Part shown: positions 1-59,028 of the stretch, one piece after another
How the letters are laid out: each line of letters begins with the position of its first letter
Position numbering within the stretch: position 1 is the first letter of the stretch
Source of the DNA: a virus
Taxonomy: Duplodnaviria > Caudoviricetes
DNA: 59,028 nt
Strand: one strand, 5' to 3'
Virus record (IMG/VR): IMGVR_UViG_3300027653_000014
Span: 1-59,028 of that record
The notes under the pieces: generated by a model
Database searches by the model: none
Told to the model about the DNA's origin: nothing
What the model saw: only the letters and a program-made list of their open reading frames with translations
Made by a program: the position numbers and the translations under genes

Positions 1-475
1 CGCCGGCTGCGTGCACGAGTGCCCGTGCTCCTGCCTCGGCCTCGGTGGGCTGGTCGTGGTTGAGGAGCGCGTCGACTTCCTCAGCGATGTAGTCGTTCTG
101 CGGGCCAACGGCTCCACCGGCTGCCACAGCGTCGTCGTGCGCCACCTTGCCCGCCTCGATGGCCTCCTCGATGGCCTCGCGGGTGGGGCGGGTGCGGGCC
201 GTGGCGAGCAGGCCAGCCTCGTACCCCGCCCGAATCCAACCCATGACCGTGTTCGGTGCGGGGTGGGTCGTCTGGAACACGCGCTCGACCGCGTCCTCGG
301 TGGTCGCGGTGGTCGTCTCGGCGCGGCCAGCGGCCAGGCGCCCTTCGACGTAGCCCTCGATCTGGCCGATGGTCACGTAGTCAGAAGGCAGAAGGTCCGA
401 CTCTCGGGGAGTCCCGTAGCGCTGCTCAGCCTCGGCGCGGGCGTCGGTGACGGACGGGCGGTCGGCGGGGGTCAC
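1..475 (-). CDS. Modular hypothetical protein of the 'ETTT' family (3' end runs off the window)
   Basis: GTG at 475 overlaps the TGA of the upstream gene. The frame (MTPADRPSVTDARAEAEQRY...AAGRAETTTATTEDA...AGLLATARTRPTRE...) is open to position 1 and shares motifs with 3438..4289. Confidence 0.75.
   Translation of the reverse strand, partial: MTPADRPSVTDARAEAEQRYGTPRESDLLPSDYVTIGQIEGYVEGRLAAGRAETTTATTEDAVERVFQTTHPAPNTVMGWIRAGYEAGLLATARTRPTREAIEEAIEAGKVAHDDAVAAGGAVGPQNDYIAEEVDALLNHDQPTEAEAGARALVHAAG
176..302 (+). repeat. 127-bp exact copy of the window's last 127 bases (58902-59028)
   Basis: Direct comparison: CTCGCGGGTGGGGCGGGTGCGGGCC...GCGTCCTCGGTG is identical at both places, and the left flanks diverge. 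Confidence 0.95.
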
Positions 476-807
476 CGGGACACACCCGTCAGGAAGCGGG
501 CAGCCTCATCAAGTGCCGCCGGACGCTGCGCGGTGAGCCAGTCCGGCACGGGCGACCATGACGAGCCGAAGCCGACGCCAGACTGGCCGCCCTGCGGCGC
601 GCGCGTCTTGGGTCCGAACACTTCGACGTACTCGTCGGTTCGGTCCCACTGGCGTGAACGTTCATCCTCGGTGCGCGCCCATTTCGAGCCTCGGCTGATC
701 GTCCAGCGAGCCTTCTCGGGGCGGAAGTAGCCGGTTGTGCCCCGGAGTTCGTCAGGGCCGTGATCGAGCGTCGCGAGAATCTCGACGCTGACGTGGTGTG
801 TGCTCAT
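472..807 (-). CDS. Hypothetical protein
   Basis: ATG at 807 overlaps the upstream stop and follows an AAGGAG RBS. The ORF-track start at 924 is probably too long. Confidence 0.65.
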   Translation of the reverse strand: MSTHHVSVEILATLDHGPDELRGTTGYFRPEKARWTISRGSKWARTEDERSRQWDRTDEYVEVFGPKTRAPQGGQSGVGFGSSWSPVPDWLTAQRPAALDEAARFLTGVSR

Positions 808-1127
808 CGGTCTGTCTCCTTGATGGTGTCGGTGGGGGCCGCCGAGAGAGCGGCACGGAGGCGGTCGCGTTCGATGCGGGCTTCGTTGCGTGCCGCTTCG
901 TTCGACGCCGCCACTCGATGCCACTCACGCAAGTCAGCGATGAGGCGGAGGATGGTGGCGGGGTTCGCCGCAGCAATAAACTCGGCGTCGGCGGGGTTCC
1001 CTGCGAAGTCGTAGGACGCGATCGCGGACTCCCAATCGCCCGCATAGATGGTCGAGTCGTCGTAGTCCCAGGGGCCGGGCGTGGCTGCTTGGGCGAGCCT
1101 GGCGAGGTCATCCCACTCGGCGGTCAT
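804..1127 (-). CDS. Ead/Ea22-like protein
   Basis: ATPGPW...DAEFIAAANPATIL signature followed by a coiled coil. Confidence 0.65.
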   Translation of the reverse strand: MTAEWDDLARLAQAATPGPWDYDDSTIYAGDWESAIASYDFAGNPADAEFIAAANPATILRLIADLREWHRVAASNEAARNEARIERDRLRAALSAAPTDTIKETDR

Positions 1128-1288
1128 ACAGCTAGCACCTCCTCAATCCACTCTTCTTCGGTGCTTGCAACTCTATCCAAGTCGCCAGCACCCACATGAA
1201 ACTTCTGCTTCGCCTGCTCAGCAGTCTCAGCCTCGACCTCGTATACCTCAGTGAACGTACCGCTCACTGTGATGTGCCACTTCTTCAT
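1124..1288 (-). CDS. Small hypothetical protein (54 aa)
   Basis: MKKWHITVSGTFTEVYEVEAETAEQA..., GGAGG RBS, ATGA overlap with the next gene. Confidence 0.6.
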   Translation of the reverse strand: MKKWHITVSGTFTEVYEVEAETAEQAKQKFHVGAGDLDRVASTEEEWIEEVLAV

Positions 1289-1326
1289 CTTGTCCTCCCT
1301 CTCCTCCTATGTTACGGGTAAGCCTA

Positions 1327-2790
1327 CTACATGAAGTCGGCCCCTACAAGGCCGTCCTGAGTAATCTTGAGCTTGCCCAACTGACCTGTCTCTAGCGTGT
1401 CCTTGGCATACATGATGAAGCGGTTGATGACGTGCTTCTGCCCCGGCCTACGCAGCCGACCCTCAGCCTGCCGGTTAGCCGTCACAGACTCATCCTTAGA
1501 CAGCCAAATCTCCGTGCTGCACACATGCTGCAAGCCGTCAACACCCTCTGACATGGCAGTGATAGTTGCTACCAGCACGTCAGCCTCTCCGCTGCGGAAA
1601 GCCGCTAGCGCTGCCTCACGGGCATCCCTGCTCTGCCCCCCGTGGACTGCCGCAGCGGTGTATCCAGCCTTCCGCAGCCGGTGCAGCACAGTGGGGATGA
1701 TGCGCTTGCTGTGAGTCCAAATAAGGGCCTTGGACTCGGGCAGGTCATCCATAATCTCTACCAGTGCATCCAGTTTCGATGACTTGGCATCCTCCTTGAA
1801 GCTGACCTCTTCCTCATCATTCACGGAGGGCACAGCGAGTCCGACTTGTCGGAGCCTGATCCGCTTTGTGATCGGCAAGGCAGCGGCGACAGGATTGTCC
1901 TCAAGCCACGCTAGTGCGTCCTCCTCGAACTGCCGATACACCCGCCTCTGTGCGGGCAGCAGGTCTATGGGCACATCGTGGACCACTACCTCGGGCAGCT
2001 CACTGTGCACCTCTTCCTCTGTGCGCTTGACATACGTGGGGATAGACCGGGCGACGATGCCCGGTGCCTTCTCCCCGATGACCTCCTGCACATGTACCTT
2101 GCGCCCCGCTACCTGATATGTCGCGTAGGGGTTCGGTTGGGTGCGTAGGAACGTCTCAGTGAACGGTCCGAAATACTTGTACCGCTGCGGCCACAGGAAG
2201 TGCAGCACTGACCAGATGTTCTCGATCTTGTTGCCTGCCGGGGTAGCGGACAGGCCCAGCTTGATCGGTACCTTCTTTGCAGAGTGCATGATCTTAGCCT
2301 GGATTGACCGCCTGTTACCGCCCCTGTGAATCTCATCGAACACACTTGCGTCAAGCGGGTACTTGGACCAATCAAGCTGTTCTCGGATCACCCGGTCAAC
2401 TACCTTGTTGCCGCGACGGTCCGTGATCGTAGTGCCGTCAGGGTTCTTCGCATATCGGACAGAGCCGCGCCCCCACTCCCAGCCCACCATGTAGATGCCG
2501 GGCTCCCCGGCCTTCAGTGCTGCAAGGCTGTCCTCGGCGCGCTTGCTGTCGATGTACCTCACAGGGAGGTCGGGCAGGAACATCCTCGCGTGACGTTCCC
2601 AACCATAGAACGTGTTGATGGGTGCGGTGACGGCAATCCTCTGTGCCCCTAGCCTGCGTAGCACTTCCAGCGCTACCGGGGTCTTTCCTGCCCCGAGGCA
2701 GTGGGAAATCAGGCCGACTCCCCCGGCATTGACCAGTGTGTCGATGTCCTCTGCCTGGAACTGCCGCCACTGCCACCCTTCAACCGTCAT
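1327..2790 (-). CDS. Superfamily 2 DNA helicase
   Basis: Walker A LGAGKT, DEIH box, SATP motif III, EGVD and QAEGRLRR motifs. Confidence 0.9.
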   Translation of the reverse strand: MTVEGWQWRQFQAEDIDTLVNAGGVGLISHCLGAGKTPVALEVLRRLGAQRIAVTAPINTFYGWERHARMFLPDLPVRYIDSKRAEDSLAALKAGEPGIYMVGWEWGRGSVRYAKNPDGTTITDRRGNKVVDRVIREQLDWSKYPLDASVFDEIHRGGNRRSIQAKIMHSAKKVPIKLGLSATPAGNKIENIWSVLHFLWPQRYKYFGPFTETFLRTQPNPYATYQVAGRKVHVQEVIGEKAPGIVARSIPTYVKRTEEEVHSELPEVVVHDVPIDLLPAQRRVYRQFEEDALAWLEDNPVAAALPITKRIRLRQVGLAVPSVNDEEEVSFKEDAKSSKLDALVEIMDDLPESKALIWTHSKRIIPTVLHRLRKAGYTAAAVHGGQSRDAREAALAAFRSGEADVLVATITAMSEGVDGLQHVCSTEIWLSKDESVTANRQAEGRLRRPGQKHVINRFIMYAKDTLETGQLGKLKITQDGLVGADFM

Positions 2791-3441
2791 ACGTAGTCCT
2801 CTTCCTCCTCTCGCAGTCCTAGGGCCTCATCTCGATCCTTCTCGGCAGCCTTGACAGCCCGCTCGTAGTCCAGAAAGTCAAGTGTTCCATCGGTGTACCA
2901 CTTGTCTAGCAGCGCAAGCACCCGGCGCATTAGTCCTCCCCTTCAATAAAGATTGCAGCGATGTGTTCCTTGTTAAAGTACGCCCACTTCCCATCACTAA
3001 GGGTCAGAGCAAGCGATGAAGCGCTCTTGCTGAGGGCACTATGAGATGCCCGCGCAGTAACTGCAGGAGCAACATCATCCTGCCACTCGCCTTCGTAATG
3101 GCGTCCAATGTTAGAGACAACAACCACCCGATGCCTGCTCATGACCACACCGCATACAGGTGGTGCTCGCAGTATTCCTCTCCCGGTACTGCATCCTCTT
3201 CGCAATACTCGTCTGGCCCGAAGTTCGGGCTGTCAGGGTTACGCGATCCGTAGTACATGACCGCTGCGCAGTACGGTTCCATGCTTCCTCCTCAGTCTCG
3301 AAAATACTTGTCAGTACCTAGCTCGTTGACGCTATTGCAGAGAATGCATCGCCACCACGAACAGTTCTTACCCTCGCAGTGCTCATTACGACTGAACACT
3401 GTCTTACGGCAGCCGCCGCACTTCTGTGGGACAGTTGTCAC
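2787..3441 (-). CDS. Run of four small, closely packed hypothetical genes (about 2787-2930, 2930-3142, 3139-3282, 3292-3441; two are Cys-rich)
   Basis: Short ORFs with overlapping stop/start codons or short gaps and purine-rich RBS. Confidence 0.55.
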
Positions 3442-4289
3442 TGGTCGTCACCACCTTCGAGCAGCGGGGCGGCCAGCCCAAGCGCTCGCAGGACTGCCTC
3501 GCGCTCGACGCCGAGTTCGTCAGCGATCTTCTGCTGATACTCGACGGTGTAGGTCGGGTGAACGTTGACGGTGCGGGCCGTGGCAAGCAGGCCAGCATCC
3601 ATGAGTGCTCGGGCAGCATCGGCAGGAACAATGAACGACTTACTACCGTTGTAATGGCGCGTGGACTCGATGACCTGTGCTGCGTCCTCGGTGGTGGCGG
3701 TGGTCGTCTCGGGGTAGACCACCTCGACGGTCAGACCACGATCCTCGGCCTGGGCCAGCAGCGATTCGATGAGCGCCTGGGTCTTGCCGCCACGACGTGC
3801 CACGAGAGTCGCGGTGGTCGTCTCGGCGGGACGGGCCGCGTCGCACCCCTCGGTCTGGCACACTTCGATGGGCGGCAACTCGTAGCCCCTGGATGTGACG
3901 TTCCGCTGCCGCTTCCAGTCGTGCTCGTGCTCGGTGGTCGTCTCGGTGCAGCGGTGGCAGTTGCCGCACATCTCCCCGAGGGACGGGTAGCATGACGGGT
4001 ACTCTCGATCCTCGGTGGTCGTCTCGGCGCGGCCAGCGGCGTACACGTCGAGGATGGCCTTGCCGTCGCGGTCGTAGAAGGCGTCGAGGACTACCCTCCG
4101 CGCGTCCTCGGTGGTCGTCTCGGCGCGGCCAGCGGCCAGGGCGGCGGCCCACCCCGCTTCGTAGCCCTTCACGAAGCCGCCTCGGGCGTGCTCACGAACG
4201 GCGGAACGGGGGTAGGTCAGCGCCTCGTCGTCGGCGTTGAGTGCGGGATAGTGGCGCTCGGCTTCGGCGCGGGCGTTGTCGGTGCTCAT
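3438..4289 (-). CDS. Modular hypothetical protein with five ETTT linker repeats
   Basis: 283-aa ORF in which unrelated segments are separated by ETTT linkers. Confidence 0.85.
   Translation of the reverse strand: MSTDNARAEAERHYPALNADDEALTYPRSAVREHARGGFVKGYEAGWAAALAAGRAETTTEDARRVVLDAFYDRDGKAILDVYAAGRAETTTEDREYPSCYPSLGEMCGNCHRCTETTTEHEHDWKRQRNVTSRGYELPPIEVCQTEGCDAARPAETTTATLVARRGGKTQALIESLLAQAEDRGLTVEVVYPETTTATTEDAAQVIESTRHYNGSKSFIVPADAARALMDAGLLATARTVNVHPTYTVEYQQKIADELGVEREAVLRALGLAAPLLEGGDDQ
3698..4123 (-). repeat. Array of five exact 15-bp direct repeats (CCGAGACGACCACCG on the minus strand); sixth copy at 307-321
   Basis: CGGTGGTCGTCTCGG on the plus strand at 3698, 3812, 3932, 4013 and 4109. 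Periods are 114, 120, 81 and 96 bp, all multiples of 3. Confidence 0.95.
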
Positions 4290-4292
4290 TGG

Positions 4293-4625
4293 TTAGCCGT
4301 CCTCCTGTGTAATCGTGATACGCGGCGCGTAGTGATCCGAAACATCATCTACTAGGTCCGGGTACAGCGCCTTGAACTTGGTCCCGCTCACTACCTGCTC
4401 ACTGACCTGCTCCAACTCCTCCTTGGACAGGACCAGCGCGGCCTTCTTAGGGTTGAACCTCTTGTTAGGGGTCACCTTGAGTGTCAAGTTCCCCACAGCG
4501 GTCACGTCCCCCTCCTTGACCTGCGAGCGCAACTCAGCCTTCAGCTCGTCGGCCCGCTGCGTCAGGAACTTTGCATCCTGCGTCAGGCGGTAAATCTCTT
4601 CTACAAGTGCTTCCTTGTCAGCCAC
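4293..4625 (-). CDS. Hypothetical phage protein with coiled-coil N-terminus
   Basis: 110 aa, GGGAGG RBS, upstream promoter motif. Confidence 0.75.
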   Translation of the reverse strand: MADKEALVEEIYRLTQDAKFLTQRADELKAELRSQVKEGDVTAVGNLTLKVTPNKRFNPKKAALVLSKEELEQVSEQVVSGTKFKALYPDLVDDVSDHYAPRITITQEDG

Positions 4626-4639
4626 TGTAATCCTCCCTC

Positions 4640-4660
4640 TCGTTGGTACGTCTAAGCGTA
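4640..4660 (-). promoter_or_regulatory. Putative leftward promoter; related copies at about 8797-8816 and 10475-10495
   Basis: Minus strand reads TACGCT-TAGACGTACCA, TACGCT-TAAACATATCA and TAGACT-TAAGACATACCA. Each is a TANNNT -10 element plus a conserved downstream block, ahead of an RBS. Confidence 0.6.
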
Positions 4661-4975
4661 CTAGTCGGTGGCTTCGTCGTCAAGCATCGCCACTAGATCA
4701 AACTCGTTGGACTCCCCGGCCCATACGCCCCACGCTGGGCGCTCCCGGTGAAAGAAAGCGTGGCAGGCAGCGAAAGCGTCAGGCTGCGTCAGCTGGCACT
4801 GCGTCAGGCACAGGTGAGCGGCCTCCTGCACGGCTTCCTTGACGTGGCGCATCGATCCTGACTCACCGAACCACAGATCAACCACTCGACCATTCTCTAG
4901 CCGTCGTCCGGCTACCTCAGCGTTCATACAAGGTGTGTCTGCATCCTCGGGCAGGTTAGGCATGTTCAGCATCAC
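4661..4975 (-). CDS. whiB: WhiB-family transcription factor
   Basis: Four Cys (C...DLWF...CLTQC...C) and a WGVWAG turn motif. Confidence 0.8.
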   Translation of the reverse strand: MMLNMPNLPEDADTPCMNAEVAGRRLENGRVVDLWFGESGSMRHVKEAVQEAAHLCLTQCQLTQPDAFAACHAFFHRERPAWGVWAGESNEFDLVAMLDDEATD

Positions 4976-5214
4976 AGGGGCGGCTCCTTCCGGTAAGGAT
5001 TATCCAACACAGTCCCGTAAACATCATTGTCTACTGCACTTTCGTATCCCTCGTCCCAAGCGTCAGCCTTGAGGTTATCCAGCCAGCGCAAGAACTCTGC
5101 GCCTGTACCAGACATGGTGCCGTCCTCCCCGACCACAAAGTGATAGGCGCTCCCCTGCTGTACGCAGTACGCCTCTAGCACCTGCATAGTGTTCGGTGTG
5201 TAGTCATCGCTCAC
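4972..5214 (-). CDS. Hypothetical protein ending in a WDEGY...NPYR module
   Basis: ORF coupled to whiB; its C-terminal motif is shared with 58710..59028. Confidence 0.65.
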   Translation of the reverse strand: MSDDYTPNTMQVLEAYCVQQGSAYHFVVGEDGTMSGTGAEFLRWLDNLKADAWDEGYESAVDNDVYGTVLDNPYRKEPPL

Positions 5215-5354
5215 GGCTCAGCTCCTTTATCAGCAGTCCTACAACGATTGCTAGTGTCCACATGCCTAGCGCGAACGTCCAGCCCATTACTACCTCCGCA
5301 TTCCTAAGAACCTAAACCCGGCCACCATAACCGCTACCCACAGCAGCCATGCGA

Positions 5355-8354
5355 TCACTTCCAGCGTGCTCCCCATTTCTGCTCATCCGGTCCCTCGAAC
5401 AGGATGCCGCTGTCCAGCCACGGGCGGAGAGAGGCTTCCTCTAGCTTGTCCGCTAGGGTCTCCCACTCGGCAGCATACATGCCCAAGTGCTCCACCGCAT
5501 CTAGCTTGTTGGCGTGGGCACGAACCGTTGCCGCTGTGACTGCTAACGCATCTCTGATCGTCTCGTAGGAACCCTCCCCGTGCCCTGCTACAACGGTTTC
5601 TGCGCTCATGCCAGCACCTTCCTAACGTGGCCATCCCGTGTGAAAGTGCTCCCGTTCTCCATCACAACACGACGGGCCGTTACCTTTGTGACCTTGACCG
5701 CCTGCTCACCCTTGCTAGTGAGGCCGACAAGGTAGTCCCCCTCTCGGATTTTCTTCGTGGCTACCGTGCGCGCGTCGATCATCGTGGTATGTCCTTTACG
5801 TCGATCACTTTGTAAGCCTGCTCCCCGCCGCGAGGAACCATGCTCTGCACGTTCTGCGGCGTGAGCACGACATATTGCCCGTGCGTCAGCGCTTGCAACC
5901 CCGCTTGTGAGTACCGTACTTCACGCATCTCTTCATCCTCTCAGTGGTGGGTACATAGTCGCGCCACACTTACACTCGCGGGACCATCCTCCACTGTCCC
6001 AATCCGTGCGCCATGCGTGGCGGCTCTTGTGCTGTTGCTCCCACGTAATACCCCGCACAGGGTCGAAACGCTCCCCGGTTTGGTAGTGAAAGTCATTCAG
6101 GCCCGCGTAGATGGGCCGCTTAGGCGTCCCGGCAAGCATCTGAGGGTCCAGATCGTATAGGCGACCGAGGAAGATGCCCCACTCGTCCCACGTGGCGGCC
6201 TGTACGTCCGTGCGTGCGCCATACGATCCGCTGTTAGTGTGCGTCCCGCTCCCGGTCAGCTTGACCTCAAACGCGCGTGCGTGAGAGCGGCTACCGTGCT
6301 CTGTGAGCTGTTCAAAGGCAATCGGCCCGTCTGCGGCCATAGCAATAAGATCGAACCGCGTCAGTACGTCAGTGTGCAGTCTCATTCCGCGACCTCCCAA
6401 ATCTCAACCAGCCGGGCAAAGTCGAGCAATGCTTCGAATTTAGCATCCTGCACGTTCTTACCTTTCCACCAGTCCAGAATCCGTGCCAGTTCGATGGCCC
6501 AATCGTCATTCATCGCCCTCCCCTTTCACAAACTGCTCCCACAGGCGGATGCCCTTAGCGTTGAGGACACCGCCAAACCGATCAATGCGCCACAGTCCCA
6601 GACTAGGCCCGTTCGCGCGCCAGACTTGCACGTAAGCGTCTCCGTTGACCTCTGTGCGCTCAAATCCCAGCCTGCCTAGCCAAGTGCCCGCGTAGCGTGC
6701 TCTGCTCATCGTCCCTCATTTCGACTAACGGCGTACGTTACCCGCGTCTGTGAACCGTCCCACCACTGCCGTACTACGCGCGAGCTCCGAGTCTTGTCAG
6801 GGTGGTGGATAGCACTACGTGCTAAGGTACGTCCCCGGCGAACCGGAAAGTTCTCCCGCTGTCCAATCATCTCCCGCACTGTGACAAACAGGGTGCCATT
6901 ACCGTCCCAGCGCGTGTCCGCAATCTCTAACAGCCCGTCGCGCGTACCGTCCCCGATCCCCTTTACGTAGGTCATCGTGCCCTCCCGGCGCGCGTGGTGC
7001 GCAGTGCGCCCTGCTTACGTGCCCTAGCCTGCCGATAGGCGAGCGTCTGTGCTCGTCCCTGTGCGCCTGCCTTGCGAGTCACGTACTTAGCCATGATTCC
7101 TCCCTCATTGTCCAGCGTGCGTCTGTCGCCCGCCTGCCCCTGCTACCGTTCCCCCGGACAGTAGCAGAGACATACGTACTCAGTCCACCAGCTTCCAGAT
7201 AACCTCAGTGTCCCACCAGTGCTGCAAATCGTCCCGTAAATCTTCCTCAAAGGGCGTCACATGTAAGCCCTCATCGTCGGTCCAATGCTCAATCCCGGCG
7301 CGGACTAGTTGGATCAGTGCCCCGGTGTCTAGTTTGTCCCAAACCTCCCCTAACGTCACGGTCTGCTCAAGGTCACTCAGACGTAGCCTCATGCGCCGAT
7401 TACCTCCCTGTGCTCTGGGCATAGTTCCATCGTGGCTGTTGCACTCAGCCGTCCCAGAATGCCCGCTATCTCTTTGTCCTGTACTACGAAGCCGGTTACT
7501 AGTGCCAGCTCCCGCACGGTAGCACCGTCATCAAAGGCTTCACAGATCGCTAGCCCGTAGTCCACGATCATTTGGTCCGGCAGCGGCTCTAGCTCTGGTT
7601 GATCCTCCCTAGCAATCTGCACGTATTCTCTTTGCACGTCCTCATCGTGTCTGTCTACCGTCCCGCTGCATCCTGCCAAGACCACTAGCGCAGTGGCGGC
7701 CAGCGCTACCATCCTTCGTCGCATCGTCCCGTATCCTCCCTCAGTTGCTCACGTAAATACTCACGCCGCCGTCGCCATCGGGATGGCCCATCAGCTCGGC
7801 GGTTCCGTACACTTTCGCGGCCTCGGTGAGCCGCTCCCCCACGTCTCCCGCGCCACGATCCCAGAATCCCGCGCCGTGACCATTGCGTGTCAGGTGAAAG
7901 TCGTGAGCAACCTGACTCAGGTCAAAGCCATGGCCCATAAACTCCTCAACGTCTGAGACGTTGCCGGCGAGAAAGTCTTCCCACTCACCTCGAAGCTCAT
8001 CAGCAATCTCGGTAGGCACGTCGTCAAGGTCTGGCGCGTATGCGTCCAGCGGCTCAGGTTGCGCCTCTTCCCAGGATTCCGCCGGCTCATAGAGACCAGT
8101 CCAGAGCGCGGCAGTCAGGTAGGCACGGAAGGCCGTGGCCACCTCATCGCCTGTAAACGTCACACTCACTCGGCCGTCCCCCACCAGTCGCCAGGGTGAA
8201 AGCCACCCCCGGAAAGCCAGGCGTCGAGTGCGTCAAACAGCTCCCCGACCTCTTGCCATGCCTGAATCTCCGCATCGTTACTGTCCTCATCGGCGGCAAT
8301 GCGCGCCACCTCGATACCGTCGCGAATCTGTCGCAGTGTCTCGTTAGGGTCCAT
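5355..8354 (-). CDS. Cluster of small early-region hypothetical genes (e.g. 5355-5609, 5933-6385, 6506-6709, 6706-6975, 7180-about 7392, 7741-8184, 8166-8354)
   Basis: Tightly packed minus-strand ORFs with GGAGG-type RBS and overlapping stop/start codons. Confidence 0.65.
7389..7724 (-). CDS. Putative lipoprotein (DUF732-like)
   Basis: Signal peptide MRRRMVALAATALVVLAG-C with a lipobox; G..IC and LCP motifs. Confidence 0.65.
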   Translation of the reverse strand: MRRRMVALAATALVVLAGCSGTVDRHDEDVQREYVQIAREDQPELEPLPDQMIVDYGLAICEAFDDGATVRELALVTGFVVQDKEIAGILGRLSATATMELCPEHREVIGA

Positions 8355-8435
8355 TGCCTTGCCTCTCTCTCGGTTTGGCTAGTGTTCCAGCCCGATGCAC
8401 CGGCCCGACCTCATCCGATGCACCAGACAAGCTCA

Positions 8436-8771
8436 CTAGTCAGTCTCGACAAGCTCCCGAAAGTGCTCCCCCGTGCGGGTGATAGCGTCTCCCCTCAGCT
8501 CGACAGTTTCGCCCCAACTCACGGTGAGCACGTAGCCGCCGGATCGTCCCCCTCCCGTAATCTCGGCAGTCGGTCCCCCAAAGGTGAGCAGCACTGAGAA
8601 CGGCTCCCCGTGCTCCCACACAATCTCTAGTGGCATTTCGGCTAGGTACTCGGAAGCGTCCTCCCCCTCATAATCCTCCCCCGCGTCAATCGCGTCCCAA
8701 ACCTCGGCAAGCGTCTCACGCAGGCTAAGCGCGTACCCGTAAACCTCATCGCGCCACTCGTTGCTAGTCAT
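8436..8771 (-). CDS. Hypothetical acidic early protein
   Basis: 111 aa; conserved start-associated motif; its stop lies in a CTAG hairpin. Confidence 0.8.
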   Translation of the reverse strand: MTSNEWRDEVYGYALSLRETLAEVWDAIDAGEDYEGEDASEYLAEMPLEIVWEHGEPFSVLLTFGGPTAEITGGGRSGGYVLTVSWGETVELRGDAITRTGEHFRELVETD

Positions 8772-8836
8772 CTTCTCTCATCCTCCCGATGTGTCCTGCT
8801 GATATGTTTAAGCGTACATGCCTTGTAGGGTTCGCG

Positions 8837-9022
8837 CTACCGTCCCTCGGTAACGATTGTGTTACGACGTGTCTCCCATGAGCACTGCACACACCGCCAC
8901 GCTAGCGCTATGTGCTCCCAGCCTGCCCACGTTAGAGCGTAGGCAGGGTCAACGTCGCGTACGATTTTCAGCTGACCACAAGGACACATGACGCGCCGTA
9001 CGCTAGCTCGCTGAGGTTCCAT
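8837..9022 (-). CDS. Small Cys-rich hypothetical protein
   Basis: CPCG...WRCVQC; start motif present. Confidence 0.65.
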   Translation of the reverse strand: MEPQRASVRRVMCPCGQLKIVRDVDPAYALTWAGWEHIALAWRCVQCSWETRRNTIVTEGR

Positions 9023-9120
9023 CGTCTTTCATCCTCCCGTACCGGCGTGTATCTCACGCCCTGCGCCTGCCGTAGGGATCGCACCTACGCTAATGCCCAC
9101 TAGGGGCAGGCGAACCGTCC

Positions 9121-9363
9121 TCAGACTTCCGAGAAGCCGACCCCCTTACCGGGACCACCGACTGAGTAATCACGCGCAATGCGGACTCGGTAGTTTCGTC
9201 CCGGCTTAATGTCGCCGCGTGCCAGAAGCTCAGCGCGGATAGCGCGCCGTGCGGCGTCATAGTAGCCTCGCTCAGTGCCAGTCGCGTTGCTGACGTTGGA
9301 GACTACCGCGTGCCACCGCCCAAAGCCATCGGCCCATGTCGTTGTCTCATACTTACGTGCCAT
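9121..9363 (-). CDS. Hypothetical early protein
   Basis: 80 aa; start motif present. Confidence 0.8.
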   Translation of the reverse strand: MARKYETTTWADGFGRWHAVVSNVSNATGTERGYYDAARRAIRAELLARGDIKPGRNYRVRIARDYSVGGPGKGVGFSEV

Positions 9364-9442
9364 CGTCTCTCATCCTCTCAGTGTGTGTGTTGCTAGGTGA
9401 CCATAGCCACCTACCGCCGTAGCGATAGGCGACTAAAGCGAC

Positions 9443-9736
9443 CTAGTGCAGGCGCTCCCGCTTGATTCCGCCGCGCGGCCCTACCGTGAGGCGGTAGTCC
9501 GCTTCCGCCGCATCGGAGAGTGTCCGGCCGATTGCTTCCGCCTCGCTTTCGTATTGGTCCGTGCGCCACAAGATTAGTTGCGCGTCATCGTTAAGCGGTA
9601 GTTCGTCCAGGAACATCGTCGCGTGATCTAGGTCAGTGAAAAACTCCACGTTCTCACCCGGATAGGCGGGTGCGTAGTTAGCACCGCCCATGATCTGCCC
9701 TACGTATCGCGCTTCCATGCCGCCGATGTGTGCCAT
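9443..9736 (-). CDS. Hypothetical early protein
   Basis: 97 aa ending VGPRGGIKRERL; start motif present. Confidence 0.8.
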   Translation of the reverse strand: MAHIGGMEARYVGQIMGGANYAPAYPGENVEFFTDLDHATMFLDELPLNDDAQLILWRTDQYESEAEAIGRTLSDAAEADYRLTVGPRGGIKRERLH

Positions 9737-9809
9737 CGTCTCTCATCCTCTCATCGGTGCTAGTCAACCATGACCACTACCCGCGCCAGCGGGTAATGAT
9801 CAAAGCGGA

Positions 9810-10139
9810 CTAGGCGATCACGTAGGGAAGCCTCTCGGGTGCCGACGTTCCTAGGTCGGTGCGCGGCGTGCCGTGCATCCTCTGCACTGCTTGCAGTGCG
9901 ACTAGGGCCGGCCGCACCGCGTTAATCATGTCCACGTCACGGTGTGGCTCATCGGCAGGACGTGTCCAAAGCTCACGCTTAGTCGCATCGTACATAGCAA
10001 CGTGTCCGACGTACGTCTGATTGTCGCCCACACTAAGAAAGTAGCGGCGTCGCCCATACGCGCGTGACAGTCTCACCCCGTTAACGTTAGGGCCGCTAGC
10101 ACTGCGCATGATTCCCAGAATCTCGCGTGTGGTGCTCAT
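9810..10139 (-). CDS. Hypothetical early protein
   Basis: 109 aa; start motif present. Confidence 0.8.
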   Translation of the reverse strand: MSTTREILGIMRSASGPNVNGVRLSRAYGRRRYFLSVGDNQTYVGHVAMYDATKRELWTRPADEPHRDVDMINAVRPALVALQAVQRMHGTPRTDLGTSAPERLPYVIA

Positions 10140-10216
10140 CGTCTCTCATCCTCTCGTTGTGTGTTGCTAGGTGACCATGACTACCCACCGCCGTGGCAGT
10201 GAGCAATCAAAGCAAC

Positions 10217-10456
10217 CTAGGCAACCTCACGGTGAAACACGTACGTGACGGTCCGTGCACCATCCCACGGGGTGGTGGTATCTGCCTTAGTGGTCAGCCG
10301 CACCCGTCCCCCGTACTGCCTAGCCTGTCCCGTGAACCACTGAGGGCTAGGCACACTGTCTGCAGTGCCAGCGTCAACGCTGTACCACTGAACAACAACC
10401 TTGTTGCCTGTCTTCAGGTCCGTCATCCAGATTCCCTTGACCTGTGTCCTGCTCAT
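10217..10456 (-). CDS. Hypothetical protein, first gene of the leftward early operon
   Basis: GGGGAGG RBS and upstream promoter motif. Confidence 0.75.
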   Translation of the reverse strand: MSRTQVKGIWMTDLKTGNKVVVQWYSVDAGTADSVPSPQWFTGQARQYGGRVRLTTKADTTTPWDGARTVTYVFHREVA

Positions 10457-10496
10457 GATGTCCTCCCCTTGGCTGGTTGGTATGTCTTAAGTCTAG

Positions 10497-11500
10497 TTGA
10501 TGCGTAGCCGTATGTATAGCCTAGAAGCGTGATTCTAGGTAACGATTGCATAACGGAAGCTGACAGCCGCCGGCCAAGAAACAGTTGAAGAGTAAAGTAA
10601 AGAGATGGTCAAGTTGTCGACAGGTGTAGATCCTGATATGGATAAGCGTACAGGGGTATGCGTAGGTGTGTTGGTTGTGGATAAGTTTCCAGGGTAGCGG
10701 TTACGGATACGCGCATAAGTGTCTGCGTAGGTGTATCGTCGGGAGGTGTTGAAGATACGTATAGGCGTAGGTAACCCCACCCTAGAGAGAGTAGTCTATA
10801 TATATATAGTGTTTATACATACACTTAAACATCCGTTTGATGCTTATCCATATCTTTACGCTTATCCATATCAATAAACCCTGTTTTGGGACACCCCCCC
10901 CTCGTTAGGGCACCACTAAACCCTCTTATATGTATCTTCGTTTGGCGCGAAGACTAGTTTAAGCGTACAAAAATGAGCCCTTTGATGCGTATCCGTAACC
11001 GAGACTGCCGAAAGTTATCCACAGTACATATAGATACGCATATGTTGTGGATATGTGGATAAAGTTGTGGATAAGCTTGGAGAATGGGCGATGGTAAAGG
11101 AATGGTAAAGCGGTTTGGGTGGTGGGCTGCTTGGGCTGGTTGGTCGGCTTGGACGGTGGTGTGGGTGAGGCGGGCTGGTTGCGGGTAGGTGGGACGGGGA
11201 GGAATGACGGACGATGGTACCGGGCTACCGTTGAACGGGTCAATGGTTGTAGGTGTGAATCGTTGGCGGGATGAGCTTTTTGCCGGCAGGTGGGTAGGTG
11301 AGAATGAAAATCAATCGCATTAGCTGCTCGCCGGTAGGTGGGGGTCATCGTCGTGAGTACATAGAGACCGTTTTGGAAATCTTGGACAGGTAGCCGTATC
11401 CTGAGTACATGGACGACCAACCCAAAAACCTTGATGCTTACCCGTAAAATTTTTCCTGCTACGACTTGCAGAATCTTGATGCGTAGGTGTAGTATGAGGA
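10497..11500. promoter_or_regulatory. About 1 kb non-coding divergent control region with DnaA boxes, an AT-rich tract and iteron-like repeats (origin or terminus candidate)
   Basis: TTATCCACA/TGTGGATAA at 10676, 11015, 11054 and 11066, plus 4 near-matches. A TA run near 10797-10808. TTGATGC(G/T)TA occurs five times. Confidence 0.7.
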
Positions 11501-11546
11501 TAGTCGTGCGGGCAGGAGGAGTTCGCACCTAGAGGGAGGAGAGCTG

Positions 11547-12717
11547 ATGGCTGAGGCGCAGATAGGGCATCGTACAGAGGTGTACTACACGCTGACCATG
11601 ACCAAGGACGAGGCTCAGGCGGTGTTTGATGTGCTGGGCCATGTCGATGGGACAGGACAACGCCGACAGCACACTGAGAGCGTGTTTGAGGCGCTGGAAC
11701 TGGCGGGTATGGTTCCTACGTACGACGATACGCCCTTTGACGAGATTGACATCACGGGAGGAGTGCGTTTTGAGGATCGCTAGAAGCAACTACAACCCGC
11801 CGATCTACTCCAACATCGGCGCGGACCTTGTGCAGGAGGCTCGGGTAGTTGAGCGGCAGAAGGTGCTTAACGAACTGCGCAGCCAGATCACGGCGCTACC
11901 TACGACCAGGCGTAGAGGCTCTGGGTATACCTACTACGGAGACGAGGACGTTCGTACTAGCGAGTACCGTACTCAGGTACTGAGACTGCTGGATGCTTAC
12001 GAAAAGGAGGAGAACTGATGGACTATGATCTTGATCTGTTGAAGGCGATTATTGTCCAGATGGGTGCAGATAGTAAGGGCCATTTCTATGCCGTCCTAGA
12101 GATACTGGAAGCTCTGCATGTCAGTAGCATAGGTAGCGAGGGAACGGACGCTGCCTCTCGCGTGTACGAGGCACTGAAGGCAGTCTATGTTGGGGAGGTG
12201 GAGTGGTAATGGCTTGGTCTACGGCTAATCCACCGTTCGTGAAGCTGACGATCAGCACAGAGGACACTCTTGAGGATGCTGCGCAGCGGGCACGGACCAA
12301 GGCAGCGGCATTCCTCGGGGTGCGTCCTGAGCTGGTGGAACTGAAGCTTCGAAGTGCTGAGCGGGACGTTGATCTTGACTATTATGGCTCGTACGGGGAA
12401 CCGAACAGGCTTGATGAGACTCACGAGACCTACCGCTGCGAGTTCATGGCCACGGTGGAGTCATGACGCTACCCAAGAAGCACGGAGCGCGCATTACCTT
12501 TACGGATGAGCTGCTGGGGTATGCGCCCGATGACTGGCGGTACCAGCCCGCAGGGCACGAGTGGTACAATCCTGCTAGTCAGGCGGTCATCTGCGACGAG
12601 GACATGCCTGATGAACTGAAGCCGGGCACGGTTGAGTACCTTACATGGCTCGATGAGTTCTACAGGCGCTTACGAGAGGAACTACTTCGTCAGCTTACCC
12701 AAGAGGGAATGCTGTAA
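11547..12717 (+). CDS. Five small coupled hypothetical genes (11547-11783, 11770-12018, 12018-12209, 12209-12466, 12463-12717)
   Basis: Strong GGAGG RBS and stop/start overlaps; upstream TTGCAG-N18-TAGTAT promoter near 11466-11495. Confidence 0.7.
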
Positions 12718-12743
12718 CACCGAATGCGATAAGGGAGGTCTGA

Positions 12744-13177
12744 ATGGTTGGCAGTAAGAGGTCCGGGGCGTACATCTGGACGTTCATCGGAGGGTTCATT
12801 GCCTTGACTACTGTCATGGCGGTGGATATCAGGATTGTTGAGGTGCTGGCGGGCGCAGCGGGTGCGGCACTGTTCATCATTACCGGTGCCCTGTGGTCCG
12901 AGGAGCGGATTGAGGCGCAGTACCGGGAAGTCTACAACGAGTTGGAGGAGTATCTGCGATGAGGTGGGCATGGTTTCTGGCCGCAACGATGATGATCAGC
13001 AGTTTCTACGTGTTTTGGCCCTATGAGCCGGGTGACTGGATGCCGGTGGGGTGGTATGTGGTCCTGGGACTGCTGTACTTCCACCTGGGAGGGGTGGTTA
13101 CCTCCATCGAAAATGCGGCGTATCGGCGGGGTCTTCGCTACGCGCTGCGCCGTTCGGAGGAGTTGACCCACCACTAA
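12744..13177 (+). CDS. Two small membrane proteins (12744-12962, 12959-13177)
   Basis: Each has two hydrophobic segments; GGGAGG RBS; ATGA overlap. Confidence 0.7.
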
Positions 13178-13246
13178 AAACCACGTAAACTGAATAGTAG
13201 ATCGCTCTGTAGTGGCCGCTACCGCCAGCTTCATGAGCTTGATCCG

Positions 13247-13289
13247 GCAAACCCCCGTAAGGCACCTCCTCCCCCTTACGGGGGTTTGC
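13247..13289 (+). terminator. Perfect 16-bp inverted repeat (terminator, or 3' hairpin of an sRNA)
   Basis: GCAAACCCCCGTAAGG-CACCTCCTCCC-CCTTACGGGGGTTTGC. Confidence 0.75.
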
Positions 13290-13332
13290 TGTACCATAAG
13301 CAGTAAGGAAAAGCACTAGTAAGGGAAGCGCA

Positions 13333-14442
13333 GTGCCTAGAAGCGATCAGTTCGACCACGGTTATGTCGTTGGCATCCTTGTCAGCTCTAGGATGGATAG
13401 CGATGACCCTGATCGAATCCCAGACGCGGTACCTGCGACCAATATCAAGCCTGAGTTTCAGCGGGTAGTCGGACAGTACCGAGTTCCGCTGCATGAGCCG
13501 GATGCCGGATCGTACGGAATGCTGGTGTCTTCGGAGCGCATCACTACGGCAGTAATGCCCTCCGGCCACATCACCAGTGATCTAGACACGGCAGGAAACG
13601 CCAAGCAGGACGCGCAGCCGGGCCTGTGGCTGCCAGTGGGGGTTTACCGGGTGTCTTTCGGTGGGCACTTCAGCCCGTTCGAGATTGAGGTCACCAAGGA
13701 CCACACGGAGGCGTCACCGCTAGACCTCTACACCGTCGCCCCTGTGTCGGCAGGGCCGGGTACTCCGATCAACGTTCTGCCCGTTCCAGTTGACCCCGCG
13801 CCGGGTGAGTTCCTGGCATGGGGAGACGGGGGGCTGGTGTGGCTGCCTGTTGATGAGGCTGGGCAGGGGCCGGAAGGCCCCGAAGGCCCCGAGGGACCGC
13901 CAGGAGAGGACGGCCTGAGCGCGTACGAGGTCGCGGTGGCCGAGGGGTTCGAGGGCAGCCCTGCGGAGTGGCTGGCCTCTCTTGAGGGTCCGCCTGGCGA
14001 GGATGGCGCACCCGGTATTGATGGCCTCAGTGCATATGAGATTGCCGTTGATGAGGGTTTTGAGGGTTCTGTCGAGGATTGGCTTGACTCTCTCGTCGGC
14101 CCGGAGGGACCTGAAGGCCCGCCCGGCGCGGACGGTGAGCAGGGACCTCCTGGCGAGAAGGGTGAGCAGGGACCCCCCGGAGCCGATGGTGCAGACGGCC
14201 AGGATGGCGCGCCCGGCGACAAGGGCGACAAGGGCGACAAGGGCGACCCTGGGGAGCCGGGGCAAGATGCGGGCTCAGACCTTGAAACCATCGCTGCTGG
14301 TGTGACGGTCACGGTTAGATACGACGATGGGTGGCCTACGCGACCCACGAACCGCACCGGGATTACTGTGCAGTGGGTGGCTGGAACAACGGCCCCGCCC
14401 GAGGCCCTGCCGGGCGATATCTGGATTCCCGAGCTGGCATGA
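13333..14442 (+). CDS. Collagen-like virion fibre protein
   Basis: G-X-Y runs and two G.SAYE.AV.EGFEGS...WL.SL.G repeats. Confidence 0.85.
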
Positions 14443-15350
14443 CTGCCCTAGATCACCCGTGGCTGCGGGAAGATCAGCAGTGGCGTAACCTCGCCACGGG
14501 AGCGTCCACGCCCGCAGATGACACGGGCCACCGGATGCAGATTGGTGCGGCGCTGGGCCTTACCTTGCCGGGCCGAGGTACCTCCTACGGCATCCAGTAC
14601 GATGCAGACGTAGGCCCCATCACTGTAGTTCGCACCTATGACTCTGGCCTCAGCGGCAACGGCCCTACGGGGGCTGACACCGTTGCTACGCCGCTAGCGG
14701 TGGACCGGGGCTGGGACATCTTTCTGTCTATTAAGCCTGGCGGAGAGTCCACCGCTACGTACAACTCGATAGCGGCGGGCGACTGGGACACTCAAGTCCA
14801 GAACTACGTCAATGCGTGGCCTGCTGGCGTAGGGGGCTACCTGTCTATCGGCAATGAGCCGGATCAGAACAGTAAAGACGTTGACCCTGCGGCGTTTTGT
14901 GCGGCGGTGGAACATCTTGCTGGTGTGTTGGTGCTGCCCCCAGGGGTACGGCTGGCCGTGTCGTTGATGACTTGGAGTTGGTACCCCTCGAACCCTCGAC
15001 CCTATGCTGCGCAGTGGTTGCCAGACGTGCCAGGACTGCATATCAGCGTCCACGGGTACGGGCGCGATAACTGGGATCACCCTTCCGGGGCATTTGGGCG
15101 TGTTGTCAGCACCATTCCTGAAGGGTATACGTGGGGCATCGGAGAAATCAATGCACACGAACACCCCACAGACCCTAACCGCAAGGCACAATGGTTCCTT
15201 ACTACCTCTCAGTGGGCATACGACAACGGAGCACTGCATTACCTGATCTTCGATACAGGAACTGGCCCCATTAGCGGGGAGCACAACATTACTCGATCCT
15301 CGCCCGAAGCAACAGCAGCGGCCAAACTTATTGCTGAGACTTACAACTAG
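14439..15350 (+). CDS. Glycoside hydrolase, clan GH-A (GH26-like)
   Basis: [13 protein letters not shown] acid/base motif, VHGY and IGE nucleophile-like motif; ATG at 14439 overlaps the upstream stop. Confidence 0.65.
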
Positions 15351-15357
15351 GAGCACC

Positions 15358-16059
15358 ATGACGATCATATTCTCGGAGGACTTCGAGGGCGGCTCCCCGG
15401 GTGCTCCTGTGACGACGAGCAATACTGCACTTGACGGTGTTGACGGCGAGCCTACATTCACTGATGAGTATGTGGTGGAGGGGAACCTAGGCTTCCTTAC
15501 TGACGGAAGCAGCGGTCTTTCGCGCGGGGCATTGGCACATCCTCCTGCGGCTGCGCATATTCAAGCCTTCATCTACTTCGTGACTGTACCTAGCACCAAC
15601 ACCCCCATCATTGTGTGGTACCAAGGCAGGCCAGGTGCAGGCATTTCGCAGGTGGGCGACCTTCAGTACCGCACAGGGGGACAACTCGCTATCCGCGACG
15701 GCTACACGGCTGTGTGGCAGTCTACGGCACAGTTTACGGCTGGAAGCTGGGTGCGAGTGCAGATTCTGTGCGATGCGGGACAGGAACACCGCCTACGACT
15801 GTTCTACGGGGCGAACCTCATGGGGACAGTGCCGGATGAGGACAGCGGCCCACTGCCTGCGGGGGGCACGGCTCCTATTGAATACGCTCGATTTGGCGTA
15901 AACACTTCCAACACCGGAGCACAATACGCCATTGACGCGGTAACTGTGGGTGATACTGGGTGGGCACCGCCACCTGCGCAGCCCGAAGAGCCCTACGCAC
16001 ATCTCCTAACGGGCAGTGGATGGGTGGACTTAGCGCGACCAACGCTCATTACCCTGTAG
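15358..16059 (+). CDS. LamG/concanavalin-like beta-sandwich structural protein
   Basis: FSEDFE N-terminus, G.WVRVQ and AIDAV strands. Confidence 0.55.
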   Translation: MTIIFSEDFEGGSPGAPVTTSNTALDGVDGEPTFTDEYVVEGNLGFLTDGSSGLSRGALAHPPAAAHIQAFIYFVTVPSTNTPIIVWYQGRPGAGISQVGDLQYRTGGQLAIRDGYTAVWQSTAQFTAGSWVRVQILCDAGQEHRLRLFYGANLMGTVPDEDSGPLPAGGTAPIEYARFGVNTSNTGAQYAIDAVTVGDTGWAPPPAQPEEPYAHLLTGSGWVDLARPTLITL

Positions 16060-16095
16060 TATGTAGGGAGGACTATTGCAGGTGAGGGAGTATTT

Positions 16096-16626
16096 GTGGC
16101 CGAAAAAGAGGTTGTAGAAGCGTCCGCGCTGACGAAAATGATTGTTCAGGCCCGCGAACGGGGCAAGTCCTTCATCCAAATCGCGGAAGACTATGAAATC
16201 ACGCCTGAGAAGGCGTATGCGGACTACATGGCGTTCATGGAGTCTGAAAATGAGGTCAATGAGTACGAATACCGCCTTTTGCAGCTTCGGCGTCTTGAGC
16301 GCTTGATTGACAAGTGCTATGAACTTGTTGAGGTGGGCTCTGTTGACCACATGAAGCTCACTTTGAGCGTCATCAAGGAGATTTCTGCTCTACTCGGCCT
16401 CCACAAGGAGAAGGCCCAGCAGATTGTGCAGGTTATTGACCAAAGACAAGTGGTGCTAGTCACAAACTATGTCCAGGCGGTCTCCGACACGCTAAAGGCG
16501 CAGGTTTTGCGCACTGTCACCGCCAAAAAGGCGCGGGAACAGCTCGAAACTGAGTGGGATCGGTGGGTCGCTGAAGCCTCTGCGGAGCCGCTGAAGGAGA
16601 TTGAGCAGGACAAGGTAAAGGTCTGA
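16096..16626 (+). CDS. Terminase small subunit (putative)
   Basis: N-terminal HTH (RERGKSFIQIAE); coupled to the large subunit. Confidence 0.7.
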   Translation: MAEKEVVEASALTKMIVQARERGKSFIQIAEDYEITPEKAYADYMAFMESENEVNEYEYRLLQLRRLERLIDKCYELVEVGSVDHMKLTLSVIKEISALLGLHKEKAQQIVQVIDQRQVVLVTNYVQAVSDTLKAQVLRTVTAKKAREQLETEWDRWVAEASAEPLKEIEQDKVKV

Positions 16627-19187
16627 TGGTCAACTTTCAGGCGGTAGCCAAAAACCTTCAGAAGAAGGCTAACCATTCGCTGCACCTCAATGACCCTGTT
16701 TCATGGGCAATGGATGAGGTTGACGTAACTTTGTGGTCCAAGCAGCAGGAAATTATGCGTGCGTTGGTCACGCATAAGAACGTCGCAGTTAAGACGACCT
16801 TCAGTGTTGGGAAGATGTTGCCCCTCGACACTCCGATCCCTACACCTAAAGGATGGTCCTCGATGGGCTCTCTCAAGGTAGGTGATCAGGTGTTTGGTGA
16901 GGACGGGAAGCCTACTACTGTCACGTACGTCTCGCCCACTCAGGTTGGCAAGATGTACGAGCTTACCTTCAATGACGGTACAACGATAGTGGCTTGCGCA
17001 GACCACCAGTGGAATACGCTTACCCACACTGATAGGCAGAGGGCTAAGAGGTACCGAAAGGGTGCTAGTGCTGACTGGCGGGACCATTGGGATGAGTCCA
17101 GCACTAAAACCACTCAGCAGATCGTAGATACTCTGCGAAACTCTAATAACCAGCCAGTGCACGCTATTCCGATAGCGGCCCCACTACAGTTGCCCGATGC
17201 TGACCTGCCTCTGGACCCCTATATCTTCGGGGCGTGGCTGGGCGATGGGGCTAGCAGGGCTCCACAGATGTACATCGGTAACGATGGCGGGCACATCATA
17301 GAAGAGTTTAACGCTAAGGGATACACCCTGACGAAGATGGTGTCTGATCCTTATGGGTACACCTTCGCAGCCGCACACAAGAGGGGTGACTATGTGCGGC
17401 TGCTTAAGAAGATGAATGTGTACCGCAACAAGCACATTCCTATGGAGTACCTACGTGCCTCTGAATGGCAACGGAGAGAGGTGCTGCGAGGCATCTTAGA
17501 TACTGATGGCTTCGTTATCAGGGACAGCACTGTTGGCATCGATTTGATGAACAGGCCCCTAGCTGAGAGCCTTGCCGAGCTGATCCGCAGCCTTGGGTAC
17601 AAGGTGAACCTGCGGGAAAACCGTGCCACAGTCAGCGGGCGTGATGTTGGTGTGCGGTACCGTATGGCCTTCACCGCCAACAGCAACCCGTTCACGCCCG
17701 GTGGGGCTAAGCACGAGAAGTTCACTGCTGCAACTAGAACAAGCGTGTCTCGGACCACATGCAGGACTATTGTGGCAGCGAGGGAGGTTGAAGAGGTGCC
17801 TTCTCGCTGCATCTCCGTTGACAATGAGCGCAGCCTCTACCTAGCGGGAGAGAACTTCATCCCCACCCATAACACGATGAGCGCCGCCGTCGCTGCGGCG
17901 TGGTGGGTGGCAACACGAGGACCTGACTCGTTGGTGTTTACGACGGCCCCGACCAACTTCCAGGTTCGTGCCCTCCTGTGGTCTGAAATCCAGAAGCTGC
18001 ACGTCCGCGCGGGACTGCCGGGACGCATTACACAGGACGCACGCTGGATGTACCCATTTGGCACTACTGAGCGTATGGTTGCCTCCGGTGTAAAGCCTGC
18101 TGACGGCAGTGCTGAGGACCAGGAAATCAACACCCTTCAGGGCCTGCACCGTAAGGGCGGCATTCTAGCCATTGGAGATGAGGCAAACGGCCTGACGCCC
18201 GGCATTTTCCGAGGCTTGCAGCGCATTACTACCGCTAAGCACGACCGTATCTTGCTTATTGGGAACCCGACCTCGCCCGGCACAGAGTTTCACAGGCTGT
18301 TCAAGGAAAAGCCTGAAGACTGGTACCTGATGACCATTTCGGCATTCGACTCCCCCGCATTCACTGGGGAAGAGGTGCCGGAAGACCTGCTGGCGGGAAT
18401 GCCTGATCCTGAGTGGGTGGAACTACGGCGCAAGGAGTGGGGCGAGGACTCGAACCGCTGGAAGTCGAACATCCTCGCGGAGTTCCCCACTACCTCTGAT
18501 GACGGCCTGTTCAATCAGTCGCTGGTCGATGCTGCGGCCAAGAACCAGGAACACAAGAAGTCCGAGACCGCTGCCCCTGTGATGGGCGTTGACGTTGCCC
18601 GCTACGGAGGCGACTCCTCCACGGTGTTCGTGCGGTGGGGCAAGTATGTGGAGTTCCTTGACTCTTGGACAGGACTGGACACCCAGGAGACCGCTGAGCG
18701 GGTTGCAGGCCATGCCAAGAGGCTTGGCTGCCGCGAACTGCGGGTTGACGCCATCGGCGTGGGTGCAGGTGTCGTTGACGCACTAGCACGGCTGCTACCC
18801 GAGGCAGCGGTGTACGAGATGATTGGTTCTGCGGCTAGCCCGGACGCCACCAAGTGGTACAACGCTCGCGCGTACTGGTACGACAAGCTCCGCGAACAAA
18901 TCCATGCAGGTGACTTGACCATTCCGAATCATGACAAACTCCTTGATGAGTTCGGAGTGATCCGGTACACCATCCGAGGCTCGGCAATGCTGATCGAGTC
19001 CAAGGAAGACATGCGCAAGCGGGGCGTGAAGTCTCCTGACTACCTTGACGGGCTTCTCTACACCTGCGCCGATGTCCACGGGGACGGTATTGAGGGTGAA
19101 CAGATCGTGGGTGAGGAAGACATCTTTGATGAAGATGAACTGCTCACAATCGATGGACGAGAAGCCTGGTCATTTGTTCCGTGGTAG
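16626..19187 (+). CDS. terL: Terminase large subunit containing an intein
   Basis: Split Walker A (SVGK|T), Walker B (IGDEA), IGNPT, nuclease motifs GVDVARYGGD and KSPDYLD. Confidence 0.95.
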   Translation: MVNFQAVAKNLQKKANHSLHLNDPVSWAMDEVDVTLWSKQQEIMRALVTHKNVAVKTTFSVGKMLPLDTPIPTPKGWSSMGSLKVGDQVFGEDGKPTTVTYVSPTQVGKMYELTFNDGTTIVACADHQWNTLTHTDRQRAKRYRKGASADWRDHWDESSTKTTQQIVDTLRNSNNQPVHAIPIAAPLQLPDADLPLDPYIFGAWLGDGASRAPQMYIGNDGGHIIEEFNAKGYTLTKMVSDPYGYTFAAAHKRGDYVRLLKKMNVYRNKHIPMEYLRASEWQRREVLRGILDTDGFVIRDSTVGIDLMNRPLAESLAELIRSLGYKVNLRENRATVSGRDVGVRYRMAFTANSNPFTPGGAKHEKFTAATRTSVSRTTCRTIVAAREVEEVPSRCISVDNERSLYLAGENFIPTHNTMSAAVAAAWWVATRGPDSLVFTTAPTNFQVRALLWSEIQKLHVRAGLPGRITQDARWMYPFGTTERMVASGVKPADGSAEDQEINTLQGLHRKGGILAIGDEANGLTPGIFRGLQRITTAKHDRILLIGNPTSPGTEFHRLFKEKPEDWYLMTISAFDSPAFTGEEVPEDLLAGMPDPEWVELRRKEWGEDSNRWKSNILAEFPTTSDDGLFNQSLVDAAAKNQEHKKSETAAPVMGVDVARYGGDSSTVFVRWGKYVEFLDSWTGLDTQETAERVAGHAKRLGCRELRVDAIGVGAGVVDALARLLPEAAVYEMIGSAASPDATKWYNARAYWYDKLREQIHAGDLTIPNHDKLLDEFGVIRYTIRGSAMLIESKEDMRKRGVKSPDYLDGLLYTCADVHGDGIEGEQIVGEEDIFDEDELLTIDGREAWSFVPW
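16815..17873 (+). mobile_element. Class 3 intein (353 aa) with LAGLIDADG homing endonuclease
   Basis: Starts MLPLDTPIPTP (no Cys/Ser at position 1); DHQW in block B; GAWLGDG and RGILDTDG motifs; RCISVD in block F; ends PTHN|T. Confidence 0.9.
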
Positions 19188-19236
19188 GGCTGCTAAACTG
19201 AGTGGGGATGACTTCTTTTGAGACAGGGGCTAGGTA

Positions 19237-20694
19237 ATGGCGTTGTTCACCCGTAATAGCGGAGTGCGGGAACTAAAGGATGCTTTTGGCTCCGTGCTCT
19301 CCGAGGTTGACCGTCTGACCACCGAGCACGAACGGCTGGAAGAGGCCGTTAACGGTACCGGTCTTGCGGCTCTGCGTGCTGAGGACAAGGGCTGGCGGCT
19401 TATCAGCGGGGGCGTGCTCGACACGGATGAGATTGACCTCGATGTTCTTCGGGAGCACGCCGCTGACGCACGCGCTCTGCGGGCGATGAACCCGCTTGTC
19501 AAGCGCGGCATCGTGGTCCGTAACGCCAACATTTGGCGCGACAAGATCAACTATCCTGACGCGGCCAATGAAATCCTTGAAGACCCGGTAAACAAGGAGC
19601 AGTTCTTCGGGGATGAGGCACAGGAGGAACTAGAAGCCGCCTATTGCACGGACGGGCAGTATTTCCTGCTGCTGGACTCCGCGACGAAACAGGTTCGCCG
19701 TATCCCGTTCCATGAAATCACTGGGATCATCACCAACCCGGACTACGACAGCGAGATTTGGTACTACAAGCGCACCTATGTTCGCCGCACCACGCAGACC
19801 TCTGACGGTGAGACGCGCAAGGATACAGTCAGTACGTACTACCCCGCCGTAGACCTCCCTGTGAGCAAGCGGCTCAAGGCCAACAAGATTGGCGAGACCC
19901 CGATTGACCACAGCAAGGCTATTGAGCACAGCACGGTCAACAGCTCCACCGGGTGGCGGTACGGTGTGCCAGACCTGCTGGGCGCGGTGTATTGGGCACG
20001 GGCCTACAAGGAGGCCCTTGAGGCGGACTACACGCTGAAGAAGGCCCTTGCCCGGTTTGCATTCAAGTTGAGCAATCAGTCCGCAAAGGGCAACCGTGCC
20101 GCTGCGGCCAAGCTCGCACAGCCTGTTGCCCGTAGTGAGGCAGGCTCTACGGTCTCCCTTGGTGCGGGACAGGACTTGCAGGCCATCAACAAGTCCGGCT
20201 CCTCTGTGGACTTCAGTGCTTCGTCCCCGCTTGCGGGCATGGTTGCCGCCGCACTGGATATCCCCCTCTCTGTGATTCTGACGGACGGGTCGGCAGGTGG
20301 GCGGCAGGGTGCTGAGAATGCTCTTGAGCAGCCCACCATTGACACCATGAACTTGCGCCGTAAGACGCACCTGAAGTCGCGTCAACGGGTGCTTGAGTAT
20401 TTCGGCGTTGAGGGTGAGATTACGTGGCATGATCTTCACGGCGATCAGACACACCGCCGTCTTCAGTCGATTGGCCTAGCCAAGGATATGGGTGTTCTCC
20501 ACCCGGAAGAGGTGCGTGGTGAGGTGCTTAATGCGCTTGCGGTTGTCACCGACAAGGCGGTTGATGACATTCCCGAAGACTACAATAAGCAGCCTGAAGT
20601 AACGGATGGGCCGGGAGAACAAAGTCCCGTAGGGCCATTGAGCGACGGCACAAACGACTCAAGAGACAATCCAGGCGGTCCTACGGACGCTTAG
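19237..20694 (+). CDS. Portal protein
   Basis: 485 aa directly after terL; NPLVKRG and YGVPDL motifs typical of actinophage portals. Confidence 0.85.
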   Translation: MALFTRNSGVRELKDAFGSVLSEVDRLTTEHERLEEAVNGTGLAALRAEDKGWRLISGGVLDTDEIDLDVLREHAADARALRAMNPLVKRGIVVRNANIWRDKINYPDAANEILEDPVNKEQFFGDEAQEELEAAYCTDGQYFLLLDSATKQVRRIPFHEITGIITNPDYDSEIWYYKRTYVRRTTQTSDGETRKDTVSTYYPAVDLPVSKRLKANKIGETPIDHSKAIEHSTVNSSTGWRYGVPDLLGAVYWARAYKEALEADYTLKKALARFAFKLSNQSAKGNRAAAAKLAQPVARSEAGSTVSLGAGQDLQAINKSGSSVDFSASSPLAGMVAAALDIPLSVILTDGSAGGRQGAENALEQPTIDTMNLRRKTHLKSRQRVLEYFGVEGEITWHDLHGDQTHRRLQSIGLAKDMGVLHPEEVRGEVLNALAVVTDKAVDDIPEDYNKQPEVTDGPGEQSPVGPLSDGTNDSRDNPGGPTDA

Positions 20695-20757
20695 ACTTTG
20701 TGTTTGAGCATTAAAGCGTGCTATTCTTTCAATTGTACTAGGAGTTAGGGGAATCTT

Positions 20758-21879
20758 GTGGTCAAACTAAGGGAAAGCCTTAATGGCGCTCTTGTTGACA
20801 GCCCATCCGAAAGCAGGTCCGGCAAGCGTTGGCGTGTGAAGGTGATAGAGGCGGGAAAGGGCTCCTCCGCTATCTACCCTGAAAACGTGCTTCGGGACTA
20901 CGCCAGTGTTTTCGAGGCGGGTACTCAGATGTACCTTGACCACCCCGGTAAGAGCGAGGAGTCTGACCGCCCTGAGCGGTCTGTCCGCGATCTTGTCGGA
21001 CGCCTTGTTTCTGAGGCGGAGTACAAGGATGGTGCTCTTTACGCGGAGGCCGAGTTCCTGCCTTGGGCAGCCCCGGCCATTGAGGCTTTGTCCGATATGG
21101 TCGGCCTCTCCATTCGCGCATATGGCACTGTCACTGAGTCAGATGACGGCCCAGTCCTTACCTCCTTCTCGGGGGTAGAGAGCGTGGACGTTGTGACCAA
21201 GGCAGGCGCAGGCGGACAGTTCGTTGAACTGCTTGAGTCGGCCCGAGCCAAGAATGTCGAGGAGGCAAAGTCCTCGGACATTCACTCCTCACTCACTGAT
21301 CTTGTCGCTTCTGAGACGGGCATGGAGTGGGGCTGGGTGCGGGACTTCGATCCCGACAAGCAGACTGTTTGGTACACCGCTGACAGCGGAACGTACGAGC
21401 AGCAGTATGAGACCACAAACGGTCTACCCTCTGCTCTTATTGGAGAGCGTACGAAGGTCATTGCGACCACTGAGTACGTCTCCATCGGAGAGAGCGCATC
21501 TGTTACCACACAGAAGGAGAAAAGTATGACCCCGGAGCAGGAGGCTAAGCTCGACGCACTTGTCGAGTCGATTAGCAGCCTCAGTGAGCAGTTCTCCACG
21601 GTGGCTGAGAGTCTGAAGGCTCCTGAGCCGGTCGTGGAGGAGGACGCAGCCCCCGTGGACGCCCTTGAGGCAGCCAAGGCACTTGCCGCGTCGGAACTCT
21701 CTGAGGCAGGCCAGGCTATGGCGATTGCCCGAGTCAGCGAGAGCGTTTCGCTGGAAGAGGCTATCAATGCTCAGAAGGAGTACGAGGACAGCGTTCGGCA
21801 GTCGGTTGGTAACGGCTACCACGTTGTTGAAGAGCGCAAGGAGCCGGTGAAGGTTCCGTTCAAGAAGGTGGGTGCCTGA
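20758..21879 (+). CDS. Capsid maturation protease/scaffold
   Basis: YLDHP, GLSI and SVDVVT.AGAGG protease motifs with an acidic helical tail. Confidence 0.85.
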   Translation: MVKLRESLNGALVDSPSESRSGKRWRVKVIEAGKGSSAIYPENVLRDYASVFEAGTQMYLDHPGKSEESDRPERSVRDLVGRLVSEAEYKDGALYAEAEFLPWAAPAIEALSDMVGLSIRAYGTVTESDDGPVLTSFSGVESVDVVTKAGAGGQFVELLESARAKNVEEAKSSDIHSSLTDLVASETGMEWGWVRDFDPDKQTVWYTADSGTYEQQYETTNGLPSALIGERTKVIATTEYVSIGESASVTTQKEKSMTPEQEAKLDALVESISSLSEQFSTVAESLKAPEPVVEEDAAPVDALEAAKALAASELSEAGQAMAIARVSESVSLEEAINAQKEYEDSVRQSVGNGYHVVEERKEPVKVPFKKVGA

Positions 21880-21881
21880 TA

Positions 21882-22286
21882 ATGGCAAAGAACCAGGTTT
21901 TCAAGTATGTGGACACCCTCTCCGTTCCTGTGCCCGAGGGCACTCAGAGCGGTGACCCGGTCGTCCTGAACGCAGACATCGGACTCGTTGGTGTTGCGGA
22001 GACTGACCGAGGCCCCGCCGAGGGTGCCGAGGTTACGGCAGACACCAAGTACGCGGGCGGCAACGTCAACGGCTACGCCTCTGTGGGGCTGAAGGGTGCT
22101 TACCGCCTTCCGGTCACCGGAGCGCTTGAGCCGCTTCAGCCGGTGTACATCACCGGCGCAGGCTCGCTGACCGCGACCGCCGGGACCAACGTTCGTTTCG
22201 GTTACTCGCTGACCACCAAGGGCTCAGGCGAAGGCGATGCCACTGTGGTTATCGACGGCGCTCCGGCTGCTGCGGACGCGGGCTGA
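21882..22286 (+). CDS. Capsid decoration/cement protein (DUF2190-like)
   Basis: MAKN...SGDPV...LVGVA pattern; lies between protease and capsid. Confidence 0.75.
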   Translation: MAKNQVFKYVDTLSVPVPEGTQSGDPVVLNADIGLVGVAETDRGPAEGAEVTADTKYAGGNVNGYASVGLKGAYRLPVTGALEPLQPVYITGAGSLTATAGTNVRFGYSLTTKGSGEGDATVVIDGAPAAADAG

Positions 22287-22295
22287 TAGGAGAAA

Positions 22296-23456
22296 ATGAC
22301 AATGACTCGACTGATCAAGAACACCGACCACTTCCGCGAGGTGCTCGCTGAGGCCCTTGCCGGTAAGTACAAGTCGCAGGCTCTCCTGAAGGAGGCCATC
22401 ACCACTGACGACATTCCGTACTTCATGCGGCAGGTTGTCAACGCTGAGCTTGAGGAGCAGTACCCGCAGGCTGAGCCGGTGTACCGCACGTTCACCACGG
22501 ACTTCGAGCTTAACGACTTCCGTCCGGGCGGGCTGTACGAGCTTCTGCCTGACTCCTCGATGCTGCACCGGGAGAACGGTGGGCAGACGCGCTCTGTGGG
22601 CCTTCCCCGCATTCCCGAGCTGACCCCGTACCCGACCTTCGAGTACCGGGAGAGCGAGAAGTGGTTCACCACGCACAAGAACGGTGCGCGGATTCACTTC
22701 TCCTTCGAGGCGTTCATCAACGACGAGTGGGACCAGATTGCATCCCTCCCGGCTGAGATGATCCAGCTCGCTGTGGACACTGAGGAGGCGCTTGCGCACC
22801 TTCAGCTTGTCGGCCCCGAGGGCATCAACTCCGCGAACTTCAACGCTGGGAACGGCAACGTTCTTCAGGCCCGCTCCGTCGCCACCCTGGGCGATGTGAC
22901 CGGCACCGAGACCAACGTTCCGGCCAACTCCCCGCTGACCCTCGATGCGCTGTTCGCGGCCATCGCGCAGGTCAAGGAGCAGCGTCACAACGGTCGCGCG
23001 GTTCGCGTCAACCGCTTCGTCCTGCTGGTGCCCCCGGCCCTGACTCAGTACGCCAACGTGCTGGTCAACGCCGCTGTGGTCCGTCAGACGGTCGGTGGCC
23101 GGGAGTTCGAGATTTCCAACCCGCTGCCTGCGCAGATTCGGGTTGTGGAGTCCGAGTTCCTTGCTGAGCTGAACGGTGACGACGCTACGGCTGACTCGAC
23201 GTGGTTCCTCCTGCCCGAGGGTGGCCGCACCGGTAACGGTCGCCGGACCATCATCGAGACCTTCCTCCGTGGTCGCCGTACCCCGGAGATGCGGGTGTCG
23301 GGCAACACGGGCCGCTACATCGGTGGTGGGGACGTTCCCTACACCGAGGGCTCCTTTGATTCGGATGACGCCGAGGTTCGTATCCGCCATGTGGTCGGCT
23401 CCGGATTTGCAAATGCGGACGGGACTATCGCGTCCAGCGGCTCTGGTGAAGCCTAA
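22296..23456 (+). CDS. Major capsid protein
   Basis: 386 aa, strongly biased codon usage, LLVPPAL and TWFL motifs, followed by a terminator. Confidence 0.9.
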   Translation: MTMTRLIKNTDHFREVLAEALAGKYKSQALLKEAITTDDIPYFMRQVVNAELEEQYPQAEPVYRTFTTDFELNDFRPGGLYELLPDSSMLHRENGGQTRSVGLPRIPELTPYPTFEYRESEKWFTTHKNGARIHFSFEAFINDEWDQIASLPAEMIQLAVDTEEALAHLQLVGPEGINSANFNAGNGNVLQARSVATLGDVTGTETNVPANSPLTLDALFAAIAQVKEQRHNGRAVRVNRFVLLVPPALTQYANVLVNAAVVRQTVGGREFEISNPLPAQIRVVESEFLAELNGDDATADSTWFLLPEGGRTGNGRRTIIETFLRGRRTPEMRVSGNTGRYIGGGDVPYTEGSFDSDDAEVRIRHVVGSGFANADGTIASSGSGEA

Positions 23457-23469
23457 GCAGTAGCCACTA

Positions 23470-23507
23470 AGTAAGGCCCCCTGTTTGCACTGGCAGGGGG
23501 CCTTACT
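23470..23507 (+). terminator. Rho-independent terminator-like hairpin
   Basis: AGTAAGGCCCCCTG...CAGGGGGCCTTACT. Confidence 0.75.
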
Positions 23508-23553
23508 GTACCCTTTAATTAAGATGTGACAAACGACAGAAAGGACTATCATA

Positions 23554-24117
23554 ATGCCCGCACCACTTTACCCACCTAGAGAAGACGGAAACACCGCCCT
23601 ATGCCGAGTACCTGGGTGCGACAGAATAAAGTACAGGGGTACGACGATGTGTGGTAAGCATTGGTCTGAACGCTACTCCACCCCCCAGCGCCCTATTAGG
23701 GCAGCGGACAGAGATGGGCAGGGACGTAAATACTGTTTTGGGTGTCGTGTGTGGCAGGAAGTGTCTAACTTCCACAAAGGTTCTGCCAAGCATATGGACG
23801 GCCTGAAGGCTAGGTGCAAGAAGTGTTCTAGCCGGGAGTACCGGGCACGCACATACGGCATCTCTGCGGAGAAGATGGATGCCATGCTTAAGGAGCAGGG
23901 AGGCATTTGCGCTGTTTGTGGCATTGATCCAGACCACAAGTGGGCAGTGGACCACGATCATTCATGCTGTCCTGGGACGAAATCTTGTGGTAGGTGTGTT
24001 CGAGGGATACTCTGCGACCGGTGTAACACAGCCATTGGTACTTTAGGCGATAATAGCGAGGCTGTCATGCGGGCAGTAGACTATTTGCGGGCTTACGAAC
24101 AACGTGTGGTACGCTAG
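23554..24117 (+). CDS. Endonuclease VII-family HNH nuclease
   Basis: YGIS...QGGICAVC...VDHDH...VRGILCDRCN..IG. Confidence 0.9.
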   Translation: MPAPLYPPREDGNTALCRVPGCDRIKYRGTTMCGKHWSERYSTPQRPIRAADRDGQGRKYCFGCRVWQEVSNFHKGSAKHMDGLKARCKKCSSREYRARTYGISAEKMDAMLKEQGGICAVCGIDPDHKWAVDHDHSCCPGTKSCGRCVRGILCDRCNTAIGTLGDNSEAVMRAVDYLRAYEQRVVR

Positions 24118-24156
24118 TACCGTCTACATGACCTAGTGCTGGCGACAGCATAGGCG

Positions 24157-24199
24157 CGAGGCCCCCGTCATCAGCATCAGGTTGGTGGCGGGGGCTTCG
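24157..24199 (+). terminator. GC-rich hairpin/terminator
   Basis: CGAGGCCCCCGTCATCAGC...GTTGGTGGCGGGGGCTTCG. Confidence 0.6.
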
Positions 24200-24246
24200 T
24201 CATGTTGACACTTCTCTTGTCACACTGCTAGGGTTGTGTGCTGATA

Positions 24247-24329
24247 GGGGCGGTAGCTCAGTGGTAGAGCGTGCGGTGCACCGTCAAACGATGAAAGCAA
24301 GTGCGTGGGTTCGATTCCCGCCCGCCCCT
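24247..24329 (+). tRNA. tRNA-like RNA with aberrant anticodon arm (identity undetermined)
   Basis: Acceptor GGGGCGG/CCGCCCC, D arm GCTC-AGTGGTA-GAGC and T arm GTGGG-TTCGATT-CCCGC are present, but there is no canonical 5-bp stem/7-nt loop anticodon arm. Confidence 0.7.
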
Positions 24330-24388
24330 ATCTGTAGTTTCGTAGGTTCAAGCTTCGTAGTTAGGTGCTATAGTAGATAGCACCAGTC

Positions 24389-24496
24389 CCCCCGCCGCCT
24401 CTCAACGATGCGCCCTGCGGGGGTCCTTTCTTACGTGGTAGCATGGTTCTAATAGACCCCCTTCCAAGCCTCTCCACGATGCTCAAATGGGAGGGG
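24389..24496 (+). ncRNA. Two copies of a bulged hairpin with loop CUCUC(A/C)ACGAU (24389-24423, 24458-24496)
   Basis: Same architecture, different stem sequences, near-identical 11-nt loop. Confidence 0.7.
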
Positions 24497-24500
24497 CCTG

Positions 24501-24573
24501 TGGTCCGTAACTCAGCAGGCAGAGTACCCCGCTGTTAACGGGAGTGTCGTAGGTTCGAGTCCTACCGGGCCAG
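24501..24573 (+). tRNA. tRNA-Asn(GTT)
   Basis: Cloverleaf: TGGTCCG/CGGGCCA acceptor, CT-GTT-AA anticodon loop, GTAGG-TTCGAGT-CCTAC T arm, G discriminator. Confidence 0.9.
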
Positions 24574-24634
24574 CGAGAGCCGTTGGAAGCACGGTGTACC
24601 CACTACGGTGAGGGAAACCCCCAGCGGCCTTGAA

Positions 24635-24711
24635 GGGGAAGATCAGGTATCGACTATTGGAAGGCCGCACGCGGCACCAGTAGGAAGTGGGTTCGATTCC
24701 CACCTTCTCCA
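24635..24711 (+). ncRNA. Minimal tmRNA-like RNA (tRNA-like domain only)
   Basis: 5' GGGGAAGATCAGGTATCGAC and 3' GGAAGTGGGTTCGATTCCCACCTTCTCCA; G3-U70-equivalent pair and A discriminator. Confidence 0.75.
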
Positions 24712-24788
24712 CGAAGGCCCCGGAACCATCCCTACGCTTAGGCGTAAATGGCCGGGGCTACGTCTTTTCACTCTGCTAAACTTGGAGC

Positions 24789-25196
24789 ATGGCTGCCACT
24801 GACGTTTTCCCACCTGACTACAGCACCCCTGTGGGGCAGGTGAGGTCACTTATCCCTGACGTAGAACTGCTAGAAGACCCTGCCGACCTCAGCGCTGAGG
24901 CGGAGTACATCTTCAATGATGATGTTATTCAGTCTTACCTCGCACTGGCGCGAGACAACATCTTCAGGGCTGCCGCGTTTGCGGTCAACACACTGGCGAC
25001 CACAGAGGGTCTAATCCTCAAAGTCCTTCGCTCCGACGACCGGCAGACTGACGGCTCTAAGCTCGCTGACTCGCTAGGTAAGCGGGCTGATTGGCTTCGA
25101 AAGCAGGCTGACGAAGAAGACGAAGAGATGGAACTCTATGAGGCGTTCAACATCTATCCGTACGATCCTCAGCCGCCTCTGTGGGGGCTCCGCTAA
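24789..25196 (+). CDS. Head-to-tail adaptor
   Basis: DYSTPVGQVR.LIPD motif; gene position. Confidence 0.8.
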   Translation: MAATDVFPPDYSTPVGQVRSLIPDVELLEDPADLSAEAEYIFNDDVIQSYLALARDNIFRAAAFAVNTLATTEGLILKVLRSDDRQTDGSKLADSLGKRADWLRKQADEEDEEMELYEAFNIYPYDPQPPLWGLR

Positions 25197-25687
25197 TGGG
25201 ACTGCTAAGCGGACGCGGGATGATCGATCCGCGCTACTTTCGTCATATGACCCCCGTTATCGAAGGCGCAATGACGGGCCTCATCGAGGTCATCCGGCCC
25301 TCGCCGGAAGACGCCCAGCCCGAATGGATTGACGGAGAGTGGGTATACCCCTCACCCACTGCCATCTGGCGTGGAATGGCCTCCGTGACACCCAACAAGG
25401 ACTGGCGCGCCCGTAACCGTGAGTGGGCGATGGAGCAGACCGCTGAGCACGCTGTCCGGGTGCAGATGAACCTCGCCAAGAACATGCTTGTGCCTAAGTC
25501 TGAGTGGCCTGCCCCTCTTGTGGACATCCGGCACGGGGATGTGGTGAAGGTGGTTGACAACCCCAACGATCCCATCCTTGAGCGCTACAACCTGACGGTG
25601 CGTAACCCTATCGGGGCCACCGACAACTGGCATCGCACGCTCCTGTGTGACGCGAACCTCGGGAGCCGCTATGACATCGAAGAATAG
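25196..25687 (+). CDS. Head-to-tail stopper (putative)
   Basis: Synteny; beta-rich sequence. Confidence 0.65.
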   Translation: MGLLSGRGMIDPRYFRHMTPVIEGAMTGLIEVIRPSPEDAQPEWIDGEWVYPSPTAIWRGMASVTPNKDWRARNREWAMEQTAEHAVRVQMNLAKNMLVPKSEWPAPLVDIRHGDVVKVVDNPNDPILERYNLTVRNPIGATDNWHRTLLCDANLGSRYDIEE

Positions 25688-26096
25688 CGGCATCCGATGG
25701 CGAGGCGATGACATCGGCAGTTATGCCGATGTGCTGCGCCGCGCGCGCAATGAGGTTGTTGAGATGACCGAGCAGGAACTGCACGCGCTTGGCGAGGAAG
25801 GTGTGCGGCAGGTCCGTAACAACCTTGTTCCGCATGCAGGAACCCGCACGAATCCGCTGGGACGTTACGAGACGTGGATGATGCACGACAGTTCCTCCTA
25901 CACCGTCCACACGGAGGGAGAGCGGGTGATCCTACGGTTCGGCTGGCCGGAATGGGGCGTGCCGTACGTGAAGTTTCAGGACAAGGGCACCAACCCGTTT
26001 GGCAACCACCCCGGCATTCCGGCTGCGAACTCCCTGCTGGACGCCTATATCAAACTCCGCAGCGAACTACAGGATAGGGGGTACCGCTCAGCATGA
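25671..26096 (+). CDS. Neck/tail completion protein (HK97 gp10-like)
   Basis: GRYETW.M and Y.KFQDKGT motifs; synteny. Confidence 0.6.
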   Translation: MTSKNSGIRWRGDDIGSYADVLRRARNEVVEMTEQELHALGEEGVRQVRNNLVPHAGTRTNPLGRYETWMMHDSSSYTVHTEGERVILRFGWPEWGVPYVKFQDKGTNPFGNHPGIPAANSLLDAYIKLRSELQDRGYRSA

Positions 26097-26533
26097 CTGC
26101 TAAGGCTGGTCCTATTGATGACCAAATCAAGCAGCGGCTTATTGCACTGGTGCCCAAGCTTCAGGGCCGCATATTCGAGGGCAACGTTCCTGACGGGGTA
26201 GATGTGCCTATTAGCGATGCAGGATATGTGCTGCCCTATGCCACGCTGATCTATGGTGGGGTGTTTCGTACCGGGCGTCGAATGCGGGGCATTACCTCTA
26301 CCCGCGATGACGTTAAGTACCACACGGTGACAGTGTTGGTCACTGCACCCACTGTGGACATTCTCAATGAGATGTCCGATGAGGTGCGTGATGCTCTAGA
26401 AGGCTTTGAGCCGAACGGCGCATCTGAAATGTATGAGGAGTCAACAGGCACTTCACGGTATCCAGCGGATTCTACGCTAAAGCCTGTTAGATATACGTCA
26501 ATGCTTCAGTATAGTTTGATTATCACCCCTTGA
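26093..26533 (+). CDS. Tail terminator (putative)
   Basis: G.VPD...PY motif; synteny. Confidence 0.65.
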   Translation: MTAKAGPIDDQIKQRLIALVPKLQGRIFEGNVPDGVDVPISDAGYVLPYATLIYGGVFRTGRRMRGITSTRDDVKYHTVTVLVTAPTVDILNEMSDEVRDALEGFEPNGASEMYEESTGTSRYPADSTLKPVRYTSMLQYSLIITP

Positions 26534-26572
26534 ATGCCATATCCTAGATAGGACACATGGAAGGAACGCAGT

Positions 26573-26815
26573 ATGGGCAAGTACCGTCACGTCATTTCCG
26601 GGCGTGTAGTTGAGCGCGATGACAACTACGCGCTCAGAAGTAAGGCGTTCGAGCCGGTCGATGAGGATACCCCCCTCTCCGATAAGCCGTGCATTCCCTG
26701 TGGCTTCGATGACACCTCTGCTGGCGTAGAGGACAACGAGGCTGTTGAGATTCAGTCCTATGAGGATTATGGTCTCGATAATACGGAGCCCTACAACTCT
26801 GTAGAAGGAGAGTAA
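26573..26815 (+). CDS. Small acidic hypothetical protein
   Basis: ORF with RBS just before the major tail gene. Confidence 0.65.
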   Translation: MGKYRHVISGRVVERDDNYALRSKAFEPVDEDTPLSDKPCIPCGFDDTSAGVEDNEAVEIQSYEDYGLDNTEPYNSVEGE

Positions 26816-26821
26816 CTTCTC

Positions 26822-27367
26822 ATGGCAAAGCTGATGAACCCCAACACCACGATTTGGTGGGTTGACGGGGCAGCCGTTCAGAGCGCTGACGAGATTGACC
26901 TCGATGTCCTTGAGGCCGCAGACAACATCTCGTGCGCTATCGTCACCGGCTCCACGCTCAACCCGACCGACTCGGACACCGACGACACCCGCTCCATCTG
27001 TGACGAGGGCAACGTCGCTACCCCCACGTATGACAACTACGAGGGCAACCTGACGTTCTTCCGGACCAACAACCCGGATGCGACGGAGGGTAACGACGCT
27101 GCGATGGAGCTGGCCTTCCAGCTCTTCAAGCACAAGGGCGCTGAGGGCTACCTGGTCCGCCGGATCGGCAAGAAGAACAACGTTCCTCCGGCTGCCGGCG
27201 ACCTGATTTCGGCCTTTAAGTTCCTCTCCGACAACCCGCAGGATGTCTGGGGCGGCGACGAGGGTCCGATCCAGTTCACCGTTCCCTTCCTTCAGCAGGG
27301 CGACATGGTTCTGAACAAGGAACTCACCGGGACCGGTGGCGGTGGCGGGGGCGGGGGCGGCGACTGA
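26822..27367 (+). CDS. Major tail protein
   Basis: NISCAI, D.RSICD and GYLVRRIG motifs; biased codons; terminator follows. Confidence 0.9.
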   Translation: MAKLMNPNTTIWWVDGAAVQSADEIDLDVLEAADNISCAIVTGSTLNPTDSDTDDTRSICDEGNVATPTYDNYEGNLTFFRTNNPDATEGNDAAMELAFQLFKHKGAEGYLVRRIGKKNNVPPAAGDLISAFKFLSDNPQDVWGGDEGPIQFTVPFLQQGDMVLNKELTGTGGGGGGGGGD

Positions 27368-27416
27368 TTTAGCCCCCACCTCCTGTCGAAGGGAGGTATC
27401 CGAGTATCTCTGCGAT

Positions 27417-27443
27417 AGGCCCCATCCGAAAGGGTGGGGCCTT
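27417..27443 (+). terminator. Hairpin with GAAA loop
   Basis: AGGCCCCATCC-GAAA-GGGTGGGGCCT. Confidence 0.7.
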
Positions 27444-27495
27444 CGTGGTACTATGAACAGGCAGCAATCACTAGACTTTAGGGAGAGAATCTTTC

Positions 27496-28125
27496 ATGGC
27501 CGACATCGCTGAGCAGGTTGAGCAGGCTGTTGAGTCGTTTGACCTTGAGGAGTTCATTACGGCGAACACCGCCGTGCCAACCGACACGGTGACGGTCTAC
27601 ACCGACACTCAGACGGCTTATGAGATTGAGGCGCTGAAGCGCGAGCACGAGGAGGCTGTGCAGCGCAGCGGTAAGGGCGGGCCGAAGGGCATTGCTGATG
27701 AGGCTGACCCGATTCTTGAGGAGTACGAGGACCGTGTAGAGGCGCTTCAGGAGAAGATCAAGTCCTCTGCGCTCACACTGCACATGCGAGCGGTCAATGA
27801 GGCTGAGCGCAAGGTGCTGGTCAAGAAGGTGTTCAAGGACATCAAGATTGCCAAGAACGCTTCTGAGGAGGAGCGCGGCGAGAAGGAAATCCAGCGCGAG
27901 GACGAGACGTTTATCGCGTGGTACTCCGCCTCTGTGACCAAGATCGTCCGACCTGACGGCGCTGTCGTGAGTGATGTGAAGCCTGAGCACCTACGTGCAC
28001 TGAAGACCGCGCTGTACGACAGTGAGTGGATTAAGATCGCTCAGAAGTTCGAGAGTCTGTCCTTCGCTGCACACCTTGTGGACAAGGCTGTTGATGCCGG
28101 ATTTCGTAGCGGAGCAGCTTCATAA
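27496..28125 (+). CDS. Tail assembly chaperone (G-like)
   Basis: Lies between the major tail gene and the tape measure. Confidence 0.8.
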   Translation: MADIAEQVEQAVESFDLEEFITANTAVPTDTVTVYTDTQTAYEIEALKREHEEAVQRSGKGGPKGIADEADPILEEYEDRVEALQEKIKSSALTLHMRAVNEAERKVLVKKVFKDIKIAKNASEEERGEKEIQREDETFIAWYSASVTKIVRPDGAVVSDVKPEHLRALKTALYDSEWIKIAQKFESLSFAAHLVDKAVDAGFRSGAAS

Positions 28126-28501
28126 GGAGCAGAATCGTTACCTGCATACGGCAATCAAGGCGGCTATCGAGAATAAAGTACCAACGGCCTTCTTCCTAGA
28201 TGGCCGGGAGGACCCTACCAAGTGGCTGCCAAAGGACAAGAAACTCGCTCTAGCGTGGCAGACGTATCAGGACGAACTTTGTCCCAAGTGCGGTGTTCCT
28301 ATCTGGCTGGGGCATTCGGAAGACCCGCACATTGATTTCGAGTTGAAGACTACGGTCTGCTACTCGTGCCAGGCCCTTGAACAAGACAAGCAGGACCCGC
28401 CGAAGGGTGGAATGCGGTACGCCGTCCCTGTGCCCGTAGAGATTGAGGGCGAGGATATCCAATTGCCCTCTCGTCTGAAGGGTATGGAAACCGCCCAATA
28501 G
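28094..28501 (+). CDS. Tail assembly chaperone extension (T-like), in the +1 frame
   Basis: Overlaps the end of the previous ORF; CPKCG...CYSC motif. Confidence 0.75.
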   Translation: MPDFVAEQLHKEQNRYLHTAIKAAIENKVPTAFFLDGREDPTKWLPKDKKLALAWQTYQDELCPKCGVPIWLGHSEDPHIDFELKTTVCYSCQALEQDKQDPPKGGMRYAVPVPVEIEGEDIQLPSRLKGMETAQ

Positions 28502-28567
28502 TAGTTTGTCCTCACCTGTTAGAATGGGTGAGGACTTACTATTTTCTTTAGGGGTTAGGCGGCTAGG

Positions 28568-31500
28568 GTGGCAGACCACAGGTATTTTGCTGAACTTGGC
28601 ATTGACGCCGGTACTGCTGTCAAGGCTTTCGGAGAAACCGCCAAGGAAGCCCAGGGGCTTCAGGGTACTCTTGATGCACTTGACGGGGCGCTCAAGCGGG
28701 TTGGCGGTACTAGTGAGAAGACGGCTGAGAAGACTGGCCGCACCCTAAAGCTCTACCAGCAGCTCTCCTCTGCTGTTGGTGCGTATGCTCGCGCCGCTAA
28801 GACCCTTGCTAGTCCAGAGGCTGTTAAGGGCCAACAGCAGATGGGCGATGCCCTTGCGAATATGCGCAAGGAGTTGCAGGCCATCAATGCGCAGAATGTC
28901 AAGCACCCCATTGGCGGGGTCGAGGGCATTCAGGAGACTCTGAACCTCTACAAGCAACTCGCCCAGGCGTCCAGCACGTACAGTGGCTCTCTGCGCAATG
29001 AGGCGCAGGCGATCAAGGCTGTTGCTGATGCTGAGGCTAACCGGGCGCGCATCTCGCAGCAGGCTGCTAGCGCATCCACCCGAGGCACTGACATTTGGGG
29101 CGTCGGTAAGGATGAGCGTGCTGAGCGCCAGCGTGCCAACGTCCAGATGCAGGCCCGCCGTGAGATGGAAGCAGAGTTCGCCCGGCGACGCGAACTTGTG
29201 CAGCAGGAAGGGGTCATGCAGACTCGCGCGCAGCGCGAGATGGAGGCCGAGTTTGCACGCCGGGAGAAGGCACAGGCCAAGGCCACCGCAGAGCAGGAGA
29301 AGGCTACTCAGGCGACGCAGAAGGGTGCTGCTGCCGAGGATGACTACGAGCGCGGACTAGCCGCTACCCGGTACGCGCTGTATGAGATTGCTGCCGCCTA
29401 CACCGCTGTGTCGGCTGCGGCCCTCGCCCTTCCTGTGAGTTCTGCTAAGGCCGCTATCGAGATGGAGGCGCAGTTCGCGCACGTCGCGCGGACCACGCAG
29501 GCTGCTGAGGCTCCGCTAGCAACTCTGCGTGACCGGTTTGTGGACCTGTCCACCGAGATTCCGGTGACCTTCGAGGAACTGTCGCAGATCGGCACCCTCG
29601 GTGCTCAGATGGGCATTGCGGCTAACGATCTTGAGTCTTTCGCTGACACGGTTGCCAAGTTCTCTGCCACCACTGACGTGTCGGTGGACCAGGCTGCTAT
29701 GTCGTTTGGACGCCTGTCCAACATGATGCACCTGACTGAGGCTGACTACCACCGTCTCGGCTCTTCAATCTCTGAGCTGGGTACCGCCTCTGTGTCTACC
29801 GAGTCGGAGATTCTGGCGATTGCTGAGGCCATCGCTACCTCGGCTAACATGGCGGGCTTCAGCGCGGATCAAGTTGTCGGCCTGTCTACGGCGATGGCCT
29901 CGCTGCGTATCCGCCCGGAGATGGCGCGGGGCGCGATGCAGCGCGTCTTTGCACAGATCAACGCTGCTGTGGCTGACGGGACTGATGCACTGACCAACTA
30001 CGCCTCCGCACTAGGCATCACCGAGCAGGCTGCTGCCGACCTGTGGCGTAACGACCCCTCACAGTTCTTCCAGGGGGTTGCCCAGGCTATTGGCGAGATG
30101 GATGACAACATCCAGCGGAGCCAGTTCATCCGCGAGGGACTGGGCCTGCGTAACGTCCGTGACATCGAACTGCTGAACCGCCTGTCCAACGGCTACGAGG
30201 TTTACGCCGACTCGATGATGCTGGCGAATGACGCCTATGCACGCGGCGACTACCTTGAAACTGAGGCCGGTGTCATCTTCGAGACGACGGCTGCCAGCCT
30301 TGAGAAGCTGGGTTCCGCGTTCCAGGGAATGCTCGACTCCTTTGGGCAGGACAGCCTTGGTCCGGTGCAGTTGGTGGCTGAAGTCCTCATTCGCCTGATG
30401 AACGCGATCCGTGACCTGCCTTCGTGGGCCAAGGGCAGCACCGTTGCGCTGTTGGCAGTTGTTGGTGCTGTGGCTGCAATGCGTGCGGCTATTGCACTTT
30501 CTCTGGCTTCACTGCGCGCCTTCCGCCTGGTGAACCAACAACTCAACATTGATAGTACGCGGTCTATGCTGACGCTGCGGAATCTCAACAACGAGTTCCG
30601 TCAGACCTTCCCTGCTGCTAACACTGCGGCTGCCGGGGTGCGGAGTTTCACTGCTCAGCTCTCTGCCGCGCAGGGGGTGATGGCCCGTACTGGTGTGGTC
30701 GCGCGGGGCATGTGGACTGCCATCGGCGGACCTATCGGGCTTATTGGGATCATCGCCTCCGTGGGCGCGGCTGTATGGGGTCTGGTGAATGCCCACGAAA
30801 GCGCGGCTAGTGCAGCCAAGGCGCACGCGGACTCGTTTATCGAGAACGCGGGCGGCATGGAGTCCTTGATGCAGGAGCTGCGTAAGGATGCCGAGGAATT
30901 TGCCAGTGGCGCGCAGACTGATGTGCTGGGCGAGCTGAACGTGCAGATTCGTGAGACAGAGCCCGCTGCCAAGACTGCTGCGGACGCGCTTCAGGGCACG
31001 CTCATCCCGGCCCACGAAGACCAGGCTGAGGCCGTTCGTGGCGTTACTGACGCCTACCTTGAAGGTATCGGGGCCATCGGTGAGCACACCGACGCTTGGA
31101 TGCGTGCGGGCCTTGCTGATGCGCTCAGTAAGGAACTGTCTGCTGAGGACATCACTCAACTGATAGAGGGCGGTTTCGACTTTGAGCAGCTGGTAACCCT
31201 ATGGCAGGACCAGGGTGCTGAGGGGGCACGTCAGTATGTTGAGGAGTTCTCGCGCGCGCTGCGTGAAGGTAGCGGAGTGCGGGGAGACATCTTCCGAGCG
31301 GTTCCTGAGTGGGGCTTGTCAGAGGATGAGGCTAACCAAGTTTGGCGGCTTGCTGAAAGGGTCGGCAGCACTATTGTTGACCTCAACCACGGGTTGGACG
31401 AGATTAACTCCCGGTTCCTCATCACTAGCGAACTTGGCATCGATATGTTCGATGACGCCACGGAGGGCGCTGCTGGGCTGAATGAGGAGGTTGACAGCCT

Positions 31501-33445
31501 CGCTGACTCCTTCAACGATCTTGTCAGTGAGATGTTCGGCCTTGTCGATGCTGAGGCCGCTGTCTATGCAGCGATGGAGAAGCTGGGCCAGTCTCTTGAT
31601 GAGAACGGCAACTCCTTCGACATCATGACGGAGAAGGGGCGTGCCAATATGGACGCGCTTCAGTCCCTCATCTCCGCTGTGGGCGAGGACATCGCTGCGC
31701 AGGTCGAGTCCGGCGCAATGACTGCTGAGGCCGGGGCGCAGGCGTTCGGCATGTACGTGGAGAGCATTGTTGCTGACCTCGGCGCGATGGGGGTTGACAC
31801 TTCTCAGTTTGACTTCTTCCGCGACCACCTCGATACCCTGTTCGCGCCCCCGGTGGTTGTTGATGTCGATGTGCAGCACGCTATGGAGAAGTTGGAGGTG
31901 TTGCAGACCTACGCCATCCAGGTGCTGAACAACATCGCGGCACAGTCGGACGGCGTGCGTGGGGCAGTGGCTCGCTGGGGCGCTGGCGCGGTCAAGAGCG
32001 CCCAGCGTACTGTGCGGACCAAGATTGCTGCACCCGACGTGGCTAAGCGGCGACAGGTCAACCTGAACCGCGAGGCAGCAGACTACCAGCGACTGAACAC
32101 CACCCAACTTGCACGCTCGGCTGCGGAGCAGGAGCGCCTTGCTAAGGCGGCTGAGAAGGCCAACAAGAGCACCCGCGACACTGCTGACCAGGCCAAGCGC
32201 CTGAAGGAGCAGATCGCTGAGGCGAGCGACGAAGGCCGCATCTTCGAGGAGACGATGAAGGAGCTTCGTAGCGCCTTCAGTGACACCCTCGACCGTTTCG
32301 GCGGACACCAGTCGGCGCGTGACACGATGGAGGGGCAGCTCCATGCGATGCGCAATGCCGCCCAGCAGGCCCGTGAGGAGGTCAAGAGCCTCCGTGATGA
32401 AGCGCGCTCGCTGCGACAGGAAGCCCGCGACTCTCAGATCGAGGCTGAGCAGGCGGAAATCTTCGCTGCTGTGGCCCGCCGTTACGGTGACACTACGCGC
32501 TACAACGAGTACAGCAACGAGGCGCGTAAGGCCCGTGAGAACGCTAAGGAGAAGAACCGCTTGGCGTCTGCGGCTGAGAAGGAAGCCACGGCGCTCGACC
32601 GCAACCGCAACGCGCTGACCGGGTACAGCGAGCAGGCGATCAAGAACCGCGAAGACGTTCGTCGCTTGCAGTCCACGATGGCCGACCTCATCATCGCCTA
32701 CGCCGAGACCGGGGCCACCACCGAGGAGGTCACCCGCTACGCAGAAGACCTGCGGCGCAAGTTCATTGACCAGCTCACGCAAATGGGCTACAACCGCCGG
32801 GATGTTGTACGGCTCAGCGATGTGTTCAAGGACTTGAAGCGCGACATTGAGCGGGTGCCGCGTGAGGTGCGTGTTCGTGCCCGTGCTGAAGTTGACGAGG
32901 CACGCCGCAAGCTGAATGATCTTGCTAAGGGCCGCACCGTTCCTGTGACCGTCCGTGCCACGAATGACAACTTGCGCATGAGCGGTTCGATGGAAGCGAA
33001 TAAAATGAACATCCGCAAGGAGATTACGACCCCCCGCGTGCGCTCTAGTGGTCACGGGGGCGGTGCCCCGTATGCGATGTTCGCGGGCGGCGGTCAGCTT
33101 CCTGGCTCTTACAGCGGGCCACTCAACAAGGACGACAAGTTAGTGGTCGGCCCGAACGGACCGGAGGCTTCTGTCCGCTCGGGTGAGTGGGTCATGCCTG
33201 TCCCGGCTGTAAACCATTACGGCAAGGACTTTATGCACGCAGTGCAGACCATGAAGTTCAACCCGATTGTCCGAGTGCAGACCGGAGCAGGTGCGGGAAG
33301 TGGTATTCAGGACGTGAACCTGCTGCCTCACAACATTCAGCAGATCGCCCGTGCTGTGAGCACTGTTCTTGCTGTGGATGGTAAGGTCATTGCAGCGACT
33401 ACTAACGGGCAGAATACTAACGCTGCGCGGAGAGGAACACGGTAA
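28568..33445 (+). CDS. Tape measure protein
   Basis: 1625 aa, Ala-rich and helical, with a TP901-type core and a C-terminal GEWV motif. Confidence 0.95.
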   Translation: MADHRYFAELGIDAGTAVKAFGETAKEAQGLQGTLDALDGALKRVGGTSEKTAEKTGRTLKLYQQLSSAVGAYARAAKTLASPEAVKGQQQMGDALANMRKELQAINAQNVKHPIGGVEGIQETLNLYKQLAQASSTYSGSLRNEAQAIKAVADAEANRARISQQAASASTRGTDIWGVGKDERAERQRANVQMQARREMEAEFARRRELVQQEGVMQTRAQREMEAEFARREKAQAKATAEQEKATQATQKGAAAEDDYERGLAATRYALYEIAAAYTAVSAAALALPVSSAKAAIEMEAQFAHVARTTQAAEAPLATLRDRFVDLSTEIPVTFEELSQIGTLGAQMGIAANDLESFADTVAKFSATTDVSVDQAAMSFGRLSNMMHLTEADYHRLGSSISELGTASVSTESEILAIAEAIATSANMAGFSADQVVGLSTAMASLRIRPEMARGAMQRVFAQINAAVADGTDALTNYASALGITEQAAADLWRNDPSQFFQGVAQAIGEMDDNIQRSQFIREGLGLRNVRDIELLNRLSNGYEVYADSMMLANDAYARGDYLETEAGVIFETTAASLEKLGSAFQGMLDSFGQDSLGPVQLVAEVLIRLMNAIRDLPSWAKGSTVALLAVVGAVAAMRAAIALSLASLRAFRLVNQQLNIDSTRSMLTLRNLNNEFRQTFPAANTAAAGVRSFTAQLSAAQGVMARTGVVARGMWTAIGGPIGLIGIIASVGAAVWGLVNAHESAASAAKAHADSFIENAGGMESLMQELRKDAEEFASGAQTDVLGELNVQIRETEPAAKTAADALQGTLIPAHEDQAEAVRGVTDAYLEGIGAIGEHTDAWMRAGLADALSKELSAEDITQLIEGGFDFEQLVTLWQDQGAEGARQYVEEFSRALREGSGVRGDIFRAVPEWGLSEDEANQVWRLAERVGSTIVDLNHGLDEINSRFLITSELGIDMFDDATEGAAGLNEEVDSLADSFNDLVSEMFGLVDAEAAVYAAMEKLGQSLDENGNSFDIMTEKGRANMDALQSLISAVGEDIAAQVESGAMTAEAGAQAFGMYVESIVADLGAMGVDTSQFDFFRDHLDTLFAPPVVVDVDVQHAMEKLEVLQTYAIQVLNNIAAQSDGVRGAVARWGAGAVKSAQRTVRTKIAAPDVAKRRQVNLNREAADYQRLNTTQLARSAAEQERLAKAAEKANKSTRDTADQAKRLKEQIAEASDEGRIFEETMKELRSAFSDTLDRFGGHQSARDTMEGQLHAMRNAAQQAREEVKSLRDEARSLRQEARDSQIEAEQAEIFAAVARRYGDTTRYNEYSNEARKARENAKEKNRLASAAEKEATALDRNRNALTGYSEQAIKNREDVRRLQSTMADLIIAYAETGATTEEVTRYAEDLRRKFIDQLTQMGYNRRDVVRLSDVFKDLKRDIERVPREVRVRARAEVDEARRKLNDLAKGRTVPVTVRATNDNLRMSGSMEANKMNIRKEITTPRVRSSGHGGGAPYAMFAGGGQLPGSYSGPLNKDDKLVVGPNGPEASVRSGEWVMPVPAVNHYGKDFMHAVQTMKFNPIVRVQTGAGAGSGIQDVNLLPHNIQQIARAVSTVLAVDGKVIAATTNGQNTNAARRGTR

Positions 33446-34260
33446 TGGCTGAATGTGGCCTGTACTTCGGCAATGCGGAACACATGACTTGGCTACCTGC
33501 CCCGGATGGCGAGGCAGGGGCCAGTTATCGTGGGTGGGGGGTGTCTGGCGGCTTCATCAACGGCGGTGCTTTTGTACGGCGCAGCCTCACACATCACATG
33601 GCCTACCAGTTCAACTGGACCATGAAGAGTCGAGCTGAGTTGGCAAAGATCGAAGACTTCTATGGCGGTCGCTACGGCGAAGGCCCCTTCTACATGGTGA
33701 TGCCCGGCACTCACGACAACATTCTTCCTAAGTCGTGGTCAATGCCGCGTACCACTCTGAAGGATGGACCTTCTCTCGTATATGAGAACCCTCCTACAGC
33801 CGCCAATCTAACCGCCTCAAACGGACGGCCCTCTGTGGCTGCAAGGTACGAAATCAATGACGAGGAATTGGAAAGGGCCGAGATTGTTCTGCCCGTTCCG
33901 CCCGGCTATTTCCTACATTTCGGAGTGCAAGGCACATTCACAGGAGACACCCATATTGAGCTGAATGGAATGGCTGTTGCCCCTCTGGCTAACGACGCAG
34001 AGGAAATGACCAACACTGTCATTGATCAGCCGGGCCTGTACAGCATTTCGCTACAGGGCACTGGCACCGCTACTATCGCGGCAATGACTGCTCGGCTCGC
34101 TGAAAGCGGGGATGCTGAAGACCTTGCCGTGTTTGTGCCGGGGCGCGGTGCCTCCGCTGTAGAGTTCGAGCCTGATAGCCTTGATATTACGGTGTCGAGC
34201 GCAGCCAAAGACTTCTACCACGGAACCGCGACATTGATTGAGGTAGGCCAGTGGGCGTAG
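33445..34260 (+). CDS. Minor tail protein (distal tail-like)
   Basis: Immediately follows the tape measure. Confidence 0.75.
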   Translation: MAECGLYFGNAEHMTWLPAPDGEAGASYRGWGVSGGFINGGAFVRRSLTHHMAYQFNWTMKSRAELAKIEDFYGGRYGEGPFYMVMPGTHDNILPKSWSMPRTTLKDGPSLVYENPPTAANLTASNGRPSVAARYEINDEELERAEIVLPVPPGYFLHFGVQGTFTGDTHIELNGMAVAPLANDAEEMTNTVIDQPGLYSISLQGTGTATIAAMTARLAESGDAEDLAVFVPGRGASAVEFEPDSLDITVSSAAKDFYHGTATLIEVGQWA

Positions 34261-35729
34261 AGATTTATGGTATTCCCGAGCCACGCAATGTGATTGCATG
34301 GGGCGTCGAGGAGGATATTACTCCTATTGACCCCGGCAGTATGAATGGTGGGGCTGGCAGCATTAGTCTGACCACTGTTGATTGGCCGACCTCTCGCCTT
34401 ATTGAGGGCACTGATATTGTTCTCAAGGACTCTGATTACGGTACTACTATTGGTACCGCTCAGGACGTTGATGGAGATGGCGCTACTGTTTCTATCATTG
34501 CCAATAGCGAGTTAGCGAACTTTAATGCCCAGCGCACCACAGGTCCGTACTCTGGGTCTCTCAGTGGACTGTTCCAGAAACTGATGGACCTTTCCAACGT
34601 GTATTCGCTGCTGGACTTTCAGGCCCAGGATCGCACCGTGCATGTGCCTGGGTTCGTCGGTAATGTGTGGGATGAAGTAAAGAGCCTCTGCGCGGCTTAC
34701 CGTGTTGAGCTTGCCCTTGTGGCCGACAGGATCGTGGTGCGGCCTATTCGCTCACGCACCATCACGCTGCCCAACGAAACGGCCTACTCCTTCCGTACCA
34801 ATAGGCAGACCGCCTCACTAGCAGTGGATGTGGCGTTCTACAACTACCGGCCCATCAACCGAGGAGAGGTCTTCCCTGTGCCTGGCGAAGACCCGCCGAT
34901 CCACTCAGTAGAGGCCGGGGAGATTTCCGAGTACGAGTTGTCAGTGAACGCTTCGCTGTCTGACGTACGGCAGCCTGTTGCGATGATGAGTGTCGGGCCG
35001 GGCGACCGGTCAGGCACTAACGGAGCATACTCGGTGGTGGGCAACGACAACTTGCCCATTACTCCTGCGCAGTGGCGTGCTGCGGGCGGCAATGTAGAGG
35101 TGCTGCTGACTGACGAGCCGGGCCGCTTACTGCTACGGATCACAGGGGCGCAGATTGACCACCTTTCTCCCTTCCGCATTGCGGAGTCAGCAGGAGGCAC
35201 AGACTTCAACTCGTTGCACATTACTGGAACCGGAGTTGCCTGGGAGCAGGAGGGTGTGCGGTTGTTCACCGGGGCAAACCCTTTGAAGGTGACCTCTGAG
35301 CTTGCGCCCCCTGTGGACAACCCGTACATCACCTCGCGCGAGCAGGCGATGGTGACGGGTGCTCACGCTGCTGCGGCGCACAGTGGCGGGCAGGCGTCTG
35401 TACAGGCAGCCACCAACAAGATTCGTGGGCTTGATCAGACGTTCGGTAATGTAGTGGGCTCTCGCATAGAGCGGGACGGTGCCATGTACCGCATCGAGTC
35501 CATGTCAGCGGGTCCTGAAGGGCTGTCCGTTGACGGCTCAATGGACACCACCGTGGCCGACTTCAATAATCTCGGACTAACCACTGAGGAGTTCAACACT
35601 CTGTGGCAGGATGCTGACGCTAAATCATTCAGCCTTATGCCTCTGCGTAGGCCAGAGACTGATATAGTAGAGGAAGATACATATGGCAGTGGAATATACG
35701 GGCGCGGCGAATATGGGGATGGTGGCTGA
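34251..35729 (+). CDS. Minor tail/baseplate hub protein
   Basis: Synteny; 492 aa. Confidence 0.75.
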   Translation: MGVEIYGIPEPRNVIAWGVEEDITPIDPGSMNGGAGSISLTTVDWPTSRLIEGTDIVLKDSDYGTTIGTAQDVDGDGATVSIIANSELANFNAQRTTGPYSGSLSGLFQKLMDLSNVYSLLDFQAQDRTVHVPGFVGNVWDEVKSLCAAYRVELALVADRIVVRPIRSRTITLPNETAYSFRTNRQTASLAVDVAFYNYRPINRGEVFPVPGEDPPIHSVEAGEISEYELSVNASLSDVRQPVAMMSVGPGDRSGTNGAYSVVGNDNLPITPAQWRAAGGNVEVLLTDEPGRLLLRITGAQIDHLSPFRIAESAGGTDFNSLHITGTGVAWEQEGVRLFTGANPLKVTSELAPPVDNPYITSREQAMVTGAHAAAAHSGGQASVQAATNKIRGLDQTFGNVVGSRIERDGAMYRIESMSAGPEGLSVDGSMDTTVADFNNLGLTTEEFNTLWQDADAKSFSLMPLRRPETDIVEEDTYGSGIYGRGEYGDGG

Positions 35730-36442
35730 TGTCTGTTCCTGACCTCCCCTTTGTGGGCCAGAAGAACTGGGGCTCTCCGCTAAACACAGGCATTGAGGCC
35801 CGCACCAGCAGCGACTACTTGGCTGACAAGCTGGCAGAAGATGGTCCGTTTCGCTCATCCCTTATGAGCACCTTTGCTCACCTGGACGACGACGACCGGC
35901 TGGTGATCGACGGCGAGCAGGTCGGCCCCGGGCAGGTCGCCGCGATGCCCAACCATGCGACTGGCGCGGCTGGTCTTGCGGTCTTGGCCGCCGCACTACC
36001 CGCCGACGCACGCGAGGCGCTCGACATCACCGTGGACACGTCCGTAGGCACCAGGGTGATGGTCGGCGGAGTGATGATCTACGGCGACACCGGATGGCGC
36101 GACATTCGGTCTGCGCTCATCAATGGATGGACCGCCACCCGTGCTCAGGTACGCCGACAGGGGAGCAGCATTACATTTCGCTTTCGCGTGCTAGATGGAA
36201 CTGCCGCCACGAACTTCACGTTCATGGCTCTTCCGCCCGGCTTTCGTCCGACCGCTGGCACCAACGCATTCATGCCCGACCCGGACGGAACGTATGTCAA
36301 CTTCGGCATCCAGGCAGGCGGCAACGTAAGCGCCCCCCGAGCGGGAGAGGTATATCTCCCGAACCTGTACGTAGACCACTTTTCCCAACCAGTCCCCGTC
36401 GCCAGCGCCTGGCCTGACGCTCTGCCCGGCACCCCGGCCTGA
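35729..36442 (+). CDS. Minor tail fibre protein
   Basis: GQKNWG..LN N-terminus; DTGWR and LPPGFRP tail-fibre motifs. Confidence 0.75.
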   Translation: MSVPDLPFVGQKNWGSPLNTGIEARTSSDYLADKLAEDGPFRSSLMSTFAHLDDDDRLVIDGEQVGPGQVAAMPNHATGAAGLAVLAAALPADAREALDITVDTSVGTRVMVGGVMIYGDTGWRDIRSALINGWTATRAQVRRQGSSITFRFRVLDGTAATNFTFMALPPGFRPTAGTNAFMPDPDGTYVNFGIQAGGNVSAPRAGEVYLPNLYVDHFSQPVPVASAWPDALPGTPA

Positions 36443-36453
36443 GAGGATCACCG

Positions 36454-36651
36454 ATGACCCCTGAGCAGATCCGCACCCTCACCGACGACGACCTCGACCA
36501 GCTCCGCCGCGACGCCCTCACCGAGCAGGAACGCCGCGCGAACCTCGCCGTCATCCCGGAACAGGTGGCCGACCTGGCTGCCAAGTACCGCGACGGCGGC
36601 GGCGATCCAGACACACTCCGCGCCGCCCTCGACGCCGAGCCCGAGCAGTAG
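36454..36651 (+). CDS. Small tail-fibre-associated hypothetical protein
   Basis: GAGAGGA RBS; 65 aa. Confidence 0.65.
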   Translation: MTPEQIRTLTDDDLDQLRRDALTEQERRANLAVIPEQVADLAAKYRDGGGDPDTLRAALDAEPEQ

Positions 36652-36761
36652 TCCCGGTATTGACAGCCCCCACCCCCGACCGCCCCTACTGGGGCTAGAG
36701 CAGTAAAGCGACTGCACCCTGATAGACTGTTTGAGGGAACATTCTATTAGGGAGCACAATC

Positions 36762-39542
36762 TTGGTTACACCTGAGCGCAATCTTCCGCCGGACGCACAG
36801 GCGTGGGGAAGGGACCTCGAAAAGCGCCTCGCCGCACTTGAGCGAGCAGCGGGCATTGCTGACACTAACCTCAAGGCTACTCGTGCCCGGTTCACTGGGG
36901 TAGCGAGTCAGGCAGCCGCGACGGAGCAGATCATCGAGGCTGTGCAGCAGGAGGTCGGGGAGGTTGCGGAAGAGGCGCACCGCAACGACCGCAGCAACTG
37001 GGAGCCTAAGCCGCCAGAGAACCCGCGACACAACCAGCGGTGGTTCGACACCACGGACGGCAACCTCATGCGCGTGTGGATCGATCACGGGGAGTACCCC
37101 CGGATCAACTACGCGCTGAACCCGAACTTCTCTGAGGGCACTGAGAATTGGACCCTCAGTGGCGGCGATCTTGTGTGGCAGGAGGGCTTTGACCCTCACG
37201 CTGACCTTGTTGCCACGGCAGACGGCGCTACGTTTGTTCTTGAAGAGGTGCAGGGCCGCACTGTATCTTTGGAGCTTGAGGGGACAGACGATGACGAAGA
37301 CGGCGAGGGCGGTTCAGAGACTTCGTACGTCGGTGTTCCTTGGTCTGCCACTGCTCATCTGACGGCCTACAGTGACAATGATGACGTGACAGCGGAGCTA
37401 GAGGTTGTCGATCCCTCAGACAATGTATTGGCCTCTAGCGGTCCAGTTGTCCTCCCTGTGGAGACGATGACTATCGTCCAGGCTTCCTCGGTGCTTGAGG
37501 AATATGAGATTGTCGGGGCGAAGCTTAGACTGACGATCACTGGTGTCGATGAGGCTGACTACGTTTCTCTTGACAAGGTAATGCTTGAAGCCATTACTGA
37601 GCCCGAGGATGACTACTTCGACGGCGACATGCCGGGCGTTGAGTGGGAGACTCTTCAGCAGGGCCGCGTCTCTGTGTGGAGTGGTGAGCCTGATTGGTTC
37701 GTCCTTCAGGACCGCAAGGCTATTCAGGAGGCTATTGACGAGGCGAAAGATACCCTTGCCCGCGCGTTTACTACTGCTGTAAACGCTCCTACCCCTGCTG
37801 ACGGCGCGGATCGACCTGATGGGGCGTACTGGACGCAGATCAATGCTGCGGGGGAGCAGGTTGCTCGCTGGCGCTGGGTTGCTGATCCTGGTGAGTGGGT
37901 GAGTACCCCGCTCTCTGTGGAGTTCATTCCTGAAGCCTATGTGGACTTCTTGGCTGCCAACGTGGCGTTTGTAGAGCAGTTGCTTGCAAACAACGTCGAC
38001 GTGGCCGGGCATCTGCGCCTGGCCGGGTCGCTGTACGCGCAGCAGGAGACCTACGGCCTGGAACTGACGGCTGAGGGCATCGACATGTCCTCCCAAGGGC
38101 TGGTGTACCTGGGTGACCCGTTCTTCATCCCCGCACGGCCCGGGTCGCTTTCAGCGATCCGCTACAACATCATCGTCTCCCTGCCGGTCCCAGGAGGCCA
38201 AAACGTCCGAGACTCCTACCTAGTGATCTACGACTCGCGCACCGGCGAGATCGTCCGAGAGATTTACGCGGACAGCGGCCACACCCTAGGCATGCGCCAC
38301 TACTTCGACGTCGATAACGAATGGATCTGGGTAGGCCGCAACACACCTGACCCGAACTTCGGACCGGTGGACTTGGTTGCCTATGACCTGATGGGTAACC
38401 AGGTGGCTACCCGCCCCGTCCCCATCGCGCTCAGCACGTTCGCCGTCTCAGACTCCTACATCGCCGTTGACGGCGGCCTCGACGGCAGCACCCCCGTGTA
38501 CGACCACTCCGGCAACCTGCTACGCAGCATCCCCTACAACGGCGGTGCGCGTTACTCGCCCACCGAATACACCATCCACGGTGACGTGCTCTATGACCGC
38601 TTTGGCGAGACGATCACCCTCACGGACATCCCCACCGGGAACATCGTCCAGGAAATCCAGATACCGCATGGTGATCAGGGCAGCGCATCCCGTAGCGGCA
38701 ATGAGTGGATTCACCACGTAGACCAGTGGGCCACCGGTGCCTGGTACATCGTCGTGGTGGACCTGGACACCAACACCATCAGCGAGCAGATGCAGGTCGA
38801 CCTGGGCGGCAACAAAACCATGTACGGGGCCGCGCGCGGGTGGAACGACTACTTCGTCGCCACCGACCAGGACGGGACGTTCGCAATCGAGAAGCGCGAC
38901 CCCTTCCGCGACGAGCAGACCCAGGCATCTATCGACACCATCACTGGCTCAGTGCAGTTCAACAACCCGCGACTGACCGGCGTTACGAAGACCGACGCCA
39001 TCGTCACCGACGAACTCATGGCGTCGACCGATAGTGGGACACTTGTGAGGGCCCGCCTCCACGGCGCCTACGGCATGAACTGGTTCATCGATGAGGCGGA
39101 GCGCGACGCCATGTTGCCCCACGCATGGGAGGGCACCGAGGCCATCACGCGCAGCCCGGTGACCACCGTGTGGCGTATGGGTCGGAACCAGCAGTGGGTG
39201 CGGGTGTGGTCGGAGGATCAGGCCGACACCGGCTGGATCAACCTCACCCCCATGCCCGGCTGGAACGAGGCCGACGCAACATGCCTGAGCAGGCACGGGG
39301 CCGCCTGGGTCGTGGTCTCCGGGCGGCTCGGCAGCATCGCCCCAGCAGGCTGGCGCACACTCACCACAGTCCCCCAAAGCATGCGCCCCGGCCGCGACGT
39401 GCGCGACGTCGGCTACTGGAACACCGACGGCGGAATCATCGGAGAAATCCGCATCCTCACCAACGGCGAAGTGCAGTGGTACGTCCCCGCTGCCGCCACC
39501 TCGAATCATCTGTTCCGCGCCAACGTCCCCTACCCAACGTGA
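36762..39542 (+). CDS. Large tail fibre/receptor-binding protein
   Basis: N-terminal coiled coil, NPNF carbohydrate-binding-like module, propeller-like region, C-terminal DTGW...RP fibre domain. Confidence 0.8.
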   Translation: MVTPERNLPPDAQAWGRDLEKRLAALERAAGIADTNLKATRARFTGVASQAAATEQIIEAVQQEVGEVAEEAHRNDRSNWEPKPPENPRHNQRWFDTTDGNLMRVWIDHGEYPRINYALNPNFSEGTENWTLSGGDLVWQEGFDPHADLVATADGATFVLEEVQGRTVSLELEGTDDDEDGEGGSETSYVGVPWSATAHLTAYSDNDDVTAELEVVDPSDNVLASSGPVVLPVETMTIVQASSVLEEYEIVGAKLRLTITGVDEADYVSLDKVMLEAITEPEDDYFDGDMPGVEWETLQQGRVSVWSGEPDWFVLQDRKAIQEAIDEAKDTLARAFTTAVNAPTPADGADRPDGAYWTQINAAGEQVARWRWVADPGEWVSTPLSVEFIPEAYVDFLAANVAFVEQLLANNVDVAGHLRLAGSLYAQQETYGLELTAEGIDMSSQGLVYLGDPFFIPARPGSLSAIRYNIIVSLPVPGGQNVRDSYLVIYDSRTGEIVREIYADSGHTLGMRHYFDVDNEWIWVGRNTPDPNFGPVDLVAYDLMGNQVATRPVPIALSTFAVSDSYIAVDGGLDGSTPVYDHSGNLLRSIPYNGGARYSPTEYTIHGDVLYDRFGETITLTDIPTGNIVQEIQIPHGDQGSASRSGNEWIHHVDQWATGAWYIVVVDLDTNTISEQMQVDLGGNKTMYGAARGWNDYFVATDQDGTFAIEKRDPFRDEQTQASIDTITGSVQFNNPRLTGVTKTDAIVTDELMASTDSGTLVRARLHGAYGMNWFIDEAERDAMLPHAWEGTEAITRSPVTTVWRMGRNQQWVRVWSEDQADTGWINLTPMPGWNEADATCLSRHGAAWVVVSGRLGSIAPAGWRTLTTVPQSMRPGRDVRDVGYWNTDGGIIGEIRILTNGEVQWYVPAAATSNHLFRANVPYPT

Positions 39543-39577
39543 CCGCGCCAGCGCCCCAGTCGCCGGAGGACTGACCC

Positions 39578-39717
39578 ATGCTCGAAGGCATCCCCCTCAG
39601 CCTGTCGGTGCTGACCGACCACTCCGGGGTGCCGGGCGCTTCGACGGCGTGCGCCGGCAGGCACAGATCGTTGCGCTTACTGAAAGATTGGAAGCGCTAG
39701 AGAGTAAGGTAAACTAA
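39578..39717 (+). pseudogene. Fused gene remnants (an N-terminal fragment plus an orphan coiled-coil C-terminus)
   Basis: GGAGGA RBS then MLEGIPLSLSVLT...; in another frame, RRQAQIVALTERLEALESKVN-stop. Confidence 0.45.
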
Positions 39718-39730
39718 TACTATGGGTTCC

Positions 39731-40300
39731 CTAACCGTTGAAGTGCGTAAAGTGTTCGGCCCTGAACGCACGGGCGGCTTCTCCTGCTGCCTCGGCGGTG
39801 TTGAAATAGCCCAGATGATTAGTCTTCCCCTCGAATCTCGCCATTGCACGCCACTTATTACGGTCTTTAGCATAGGTGACACCCCTGTAGCCCGATGTAT
39901 TGTTCGCTTGCACAACCATGTTTTGGCGGTTTTGCCCGTTGGTTGCGAGCCTGAGATGATCGGGCCGGACGCAGGCACGGATACGGCAGATATGGTCTAT
40001 CTGCAAGCCCTGCGGGATAGGGCCGTTGCTGAGCACGTACGCTACACGATGTGCGAACTGTGCGCGGCCCTCCCACTGAACGACCCCATACCCGCCTCGC
40101 TTCGACCTAGACCACATCCAGCAGGCATCCGTTTTATGTACCCGGTGCCAGAAGTAGCTCTCGCTGTAGGTGTCTTGGATTGGGCGCACAGACCCAGTGC
40201 GCTTCCTCTGATAGTAGTGTGTCACGCACAGGCCCTTTGCACGGTGCTTAAGGCCGCATCCTGGGTACTCGCATTTACGATTGCTTACCGGTCTGCCCAC
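39731..40300 (-). CDS. HNH homing endonuclease with AP2 domain (inverted orientation)
   Basis: CWMW...AHRVAY...IDHIC...CVRPDHL...N; NTSGYRGV...LGYF AP2 motif. Confidence 0.92.
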   Translation of the reverse strand: MGRPVSNRKCEYPGCGLKHRAKGLCVTHYYQRKRTGSVRPIQDTYSESYFWHRVHKTDACWMWSRSKRGGYGVVQWEGRAQFAHRVAYVLSNGPIPQGLQIDHICRIRACVRPDHLRLATNGQNRQNMVVQANNTSGYRGVTYAKDRNKWRAMARFEGKTNHLGYFNTAEAAGEAARAFRAEHFTHFNG

Positions 40301-40382
40301 AGTATCCTCCTCAAGACACTAGTTTCAGTATACGGTACACTAGAGTTCACCCATACACAACTGTACGGAAGAGGGCAGAGTC

Positions 40383-41009
40383 ATCGGGTCTCTTGATGAG
40401 AACGGCATTTACATCTACGACGAGACTGACCAGATTTCGCCTATTCACACATATTCGAATCTCGGTCAGGCGTCTACTAGTGCTGCCATTGAATACCTGC
40501 ATGAGCACACGCTGATCATGCCTGTGGCTAATGCTGCGGAGAGAAATGCTTACGCATCTGACATGGCCGCAGCTGGACGCCCTGCCTCCCTTGCTCGCCC
40601 CCTGTGGGTGGAGAGGCAGGACACAGGGGCCGTGGAGCGTAATCGTGGTGCGGGGTGGCACCGCATGATCGATAACACTTTAGAGACGTATGCTCTCCCT
40701 AATCCAGACCCCGGCTGGAGGTTTGAGAACTATCTGCTCCTTAAAAATGGATGGGTGACTGCCAGAATCCGTACGAAGCGTCTCGGCCCGTCATGGTCTG
40801 GACAGTCAGGACAGTTTTGGGGGCCTCTGCCAAGCAGGTTTCGTCCACCAATGATTGTTAGAACGGCTGCGTACGTCCACCGCAGGAATGATGTATACAG
40901 GACTGGCATGTTTAGTGTCAGTGCTAATGGTGAAGGTAACCTTCTTAGTGCCACTATCGCCACTAATAACTGGATTAATGCAATTCTAACGTGGCCGACC
41001 GATGACTGA
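40383..41009 (+). CDS. Minor tail protein; probable non-canonical ATC start (first in-frame ATG is 40518)
   Basis: The frame is open from the TAG at 40341 and reads (I)GSLDENGIYIYDETD..., ending in an LPSRFRPP fibre motif. GAGGG lies 7 nt before the ATC. Confidence 0.65.
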   Translation: MGSLDENGIYIYDETDQISPIHTYSNLGQASTSAAIEYLHEHTLIMPVANAAERNAYASDMAAAGRPASLARPLWVERQDTGAVERNRGAGWHRMIDNTLETYALPNPDPGWRFENYLLLKNGWVTARIRTKRLGPSWSGQSGQFWGPLPSRFRPPMIVRTAAYVHRRNDVYRTGMFSVSANGEGNLLSATIATNNWINAILTWPTDD

Positions 41010-41439
41010 GCGAGAGTTAACCTTAGCCCTGCGCCTGTGGATGAGAATCAGGGAGCCGCGTATTATATCGGTACTGCGGTTCTTCATGTACCTAGGATTC
41101 CTGGCGGGCGGCATTGCTACTATCCACTCCCCGCCAACCTCCATCCAGGGTGCTATGGGCTTGCCTGCCATGATTATGCTCGGATGGCTGCTTGCAGCGG
41201 GCGCGCTCATGGGGGCTGTCTCTGTGCTGCCAGGCGCGTGGTGGCTTGAACGGGTGGGTGTAGCTACCGTAGCCCTGTCCTTCTCGGTCTACCTGTGGAT
41301 CATCATGGTACTGCACGTCACAGAGGGCGGGAACAGGCTTCTACAGGCCGCAGCAGTATTCGGGATCATTCTTTCTCAGGCTATTAGGTTCGTTAGGATA
41401 TGGGAACGGCCATACGATCCAGACCTTCGCCAGCTCTAA
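41002..41439 (+). CDS. Multi-pass membrane protein (holin-like)
   Basis: About four hydrophobic helices, located in the lysis region. Confidence 0.7.
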   Translation: MTERELTLALRLWMRIREPRIISVLRFFMYLGFLAGGIATIHSPPTSIQGAMGLPAMIMLGWLLAAGALMGAVSVLPGAWWLERVGVATVALSFSVYLWIIMVLHVTEGGNRLLQAAAVFGIILSQAIRFVRIWERPYDPDLRQL

Positions 41440-41458
41440 CTATCCGGGGGTAATCATC

Positions 41459-41719
41459 ATGGCCGAAGGCACTATGGCAGCCATCGTTGTTGCGGCGATT
41501 TCTGGCGGTGTGGTAACTAAGTTCATTGAGCTTATTGTTGCTTGGTTTAAGGGCAAGCACGCGCGCGAGCAGACAGGCTGGGAGAAGTACGACAAGGCGA
41601 TGCGCCGACTCCGCATGGTGCTAGAGGTCCTGCATGAGACCCGCCTGCTGCTCCACAAGCGGACAGGGATGCCCTACAGCGAGATGCCCCCGATTCCTGA
41701 GTTTAGGGACGATACCTAG
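41459..41719 (+). CDS. Single-pass membrane protein
   Basis: N-terminal hydrophobic helix and charged tail. Confidence 0.7.
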   Translation: MAEGTMAAIVVAAISGGVVTKFIELIVAWFKGKHAREQTGWEKYDKAMRRLRMVLEVLHETRLLLHKRTGMPYSEMPPIPEFRDDT

Positions 41720-41763
41720 GCTGACCTGCTATTATGCTATAGGCACCAACCTAGGGAGAACCT

Positions 41764-42882
41764 ATGACTCGCCAGTGCGATCTGTGCGCTGAGATTGACC
41801 CCGACCTTAACCACGTTGAGAACGCCAGACTGATCGGCGTCTCTGAATCAACGATCAGACGCCACAGGGCGCATATGGCTGAAGCCAAGAGCGTGCAGCC
41901 GCTCACTGTGGAGCGAATGTCTGTCCGTGATCCCATCACAGGGACTTGGACTAAGTACAAGGCAGTAGATAAGCAAGATGCCTTAGATGAGGTCTACAAG
42001 GCTGTAGACGCGGCCAAACTGCTCAACCGCCTAGACCGGGCTGAGCCTGCCCAACAGGGCGGGGATAGCGTATTCGTGGTAAGTCTCAACGACACTCAAA
42101 TCGGAAAGATGGAGGGAGGCGGCACTGCCGCCACCCTAGAGAGGGTCAAGGAGAGGGTGCATCTAGCTATCGACCGTGCCCAGGAACTACGTTCTATCGG
42201 GCGCAGGCTAGGAACGCTGGTCATCATTGGGGGAGGCGACATCATCGAGGGATGCACCATCTACCCCAACCAACCTGTGAACAACGACTTGACGCAGAGC
42301 GAGCAGATCGACACTGCGGTCACTATGATCCTCTACGTCATTGACCAGCTTGCTGCCCACTTCGAGGAGGTATACATCCTCGCTACCAAGGGCAATCATG
42401 GAGAGAACCGTGTTAATGGTGCTAAAACTGCGGCCCGCGACAACAATGACACGATGGTCTTTCGACTGGCTAAGAAGGCTACAGAGCGAGACCCTAGCCT
42501 CAAGCATGTACAGTACATCATCTGCGAGCCAGAAAAGGAAGCGGTGTACATGGACGTACCCGGTACACCCTGGGTGCTCGGCACAACGCACGGGGACATT
42601 TTTGGGAAGTTCGTGCCGGGGCAAACGAAGATGCTCAAGGCGTGGAACTGGTACAAGAACATGCTCGCCGCAAGGGAGCCCCAGCGTCCTGATGTACTAG
42701 TAACCCACCACTTCCACCATGAAGAGAAGGCAGATTGGGGCTCCTGTCTGTGGGTACAGACCCGCGCGATGGATGGGGGCTCTGCATATTTTGAGCAGTT
42801 CACCGGCCAATACTCTGAGCCTGGGATGCTGACTTTTGTAATGACCCCACACTCACGGTATCAGGATGAGGCTATACTTTAA
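41764..42882 (+). CDS. HTH plus calcineurin-like metallophosphoesterase
   Basis: GVSESTIRRH HTH; D-x-Q, GDIIEG, GNHG, HGD and HFHH motifs. Confidence 0.8.
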   Translation: MTRQCDLCAEIDPDLNHVENARLIGVSESTIRRHRAHMAEAKSVQPLTVERMSVRDPITGTWTKYKAVDKQDALDEVYKAVDAAKLLNRLDRAEPAQQGGDSVFVVSLNDTQIGKMEGGGTAATLERVKERVHLAIDRAQELRSIGRRLGTLVIIGGGDIIEGCTIYPNQPVNNDLTQSEQIDTAVTMILYVIDQLAAHFEEVYILATKGNHGENRVNGAKTAARDNNDTMVFRLAKKATERDPSLKHVQYIICEPEKEAVYMDVPGTPWVLGTTHGDIFGKFVPGQTKMLKAWNWYKNMLAAREPQRPDVLVTHHFHHEEKADWGSCLWVQTRAMDGGSAYFEQFTGQYSEPGMLTFVMTPHSRYQDEAIL

Positions 42883-42901
42883 GCAGGTCTAAGGAGCATC
42901 A

Positions 42902-43492
42902 ATGGCATGGACTAACCCGCTCAGCGGCTACCGCACATCGGGCTTCAACCTGACCCGACGCCACCCTGTGACAGGCCGTATCCAACCTCACAGGGGCACT
43001 GATATTGCACCCCGAGCAGGGTATGTGTGGGTTGGTTCTATCGGCAGCGGGACGGTTGTAGGAACTCGTACCGGGCGTGTGCGCGGCAGCACTGCCTACA
43101 ACACATTCACCGGAACAACAGCGGGCACCCTGTGGTTTGGTACAGGTAATGCTGTGCTCATCTACCACGGCAACGGCATCCATAGCTACTACGGACACCT
43201 TGCTACTGTGAATGTCTCACCTGGCCAGACTGTGTCTGGTGGGCAGGCTATTGGACGTGTCGGGGCCACAGGGGTGGTGACTGGTGTTCACCTGCACCTT
43301 GAGATTCTAGTGAACAACGGTTGGAACCATGTCAACCCCACTACATGGATGAGCGACCGGGGTGTGCTTCTTGGCAGCGGACGGACCTCTATTAGCACCG
43401 GTCCTGTCATTCCGCCTACTGCCTTCCCCTCTGTACAGATGCGGGCCACACCTCTCGTGTTCACTCTGAATCTGCCTCTTCCCCGCTTCTAA
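42902..43492 (+). CDS. M23 peptidase (lysin)
   Basis: HRGTD, YGHL and HLHLE motifs. Confidence 0.9.
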   Translation: MAWTNPLSGYRTSGFNLTRRHPVTGRIQPHRGTDIAPRAGYVWVGSIGSGTVVGTRTGRVRGSTAYNTFTGTTAGTLWFGTGNAVLIYHGNGIHSYYGHLATVNVSPGQTVSGGQAIGRVGATGVVTGVHLHLEILVNNGWNHVNPTTWMSDRGVLLGSGRTSISTGPVIPPTAFPSVQMRATPLVFTLNLPLPRF

Positions 43493-43541
43493 CATCGCGG
43501 GTGTAGAATGAATCCGACAACCATTATTGGAGGGCGTCTAC

Positions 43542-43667
43542 ATGACTGACATTCCGCCTGAGCTGGTGCCTAATGAGCCCAGCCTTGAAGACCTCGATTG
43601 GGAGGAGTACGCAGACCTCCTCCATGAGATTGAGAAGGTAGACATCACCGACGAGACGGGGCACTGA
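43542..43667 (+). CDS. Small acidic hypothetical protein
   Basis: GGAGG RBS; MTDIPPELVPNEPSLEDLDWEEY... Confidence 0.5.
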   Translation: MTDIPPELVPNEPSLEDLDWEEYADLLHEIEKVDITDETGH

Positions 43668-43669
43668 CT

Positions 43670-44626
43670 ATGGCCTACTTCTTCCAGAAGAACCGCCAGC
43701 GCATTGCGCAGTGGAATCCCACGCGCCGCGCTGCTCCGTGGGGACGGGGGCCGATCCCACAGATTGTGCTTCACACGTTCGAGTGGCCTGCTAACCGCAG
43801 CATGTTGTCTGCGGCCACCTATCTGCTGAACCGCACCACGCACGGCTCCTATCACTCCCTGGCCGGGGGCACTTCCCGGCGGGATGTACTGCGCCTCGCC
43901 CCTGTGACTGCTGAGACCTGGCACTGTGTCCCCTCTAACAACTGGGCATCTGGCGTTAGTGCTACCACCTACGCAGCCAACTGGAACAAGTTGACCGCTA
44001 CTCAGCGCCGCAACTTTGTCCATTCGATGGCCTACGCCTCTTACCTGCTCTCACAGGAGCTTATCGCTATCGGCAAGGCTCCCGTGCCTGCCAAGCGGAT
44101 CAGCCGCGCACAGGCGATGCGTGGGGTATGGGGCTTCACTTACCACCGCACAATGGACCCCGGTCGCCGCACTGATCCGGCCCACCCGGAGCACAACTTC
44201 CCGTGGGACATGTTTTTGACCGAGTACAATCGACTAATGGGTAGCTCTTCTGCCCCCACACCAGGAAAGGACTGGCTAGAAATGGCAACTGCTGACGAGG
44301 TGGCCCGCGCAGTTTGGGGCTACAAAAATGAACGCCTCACTTCCCAAGATGCCTACGCGATTCTGCGCAATCTGACCCCGATTCGGGACCGGGTGACCAA
44401 GACCAACCACGCGATGGGCCGGGTGGAGAATAACCTGCTGCCCGCCATCCTCGACAACCTCGGTATCGAGGTCGATGCGGGCGAGGTGGCCGCTGCCCTC
44501 GTGGAGCACCTAGACATCGAGGGTGCGGTATCGCGTGCTCTTGAGGCCCTGCCTGAGCGAGACACCGCTGAGGTTGCGCAGCGCGTCCGTGAGGACATCG
44601 CCGCCCGTCTGACTGAAGGAGAATGA
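43670..44626 (+). CDS. Endolysin, N-acetylmuramoyl-L-alanine amidase (Amidase_2-like)
   Basis: VLHTFE, SYH, WH and H...RRTDP...FPW motifs. Confidence 0.85.
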   Translation: MAYFFQKNRQRIAQWNPTRRAAPWGRGPIPQIVLHTFEWPANRSMLSAATYLLNRTTHGSYHSLAGGTSRRDVLRLAPVTAETWHCVPSNNWASGVSATTYAANWNKLTATQRRNFVHSMAYASYLLSQELIAIGKAPVPAKRISRAQAMRGVWGFTYHRTMDPGRRTDPAHPEHNFPWDMFLTEYNRLMGSSSAPTPGKDWLEMATADEVARAVWGYKNERLTSQDAYAILRNLTPIRDRVTKTNHAMGRVENNLLPAILDNLGIEVDAGEVAAALVEHLDIEGAVSRALEALPERDTAEVAQRVREDIAARLTEGE

Positions 44627-44919
44627 TTATGCCCACCACTGTGATTCCTGCTGACGTGCGGCTCGCTGCCAAGCGCGGCTTTGTCCGCACTCTGTACCAG
44701 GGCTATGCCGGCACCCTGTCCACCGGCATCTCTGCTACCGCGATCCTCGCTATCATCAACGGCGAGGTTGACCTGACTACAGCCCTTGTCACTGCCGCTG
44801 TAGTCCTCATCGGCCCTCCTGTGGCTGGCCTCGCATCCTACTTCAACATCTCATCCAAGGGCATCCCTGATGCCTACCAGGATGACATCGAGGTTATGCC
44901 TGAGCCCCCAGCTGTGTAA
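44623..44919 (+). CDS. Holin
   Basis: Two hydrophobic segments and RGFVRT..Q; coupled to the endolysin. Confidence 0.75.
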   Translation: MIMPTTVIPADVRLAAKRGFVRTLYQGYAGTLSTGISATAILAIINGEVDLTTALVTAAVVLIGPPVAGLASYFNISSKGIPDAYQDDIEVMPEPPAV

Positions 44920-44929
44920 GCGCTGAGCA

Positions 44930-44966
44930 CAAAGAACCCCCGCCCTGCTGGACGGGGGTTCTTTGC
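44930..44966. terminator. Bidirectional terminator between the convergent arms
   Basis: CAAAGAACCCCCG...CGGGGGTTCTTTG. Confidence 0.85.
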
Positions 44967-45157
44967 TCCCTAGAACTAGAGGCCGGTCACCATCTGCGGG
45001 ACATCACGCAAAACCTCCACAGGGTGGCCGTCGATGGAAGTGATGCCGTACTGGATGAGGATGTTGTCTGGCAGGACGTAGTATGTGGCACTGCCTCCTT
45101 GGTAGGCCAACCATGTGCGTGCCGCAGACACCGCAGCCTCTAACTGGTATGCGCTGC

Positions 45158-45697
45158 TCATATATCCTCCTCTGGACAGGTGAGGCAGCCTCTGATAGAG
45201 CCGCAGCACTCTTCCTTCTCTTGTGGCCATCCCAGCTCAGCGGTAGGTCGGTGCTTCAGCTCCACTACGCCAAAGTGTACCGCATGGCGTAGCGCGTCTC
45301 GCACATCGTCAGCGTCCTTAGCACCCACAGTGCTCCCTGTGGGCCACATGCCTAGACGCTTCAGCACCTTGTCCGAGACTAGGCCCTTAGCCTGCGAGGG
45401 TGTCTGCTCCACCATCTCGACGCCGAACTTGTCGTGCATCGCGTACTGAAGAGCACCGTTCACAGAGACCGTGGTGAGGTCCGCCAGGAACTTGTTGCCA
45501 GGCCGCAGGTTGAACTTCTCGGTGATAACCACGTCGGGCTCGTAGGTCTTGTAGGTCTCGCAGATGCGATCCACCGTTTCGATCAGGCCCATCTTGCCTT
45601 GGTACAGCGCCAGTTCCACAGGGAGGCTGTCGGGTTTGAAGTCCAGCACAGCCCAGCCACTGCTGAGGCCAGCGTCAATGGCGAGTACGCGGGTCAT
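45158..45697 (-). CDS. RuvC-like Holliday junction resolvase
   Basis: VLAIDAG...GWA, ITE and DVRDALRH acidic motifs. Confidence 0.75.
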   Translation of the reverse strand: MTRVLAIDAGLSSGWAVLDFKPDSLPVELALYQGKMGLIETVDRICETYKTYEPDVVITEKFNLRPGNKFLADLTTVSVNGALQYAMHDKFGVEMVEQTPSQAKGLVSDKVLKRLGMWPTGSTVGAKDADDVRDALRHAVHFGVVELKHRPTAELGWPQEKEECCGSIRGCLTCPEEDI

Positions 45698-45881
45698 GAG
45701 GATACCTTTCTCCACGGGTAAACTTCCCGCACCCAAATACCATCAGAGGCAGGCCGTGGCGGATCGTCTACCGGGTAGGGCACATGCGCAAGGTAGTCAT
45801 CACGCGCCTGCTCAGCCTCTTCCCGCGACTTATGCACCGAGGCTCCACCGGAAGCATTGAAGTGCGCCCACTCAAACTGAC

Positions 45882-46622
45882 TCATGCCCTGCTCCTACGC
45901 ACCAGGAACGTGCCGCCGATCAACGTTAGCAGCGCGATGCCAGCAAGCCCGGCCACCTGACCAGCCCCTGTGGGTGGCATACCACACTCGGTGTACTCGG
46001 CGTCGGTCATCTCACGGACCTCGACCGTCTCGGTCGAGACGACCTCCCGGTCGGTCTCGGTCCACTCACCCCAGGTCTCGATCCAGTCGGCCCCGTCCCA
46101 CTCGATGGTGGAGGTGCGCTGCTCGGTGACATGGAACGTCTCGCGGATCGTGGTGACGGTGCCGTACCCGGCCTCCTCACTCGGGCACTGGGTGACCTCG
46201 CGCTCCTCGGTGTCCTCGACCTCACGGGTCTCGGTGCCGGGCTCCGGCTTAGGGCCAACCGGGATGGGCTTCTGCCCACCCTCACCGAAGTGCTGGTTGT
46301 AGCCGTGGATTTGAACCCAGGTGATGCGGCCCTCGGTGATACCGAACGCGGACCACGGGATGAAGGACTCACCGATCCACTGCCCGCCGGGGTGGTCGTT
46401 GTTCGGGTCGAACTGAATGCCAGCAGTCTGCTCGATGCCGTCACCGTCGAAGTAGCGGACGTTGACGTGCCCGTGGGCCTGGAACGTGTCGCCAGCCGAG
46501 AGCTGGATACCCTCGGTGGTCACCTGGTAGGGGGTCGGGGCGTCGGAGCCTTCGTCAGCGAATGCCGCACCTCCCACCACCATGAACAGTGCTGCCAGTA
46601 CAAGCGTGAGAATCTTCCTCAT
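45882..46622 (-). CDS. Secreted surface protein with LPXTG-like anchor
   Basis: Signal peptide MRKILTLVLAALFMVVGGAAFA; C-terminal MPPTG, hydrophobic helix and RRSRA tail. Confidence 0.75.
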   Translation of the reverse strand: MRKILTLVLAALFMVVGGAAFADEGSDAPTPYQVTTEGIQLSAGDTFQAHGHVNVRYFDGDGIEQTAGIQFDPNNDHPGGQWIGESFIPWSAFGITEGRITWVQIHGYNQHFGEGGQKPIPVGPKPEPGTETREVEDTEEREVTQCPSEEAGYGTVTTIRETFHVTEQRTSTIEWDGADWIETWGEWTETDREVVSTETVEVREMTDAEYTECGMPPTGAGQVAGLAGIALLTLIGGTFLVRRSRA

Positions 46623-46623
46623 A

Positions 46624-47328
46624 TTAGTCCTCCTCCATGTCCTGAAACGAATGCGGCGCAATCTGCTTGAGTTGCCGCAAAATCTCCTTGCTGAACAACT
46701 GGATTTCAGCGTCAGCGGCGGGGTCGTTGCGCTTAGCAATCACATCACGCCACGCCCGCAGGTTACCCGTACAAACGAGCTTGGTCTCCTGCTGGTTAGG
46801 CAGGACAGCACGGGCAGCCTCGCGGGCCTGCTTGCGAGGCAAGCCCTTGCTGGTGTAGTGCGCCACGAGGTCGTTGTAGTACCCGTGCGCCGCCCAGTGT
46901 GCCTTCTGGTGAATCATGGCAGTAACCATGTCGTCTTCCGCAGCGGGCGGCAGCACAAGGTCGTCCTCGCGGTCCTCGTTGACGAACCGCTGAGACAACT
47001 GGCTGTAGGACAGGTGCCGGTGGCGAATCAGTTCGTGGGTCAGCGCACGGCTCACACCCTGCACATAGAACGTGGCGCTCGCGTGCTCAAGCACCGAGAA
47101 GTGCCCCTGCTTGAGAATGTTGGCGATGTACCCCTCGTTGGTGGCGGTCGCCGGGTTGGGGCGCTTCCAACTGGTATAGCAACTTCTGCCAGCGAACTCC
47201 ACTAGTTCGTCGGCGTACGTTACCGAACCCTCGGGCATGTGGCGCTCGTACGGGGTTTCGTCCACCATGTAGTCGTACATTCGTCCCGGCGCTGCCAGCA
47301 CCGTGTGCGCAATCAAATCAACCTGCAT
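46624..47328 (-). CDS. thyX: FAD-dependent thymidylate synthase
   Basis: GHFSVLEH, RHRHLSYSQLSQR and AREAARAVLP motifs. Confidence 0.97.
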   Translation of the reverse strand: MQVDLIAHTVLAAPGRMYDYMVDETPYERHMPEGSVTYADELVEFAGRSCYTSWKRPNPATATNEGYIANILKQGHFSVLEHASATFYVQGVSRALTHELIRHRHLSYSQLSQRFVNEDREDDLVLPPAAEDDMVTAMIHQKAHWAAHGYYNDLVAHYTSKGLPRKQAREAARAVLPNQQETKLVCTGNLRAWRDVIAKRNDPAADAEIQLFSKEILRQLKQIAPHSFQDMEED

Positions 47329-47605
47329 TGTTCTCCTCCCCTACCCGCGCATCCCACTCCTTGCGGAACGCGATCTTCTCTTCCTTGGTGCGCAGTTGGC
47401 CGGGGTGTTCAGAGCATTCCTGCACTCCAATGGTGCATACACATGCATCCTTTTGAGCAAATGCCGCCGCGATGGCGACCTTCATGGACTGTCGGATAAT
47501 CCCGAGGTCCCGGCGGGTCAGCGGCTCTTCAGGCCCCCACATGAACTCATGTAGTGCGATGTTGGCCGCGTCTGCCATCTCATCAGTAATATCCTCAAGC
47601 TTCAT
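47318..47605 (-). CDS. Hypothetical protein
   Basis: Coupled ORF with GGAGG RBS. Confidence 0.6.
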   Translation of the reverse strand: MKLEDITDEMADAANIALHEFMWGPEEPLTRRDLGIIRQSMKVAIAAAFAQKDACVCTIGVQECSEHPGQLRTKEEKIAFRKEWDARVGEENNAG

Positions 47606-47853
47606 GCCACCCTCCTCTGCAAAAGCGCCTTGATGCGATCCGGCCTATACCCCGACCATGCATCTACCAGCAGTTCATCCTCCTCCACTAGGACCACAGG
47701 GGCGCTACCCATCCCCTCCTGCTTCGCCCACGCTACTACGTCTAGATGGTTGGTGGCAAGCTCAGTAGTGTACGGCACTCCGTACTTGTCCAAGGTCCGC
47801 TTCGTGGCGTTGCACTGGGCACAGTCAGGCAGGGTGTAGACAGTAATGGTCAT
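47602..47853 (-). CDS. nrdH: NrdH-like glutaredoxin
   Basis: ITVYT.P.CAQC..TKR, APVV and WSGYRPD motifs. Confidence 0.92.
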   Translation of the reverse strand: MTITVYTLPDCAQCNATKRTLDKYGVPYTTELATNHLDVVAWAKQEGMGSAPVVLVEEDELLVDAWSGYRPDRIKALLQRRVA

Positions 47854-48013
47854 CAGTTCTCCTTGAACTCGATGTCGAGCGTAGGCGCGCTCGGTGGAGC
47901 TGGAACGGGGTCTTCTATTGTACCCTCGTCTCCATCCACAACCCTGTCCACAGACCACTGCGCGAGGCACATGCGCTTACCGTCAAGACTGCACACCGGG
48001 CACCCTCTTATCC

Positions 48014-50074
48014 CTAGACATCAGCCCAACTCCTTCCTACTTCTGCTTCTGTAGAAAACTCTACGCGGTGGAATACACTCGCCGCTGCGCCGACCATCTC
48101 TGTCTCGGCCATCTTGATAACATCATCCACCTTATCGATAGGCACATCGAACACGATGGCGTCGTGAATCGTAGCCACAATGCGAGTATCGAACTGCCCA
48201 ACCCGCTTGTGGATTTGGAGCGCTGCGCTCTGGGTGATGTCAGATGCTGTAGATTGCGGCACGAATGCCATTGCTGCATTCTCTACTGCATTTCTGTTGC
48301 GGCTGGTAACTACCTCGCTTTGGAAGCGTCTATTGAATGGCGTGGTCAGCATATAGGAAAGGCTGGGGTCAACCACTGCCCGCTTAACCTTATCCTGCCA
48401 TTCCTTTAGTCCTGGGTAGGTATCGAAAATGCCTTGAATAAGACCTTCAGTATCTTCAATGGTCAGCCCCAATTCTTCAGCAATAGCCTTTACTCCTCGA
48501 CCGTAGTTGAGGCCATATTGTACGCCTTTGACCTGCGCGCGCAATTCCTTTGCCTCAGCAGGATTAGCTTCTTTGTAGAGATAGAAACTCTCCACATCCA
48601 CAAACTTGTCAGGGTTGGTGCCAGGCATCATTGCATCAAAGTAGTCCACCGCTCCGGGTTGAAATGCAGCAATCATTGCCTCATCGTTAGAAAGCTCGGC
48701 AAGCGTTCGCAGCTCGATCTGACTGTAATCCACGGAGAGCACAACGTGGTCAGGAGAGGACGCTACGAATCCGGTACGGGTGACGGGTCCGCGAGGCTGG
48801 TTCTGAACATTGGGTGACTTGCTACTAGTCCGGCCCGTGGTGGTGCCGTGCAGCAGGAACTGCGGGTACACCGCACCGTTACGGGATCGTGACAGGGTGC
48901 CTTCAGCGTAAGTGCTGCGGAGCTTGGTGGTGCCCCGGTAGTCCAGCAGGGCCGAGATGAAGGTGTGAGCCGCTGACCCTTCCTCTTGTGAGGCCCTGAC
49001 CTGCGTCAACGTCTTCTCGTCGGTGGAGGGAATGGTCTTGCCAATCTCACCCTCGATGTACTTCTTGACCTGCTGCCAGGAACCGGGGTTGAACTTCTCA
49101 TCCTCGACAATGCTGCGCATCTGGTCCAGCAGCCCCTGTGACTTCTCGCCAAGTTCCGCAGACAGGCGCTTGAAGTATTCCTCATCCACAGGGATGCCGC
49201 CGGATTCAATATCCTGGTACATGTGATCCAGTGGCATCAGGTGGTCGAGATACAGCTTACGACGGGGCGGGTCATTCTCTAGTTGGTCACGGAACAGATT
49301 GAAGAGTTTCCCGGTCCAGTAAACGTCCCCGGCATTGTACTTGTAAAGGAGGTCGCGGGGGATGTTCTCATAGTGTGCGCCACCCTTTGTATACTTCTTT
49401 AGGTCGTGTTCCCACTCAGGGGCGTTGAACAGTTTCTGTGCGAGCTGCTTAAGGCCATGCATTTTAGCACCATGATTCATCGCATAGTGCATAAGCATGG
49501 TGTCGTGGTCGGGGTAAATCTGCTCGCCGTTATTGAGGCGGTCAGACACTGTACGCATGTCGAATCTTGCATTGTGCCCGACAATAGTACGGCTCTTTAG
49601 AATGCTGACAATAGTGCCGTGCGGGTCACCTTCACACAATTCTTCAGGCACGACAAAGATATTCTGACCATCGCTGAAAGCCATGCTGATAATTGGGGTT
49701 TCAGAGGGCAAGTCAGTCTCGATATCGCCCGCTACCTCGATATCAAACATGACAACAGGGCCAAGCCGGTCCAGAGGCCCATAGTCCTTGATGACCTCAT
49801 ACTGAATCTCTTCCTGCTGTGGCAGGTTCAGTACGTTGCGCAGCGCGATGGCAAGGTCAGTGACCGCAGTCTCCTTGTTGACAATCTGCTTGACAGAGAG
49901 CGTCGTGACATCACCCTCCCCCTTACCCAGCACAAGGCGCGGGGTAACGTCCTCGTCATTGACCACCAGTTCCAGCGGCGTATCCCCTAACGCCTCCTGC
50001 TTAGCCCGCTTGAATACGTCGATGGCAGTAGGCGTCAGCTCCTGCTCTGTGATGAGGTTGATCGTGGCTGTCAC
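48014..50074 (-). CDS. DNA polymerase, family A, with 3'-5' exonuclease
   Basis: FDIE, GHNARFD, TTGRTSS..PN.QN, DYSQIELR, YGLNYG and IHDA motifs. Confidence 0.97.
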   Translation of the reverse strand: MTATINLITEQELTPTAIDVFKRAKQEALGDTPLELVVNDEDVTPRLVLGKGEGDVTTLSVKQIVNKETAVTDLAIALRNVLNLPQQEEIQYEVIKDYGPLDRLGPVVMFDIEVAGDIETDLPSETPIISMAFSDGQNIFVVPEELCEGDPHGTIVSILKSRTIVGHNARFDMRTVSDRLNNGEQIYPDHDTMLMHYAMNHGAKMHGLKQLAQKLFNAPEWEHDLKKYTKGGAHYENIPRDLLYKYNAGDVYWTGKLFNLFRDQLENDPPRRKLYLDHLMPLDHMYQDIESGGIPVDEEYFKRLSAELGEKSQGLLDQMRSIVEDEKFNPGSWQQVKKYIEGEIGKTIPSTDEKTLTQVRASQEEGSAAHTFISALLDYRGTTKLRSTYAEGTLSRSRNGAVYPQFLLHGTTTGRTSSKSPNVQNQPRGPVTRTGFVASSPDHVVLSVDYSQIELRTLAELSNDEAMIAAFQPGAVDYFDAMMPGTNPDKFVDVESFYLYKEANPAEAKELRAQVKGVQYGLNYGRGVKAIAEELGLTIEDTEGLIQGIFDTYPGLKEWQDKVKRAVVDPSLSYMLTTPFNRRFQSEVVTSRNRNAVENAAMAFVPQSTASDITQSAALQIHKRVGQFDTRIVATIHDAIVFDVPIDKVDDVIKMAETEMVGAAASVFHRVEFSTEAEVGRSWADV

Positions 50075-50793
50075 AGGACACTCCCGCTTGTCCAGATTGC
50101 TTCCCTGCTTACCCCACTACGGCCTCTGCCTGCTGTCCCCTTAATCTCACGTAGGGGTTGAAAAGGCAGCCAGGTAGATCCTTCGTTTTCGCACACGATA
50201 ACCTGTCCGTTCCGGCTCCGGCACCACACCCCGAGGGCATCGAAATCGATATCCCTATGGGGGTATTTACCTGCCACTTCATAAGGGGGGTCGATAAACC
50301 ATGTCGCTTCCACATTGGCCGCATCAATGTACGAAAGATTGTGTGCCTGCCAGTGTCGAATGTAGGGTACCTGCCTAACTAAGCGATTGATTACTCCCTG
50401 TCCCCACACGTTCTCACCTGTATTGGCACCGACCGCACGCACCCACGCGGACGGACGCTTACCAGGGTGTACAGCGCCTTTATTGAGCCACCACCCAATC
50501 AACCAACGCGCCTCCTGTGGCAGCCCCTGCAAGTCATCAGTGGATTCCCAGGTGCCGTCATAAAGAGGAAGCCGAGATAGCTCCTCTTCCGAGGCATTGA
50601 TGAGATAGTCCCAGGTCCCCGCCACAACAGGGTTAGCATCGTACAGAACAACATTCTTACTTGCATAGCGCAGGGCGTATCCCGCTGCTCCGGCAAAGGG
50701 TTCAATGATAGTCCCGTGTACCGGTTCAGGGTAATGCTTCGCAGCACGCCACTTCCCTCCAAAGTACGGGAAAAACGGCCTAAGTAGTGTCAA
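50071..50793 (-). CDS. DNA N6-adenine methyltransferase (Dam/D12-like)
   Basis: FPYFGGKW, EPFAGAA and IDPPY motifs. Confidence 0.9.
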   Translation of the reverse strand: MTLLRPFFPYFGGKWRAAKHYPEPVHGTIIEPFAGAAGYALRYASKNVVLYDANPVVAGTWDYLINASEEELSRLPLYDGTWESTDDLQGLPQEARWLIGWWLNKGAVHPGKRPSAWVRAVGANTGENVWGQGVINRLVRQVPYIRHWQAHNLSYIDAANVEATWFIDPPYEVAGKYPHRDIDFDALGVWCRSRNGQVIVCENEGSTWLPFQPLREIKGTAGRGRSGVSREAIWTSGSVL

Positions 50794-50946
50794 TATCCTC
50801 TAGCCTCCTTCAAAAACTCCTCGATCCACTCGGCACCCTCCGCTGAAATCTTTGCGGTGGTGACTACTACCTTGCAGCCTACGTCAGCCTCGATTTCGCC
50901 GCAGGGGCACTTGCCATGGTCGTAGAACACGATGGTGCGTGCATCC

Positions 50947-51779
50947 TCAGTGCCCATAGGACCACGCCAGTAGCCACAGGTCGCCGTCGATCACGAACAG
51001 TTGCTCACCTGTGCCGCAGCAGCGAGACCTCAGACGATCCACCTCGGCCTGCGGAACCCTCTCCTCGCTGAGGTTGTACTCGCCCTCGGGCGTGAGGTTG
51101 TCGCTGCCGTCCCTGTCGTACGTCTGCTCTATCCAGGCCCACGCCCCCTCAACGCTTTCCGCGTGAAACATGTTTGTCCTCCTCTTCCTCGTCCTCCCAG
51201 GGGTCTTCCACGCTGAAGCCTATCGGTGCCCGCTCGTGCTGTCCAGAGGACTCGACCACCATCACCCCGTCGTCCTCGTCAGACTCCTCCTGCCTCTTAC
51301 GTCCGAACTCTACTGTAAGCCTAAAGAACACTCAACCCCCTCCCTTGTGACAGTCGCACGTACATGCGCTGTACTTGCAGTTCTCATGGTCATTGACGCT
51401 TGCTAGGCACCACCCCGACAGGCCGGGACTGCCGCCTAGTGGTAGAGGCTCGTGCTTACGCCTAGTCACGTAGCACCGTCGCAGACCAGTATCCTTCGAT
51501 GAGTTCTTCTCGCCGGTTTAAATGGACAGAGCGCAGCAAATCAATGATGCCGTAAGCTGTCTCTTGCACATCTGTAGGCCACTCGCCTAACTGTTCTTCA
51601 CAAAACTCTAGGTGAGCGTCCTCAACATTGCCATCATCAGTAACAATATGCAGCGGCCCGCCAACAGCACATCCAGGGTAGTCGTGCAGCTCATCGATAG
51701 CTCCATACAGAGCCTCATCGAGCCCTAGATCGCAGCGATAGCAGTCAGGATTGAACGTCTTGCAGGTATGTGCCGTCAC
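50947..51779 (-). CDS. Small hypothetical genes (50947-51171, 51149-51331, 51462-51779)
   Basis: Short ORFs with RBS or overlaps. Confidence 0.6.
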
Positions 51780-52246
51780 GCCTCTTCCTCCTTCCGCACC
51801 CGGTAAAGGGTCTGTACAGGGACGGTGGTGAGGTAACTGATCATACGCACACCGTTTGCCTCATCACTGAGGATGGCAGCAATCAGTTCGCGCTCAGTCT
51901 CCCCAATGGGCTTGGCCCGGCCCCGCTTGTTCGGCTCGGTCTCTGCCTCGCGGGAAGTCCACAGGGCACGGAGAAGCTTGATGCGGTCAAGGCTCTCCGG
52001 GTCCAACTTACCCGACACCCCTCCCCGCGTCCGCTTACCTGTGTTCGCTGGGCCTTCAATCTCCTTCATGTACCGCTGCGCATACTGCTTGCTGACACGC
52101 AAGATTGCGGCTGCCTGCGGGGTGGTAAACACGCCCGACTGGACAAGGGTGCGCAGCGGGGCACGCCACTCAAACATTCTCGGGTCGGTCTTCCGCGCCT
52201 GCTCACGCATGTCGATTGCGTAGTCAAGAATCTCGTCAGTGTTCAT
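51776..52246 (-). CDS. Putative HTH DNA-binding protein
   Basis: TTPQAAAILRVSKQY and ISYLTTVPVQTLYRV HTH-like segments. Confidence 0.6.
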   Translation of the reverse strand: MNTDEILDYAIDMREQARKTDPRMFEWRAPLRTLVQSGVFTTPQAAAILRVSKQYAQRYMKEIEGPANTGKRTRGGVSGKLDPESLDRIKLLRALWTSREAETEPNKRGRAKPIGETERELIAAILSDEANGVRMISYLTTVPVQTLYRVRKEEEA

Positions 52247-52247
52247 C

Positions 52248-54494
52248 TTAGATCGCCTCCAAATACATCGTCTTGCCTCGAATGTCCTTACGCAGGTTTC
52301 CTGCCTGCTCCTGCCACTCCAACATCTCGTTGAACTCACGGAGCGTCTTGCGGCCCTTGAAGTGCTTCAGCGCTGTGCGGTAGGGCATCGTGCCGCCTGC
52401 ACCCCACAACAGTTCCTCTAGCTCGTCCAAGTCTTTAGCCATCTGAGTCATGCTGACCTGTCGGGCAGCGTACTCCATGTATGAGACGAACTTCGTCGCA
52501 TACTTGATGGCCGTCAGCACGTGGTGCAGTTCAGCAGTGTGCTTCATGTCTAGCATCGCCAGCAGCGCAGACATCTTTAGCACCGTGTTGCCCATCCGTG
52601 CTGTTGACGGCACTAGGACACTAGAGCGTGTCGGGTGCTCCTCAGCCGCGCCTTCAAGGTCCACTGTGAACCTCTGCCAGCGCTGCCACGCCTCGTCTGT
52701 GAATGCGATACGTGCCTTGTCGCCAGTCTTGTTGCGGTACTTGCGCCAGAACGTCCGTGCCCTCAACAGCACAGCGAGAAGGTTGTGGTACTCCTGGTCG
52801 AGGTGGCTGGTCCTGCCCTCTTCGTACTGCTCCACATCAGCAGAACCAATGCTGTACTGCATCCCGTGGTCTACGATCCAGATGAATCGGGGAAGGAAGC
52901 CAGACTCGAAATCCTCATCCTCTAGCACATCGGTCAGCTTCTCCAAGATGCCCATGCCAAAGAAGTTGAGGCTGGTGTAGGTTTTCTTGGTCCGCTTGAC
53001 GTTCCCTGTGCGGCGCAGCATTCCGTTCACGTAGCCGTCGTAGGCGTTGGTGAGCATGGAGAACAGGCCCCGCATGTAGCCGCCGCCCTTGACCTGTTCG
53101 TAGAGCGCCTGCACCTCATCACGCCACAGGAGAGAGGATCGCCCAGGCCGCTCACCCAATACCTCTGTGAGCGCTTCAGGAGTGGCGTCCTGGGGCAGCT
53201 CGTAATCGTAGTCCTCGTCCGACAGGCCGCTGATGAGGCGCAGCATGTAGGACAGCGACGTGGACTTACGCGACCGGGTAGTGCCGCCCAACACCATCAT
53301 GAACAGGTTCAGGGTCACGGTGCCATAAGTGGGCCGTACGTACCCGAACTCGCTGAGAATCACTGCCAGCAGCATGAACGCTGCACCCTCATGGTACTGA
53401 GGCGCTGACTGAGCAGACTGTGCAATACACCAATTGGTGTACTTTTCAATGAATGTGTCGGAAATCAGTTCCCACTCTTCGGGGTCCAGCAGGTCCAGAT
53501 TGTCCCAGGTCTTTTCCTGCTGCTTCTTGCGCTCGCGGTCGGCCCTTACCTCCTCGGCCCATTGCTCCATCGTCTCAGGCGGATCAGTGTCAAGGCGTTC
53601 GGGTGCCTCCTCCTTGACTTCCTTCTCTGCCTGATACTTGGCCCATGCCCGCTGCACGTCCTTCCACAGGTCGGACTCGGGCCGTCCGTCACGCTCGAAC
53701 TTGTTGACCGCAGACTTGCGGCAGACTACAAAAGTCTCAGCAGGCGACAGCCCAGCATCAAACAGCAGTACCTCTAGCCGATACAGCAGCGGATACCAAG
53801 ACGTACCAGGGGCTGGGCGATTCTGGAACAGGTGCAGCAACTCGGGGTCCGGGTCAACCTTGTCCAGCACTTCCCACGCCGTAGGCAGCTTCTCAGGCAG
53901 TTCAGTGAGTGTGACATCGACAGACTCGATGGGCTCGTAGTCTGCTGCGAACTCCGCAAGGGTGTACGCCGGACCGTCGTAGTGCGCTGTCACAGGGTAG
54001 GCCATGCCCGCCTTGGTGTTCAGCGTGCCCGGTACCCGCAGACGCTTGGACAGCGGCCAGCCGTTGTCTACCCCGTCCTCCCTGTGAGCGGCTGTCACGG
54101 AGTGCGACAAGCTCTCAATGGTCTGCGGGTCTGTGGTGTCGGTGATCCGCCAGTAGTTGTGCCAGCGCCCCTTCGAGGTCTTGACATTGATCGTCGGCGG
54201 AACCTTGTACACGTCCGGCTGTGCCTCGTCACCGTCAGCGTAGACCGTAGATGCTGCGATGACGTTAGCCTTGGCTGCGTGCTTACGCTCGGTGCGGAAG
54301 CTCGGCTCTGTGTAGAGCATCGGACTGAAGTACAAATCTTCGTCACTGTGCTTGTCCGCCCACTCGCACATATCTTTCTGTTCGGCAGGCCACTTGAACC
54401 ATTGGGTGTCTCGCAGCACCCCCTCTTCGTCCAGACGAAAAAGGGGGGTCCAGCCCTCGGCAGCAGGCAGCACCGCCGTGAAAAACTTAAGCAT
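52248..54494 (-). CDS. Primase-helicase (RepB-like primase plus DUF3987-like ATPase)
   Basis: YFSP, YADGD, TS.GRWH.YW and LRVPGT.N motifs; C-terminal RSRKST, TPEAL, DEV and GFLPRF motifs. Confidence 0.88.
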   Translation of the reverse strand: MLKFFTAVLPAAEGWTPLFRLDEEGVLRDTQWFKWPAEQKDMCEWADKHSDEDLYFSPMLYTEPSFRTERKHAAKANVIAASTVYADGDEAQPDVYKVPPTINVKTSKGRWHNYWRITDTTDPQTIESLSHSVTAAHREDGVDNGWPLSKRLRVPGTLNTKAGMAYPVTAHYDGPAYTLAEFAADYEPIESVDVTLTELPEKLPTAWEVLDKVDPDPELLHLFQNRPAPGTSWYPLLYRLEVLLFDAGLSPAETFVVCRKSAVNKFERDGRPESDLWKDVQRAWAKYQAEKEVKEEAPERLDTDPPETMEQWAEEVRADRERKKQQEKTWDNLDLLDPEEWELISDTFIEKYTNWCIAQSAQSAPQYHEGAAFMLLAVILSEFGYVRPTYGTVTLNLFMMVLGGTTRSRKSTSLSYMLRLISGLSDEDYDYELPQDATPEALTEVLGERPGRSSLLWRDEVQALYEQVKGGGYMRGLFSMLTNAYDGYVNGMLRRTGNVKRTKKTYTSLNFFGMGILEKLTDVLEDEDFESGFLPRFIWIVDHGMQYSIGSADVEQYEEGRTSHLDQEYHNLLAVLLRARTFWRKYRNKTGDKARIAFTDEAWQRWQRFTVDLEGAAEEHPTRSSVLVPSTARMGNTVLKMSALLAMLDMKHTAELHHVLTAIKYATKFVSYMEYAARQVSMTQMAKDLDELEELLWGAGGTMPYRTALKHFKGRKTLREFNEMLEWQEQAGNLRKDIRGKTMYLEAI

Positions 54495-54538
54495 AACCCT
54501 CCCTAAAACTAGTCCCTCTCATGTAAGGATACAGCAAG

Positions 54539-54571
54539 GGCGGCGTACCCGTCGCTAGTGGGTACGCCGCC
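54539..54571 (-). terminator. GC-rich hairpin
   Basis: GGCGGCGTACCC...GGGTACGCCGCC. Confidence 0.6.
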
Positions 54572-54591
54572 CCACTGTCTGAGGGGCTCTA

Positions 54592-55152
54592 TCAGAGGGT
54601 GATCTTCTGCTTGCCCTTCTTGGCCGGTGCCTTCTTCTTGCCGCCGGTCAGGCCACCATCGTCCTCCTTGGGCCAACCGCCGACAGGACGATAAGCGGAG
54701 ATTTCGTTGCGGAAGATCGGCTCGCCGTCCCACCCATCCTTGCTCTCAGCGTAGGAGTCACGCTTGACGGTGGCGTAGAACTCCAACTCGGTGCCCTGCA
54801 ACTCCTCGGGGGTGGGGAACTGGACCTTGGAGCGGTCCTCGCCGTCCCACACCTCAGTGACACGGGCGAGCTGCTCGCCCTTCTGCGCCATCCACGGGGC
54901 GTTCTCCGTGGTGAAGAGCATCACGTTATCGAACACGACACGCTTGTAGTGCTCACCCTCCTGGGTGACATTCACCCGGAGCTTGTAGAAAGGCTTGCCA
55001 GGGTTCTTGGCGTTCGGCCCCGTCTTCTCAAGGGAAGCCTCGTAGATGACGCCCTCGTACCACCCCTTGGGGATGGGCGAGAAGTCTCCGCCGCCGCCAG
55101 CCTTGGTCGCGTCCTCAGCGCCGGAAAGGTCCAGAACAATACGGTCACTCAT
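54592..55152 (-). CDS. ssDNA-binding protein (DUF669-like)
   Basis: FSPIPKGWY...K.PGKP...RVVFDN...RNEI; follows the AAA gene. Confidence 0.75.
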   Translation of the reverse strand: MSDRIVLDLSGAEDATKAGGGGDFSPIPKGWYEGVIYEASLEKTGPNAKNPGKPFYKLRVNVTQEGEHYKRVVFDNVMLFTTENAPWMAQKGEQLARVTEVWDGEDRSKVQFPTPEELQGTELEFYATVKRDSYAESKDGWDGEPIFRNEISAYRPVGGWPKEDDGGLTGGKKKAPAKKGKQKITL

Positions 55153-55934
55153 CAGTTGTCCTCCTCAGTGTTGTCTTCCGCAGCAGTGTTGCTACGGCCC
55201 TTGCCTACTACACCACTGGCGATGTAGTCATGCACCTTAGCCATGCTGGGATGGCCCAGCAGGACAGGGATCGTATCGGTGCGGTCCTTGGCAATAATGC
55301 CATCCATACCCTCGGTCTGAAGGATGCGCAGGGGATCACCCTCATCATCCTTGTCCACGTACAGGTACGCTATCACATCGAAAATCTTGGGGCCTTCCTT
55401 CCCCGTCTTGCGTCCGAGGAAGTACGGCGAGGTGGTGACCTTGCCCGTCAGCTCATCCTTCTCACTGTCGGTGTGTGCCAGGACGATCACCGTCATTCCT
55501 GTGCGGTGAAGCATGTCGATGAACCGCAAGGTGTCATCGGCCAAGTTGCCCCAAACGGCGAACTTGTTGCTTCCCGCCTTCTTCTCTGCGTGGGGCAGCA
55601 TGTACTCCATCATCTTGCCGATGGTGTCAATGATGACCGTTTGGTACCCGTGGTCGTCGTTGTTCAGCAGTGCCTCAAGCACTGCCTTCAACTCATCCCA
55701 ATCAGAGGGCCGGATTACATCAATGCCCTTGGTGTACAGGTTCTCGATGGATGCAGAACCTGCCTCAACGTCGATGAGAAGAACCTTCTGCAAGTCCTTG
55801 ACCTCTGAGGCTGATGCTGCTAGCCGGGTCTTTCCAGAGCCTGGCGGACCATATACAAGGAAAGTCTTGTTGTTTGCCTTAGTCACAGGGGGGCCAATCG
55901 GAATCCCCAAGCTGGCTAGATCAAACTTAGCCAT
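55152..55934 (-). CDS. AAA ATPase (AAA_24/Sak4-like)
   Basis: YGPPGSGKT, IDVEAG, IIDT, LAH and AKDR motifs. Confidence 0.88.
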   Translation of the reverse strand: MAKFDLASLGIPIGPPVTKANNKTFLVYGPPGSGKTRLAASASEVKDLQKVLLIDVEAGSASIENLYTKGIDVIRPSDWDELKAVLEALLNNDDHGYQTVIIDTIGKMMEYMLPHAEKKAGSNKFAVWGNLADDTLRFIDMLHRTGMTVIVLAHTDSEKDELTGKVTTSPYFLGRKTGKEGPKIFDVIAYLYVDKDDEGDPLRILQTEGMDGIIAKDRTDTIPVLLGHPSMAKVHDYIASGVVGKGRSNTAAEDNTEEDN

Positions 55935-56118
55935 CAAACACCTCATTCAGTAGTGTACGTGCCTGCGTAACGTAGTGTTTCATCCATCTGTGGATCATGT
56001 CTAGGTCTCCCTCGGTAGTCCCAGCCGGGAGATTTTCGTCCTCGTATACCCAGATGAACTCGGGCTCAGCGTCGAGGTACTCAAGCGCTAGCCGCAGTCC
56101 TTCCTTCTGTGGATTCAT
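55927..56118 (-). CDS. Hypothetical protein
   Basis: ATG at 56118 with GAGGA RBS. Confidence 0.6.
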   Translation of the reverse strand: MNPQKEGLRLALEYLDAEPEFIWVYEDENLPAGTTEGDLDMIHRWMKHYVTQARTLLNEVFDG

Positions 56119-56268
56119 GTTTTCAGTCCTCCTCTGTGTACAGCAGCGATGAAAGCTCATCCATTGCAGCGGCAAGAGTGGTCTGATCGCCAAAGTTGTA
56201 GGCATATACAGCTCTCCTGGCTGCCATCTCAATACCTTGATAGCGATATACCTCGCCGTAACGGTTCA

Positions 56269-56946
56269 TCAGTACCTTCCCTCCCTCCGGCAACCCCAGC
56301 AGTCAGGGTCACCCTCAATGTCCTCGGTGCCGTACGCCTGCGCGTACTCGTAGATGTCTGCTGCCCGTTCCATGTAAGCGTACACGATGTCGGGGTTGAA
56401 CGGAAACTCGACCATAGTGATGCCGCTCACACTCATCGAGTCGCGGGGGAACAGATACAGGGCAACCGTCTTGACCTCAAAGCCCTCGTTCGCCATGCCG
56501 ACGCCGTACGCCTGAATCTGCACGTAATACTCAAGGGCTTGGTTCTCGATGAACTCGACCCTACCATCCGGCAGGCGCATGTACCCGTTCTTGATGTTCT
56601 TCATGCTGTTCTTGCCCACCAGCTTGTAGTCGCCCACCTGTGAGTGCTCATGGTCGTAGCGGTCACAGGTGCCGGTGATCCTGCCATAGCCCTTGATAGT
56701 ACCCACCTCGACCCTGCGCTCGGTCTCGATGGTGGGGTCGCGCTCATTCTGCTCTAACCACAGGTGCATCGCGGTCCCGTACCAAGGGTAGAGGCTGAAC
56801 GTCTGTTCCTGCTTGTTGCCCAGCATCTCTTCGGCTAGGCACAGGGCGCACTGCTTGCCCAGCGAGGACGGCCCGATACGTGTCTGCTTGTCGCGCTCAT
56901 CTGGCGCTGTGACTGTGGCGATAAGTTTATCAAGCGGGTGTGTCAT
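56269..56946 (-). CDS. Cas4-like/PD-(D/E)XK exonuclease
   Basis: IGPSSLG.C..C, GTAMH, E, GTCD, DYK, Q..AY and C-terminal C..C motifs. Confidence 0.85.
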   Translation of the reverse strand: MTHPLDKLIATVTAPDERDKQTRIGPSSLGKQCALCLAEEMLGNKQEQTFSLYPWYGTAMHLWLEQNERDPTIETERRVEVGTIKGYGRITGTCDRYDHEHSQVGDYKLVGKNSMKNIKNGYMRLPDGRVEFIENQALEYYVQIQAYGVGMANEGFEVKTVALYLFPRDSMSVSGITMVEFPFNPDIVYAYMERAADIYEYAQAYGTEDIEGDPDCWGCRREGRY

Positions 56947-57419
56947 CCGAGCACCATCTCCTTTAGATCATCAGGTACCACCTGCGCTGCCCGTGCGGCT
57001 ACAAGACTCCCCGCAGAGGGGTCCTCATATGCCTCATACACCTGCCTGAACTCTACAGGTCGCAAGCTCAGGTGCTTGTCCACTGCCGCCATCAGTTGCA
57101 CGTCTTGACTCCTCACACTCACTGTTCTGCCCTTTGCAACCTTCTCTGCGCAGGAAACACAGAGACCCTTGGCACCCACCGCCTTCCAATCTGGCGGGAA
57201 CTGCTCTTTGGTCCGTCCGTGCGGTCGCATATAGGCAGCGCATCGCAAGCACTGCTTCGCCAGAGTGTGCGCAAGGCAGTAGTGCCGGGTGTTGTTCTTG
57301 TTCATGGTCCAGCCGTCCTCACGGGCAAGATACCACGTGTGTAGTCGGTCGCCGCCATACACCACAGCGGGGCAATCCTCTTGGTCGCAGTTCAGTCGAT
57401 GAGATACTGCGGTAATCAA
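56943..57419 (-). CDS. Cys-rich hypothetical protein
   Basis: Multiple CxxC-like pairs. Confidence 0.6.
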   Translation of the reverse strand: MITAVSHRLNCDQEDCPAVVYGGDRLHTWYLAREDGWTMNKNNTRHYCLAHTLAKQCLRCAAYMRPHGRTKEQFPPDWKAVGAKGLCVSCAEKVAKGRTVSVRSQDVQLMAAVDKHLSLRPVEFRQVYEAYEDPSAGSLVAARAAQVVPDDLKEMVLG

Positions 57420-57931
57420 CTCAGACGCTCAATTTCTCGCTGAATACAGAATGCGGCCTTTTGCAAATCCTCAATGACATTGCCCTTTACTTTACCGTCT
57501 TGTCGGGTAGCTCGCGCAACATACTTAACCGCATTCCCGCCGTTAAAGGAAAGCTGTTCGGCAATGTCAATCACCTCTGCGCCGTTGCTGAAGTTGTAAT
57601 GACTCGGGTGATTGACATTATCCTCTGTCACTTCAAGCACAGAAGTGCTTGCTGCCTCATAAGTCTCAGGGTTATTGCTAATAGTCACCCACCCCTTTGG
57701 CTTCTCGCGGCTCAGGTATTCAGGGAGCACATACCCAAAAATGCCTTTCCTGTTGCTAACGGATAAATCCTTGTCGTCGTCACTGAACGCCCCGATCACC
57801 GTGACTAACGTAGGCTCATCTACTTGTGCGTATTTCGGGACATAACCATCCTCCGCGTCTTCCGACCTAGCGCCAGGCAGCAGCCAAACCTCTTCGCCAA
57901 CCCTGAAATCACTCATCTTGACCCTCCTCAT
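57416..57931 (-). CDS. DUF3310-domain protein (T7 gp1.7 nucleotide kinase-like)
   Basis: DNVNHPSHY...GNAVKY..RA...EDLQKA. Confidence 0.85.
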   Translation of the reverse strand: MRRVKMSDFRVGEEVWLLPGARSEDAEDGYVPKYAQVDEPTLVTVIGAFSDDDKDLSVSNRKGIFGYVLPEYLSREKPKGWVTISNNPETYEAASTSVLEVTEDNVNHPSHYNFSNGAEVIDIAEQLSFNGGNAVKYVARATRQDGKVKGNVIEDLQKAAFCIQREIERLS

Positions 57932-58015
57932 TCAGTCCGTAATGCACTAATACTTCTCCCCATGTGAGGCCCTTCAATACCCTCACATCTTGTAGGAGCC
58001 GGGTGTGTAGGGCAT

Positions 58016-58462
58016 CTAGCACAAACACTGCGGTTCCCCCTTTGGAATCGTCGTATCGAGTTCGTACCCAGGCCACACGGCGCGAGCTACTCCTGCTCCT
58101 CTCATTGCTTTTACACAGTTTGGGCAGGGCTCGTCAGTGATGTACATCGTAGCCCCGCGTGCGGCCCGTCCTGCGATCAGCAGTGCGTTAACCTCAGCGT
58201 GCAGTGCGATGCAGTAGGCGGGTGATGAGGGATCAGAGTAGTCCGTCATCGCGGCTGTCTCTTCGTAGGAAAGCAGTCCGCGCGGGCAATGGCCCGCCAA
58301 GCAGCCGGGGTGGCCGCTAGGTGCCCCGTTGTACCCGACCTCTAGGATTCGGTTGTCTGTACCTACCAGCACTGCGCCCACCTTGCGGCGTCGGCAGTCT
58401 GCTCGTGTGGAGACAGCTTCAGCTATGCCCAAGAAGTAGGTGCCCCAGTCAGGCCTGGTCAC
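58016..58462 (-). CDS. dCMP deaminase
   Basis: RPDW..YF, GYNG, HAEVNAL and PCPNC motifs. Confidence 0.95.
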   Translation of the reverse strand: MTRPDWGTYFLGIAEAVSTRADCRRRKVGAVLVGTDNRILEVGYNGAPSGHPGCLAGHCPRGLLSYEETAAMTDYSDPSSPAYCIALHAEVNALLIAGRAARGATMYITDEPCPNCVKAMRGAGVARAVWPGYELDTTIPKGEPQCLC

Positions 58463-58713
58463 TGGTCGTCACCCCCGGCGATCCGTGCGGCTAGCTGCCA
58501 GGTGAAGACCGCCGATGGGGTGCGGGCTTGTGCGGCGCGGGCCGTGAACTGGTCACGCAGCTGGGTACGCACGGCCTGTTCGGTGACGGTGGCGATGTGG
58601 TGGGAGTAGGCGTCCTCCCAGACCTCGTCCTCGCGCCATGGCTGTCCGCATCCACAGCGCCATGGCTCCTCTATCGGATGCTCGGCGGCGATCTTCTGGG
58701 CGATGGCGCTCAC
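58459..58713 (-). CDS. Hypothetical protein ending GGDDQ
   Basis: GTGA overlaps at both ends. Confidence 0.65.
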   Translation of the reverse strand: MSAIAQKIAAEHPIEEPWRCGCGQPWREDEVWEDAYSHHIATVTEQAVRTQLRDQFTARAAQARTPSAVFTWQLAARIAGGDDQ

Positions 58714-59028
58714 TGGTCACCACCGCCTCGGTACGGGTTATCAGACAGTGCATCACCGAGATAGCCACCGTCTGCTCCTGCCTGATAGCCCTGGTCCCAC
58801 ACGTCGGCGGGGTCGGGCTGGTCGGCCAGCAGCGCCAGCACCGCATCGGCGGCTTCGTAGGCGTCAGCGTCGTCCCAAACGGAGAGAGCCTCGCGGATCT
58901 GCTCGCGGGTGGGGCGGGTGCGGGCCGTGGCGAGCAGGCCAGCCTCGTACCCCGCCCGAATCCAACCCATGACCGTGTTCGGTGCGGGGTGGGTCGTCTG
59001 GAACACGCGCTCGACCGCGTCCTCGGTG
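58710..59028 (-). CDS. 3' part of an ETTT-family modular gene (5' end is off the window, or continues from 303-475)
   Basis: ...TEDAVERVFQTTHP...AGLLATARTRPTREQIREAL...NPYRGGGDQ. Confidence 0.75.
   Translation of the reverse strand, partial: TEDAVERVFQTTHPAPNTVMGWIRAGYEAGLLATARTRPTREQIREALSVWDDADAYEAADAVLALLADQPDPADVWDQGYQAGADGGYLGDALSDNPYRGGGDQ

Follow-up and report, generated by a model that had tools for sequence, protein, structure and literature searches.

The question raised by this locus is why the two ends of a phage contig share 127 bases that begin, on the left, at base 176 rather than at base 1. The window, by which we mean the whole stretch of DNA analysed (59,028 bases), is the entire JGI/IMG contig and was identified as phage (IMG/VR record, linear, CheckV estimate 77%). 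On recomputation, bases 176-302 and the last 127 bases (58902-59028) were identical at 127 of 127 positions, as the earlier note had claimed. The identity ends immediately leftward (0 further bases), and an ungapped comparison of 1-175 with 58727-58901 gives 66 matching positions in 175. The pair, spaced by 58,726, is the sole repeat longer than 63 nt within the window.

The window is an actinobacterial-type siphovirus. PHROGs matches were found for terminase, portal, protease, capsid, major tail, tape measure, endolysin, DNA polymerase, primase and helicase, and also for a Sak4-like annealing protein, an exonuclease, an SSB-like protein and a RuvC-like protein. For the portal, the matches listed include those in Arthrobacter and Clavibacter phages whose genomes measure 58-59 kb, at 31-35% identity, and most records matching it are Microbacterium phages. 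The large terminase (16626-19187) is unusually long at 853 aa. PHROGs terminase families match it at residues 36-428 and, separately, at 420-817; its first half also has weak matches of primase and DnaC-like P-loop type. Minus-strand genes occupy both ends of the contig, reading from ~10.4 kb to base 1 at the left and from 59,028 to ~45.2 kb at the right, so that joining the ends unites one gene block. Two intergenic stretches of the minus-strand block hold a 63-nt direct repeat (9384-9446 and 10158-10220, 79% identity), which may be a repeated promoter or operator region. In the low-G+C region (0.51) around the switch of gene strand, a 56-nt inverted repeat (10657-10712 and 10987-11042, 73% complementary, 274 nt apart) makes 10657-11042 a candidate regulatory region or origin.

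The end match itself has an ordinary origin. The available part of the JGI workflow description gives metaSPAdes with k = 33, 55, 77, 99 and 127 (bioRxiv 10.1101/2020.09.30.320929), in line with the earlier note, which had named 127 as an assembler k-mer size. With an entire JGI contig as the window and 127 as the final k-mer size of the workflow, the match is one k=127 metaSPAdes graph vertex traversed twice, and the contig is a closed cycle from 176 to 59028 (58,726 bp without the overlap) plus a 175-nt side edge entering the same vertex. As in a de Bruijn circular-contig overlap, the repeat length equals the final k, and closure joins the two minus-strand gene blocks, restoring the operon and an intact ORF whose stop overlaps the next start. 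Unlike such an overlap, the repeat is not at both extreme ends, its left copy beginning at 176, and the contig has a side edge with an alternative coding continuation. The earlier note was correct that a plain circular overlap would match base 1 but overlooked a cycle with a short side edge in a k=127 graph. A direct terminal repeat of the phage does not agree with the 175-nt offset, and the IMG/VR record is linear with no end repeats.

Both copies of the repeat (R) lie in minus-strand reading frames. The left ORF runs from a GTG at 475 to base 2 and consists of an N-terminal part (N, 58 codons), R (42 codons) and a cassette A (58 codons); its translation passes from ..AGLLATARTRPTRE into AIEEAIEAGKVAH.., with no stop before the contig start. 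The right ORF begins at 59027 with the same 42 residues and continues into QIREALSVWDD..NPYRGGGDQ (cassette B, 63 codons) up to a stop at 58710-58712. Both frames are thus open, as had been stated, and A and B share no similarity by BLASTP. The earlier description of two C-terminal modules on the same gene body stands for the 127-nt R only, as nothing in the window ties B to 303-475. From the way the graph is built, no 127-mer should span both base 175 and base 303, so the graph alone cannot assign A or B to N. The parts of the gene are as follows, with module and linker coordinates derived by hand from the reading frame and motif positions.

1..175, minus strand: cassette A, with a slot-3 module at 56-175, linker L3 (DQPTEAEAGARAL) at 17-55 and the first 5 codons of a tail module at 2-16.
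176..302, minus strand: R copy 1, with linker L2 (AGLLATARTRPTRE) at 176-217, R-core at 218-289 and the 3' part of L1 at 290-302.
290..334, minus strand: linker L1 (AAGRAETTTATTEDA), holding the 14-mer GGTGGTCGTCTCGG at 308-321.
335..475, minus strand: N-terminal part, with slot-1 module N at 335-424, linker L0 (ADRPSVTDARAEAE) at 425-466 and the GTG at 473-475.
58710..58901, minus strand: cassette B, with a slot-3 module at 58851-58901, linker L4 (ADAVLALLADQP) at 58815-58850, a tail module at 58713-58814 and the stop at 58710-58712.
58902..59028, minus strand: R copy 2, cut by the contig end.

The branch point of the graph is the 3' edge of the conserved linker L2 (..LLATARTRPTRE), which is identical or near-identical in five other loci (L009-L013). 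The window end, equivalent to base 302, sits 6 nt from the 14-mer encoding ETTT, close to the ETTT repeat as the earlier note had placed it. The GTG start overlaps the TGA of the upstream gene (472-807), and the stop of B overlaps the GTG of the next gene. The L4 of cassette B is identical in L012 and L013 (25/25), and its tail module, which carries WDxGY..NPYR, resembles the C-terminus of the ORF at 4972-5214 (tblastn, 51.9% over 27 aa, E 1.4e-4). The G+C of the mosaic genes (1-475, 3438-4289 and 58710-58901) is 0.66-0.73 compared with a window-wide value of 0.588. The gene at 804-1127, which lies two places upstream of the end gene, has a weak Ead/Ea22-like Pfam match (25.0 bits, cut-off 27), and its C-terminal part is found again within a longer ORF of L009.

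The end gene belongs to a family that is organised around such linkers. The 14-mer encoding ETTT occurs in six exact copies in the window against 0.04 expected, with one copy in the end gene and five in a paralog.

3438..4289, minus strand: 283-aa paralog, carrying an AGLLATART linker besides five ETTT linkers.

When the paralog was searched against 1.84 billion representative proteins, 91 matches were obtained at E<=1e-3, and the best stretch of each covers the query partially, except for its own 99%-identical representative (P0038). The N+R+A query gave 36 matches among proteins of 86-277 aa, 3 at 278-2000 aa and 0 at 30-85 aa; outside 86-277 aa, no N-bearing protein was found at high identity. 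The family set comprises 155 proteins, namely 146 from searches and look-ups, which include some products of neighbouring genes, and nine ORFs of the window and loci. At least two kinds of linker are carried by 58 of the 155, and 57 of these 58 keep the order L0<=L1<=L2<=L4, where L0 is ..DRPSVTD.ARAEA, L1 is AAGRAETTT (often followed by ATTEDA), L2 is AGLLATARTRPTRE and L4 is ADAVLALL or QPTEAEAGARAL. The exception is a protein from the source 'SRC', which we take to be a protein-level read assembly that can be chimeric. The slots between the ordered linkers hold diverse sequences.

Slot 1: 27 distinct sequences, 10 clusters at 50%.
Slot 2: 31 distinct sequences, 19 clusters at 50%.
Slot 3: 18 distinct sequences, 14 clusters at 50%.

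The linkers are conserved down to the codon. Across the window and the five loci, identical codons encode AETTT in 12 of 13 copies, LATART in 8 of 10 and TRPTRE in 6 of 6; one copy per locus in L010-L013 served as search bait, while the remaining copies and all those of L009 did not. In blastn comparisons of the window with L009-L013, islands of 21-62 nt with 82-100% identity appear, and those checked coincide with linkers (for example 37/37, 33/33 and 25/25). Beyond the islands, L011 has a single longer stretch of homology (568 nt at 79.6%), and two further alignments are at ~70%. Short conserved sequences are thus found at the junctions of unrelated modules, the arrangement known from boundary-sequence mosaicism. 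In run X19, record 12 represents a related phage that has a different short mosaic with the same linkers, set between conserved flanks, at the place of the paralog.

Shared DNA was also seen at gene boundaries. Unrelated neighbouring genes have common C-terminal peptides, ..DTIKETDR*, ..GGDDQ* and ..GGGDQ* (800-830, 3437-3470, 58458-58491 and 58710-58725), and the underlying DNA serves the next gene, supplying its ribosome-binding site and its overlapping start (ATGA or GTGA): that of ..DTIKETDR* contains AAGGAG and the ATG of the next gene, while ..GGGDQ* and ..GGDDQ* overlap the next GTG. The same boundary DNA is seen again in L009, L011 and L013.

There was no match to bases 1-1300 in a phage collection (blastn) or to N+R+A in 50,697 cultured-phage records (tblastn), and protein-pattern scans of viral contigs with N+R+A, R+B and P0001 gave none or one weak match (L008, 40%). 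The mosaic genes belong to no PHROGs family and, in the 20 proteins scanned with Pfam, to no Pfam family at the cut-off. A 26-mer of L2 had 0 matches in 185,579 species genomes. The 7 matches of an L1 21-mer in these genomes were treated as chance, as 0 of 7 had a second linker kind in frame. Among the papers listed on phage gene mosaicism and module shuffling, no title or abstract described the family.

Whether cassette A is genuine can be judged from L009, a 3,499-bp contig from another metagenome. Its mosaic ORF (331 codons as listed, 307 aa from the likely start) has different upstream cassettes, ends with ..AGLLATARTRPTRE and A, and then continues for 33 more codons to a stop. Positions 2737-2956 of L009 match window bases 220-1, that is, A plus 45 nt of linker, at 99.1% of the DNA with mismatches at 128 and 218 only, and beyond window base 220 just 12 of 40 bases are shared. 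On the sequence evidence, cassette A is real and mobile, since A with its linker is found again, at 99.1% identity, in another gene carried by a contig of a different metagenome. The shuffling of modules at the RPTRE boundary, which the earlier note had put forward, is supported by these independent sequences, in which linkers are kept and cassettes swapped. About 1.3 kb upstream of the L009 mosaic gene, with two ORFs between, L009:149-738 is 84% identical in DNA to the gene of a 285-aa protein at 45882-46739 that has no PHROGs match; gene order differs between the phages.

How common A is in the population was approached through sequencing runs. The best-holding run, X1, contains 0.96 of the sampled words of 1-3000, and its contigs match 309-4500 without differences; runs X2, X4 and X19 hold relatives only (share 0.26-0.28). 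Three X1 sequences carry the depth comparison, in which each Logan contig has one depth figure and indicates presence but not absence, and X1 may differ from the source sample of the window.

958-3711: X1 backbone contig (2,754 nt), depth 45.3.
309-471: X1 N unitig, depth 48.3.
27-204: X1 A unitig, depth 18.5.

For the comparison of 1-175 with the genome mean that the earlier note had proposed, X1 gives 18.5 for A against 45.3 for the backbone. The X1 A unitig has G at 128, like L009, and no X1 contig has the A of the window at this position. A second branching vertex at 1-127 would fit the contig start, which lies 127 bases before this variable base. Further continuations in X1 include a third to the left of 182, two to the right of 213/214 and one to the left of 295. 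The summed X1 depth over 151-900 is 155-259, i.e. 3.4-5.7 times the backbone, indicating that modules of this region occur in many other X1 contigs.

A form with A in every genome copy does not fit X1. We give a probability of about one half to the reading in which the genome is a closed circle, mostly in the N+R+B form, while A is a branch found in a minority. In this simplest reading, the commonest genome in X1 would be a closed circle encoding a 163-aa N+R+B protein, for which we infer the phasing of N with B; an N-to-B joined protein was not present in the collection at 30-2000 aa.

The phasing is complicated by a second assembly. An ENA contig of 59,682 bp, 654 nt longer than the window, encodes exact matches to all 8 of the 8 complete window proteins that were looked up, while the three truncated end ORFs of the window are absent from the protein collection. 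It also encodes P0003, in which a 114-aa body, here body', with its own L0 and L1 linkers is joined exactly to R+B. In at least one assembly of the same phage, B is therefore attached to a different body from N. No part of the window encodes the first 35 residues or the middle cassette of body', which is either the body of a second tandem gene or a further slot-1 allele. P0001 is body'+R+A; like P0004, P0005 and P0145 it comes from source 'SRC', and these were not counted as proof of combinations.

A pair of tandem paralogs with a gap, one of the two options offered in the earlier note, is a less probable reading than the circle. Here, N+R+A would be followed by body'+R+B with R as a direct repeat of at least 127 nt, the window would lack ~0.45-0.65 kb between 59028 and 1, deletion between the R copies would produce N+R+B, and tandem and collapsed forms may coexist. 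The extra 654 nt, the body' parts encoded outside the window and the mutual compatibility of the JGI path (A-R-N) and the ENA path (B-R-body') are consistent with such an arrangement, and the minimum gap, made up of 342 nt and the 102 nt that complete A in L009 and P0001, comes to 444 nt and so has room within 654. It is also usual for one genome to carry several mosaic genes, with two in L011, three in L013 and two in the window. A fixed tandem pair, in contrast, is at odds with the depth of the X1 A unitig (18.5 versus 45-48 for the backbone and N) and with its 128G allele being the only one there. In addition, a complete N+R+A protein was not found in the collection, and the 74-aa gene lying behind A in L009 could not be located on the longer ENA contig. 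A gap holding that gene was itself considered and rejected, its cluster having one member, from the 3,499-bp contig only.

Bases 1-175 could also come from a rarer co-occurring phage that shares R or L2, with no genome carrying N+R+A. The link from A to N would depend on repeat resolution by the assembler, as expected if no 127-mer holds both 175 and 303, and X1 contains both an L009-like context beside L2 (the loose end at 214) and the L009-type 128G allele, as well as the many other contigs with modules of 151-900 that its summed depth implies. We nevertheless regard such a mis-join as unlikely, because the edge 1-302 needs 127-mers with both A-specific bases (to 175) and R-core bases (from 221). 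From the construction of the graph, a molecule with A, L2 and R-core should have existed in the reads, as L009 agrees with the window at no more than 12 of 40 bases past base 220. All sequences in which R-core was observed are related to this phage (P0001, P0003, P0004 and P0145).

Returning to the circle with N+R+B as its main form, the end match exposes a real branch at a linker of a hypervariable, linker-scaffolded gene. The vertex would lie in a small early gene of this family, where slots between ordered linkers hold unrelated cassettes, and A and B would be alternative cassettes for the slot behind L2, the branch in the graph coinciding exactly with the 3' edge of L2. The compared sequences give good support for module shuffling at the linkers. 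The cassettes may be exchanged by homologous recombination across linkers of 25-50 nt or across the longer R module, possibly with help at the linkers from the phage's own annealing protein and exonuclease.

54592..56946, minus strand: phage recombination genes, the putative agents of exchange at the linkers (PHROGs matches phrog_124, 5.1e-53; phrog_1674, 4.5e-43), with an SSB-like gene at 54592-55152, a Sak4-like annealing gene at 55152-55946 and a Cas4/RecB-like exonuclease gene at 56269-56946.

This mechanism is suggested by the anatomy of the gene and by published relaxed phage recombination, the exchange products being what is seen directly; phage recombinases are described, in the available part of one source, as acting on short and diverged homologies (PMC3945230). 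The codon-level conservation of the linkers could instead reflect selection on DNA or RNA. A further step would make the linkers dedicated recombination signals, with tandem paralogs storing cassettes and recombination at linkers or R reassorting early-protein modules in the phage population. We regard this as speculative and rather doubtful. If it is true, the window catches a natural population with tandem and collapsed forms, and the system would be the counterpart, for early host-takeover proteins of phages, of tail-fibre motif swapping or antigenic-variation cassettes.

As to function, our guess is that the mosaic gene encodes a fast-evolving early protein aimed at variable host targets. 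Some cassettes resemble zinc ribbons; an ESM Atlas search with P0001 had a best score of 0.80, with a Lar-like zinc-ribbon cluster at 0.78 that serves as a lead only. The AlphaFold2 model of P0003 made without an alignment was unusable (mean pLDDT 49.8).

Mosaic genes of this type seem to break assemblies often: contig ends fall within or close to them in the window, L012 and L013, and false 'linear' or 'incomplete' calls can result. The viral contig L012 starts exactly behind an ETTT linker (L012:1-276), and L013 has three mosaic genes near its start, with a match ~1.6 kb from the start. The window has its CheckV value of 77% although the cycle has a full set of virion, lysis and replication genes. 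The family also makes intragenic, homology-guided exchange directly testable.

Several known systems can be set beside this gene. Shufflon or invertase switching was rejected, since the only inverted pair in the window is the one at 10657-11042 and no invertase or integrase was found among the 47 proteins scanned, all from the larger ORFs. A diversity-generating retroelement was rejected as well, A and B being dissimilar and the same 47 proteins including no reverse transcriptase. In polymorphic toxin and CDI systems, C-terminal cassettes are exchanged at a conserved demarcation motif. The mosaic gene is similar in that unrelated C-terminal modules alternate behind a conserved motif, but its proteins are small and exchange would involve several slots. 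Polymorphic toxin exchange was rejected, there being no toxin or immunity domain and no Pfam family at the cut-off in the 20 proteins scanned.

Phage mosaicism is commonly put down to illegitimate recombination, conserved junction sequences being rarely found, according to the accessible portion of a study that itself describes conserved boundary sequences (PMC3029335). As far as that portion goes, the two cases are alike in that short, near-identical sequences flank unrelated modules, some of them at gene boundaries, and they differ in that most linkers here lie within one reading frame and delimit cassettes of ~20-60 aa. A gene family of an uncultivated soil phage with codon-identical in-frame linkers, a fixed order and 10-19 unrelated clusters per slot therefore opposes the usual picture.

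Along with conserved boundary sequences, the design of T-even adhesins is the closest known pattern. In the T-even gp38 adhesin, conserved glycine-rich motifs separate hypervariable segments, and the distal tail fibre recombines between conserved motifs, as reported in the accessible part of one source (PMC3157838). The mosaic family likewise keeps its motifs in fixed order (57 of 58 proteins), separated by hypervariable segments, and exchange would take place at these motifs. Work by Tetart in 1998 is reportedly cited alongside such recombination in the distal tail fibre. Membership of the gp38 family was rejected, as the gene is not among the virion genes and has no adhesin match: it lies in the minus-strand early/replication block, with no tail or adhesin match in PHROGs or Pfam. 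Unlike those of gp38, its linkers are rich in Thr, Ala and Arg, and its cassettes are unrelated modules rather than loops of one domain. The linker-mosaic family is thus previously unannotated, while conserved boundary sequences and the design of motifs with hypervariable segments are already known elsewhere.

Follow-up and report, generated by a model that had tools for sequence, protein, structure and literature searches.

A 77-nt element on the + strand of a soil phage genome, at positions 24635..24711, is, as read from its sequence, a phage gene for a tag-less mini-tmRNA, in which a complete tRNA-like domain is kept and a small hairpin replaces the pseudoknots and the tag frame. It lies in a window (the whole stretch of DNA analysed here) that comprises a 59,028-base virus record with an estimated completeness of 77%. 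Trans-translation is the main bacterial ribosome-rescue route and a drug target, and its handling by phages has hardly been studied; a natural 77-nt RNA that carries the entry module of tmRNA alone separates ribosome entry from tagging. The novelty implied by an earlier note on this DNA is overstated, as a TLD-only precedent, that of phage DS6A, is already in print. The element is of the kind known from DS6A, and what is new is the size of the family, the covariation-backed fold and the conservation of the alanine set.

We compared the element with covariance models of known RNAs. Against the bacterial tmRNA model of Rfam (RF00023), positions 24635-24714 scored 56.0 bits (gathering score 47; E = 2.5e-19 for the whole window). 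The match ran end to end over model positions 1-374, with 16 nt in place of the 310 central positions that hold the pseudoknots and the tag frame. The earlier note had read the element as the tRNA-like domain of a tmRNA lacking the mRNA-like region, and had named the Rfam tmRNA models as a way to check this. The reading was borne out, with RF00023 above its gathering score and the bacterial model the best in Rfam; within its clan, the tmRNA model outscored the others. On our own covariance model, R1, from which the window sequence had been left out, the element reached 67.8 bits (E ~2e-17). The match is far beyond chance expectation. An ordinary tRNA, the outcome that would have spoken against that reading, was not what we found: ARAGORN called neither a tRNA nor a tmRNA at 24635-24711, and the fold has no D stem, anticodon arm or 7-nt anticodon loop of the tRNA cloverleaf (RF00005). 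A permuted (two-piece) tmRNA was also considered and rejected, with a partial T-loop match of 11.3 bits (E = 6) to RF04321 and the two halves in standard order.

The features listed in the earlier note (acceptor, G3-U wobble, D-loop-like stretch, capped helix and T arm) were all located where it had placed them, and the MFE fold is identical to the structure described (-31.1 kcal/mol, z = -2.88, with 2 of 200 shuffles as good). The mini-tmRNA, as delimited by RF00023, R1 and the MFE fold, extends from G1 to the discriminator A73, and all of its parts lie on the + strand. By sequence and fold, the 7-bp acceptor stem pairs GGGGAAG (24635..24641) with CTTCTCC, which together with the discriminator A at 24711 occupies 24704..24711; its third pair is a G-U wobble between G3 (24637) and U70 (24708). 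The stem is followed by a 12-nt unpaired D-loop analogue, ATCAGGTATCGA (24642..24653), which lacks a D stem, has the GG...TCGA of the tmRNA type and aligns with the Rfam tmRNA consensus GAucuGGaUUCGAC. In the fold, a P2a-like helix of 7 bp (24654..24683; CTATTGG at 24654-24660 with CCAGTAG at 24677-24683) encloses an AAG bulge, a stub hairpin, GCCG-CACG-CGGC (24664-24675), that caps it, and a single A. The core of this hairpin, CCGCACGCGG, is common to the window, DS6A and the Streptomyces phages BRock and LuckySocke. After GAA comes the T arm, GTGGG-TTCGATT-CCCAC (24687..24703; Rfam alignment and fold), which carries the GGUUCGAnUCC of tmRNAs, and the letters leading up to it are GGAAG in the window copy versus GGAC in most relatives.

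The Rfam alignment reaches 24714 and places CGA in the CCA position. With CGA as the genomic 3' trailer, a CCA end would need post-transcriptional addition. The 77 nt hold no resume codon, tag frame or stop, and pseudoknots PK1-PK4 are absent from an element of this total length. ARAGORN finds no tag peptide at 24635-24711. The sole in-frame stop, TAG (24680-24682), sits in a helix strand, and that helix varies freely among relatives. With the tag frame missing, the element would be unable to tag proteins.

A family of tag-less elements and its fold

The search for further TLD-only copies that the earlier note had called for returned at least 126 distinct sequences and copies in five Streptomyces phages. 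By BLAST, related elements were found within the tRNA arrays of Streptomyces phages BRock, LuckySocke, GiJojo, pSt2308 and Alone3 (Rfam scores of 64.5 bits for the BRock copy and 57.1 bits for the LuckySocke copy), and none of the named phages with a mini-tmRNA annotates any RNA there. BLAST with two divergent mini-tmRNAs added no named phage. Two pattern scans of IMG/VR were made, one for the hairpin core and T loop (92 stretches) and one for TCGAC, the T loop and TCCAC (at least 120 stretches). R1 was built from 24 gapless 78-nt members, the window excluded; a MAFFT alignment of 114 sequences had staggered 5' ends and was rebuilt via the covariance model. In one set 93 of 108 matches to R1 (97 sources) scored 47.1-101.4 bits, and in the other 75 of 86 (99 sources) scored 40.6-92.4 bits. 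Scores were bimodal, with the mini-tmRNA class at 40.6-101.4 bits and the rest, which are tRNA-like, at ≤37.1 bits. Strong matches numbered at least 167 in 195 sources (the window counted once), almost all of them IMG/VR contigs, and the number of distinct sequences rises to at least 135 when bacterial genomes are included. The practical gain is a sequence set and a covariance model for a class that is common in viral metagenomes.

The hairpin core CCGCACGCGG is present in 57 of 114 distinct sequences, a share inflated by the pattern of the first scan, and among the second-scan matches listed it occurs at 16 of 80 loci; members without it have other small hairpins at the equivalent site. No consistently linked protein gene was found, the largest neighbour cluster being present in 14 of 135 loci. 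Neighbour clusters comprise endonuclease VII, portal, terminase, capsid, helicase, exonuclease and WhiB. ARAGORN reported long 'tmRNA' genes overlapping the mini form at 8 of 126 loci, which we took for artefacts.

The GC content of carrier contigs ranges from 33% to 70% (median 55%), and given this wide range the class is probably not confined to actinophages. Of three protein searches with low-GC carriers, two were without a match and one returned a DNA polymerase with ~32% identity to its counterparts in T5-like and Vibrio phages. A hairpin-pattern scan over one genome per prokaryote species gave 12 stretches, 11 of them true mini-tmRNAs (58-93 bits), with 8 of the 12 records belonging to Actinomycetota. 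These elements are often inside tRNA arrays, and one Actinomadura locus carries two copies. A full tmRNA was also present in each of the three bacterial genomes with the mini form that were checked (132-157 bits). In these three actinobacterial genomes, the mini-tmRNA is accessory to the host tmRNA and not a replacement of it. In Actinomadura violacea, the single pair compared, the host tRNA-like domain is unlike that of the resident mini form in the acceptor and T stems, which implies that this mini form was added to the genome and did not arise by a recent deletion within the host gene.

The fold of the family is under selection. When 101 distinct sequences were aligned to the model, 96.8% of cells were paired versus 66.7% in shuffles, and changes on both sides were seen at 17 of 21 pairs. 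The covariation score was 0.690 versus 0.132, a value that none of 500 shuffles reached; with partners shifted by 1 to 3 columns it fell to ≤0.09. In this set all six pairs scored in the P2a-like helix change on both sides, and the T arm helix is paired in 100% of cells, with 4 of its 5 pairs covarying. The 101-sequence alignment was fitted to the structure, whereas the gapless MAFFT alignment (n = 24) was not, and the latter gave 97.8% paired cells and a covariation score of 0.659 versus 0.133. RNAalifold independently gives the identical fold.

Acceptor end and proposed function

The G3-U70 pair is a determinant for AlaRS. We followed the acceptor end in 64 distinct, model-positive sequences that had been ascertained by hairpin and T loop alone, leaving the acceptor stem unselected. 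G1-C72 and G2-C71 were each present in 64/64, G3-U70 in 62/64 and A73 in 63/64, so that the alanine identity elements pointed out in the earlier note are conserved in relatives as well as present in the window. Acceptor pairs 4 to 6 switch freely among G-C, C-G, A-U and U-A. A73 is followed by C in 59/64, and the full CCA is encoded in 5/64; the D-loop analogue motif GG..T(C/T)GA(C/T) occurs in 60/64, and element length is 76-80 nt in 62/64. Since G3-U70 and A73 are kept in a set that was not selected on the acceptor stem, alanine charging appears to be under selection.

Taken at the level of its letters, the phage RNA retains all the parts for charging, SmpB binding and A-site entry and nothing for tagging. 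According to a review of trans-translation, the tRNA-like domain is bound by SmpB and is alanylated better for it; charged with Ala and carrying SmpB, it resembles an aminoacyl-tRNA and is the part that settles into the vacant A site (PMC3022190). We propose, with a probability of about 0.6, that the mini-tmRNA acts as an alanine-charged, SmpB-bound competitor that enters stalled ribosomes and leaves no tag, which would reduce tagging and possibly allow tag-free release. The RNA would be transcribed together with the adjoining tRNA genes, trimmed in the manner of a tRNA and provided with a CCA end by the host. Host AlaRS would charge it with alanine, host SmpB would bind it (the phage encoding none) and, with EF-Tu, it would compete with host tmRNA for entry into ribosomes that broken mRNAs have stalled. 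As it has no resume codon, it would add one alanine at most, with no degradation tag and less tagging by the host. No SmpB was found in the window or in the complete genomes of DS6A, LuckySocke and BRock (0 of 3), so any SmpB-dependent action must use host SmpB and compete with host tmRNA. Against the proposal stand the outcome for RF-1/ArfB-type and Pth-type release factors, candidates for clearing a ribosome left with peptidyl-Ala-mini-tmRNA and no template (each found in 0 of 4 phage records examined), the want of a consistently linked protein gene, and the GGAAG that the window copy has before the T arm.

Sequestration and tag-free alanine addition are ideas already in print, for DS6A and for organellar tag-less tmRNAs. 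The alternative that the RNA is purely an SmpB sponge, withdrawing SmpB of the host, and perhaps also AlaRS or EF-Tu, from the ribosome and stopping trans-translation without joining peptidyl transfer, is one we consider possible though rather unlikely. It is the published suggestion for DS6A (PMC4131195, PMC11915505): the account of that phage, citing Mao et al. 2009, states that a comparable molecule was a strong inhibitor of tmRNA in E. coli both in chargeable and in non-chargeable form, perhaps by SmpB titration (PMC4131195). A sponge would fit with the lack of an SmpB gene in the carrier phages and with the SmpB-binding region, the D-loop analogue GG..TCGAC, being kept in 60 of the 64 sequences. 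However, a sponge has no need of G3-U70 (62/64) or A73 (63/64), yet both are kept while the adjoining acceptor pairs covary freely, and C74 follows A73 in 59/64. The conservation of G3-U70 therefore suggests that charging matters and leans away from a pure sponge. As a counterpoint to the charging reading, inhibition in E. coli needed no chargeable molecule (PMC4131195), so SmpB titration alone could suffice and G3-U70 could be kept for another reason.

An inhibitory role would make the RNA a small, naturally occurring inhibitor of SmpB-tmRNA, and a rescuing role would show that a virus can do with one alanine and no tag. The conservation of G3-U70 makes a sponge and ribosome entry distinguishable by a simple experiment in cultivable Streptomyces phages (BRock, LuckySocke).

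RNA cluster and phage setting

The mini-tmRNA is located between the head and tail genes of a siphovirus-like structural module. Genes for terminase (16626-19187), portal (19237-20694), protease (20758-21879), decoration protein (21882-22286) and major capsid protein (22296-23456; 76 matching records) are followed by an endonuclease VII-like ORF (23554-24117) and the RNA cluster, with small structural ORFs from 24789 downstream of the cluster and the major tail protein at 26822-27367. The closest counterparts of the capsid protein are in Streptomyces, Arthrobacter and Microbacterium phages (≤36.7% identity), which points to a phage of an actinobacterial type, as the earlier note had implied. 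A capsid-protein scan of IMG/VR gave no close phage relative, and megablast of the region against named phages returned a single 51-nt tRNA-like match and nothing else. Elsewhere the window encodes a DNA polymerase, primase, helicase, exonucleases, a Sak4-like protein, thymidylate synthase, a methyltransferase and endolysins. With 8 copies in the window versus 5.5 expected, the word AACGATG shows no enrichment.

The RNA cluster lies wholly on the + strand. A candidate promoter (TTGACA-18 nt-TAGGGT, 24205..24234) was read by eye, and a sigma-70 consensus scan did not list it. First in the cluster is a tRNA-Val(CAC)-like gene (24246..24330; ARAGORN; Rfam tRNA 51.1 bits) with an enlarged, abnormal anticodon arm of 22 nt where the Rfam tRNA model has 11. 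A weaker abiF-like hairpin (24391..24422; RF03085, 24.6 bits, which is below the gathering score, with E = 0.057 over 701 scanned bases) and an abiF RNA motif separate from the mini-tmRNA (24460..24496; RF03085, 50.8 bits versus a gathering score of 37) come next, followed by a tRNA-Asn(GUU) gene (24501..24574; ARAGORN; Rfam tRNA 57.8 bits). The mini-tmRNA stands 3' of tRNA-Asn, across a structured spacer of 60 nt. Behind it a long hairpin and then UACGUCUUUUC, a U run, may form a terminator-like end to the cluster (24716..24759; -27.4 kcal/mol, z = -3.58, 1 of 200 shuffles as good). A consensus promoter and terminator scan gave nothing useful for the cluster and did not list this hairpin.

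DNA contigs from two soil runs carry the whole cluster at ~96% identity, with the differences mostly within the tRNA-Val-like gene. In the 77 nt, one of these relatives has 2 changes (AAG bulge) and the other has 1 (C31 to U, with a U-G pair kept). Contigs of other runs join 24427 to 24714, omitting the abiF motif, tRNA-Asn and the mini-tmRNA, and further joins connect 24383 to 24771, 24204 to 24575 and 24428 to 24501. These joins hint that relatives differ by whole RNA modules, with the contigs placed at 90% likeness and join sides of 30-45 letters, a kind of joint that is error-prone. None of the sequencing runs with the stretch is on record as RNA, and the contigs show presence at the DNA level. 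Two runs had been guessed to be RNA, and their contigs leave 24558-24677 uncovered; these runs are probably DNA, so the gap has no bearing on expression.

The composition of the cluster bears on a further alternative, that the element is a tRNA-like decoy or substrate outside trans-translation, serving as bait for a defence nuclease that cleaves tRNA or tmRNA, or as a processing or stability element of the cluster. Two tRNA-type genes and two orphan abiF antitoxin-type motifs accompany the mini-tmRNA here, and an ARAGORN call lies within 300 nt at 39 of the 126 loci sampled (9 of these calls overlapping the element itself). We nevertheless hold this alternative to be improbable, because the conserved features are those of tmRNA and AlaRS recognition and not an anticodon loop, the usual nuclease target, because 79 of the 126 loci are without any tRNA call whatever, and because a regular-expression search over 1.85 Mb of loci found the abiF motif beside the element in the window alone. 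A non-functional leftover, be it a decayed phage tmRNA gene or a tmRNA-derived attP core, is extremely improbable: the 3' part of a tRNA or tmRNA gene is a frequent integration site of phages (PMC10865867) and full tmRNA genes exist in some phages, but both halves of the domain are present and perfectly paired, the fold covaries over 101 distinct sequences, the length is held at 76-80 nt in 62/64, searches of the window (77% complete) for a tyrosine integrase or a serine recombinase came up empty, and DS6A integrates at tRNA-Lys and not at tmRNA (a table in PMC10865867), so that its TLD element is not attP.

No Abi_2 protein was found, and the abiF antitoxin-type motifs of the window are orphan. 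These two motifs provide circumstantial support for a tie between the window mini-tmRNA and RNase-based defence, as the earlier note had supposed. Taken further, mini-tmRNAs might be a large uncatalogued class of Ala-charged phage RNAs that act on stalled ribosomes via host SmpB, by tag-free rescue or by repeated template-free alanine addition. They might be deployed sometimes with tRNAs, and here with orphan abiF antitoxin RNAs, to sustain translation when host RNases or abortive-infection nucleases cut mRNAs. We offer this extension tentatively and regard it as doubtful.

Comparison with known systems

The closest precedent is the entry "Mycobacterium phage DS6A (TLD only)" listed by Hudson, Lau & Williams in 2014, whose text describes the sequence as little beyond the tRNA-like domain of tmRNA (PMC4131195). 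A 2025 tmRNA database paper repeats the case as Phage__Mycobacterium.9 (PMC11915505). In the main texts of the open literature searched, we found no description of the family beyond DS6A. The DS6A element (located at 28478-28560, with 80 nt at 28478-28557) is unannotated in its record and, like that of the window, has G3-U70, a stem-less D loop with TCGAC, a P2a helix, the CCGCACGCGG stub hairpin and a T arm. The two differ in sequence in every helix, and the DS6A element scores 43.2 bits in Rfam, below the gathering score, versus 56 bits for that of the window; on R1 it reaches 61 bits. DS6A is temperate and carries its element between gp33 and the DNA polymerase III gene, in contrast to the window, where the element belongs to an RNA cluster downstream of the capsid gene and no integrase was found.

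With canonical bacterial tmRNA (SsrA, RF00023) the window element shares the acceptor with G3-U70, A73, the D-loop analogue, the T arm and the first helix. Unlike canonical tmRNA, it is without the four pseudoknots, the resume codon, the tag frame and the stop, 310 of the 374 model positions being missing. Full-length tmRNAs of cluster C mycobacteriophages (e.g., Bxz1) and cluster BE Streptomyces phages are likewise phage-borne and are usually near many tRNA genes; these were compared by annotation alone, and their records annotate a 'tmRNA' gene, whereas the mini form of the window is missed by ARAGORN.

Tag-less tmRNAs of organelles (jakobid and oomycete mitochondria, RF02544) resemble the window element in having a tRNA-like domain without a tag frame. 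Besides the mitochondrial forms, the database paper reports CDS-less tmRNAs of ~65 bp in Mallomonadaceae plastids, and describes tag-less organellar tmRNAs as thought to aid with incomplete mRNAs together with SmpB (PMC11915505). The organellar forms are the sole tmRNA of the organelle and work with imported SmpB, whereas the phage form is a viral extra beside a full host tmRNA. Like tRNA-Ala, the window element has G3-U70, A73, a T arm and a 7-bp acceptor stem; unlike tRNA-Ala, it has no D stem, anticodon arm or anticodon, and tRNAs score ≤37.1 bits on the mini-tmRNA model versus the 67.8 bits of the window element.

Organization of the RNA cluster

The five RNA elements of the cluster are flanked by candidate transcription signals on the plus strand. 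A box consisting of TTGACA and TAGGGT separated by 18 nt (24205–24234) lies 12 nt 5' of the first tRNA-like gene, and the mini-tmRNA, the tag-less tmRNA-like RNA at 24635–24711, is followed on its 3' side by a long hairpin (24716–24759) that includes a run of U residues. Judged from sequence, box and hairpin would make the five elements a single transcription unit; a consensus scan listed neither of the two. Within the cluster, tRNA-Asn is separated from the mini-tmRNA by a 60-nt spacer (24575–24634, +) that is itself predicted to fold stably into a hairpin, with an energy of -24.7 kcal/mol that none of 200 shuffles equalled (z = -3.14), and an Rfam search of this spacer returned no family with a meaningful match.

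The first element, called by ARAGORN as tRNA-Val(cac) (24246–24330, +), has intact acceptor, D and T arms, but its anticodon arm is abnormal, with a stretch of 22 nt that corresponds to 11 in the tRNA model, and is missing the regular 7-nt loop. Most of the differences between this region and its DNA relatives (~96% identical) lie in positions 24261–24315, inside this gene.

Neighbouring protein genes

An endonuclease VII-like ORF (23554–24117, +) separates the capsid gene from the RNA cluster. Matches to the same PHROG families occur ~1 kb from a mini-tmRNA in 14 of the 135 other loci, and the protein may be a homing-type nuclease that travels with mini-tmRNA cassettes. Elsewhere in the window, the large terminase ORF (16626–19187, +) is unusually long (853 aa) and has two separate PHROG terminase matches, covering residues 36–428 and 420–817.

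Mini-tmRNAs at other loci

Mini-tmRNAs of Actinomadura, on contigs of 250–280 kb, are embedded in large tRNA gene arrays, one of which carries two copies at a single locus (L211, 4640–4718 and 4935–5013, both on the minus strand); another mini-tmRNA was located at L214 (3042–3119, -). At eight of the 126 loci examined with ARAGORN (L099, L003, L041, L118, L113, L176, L169 and L194), the program called genes 285–644 nt long, typed as 'tmRNA' or permuted 'tmRNA*', the 3' end of which is that of the mini form. These calls are probably artefacts in which the true 3' half was paired with an upstream look-alike.

Tandem abiF motifs

Two abiF RNA motifs (RF03085) form a tandem pair on the plus strand, of which only the copy at 24460–24496 (50.8 bits) exceeds the gathering score of 37, the weaker one (24391–24422) reaching 24.6 bits. 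Searches for an Abi_2/AbiF protein gene in the window and for the abiF motif beside other mini-tmRNAs at their loci were both negative. A non-coding RNA with two abiF motifs is reported in a preprint to neutralise the AbiF toxin through direct binding (bioRxiv 10.1101/2025.04.15.648962); by analogy, the pair could act as orphan antitoxins, serving as decoys against abortive infection of the AbiF type.
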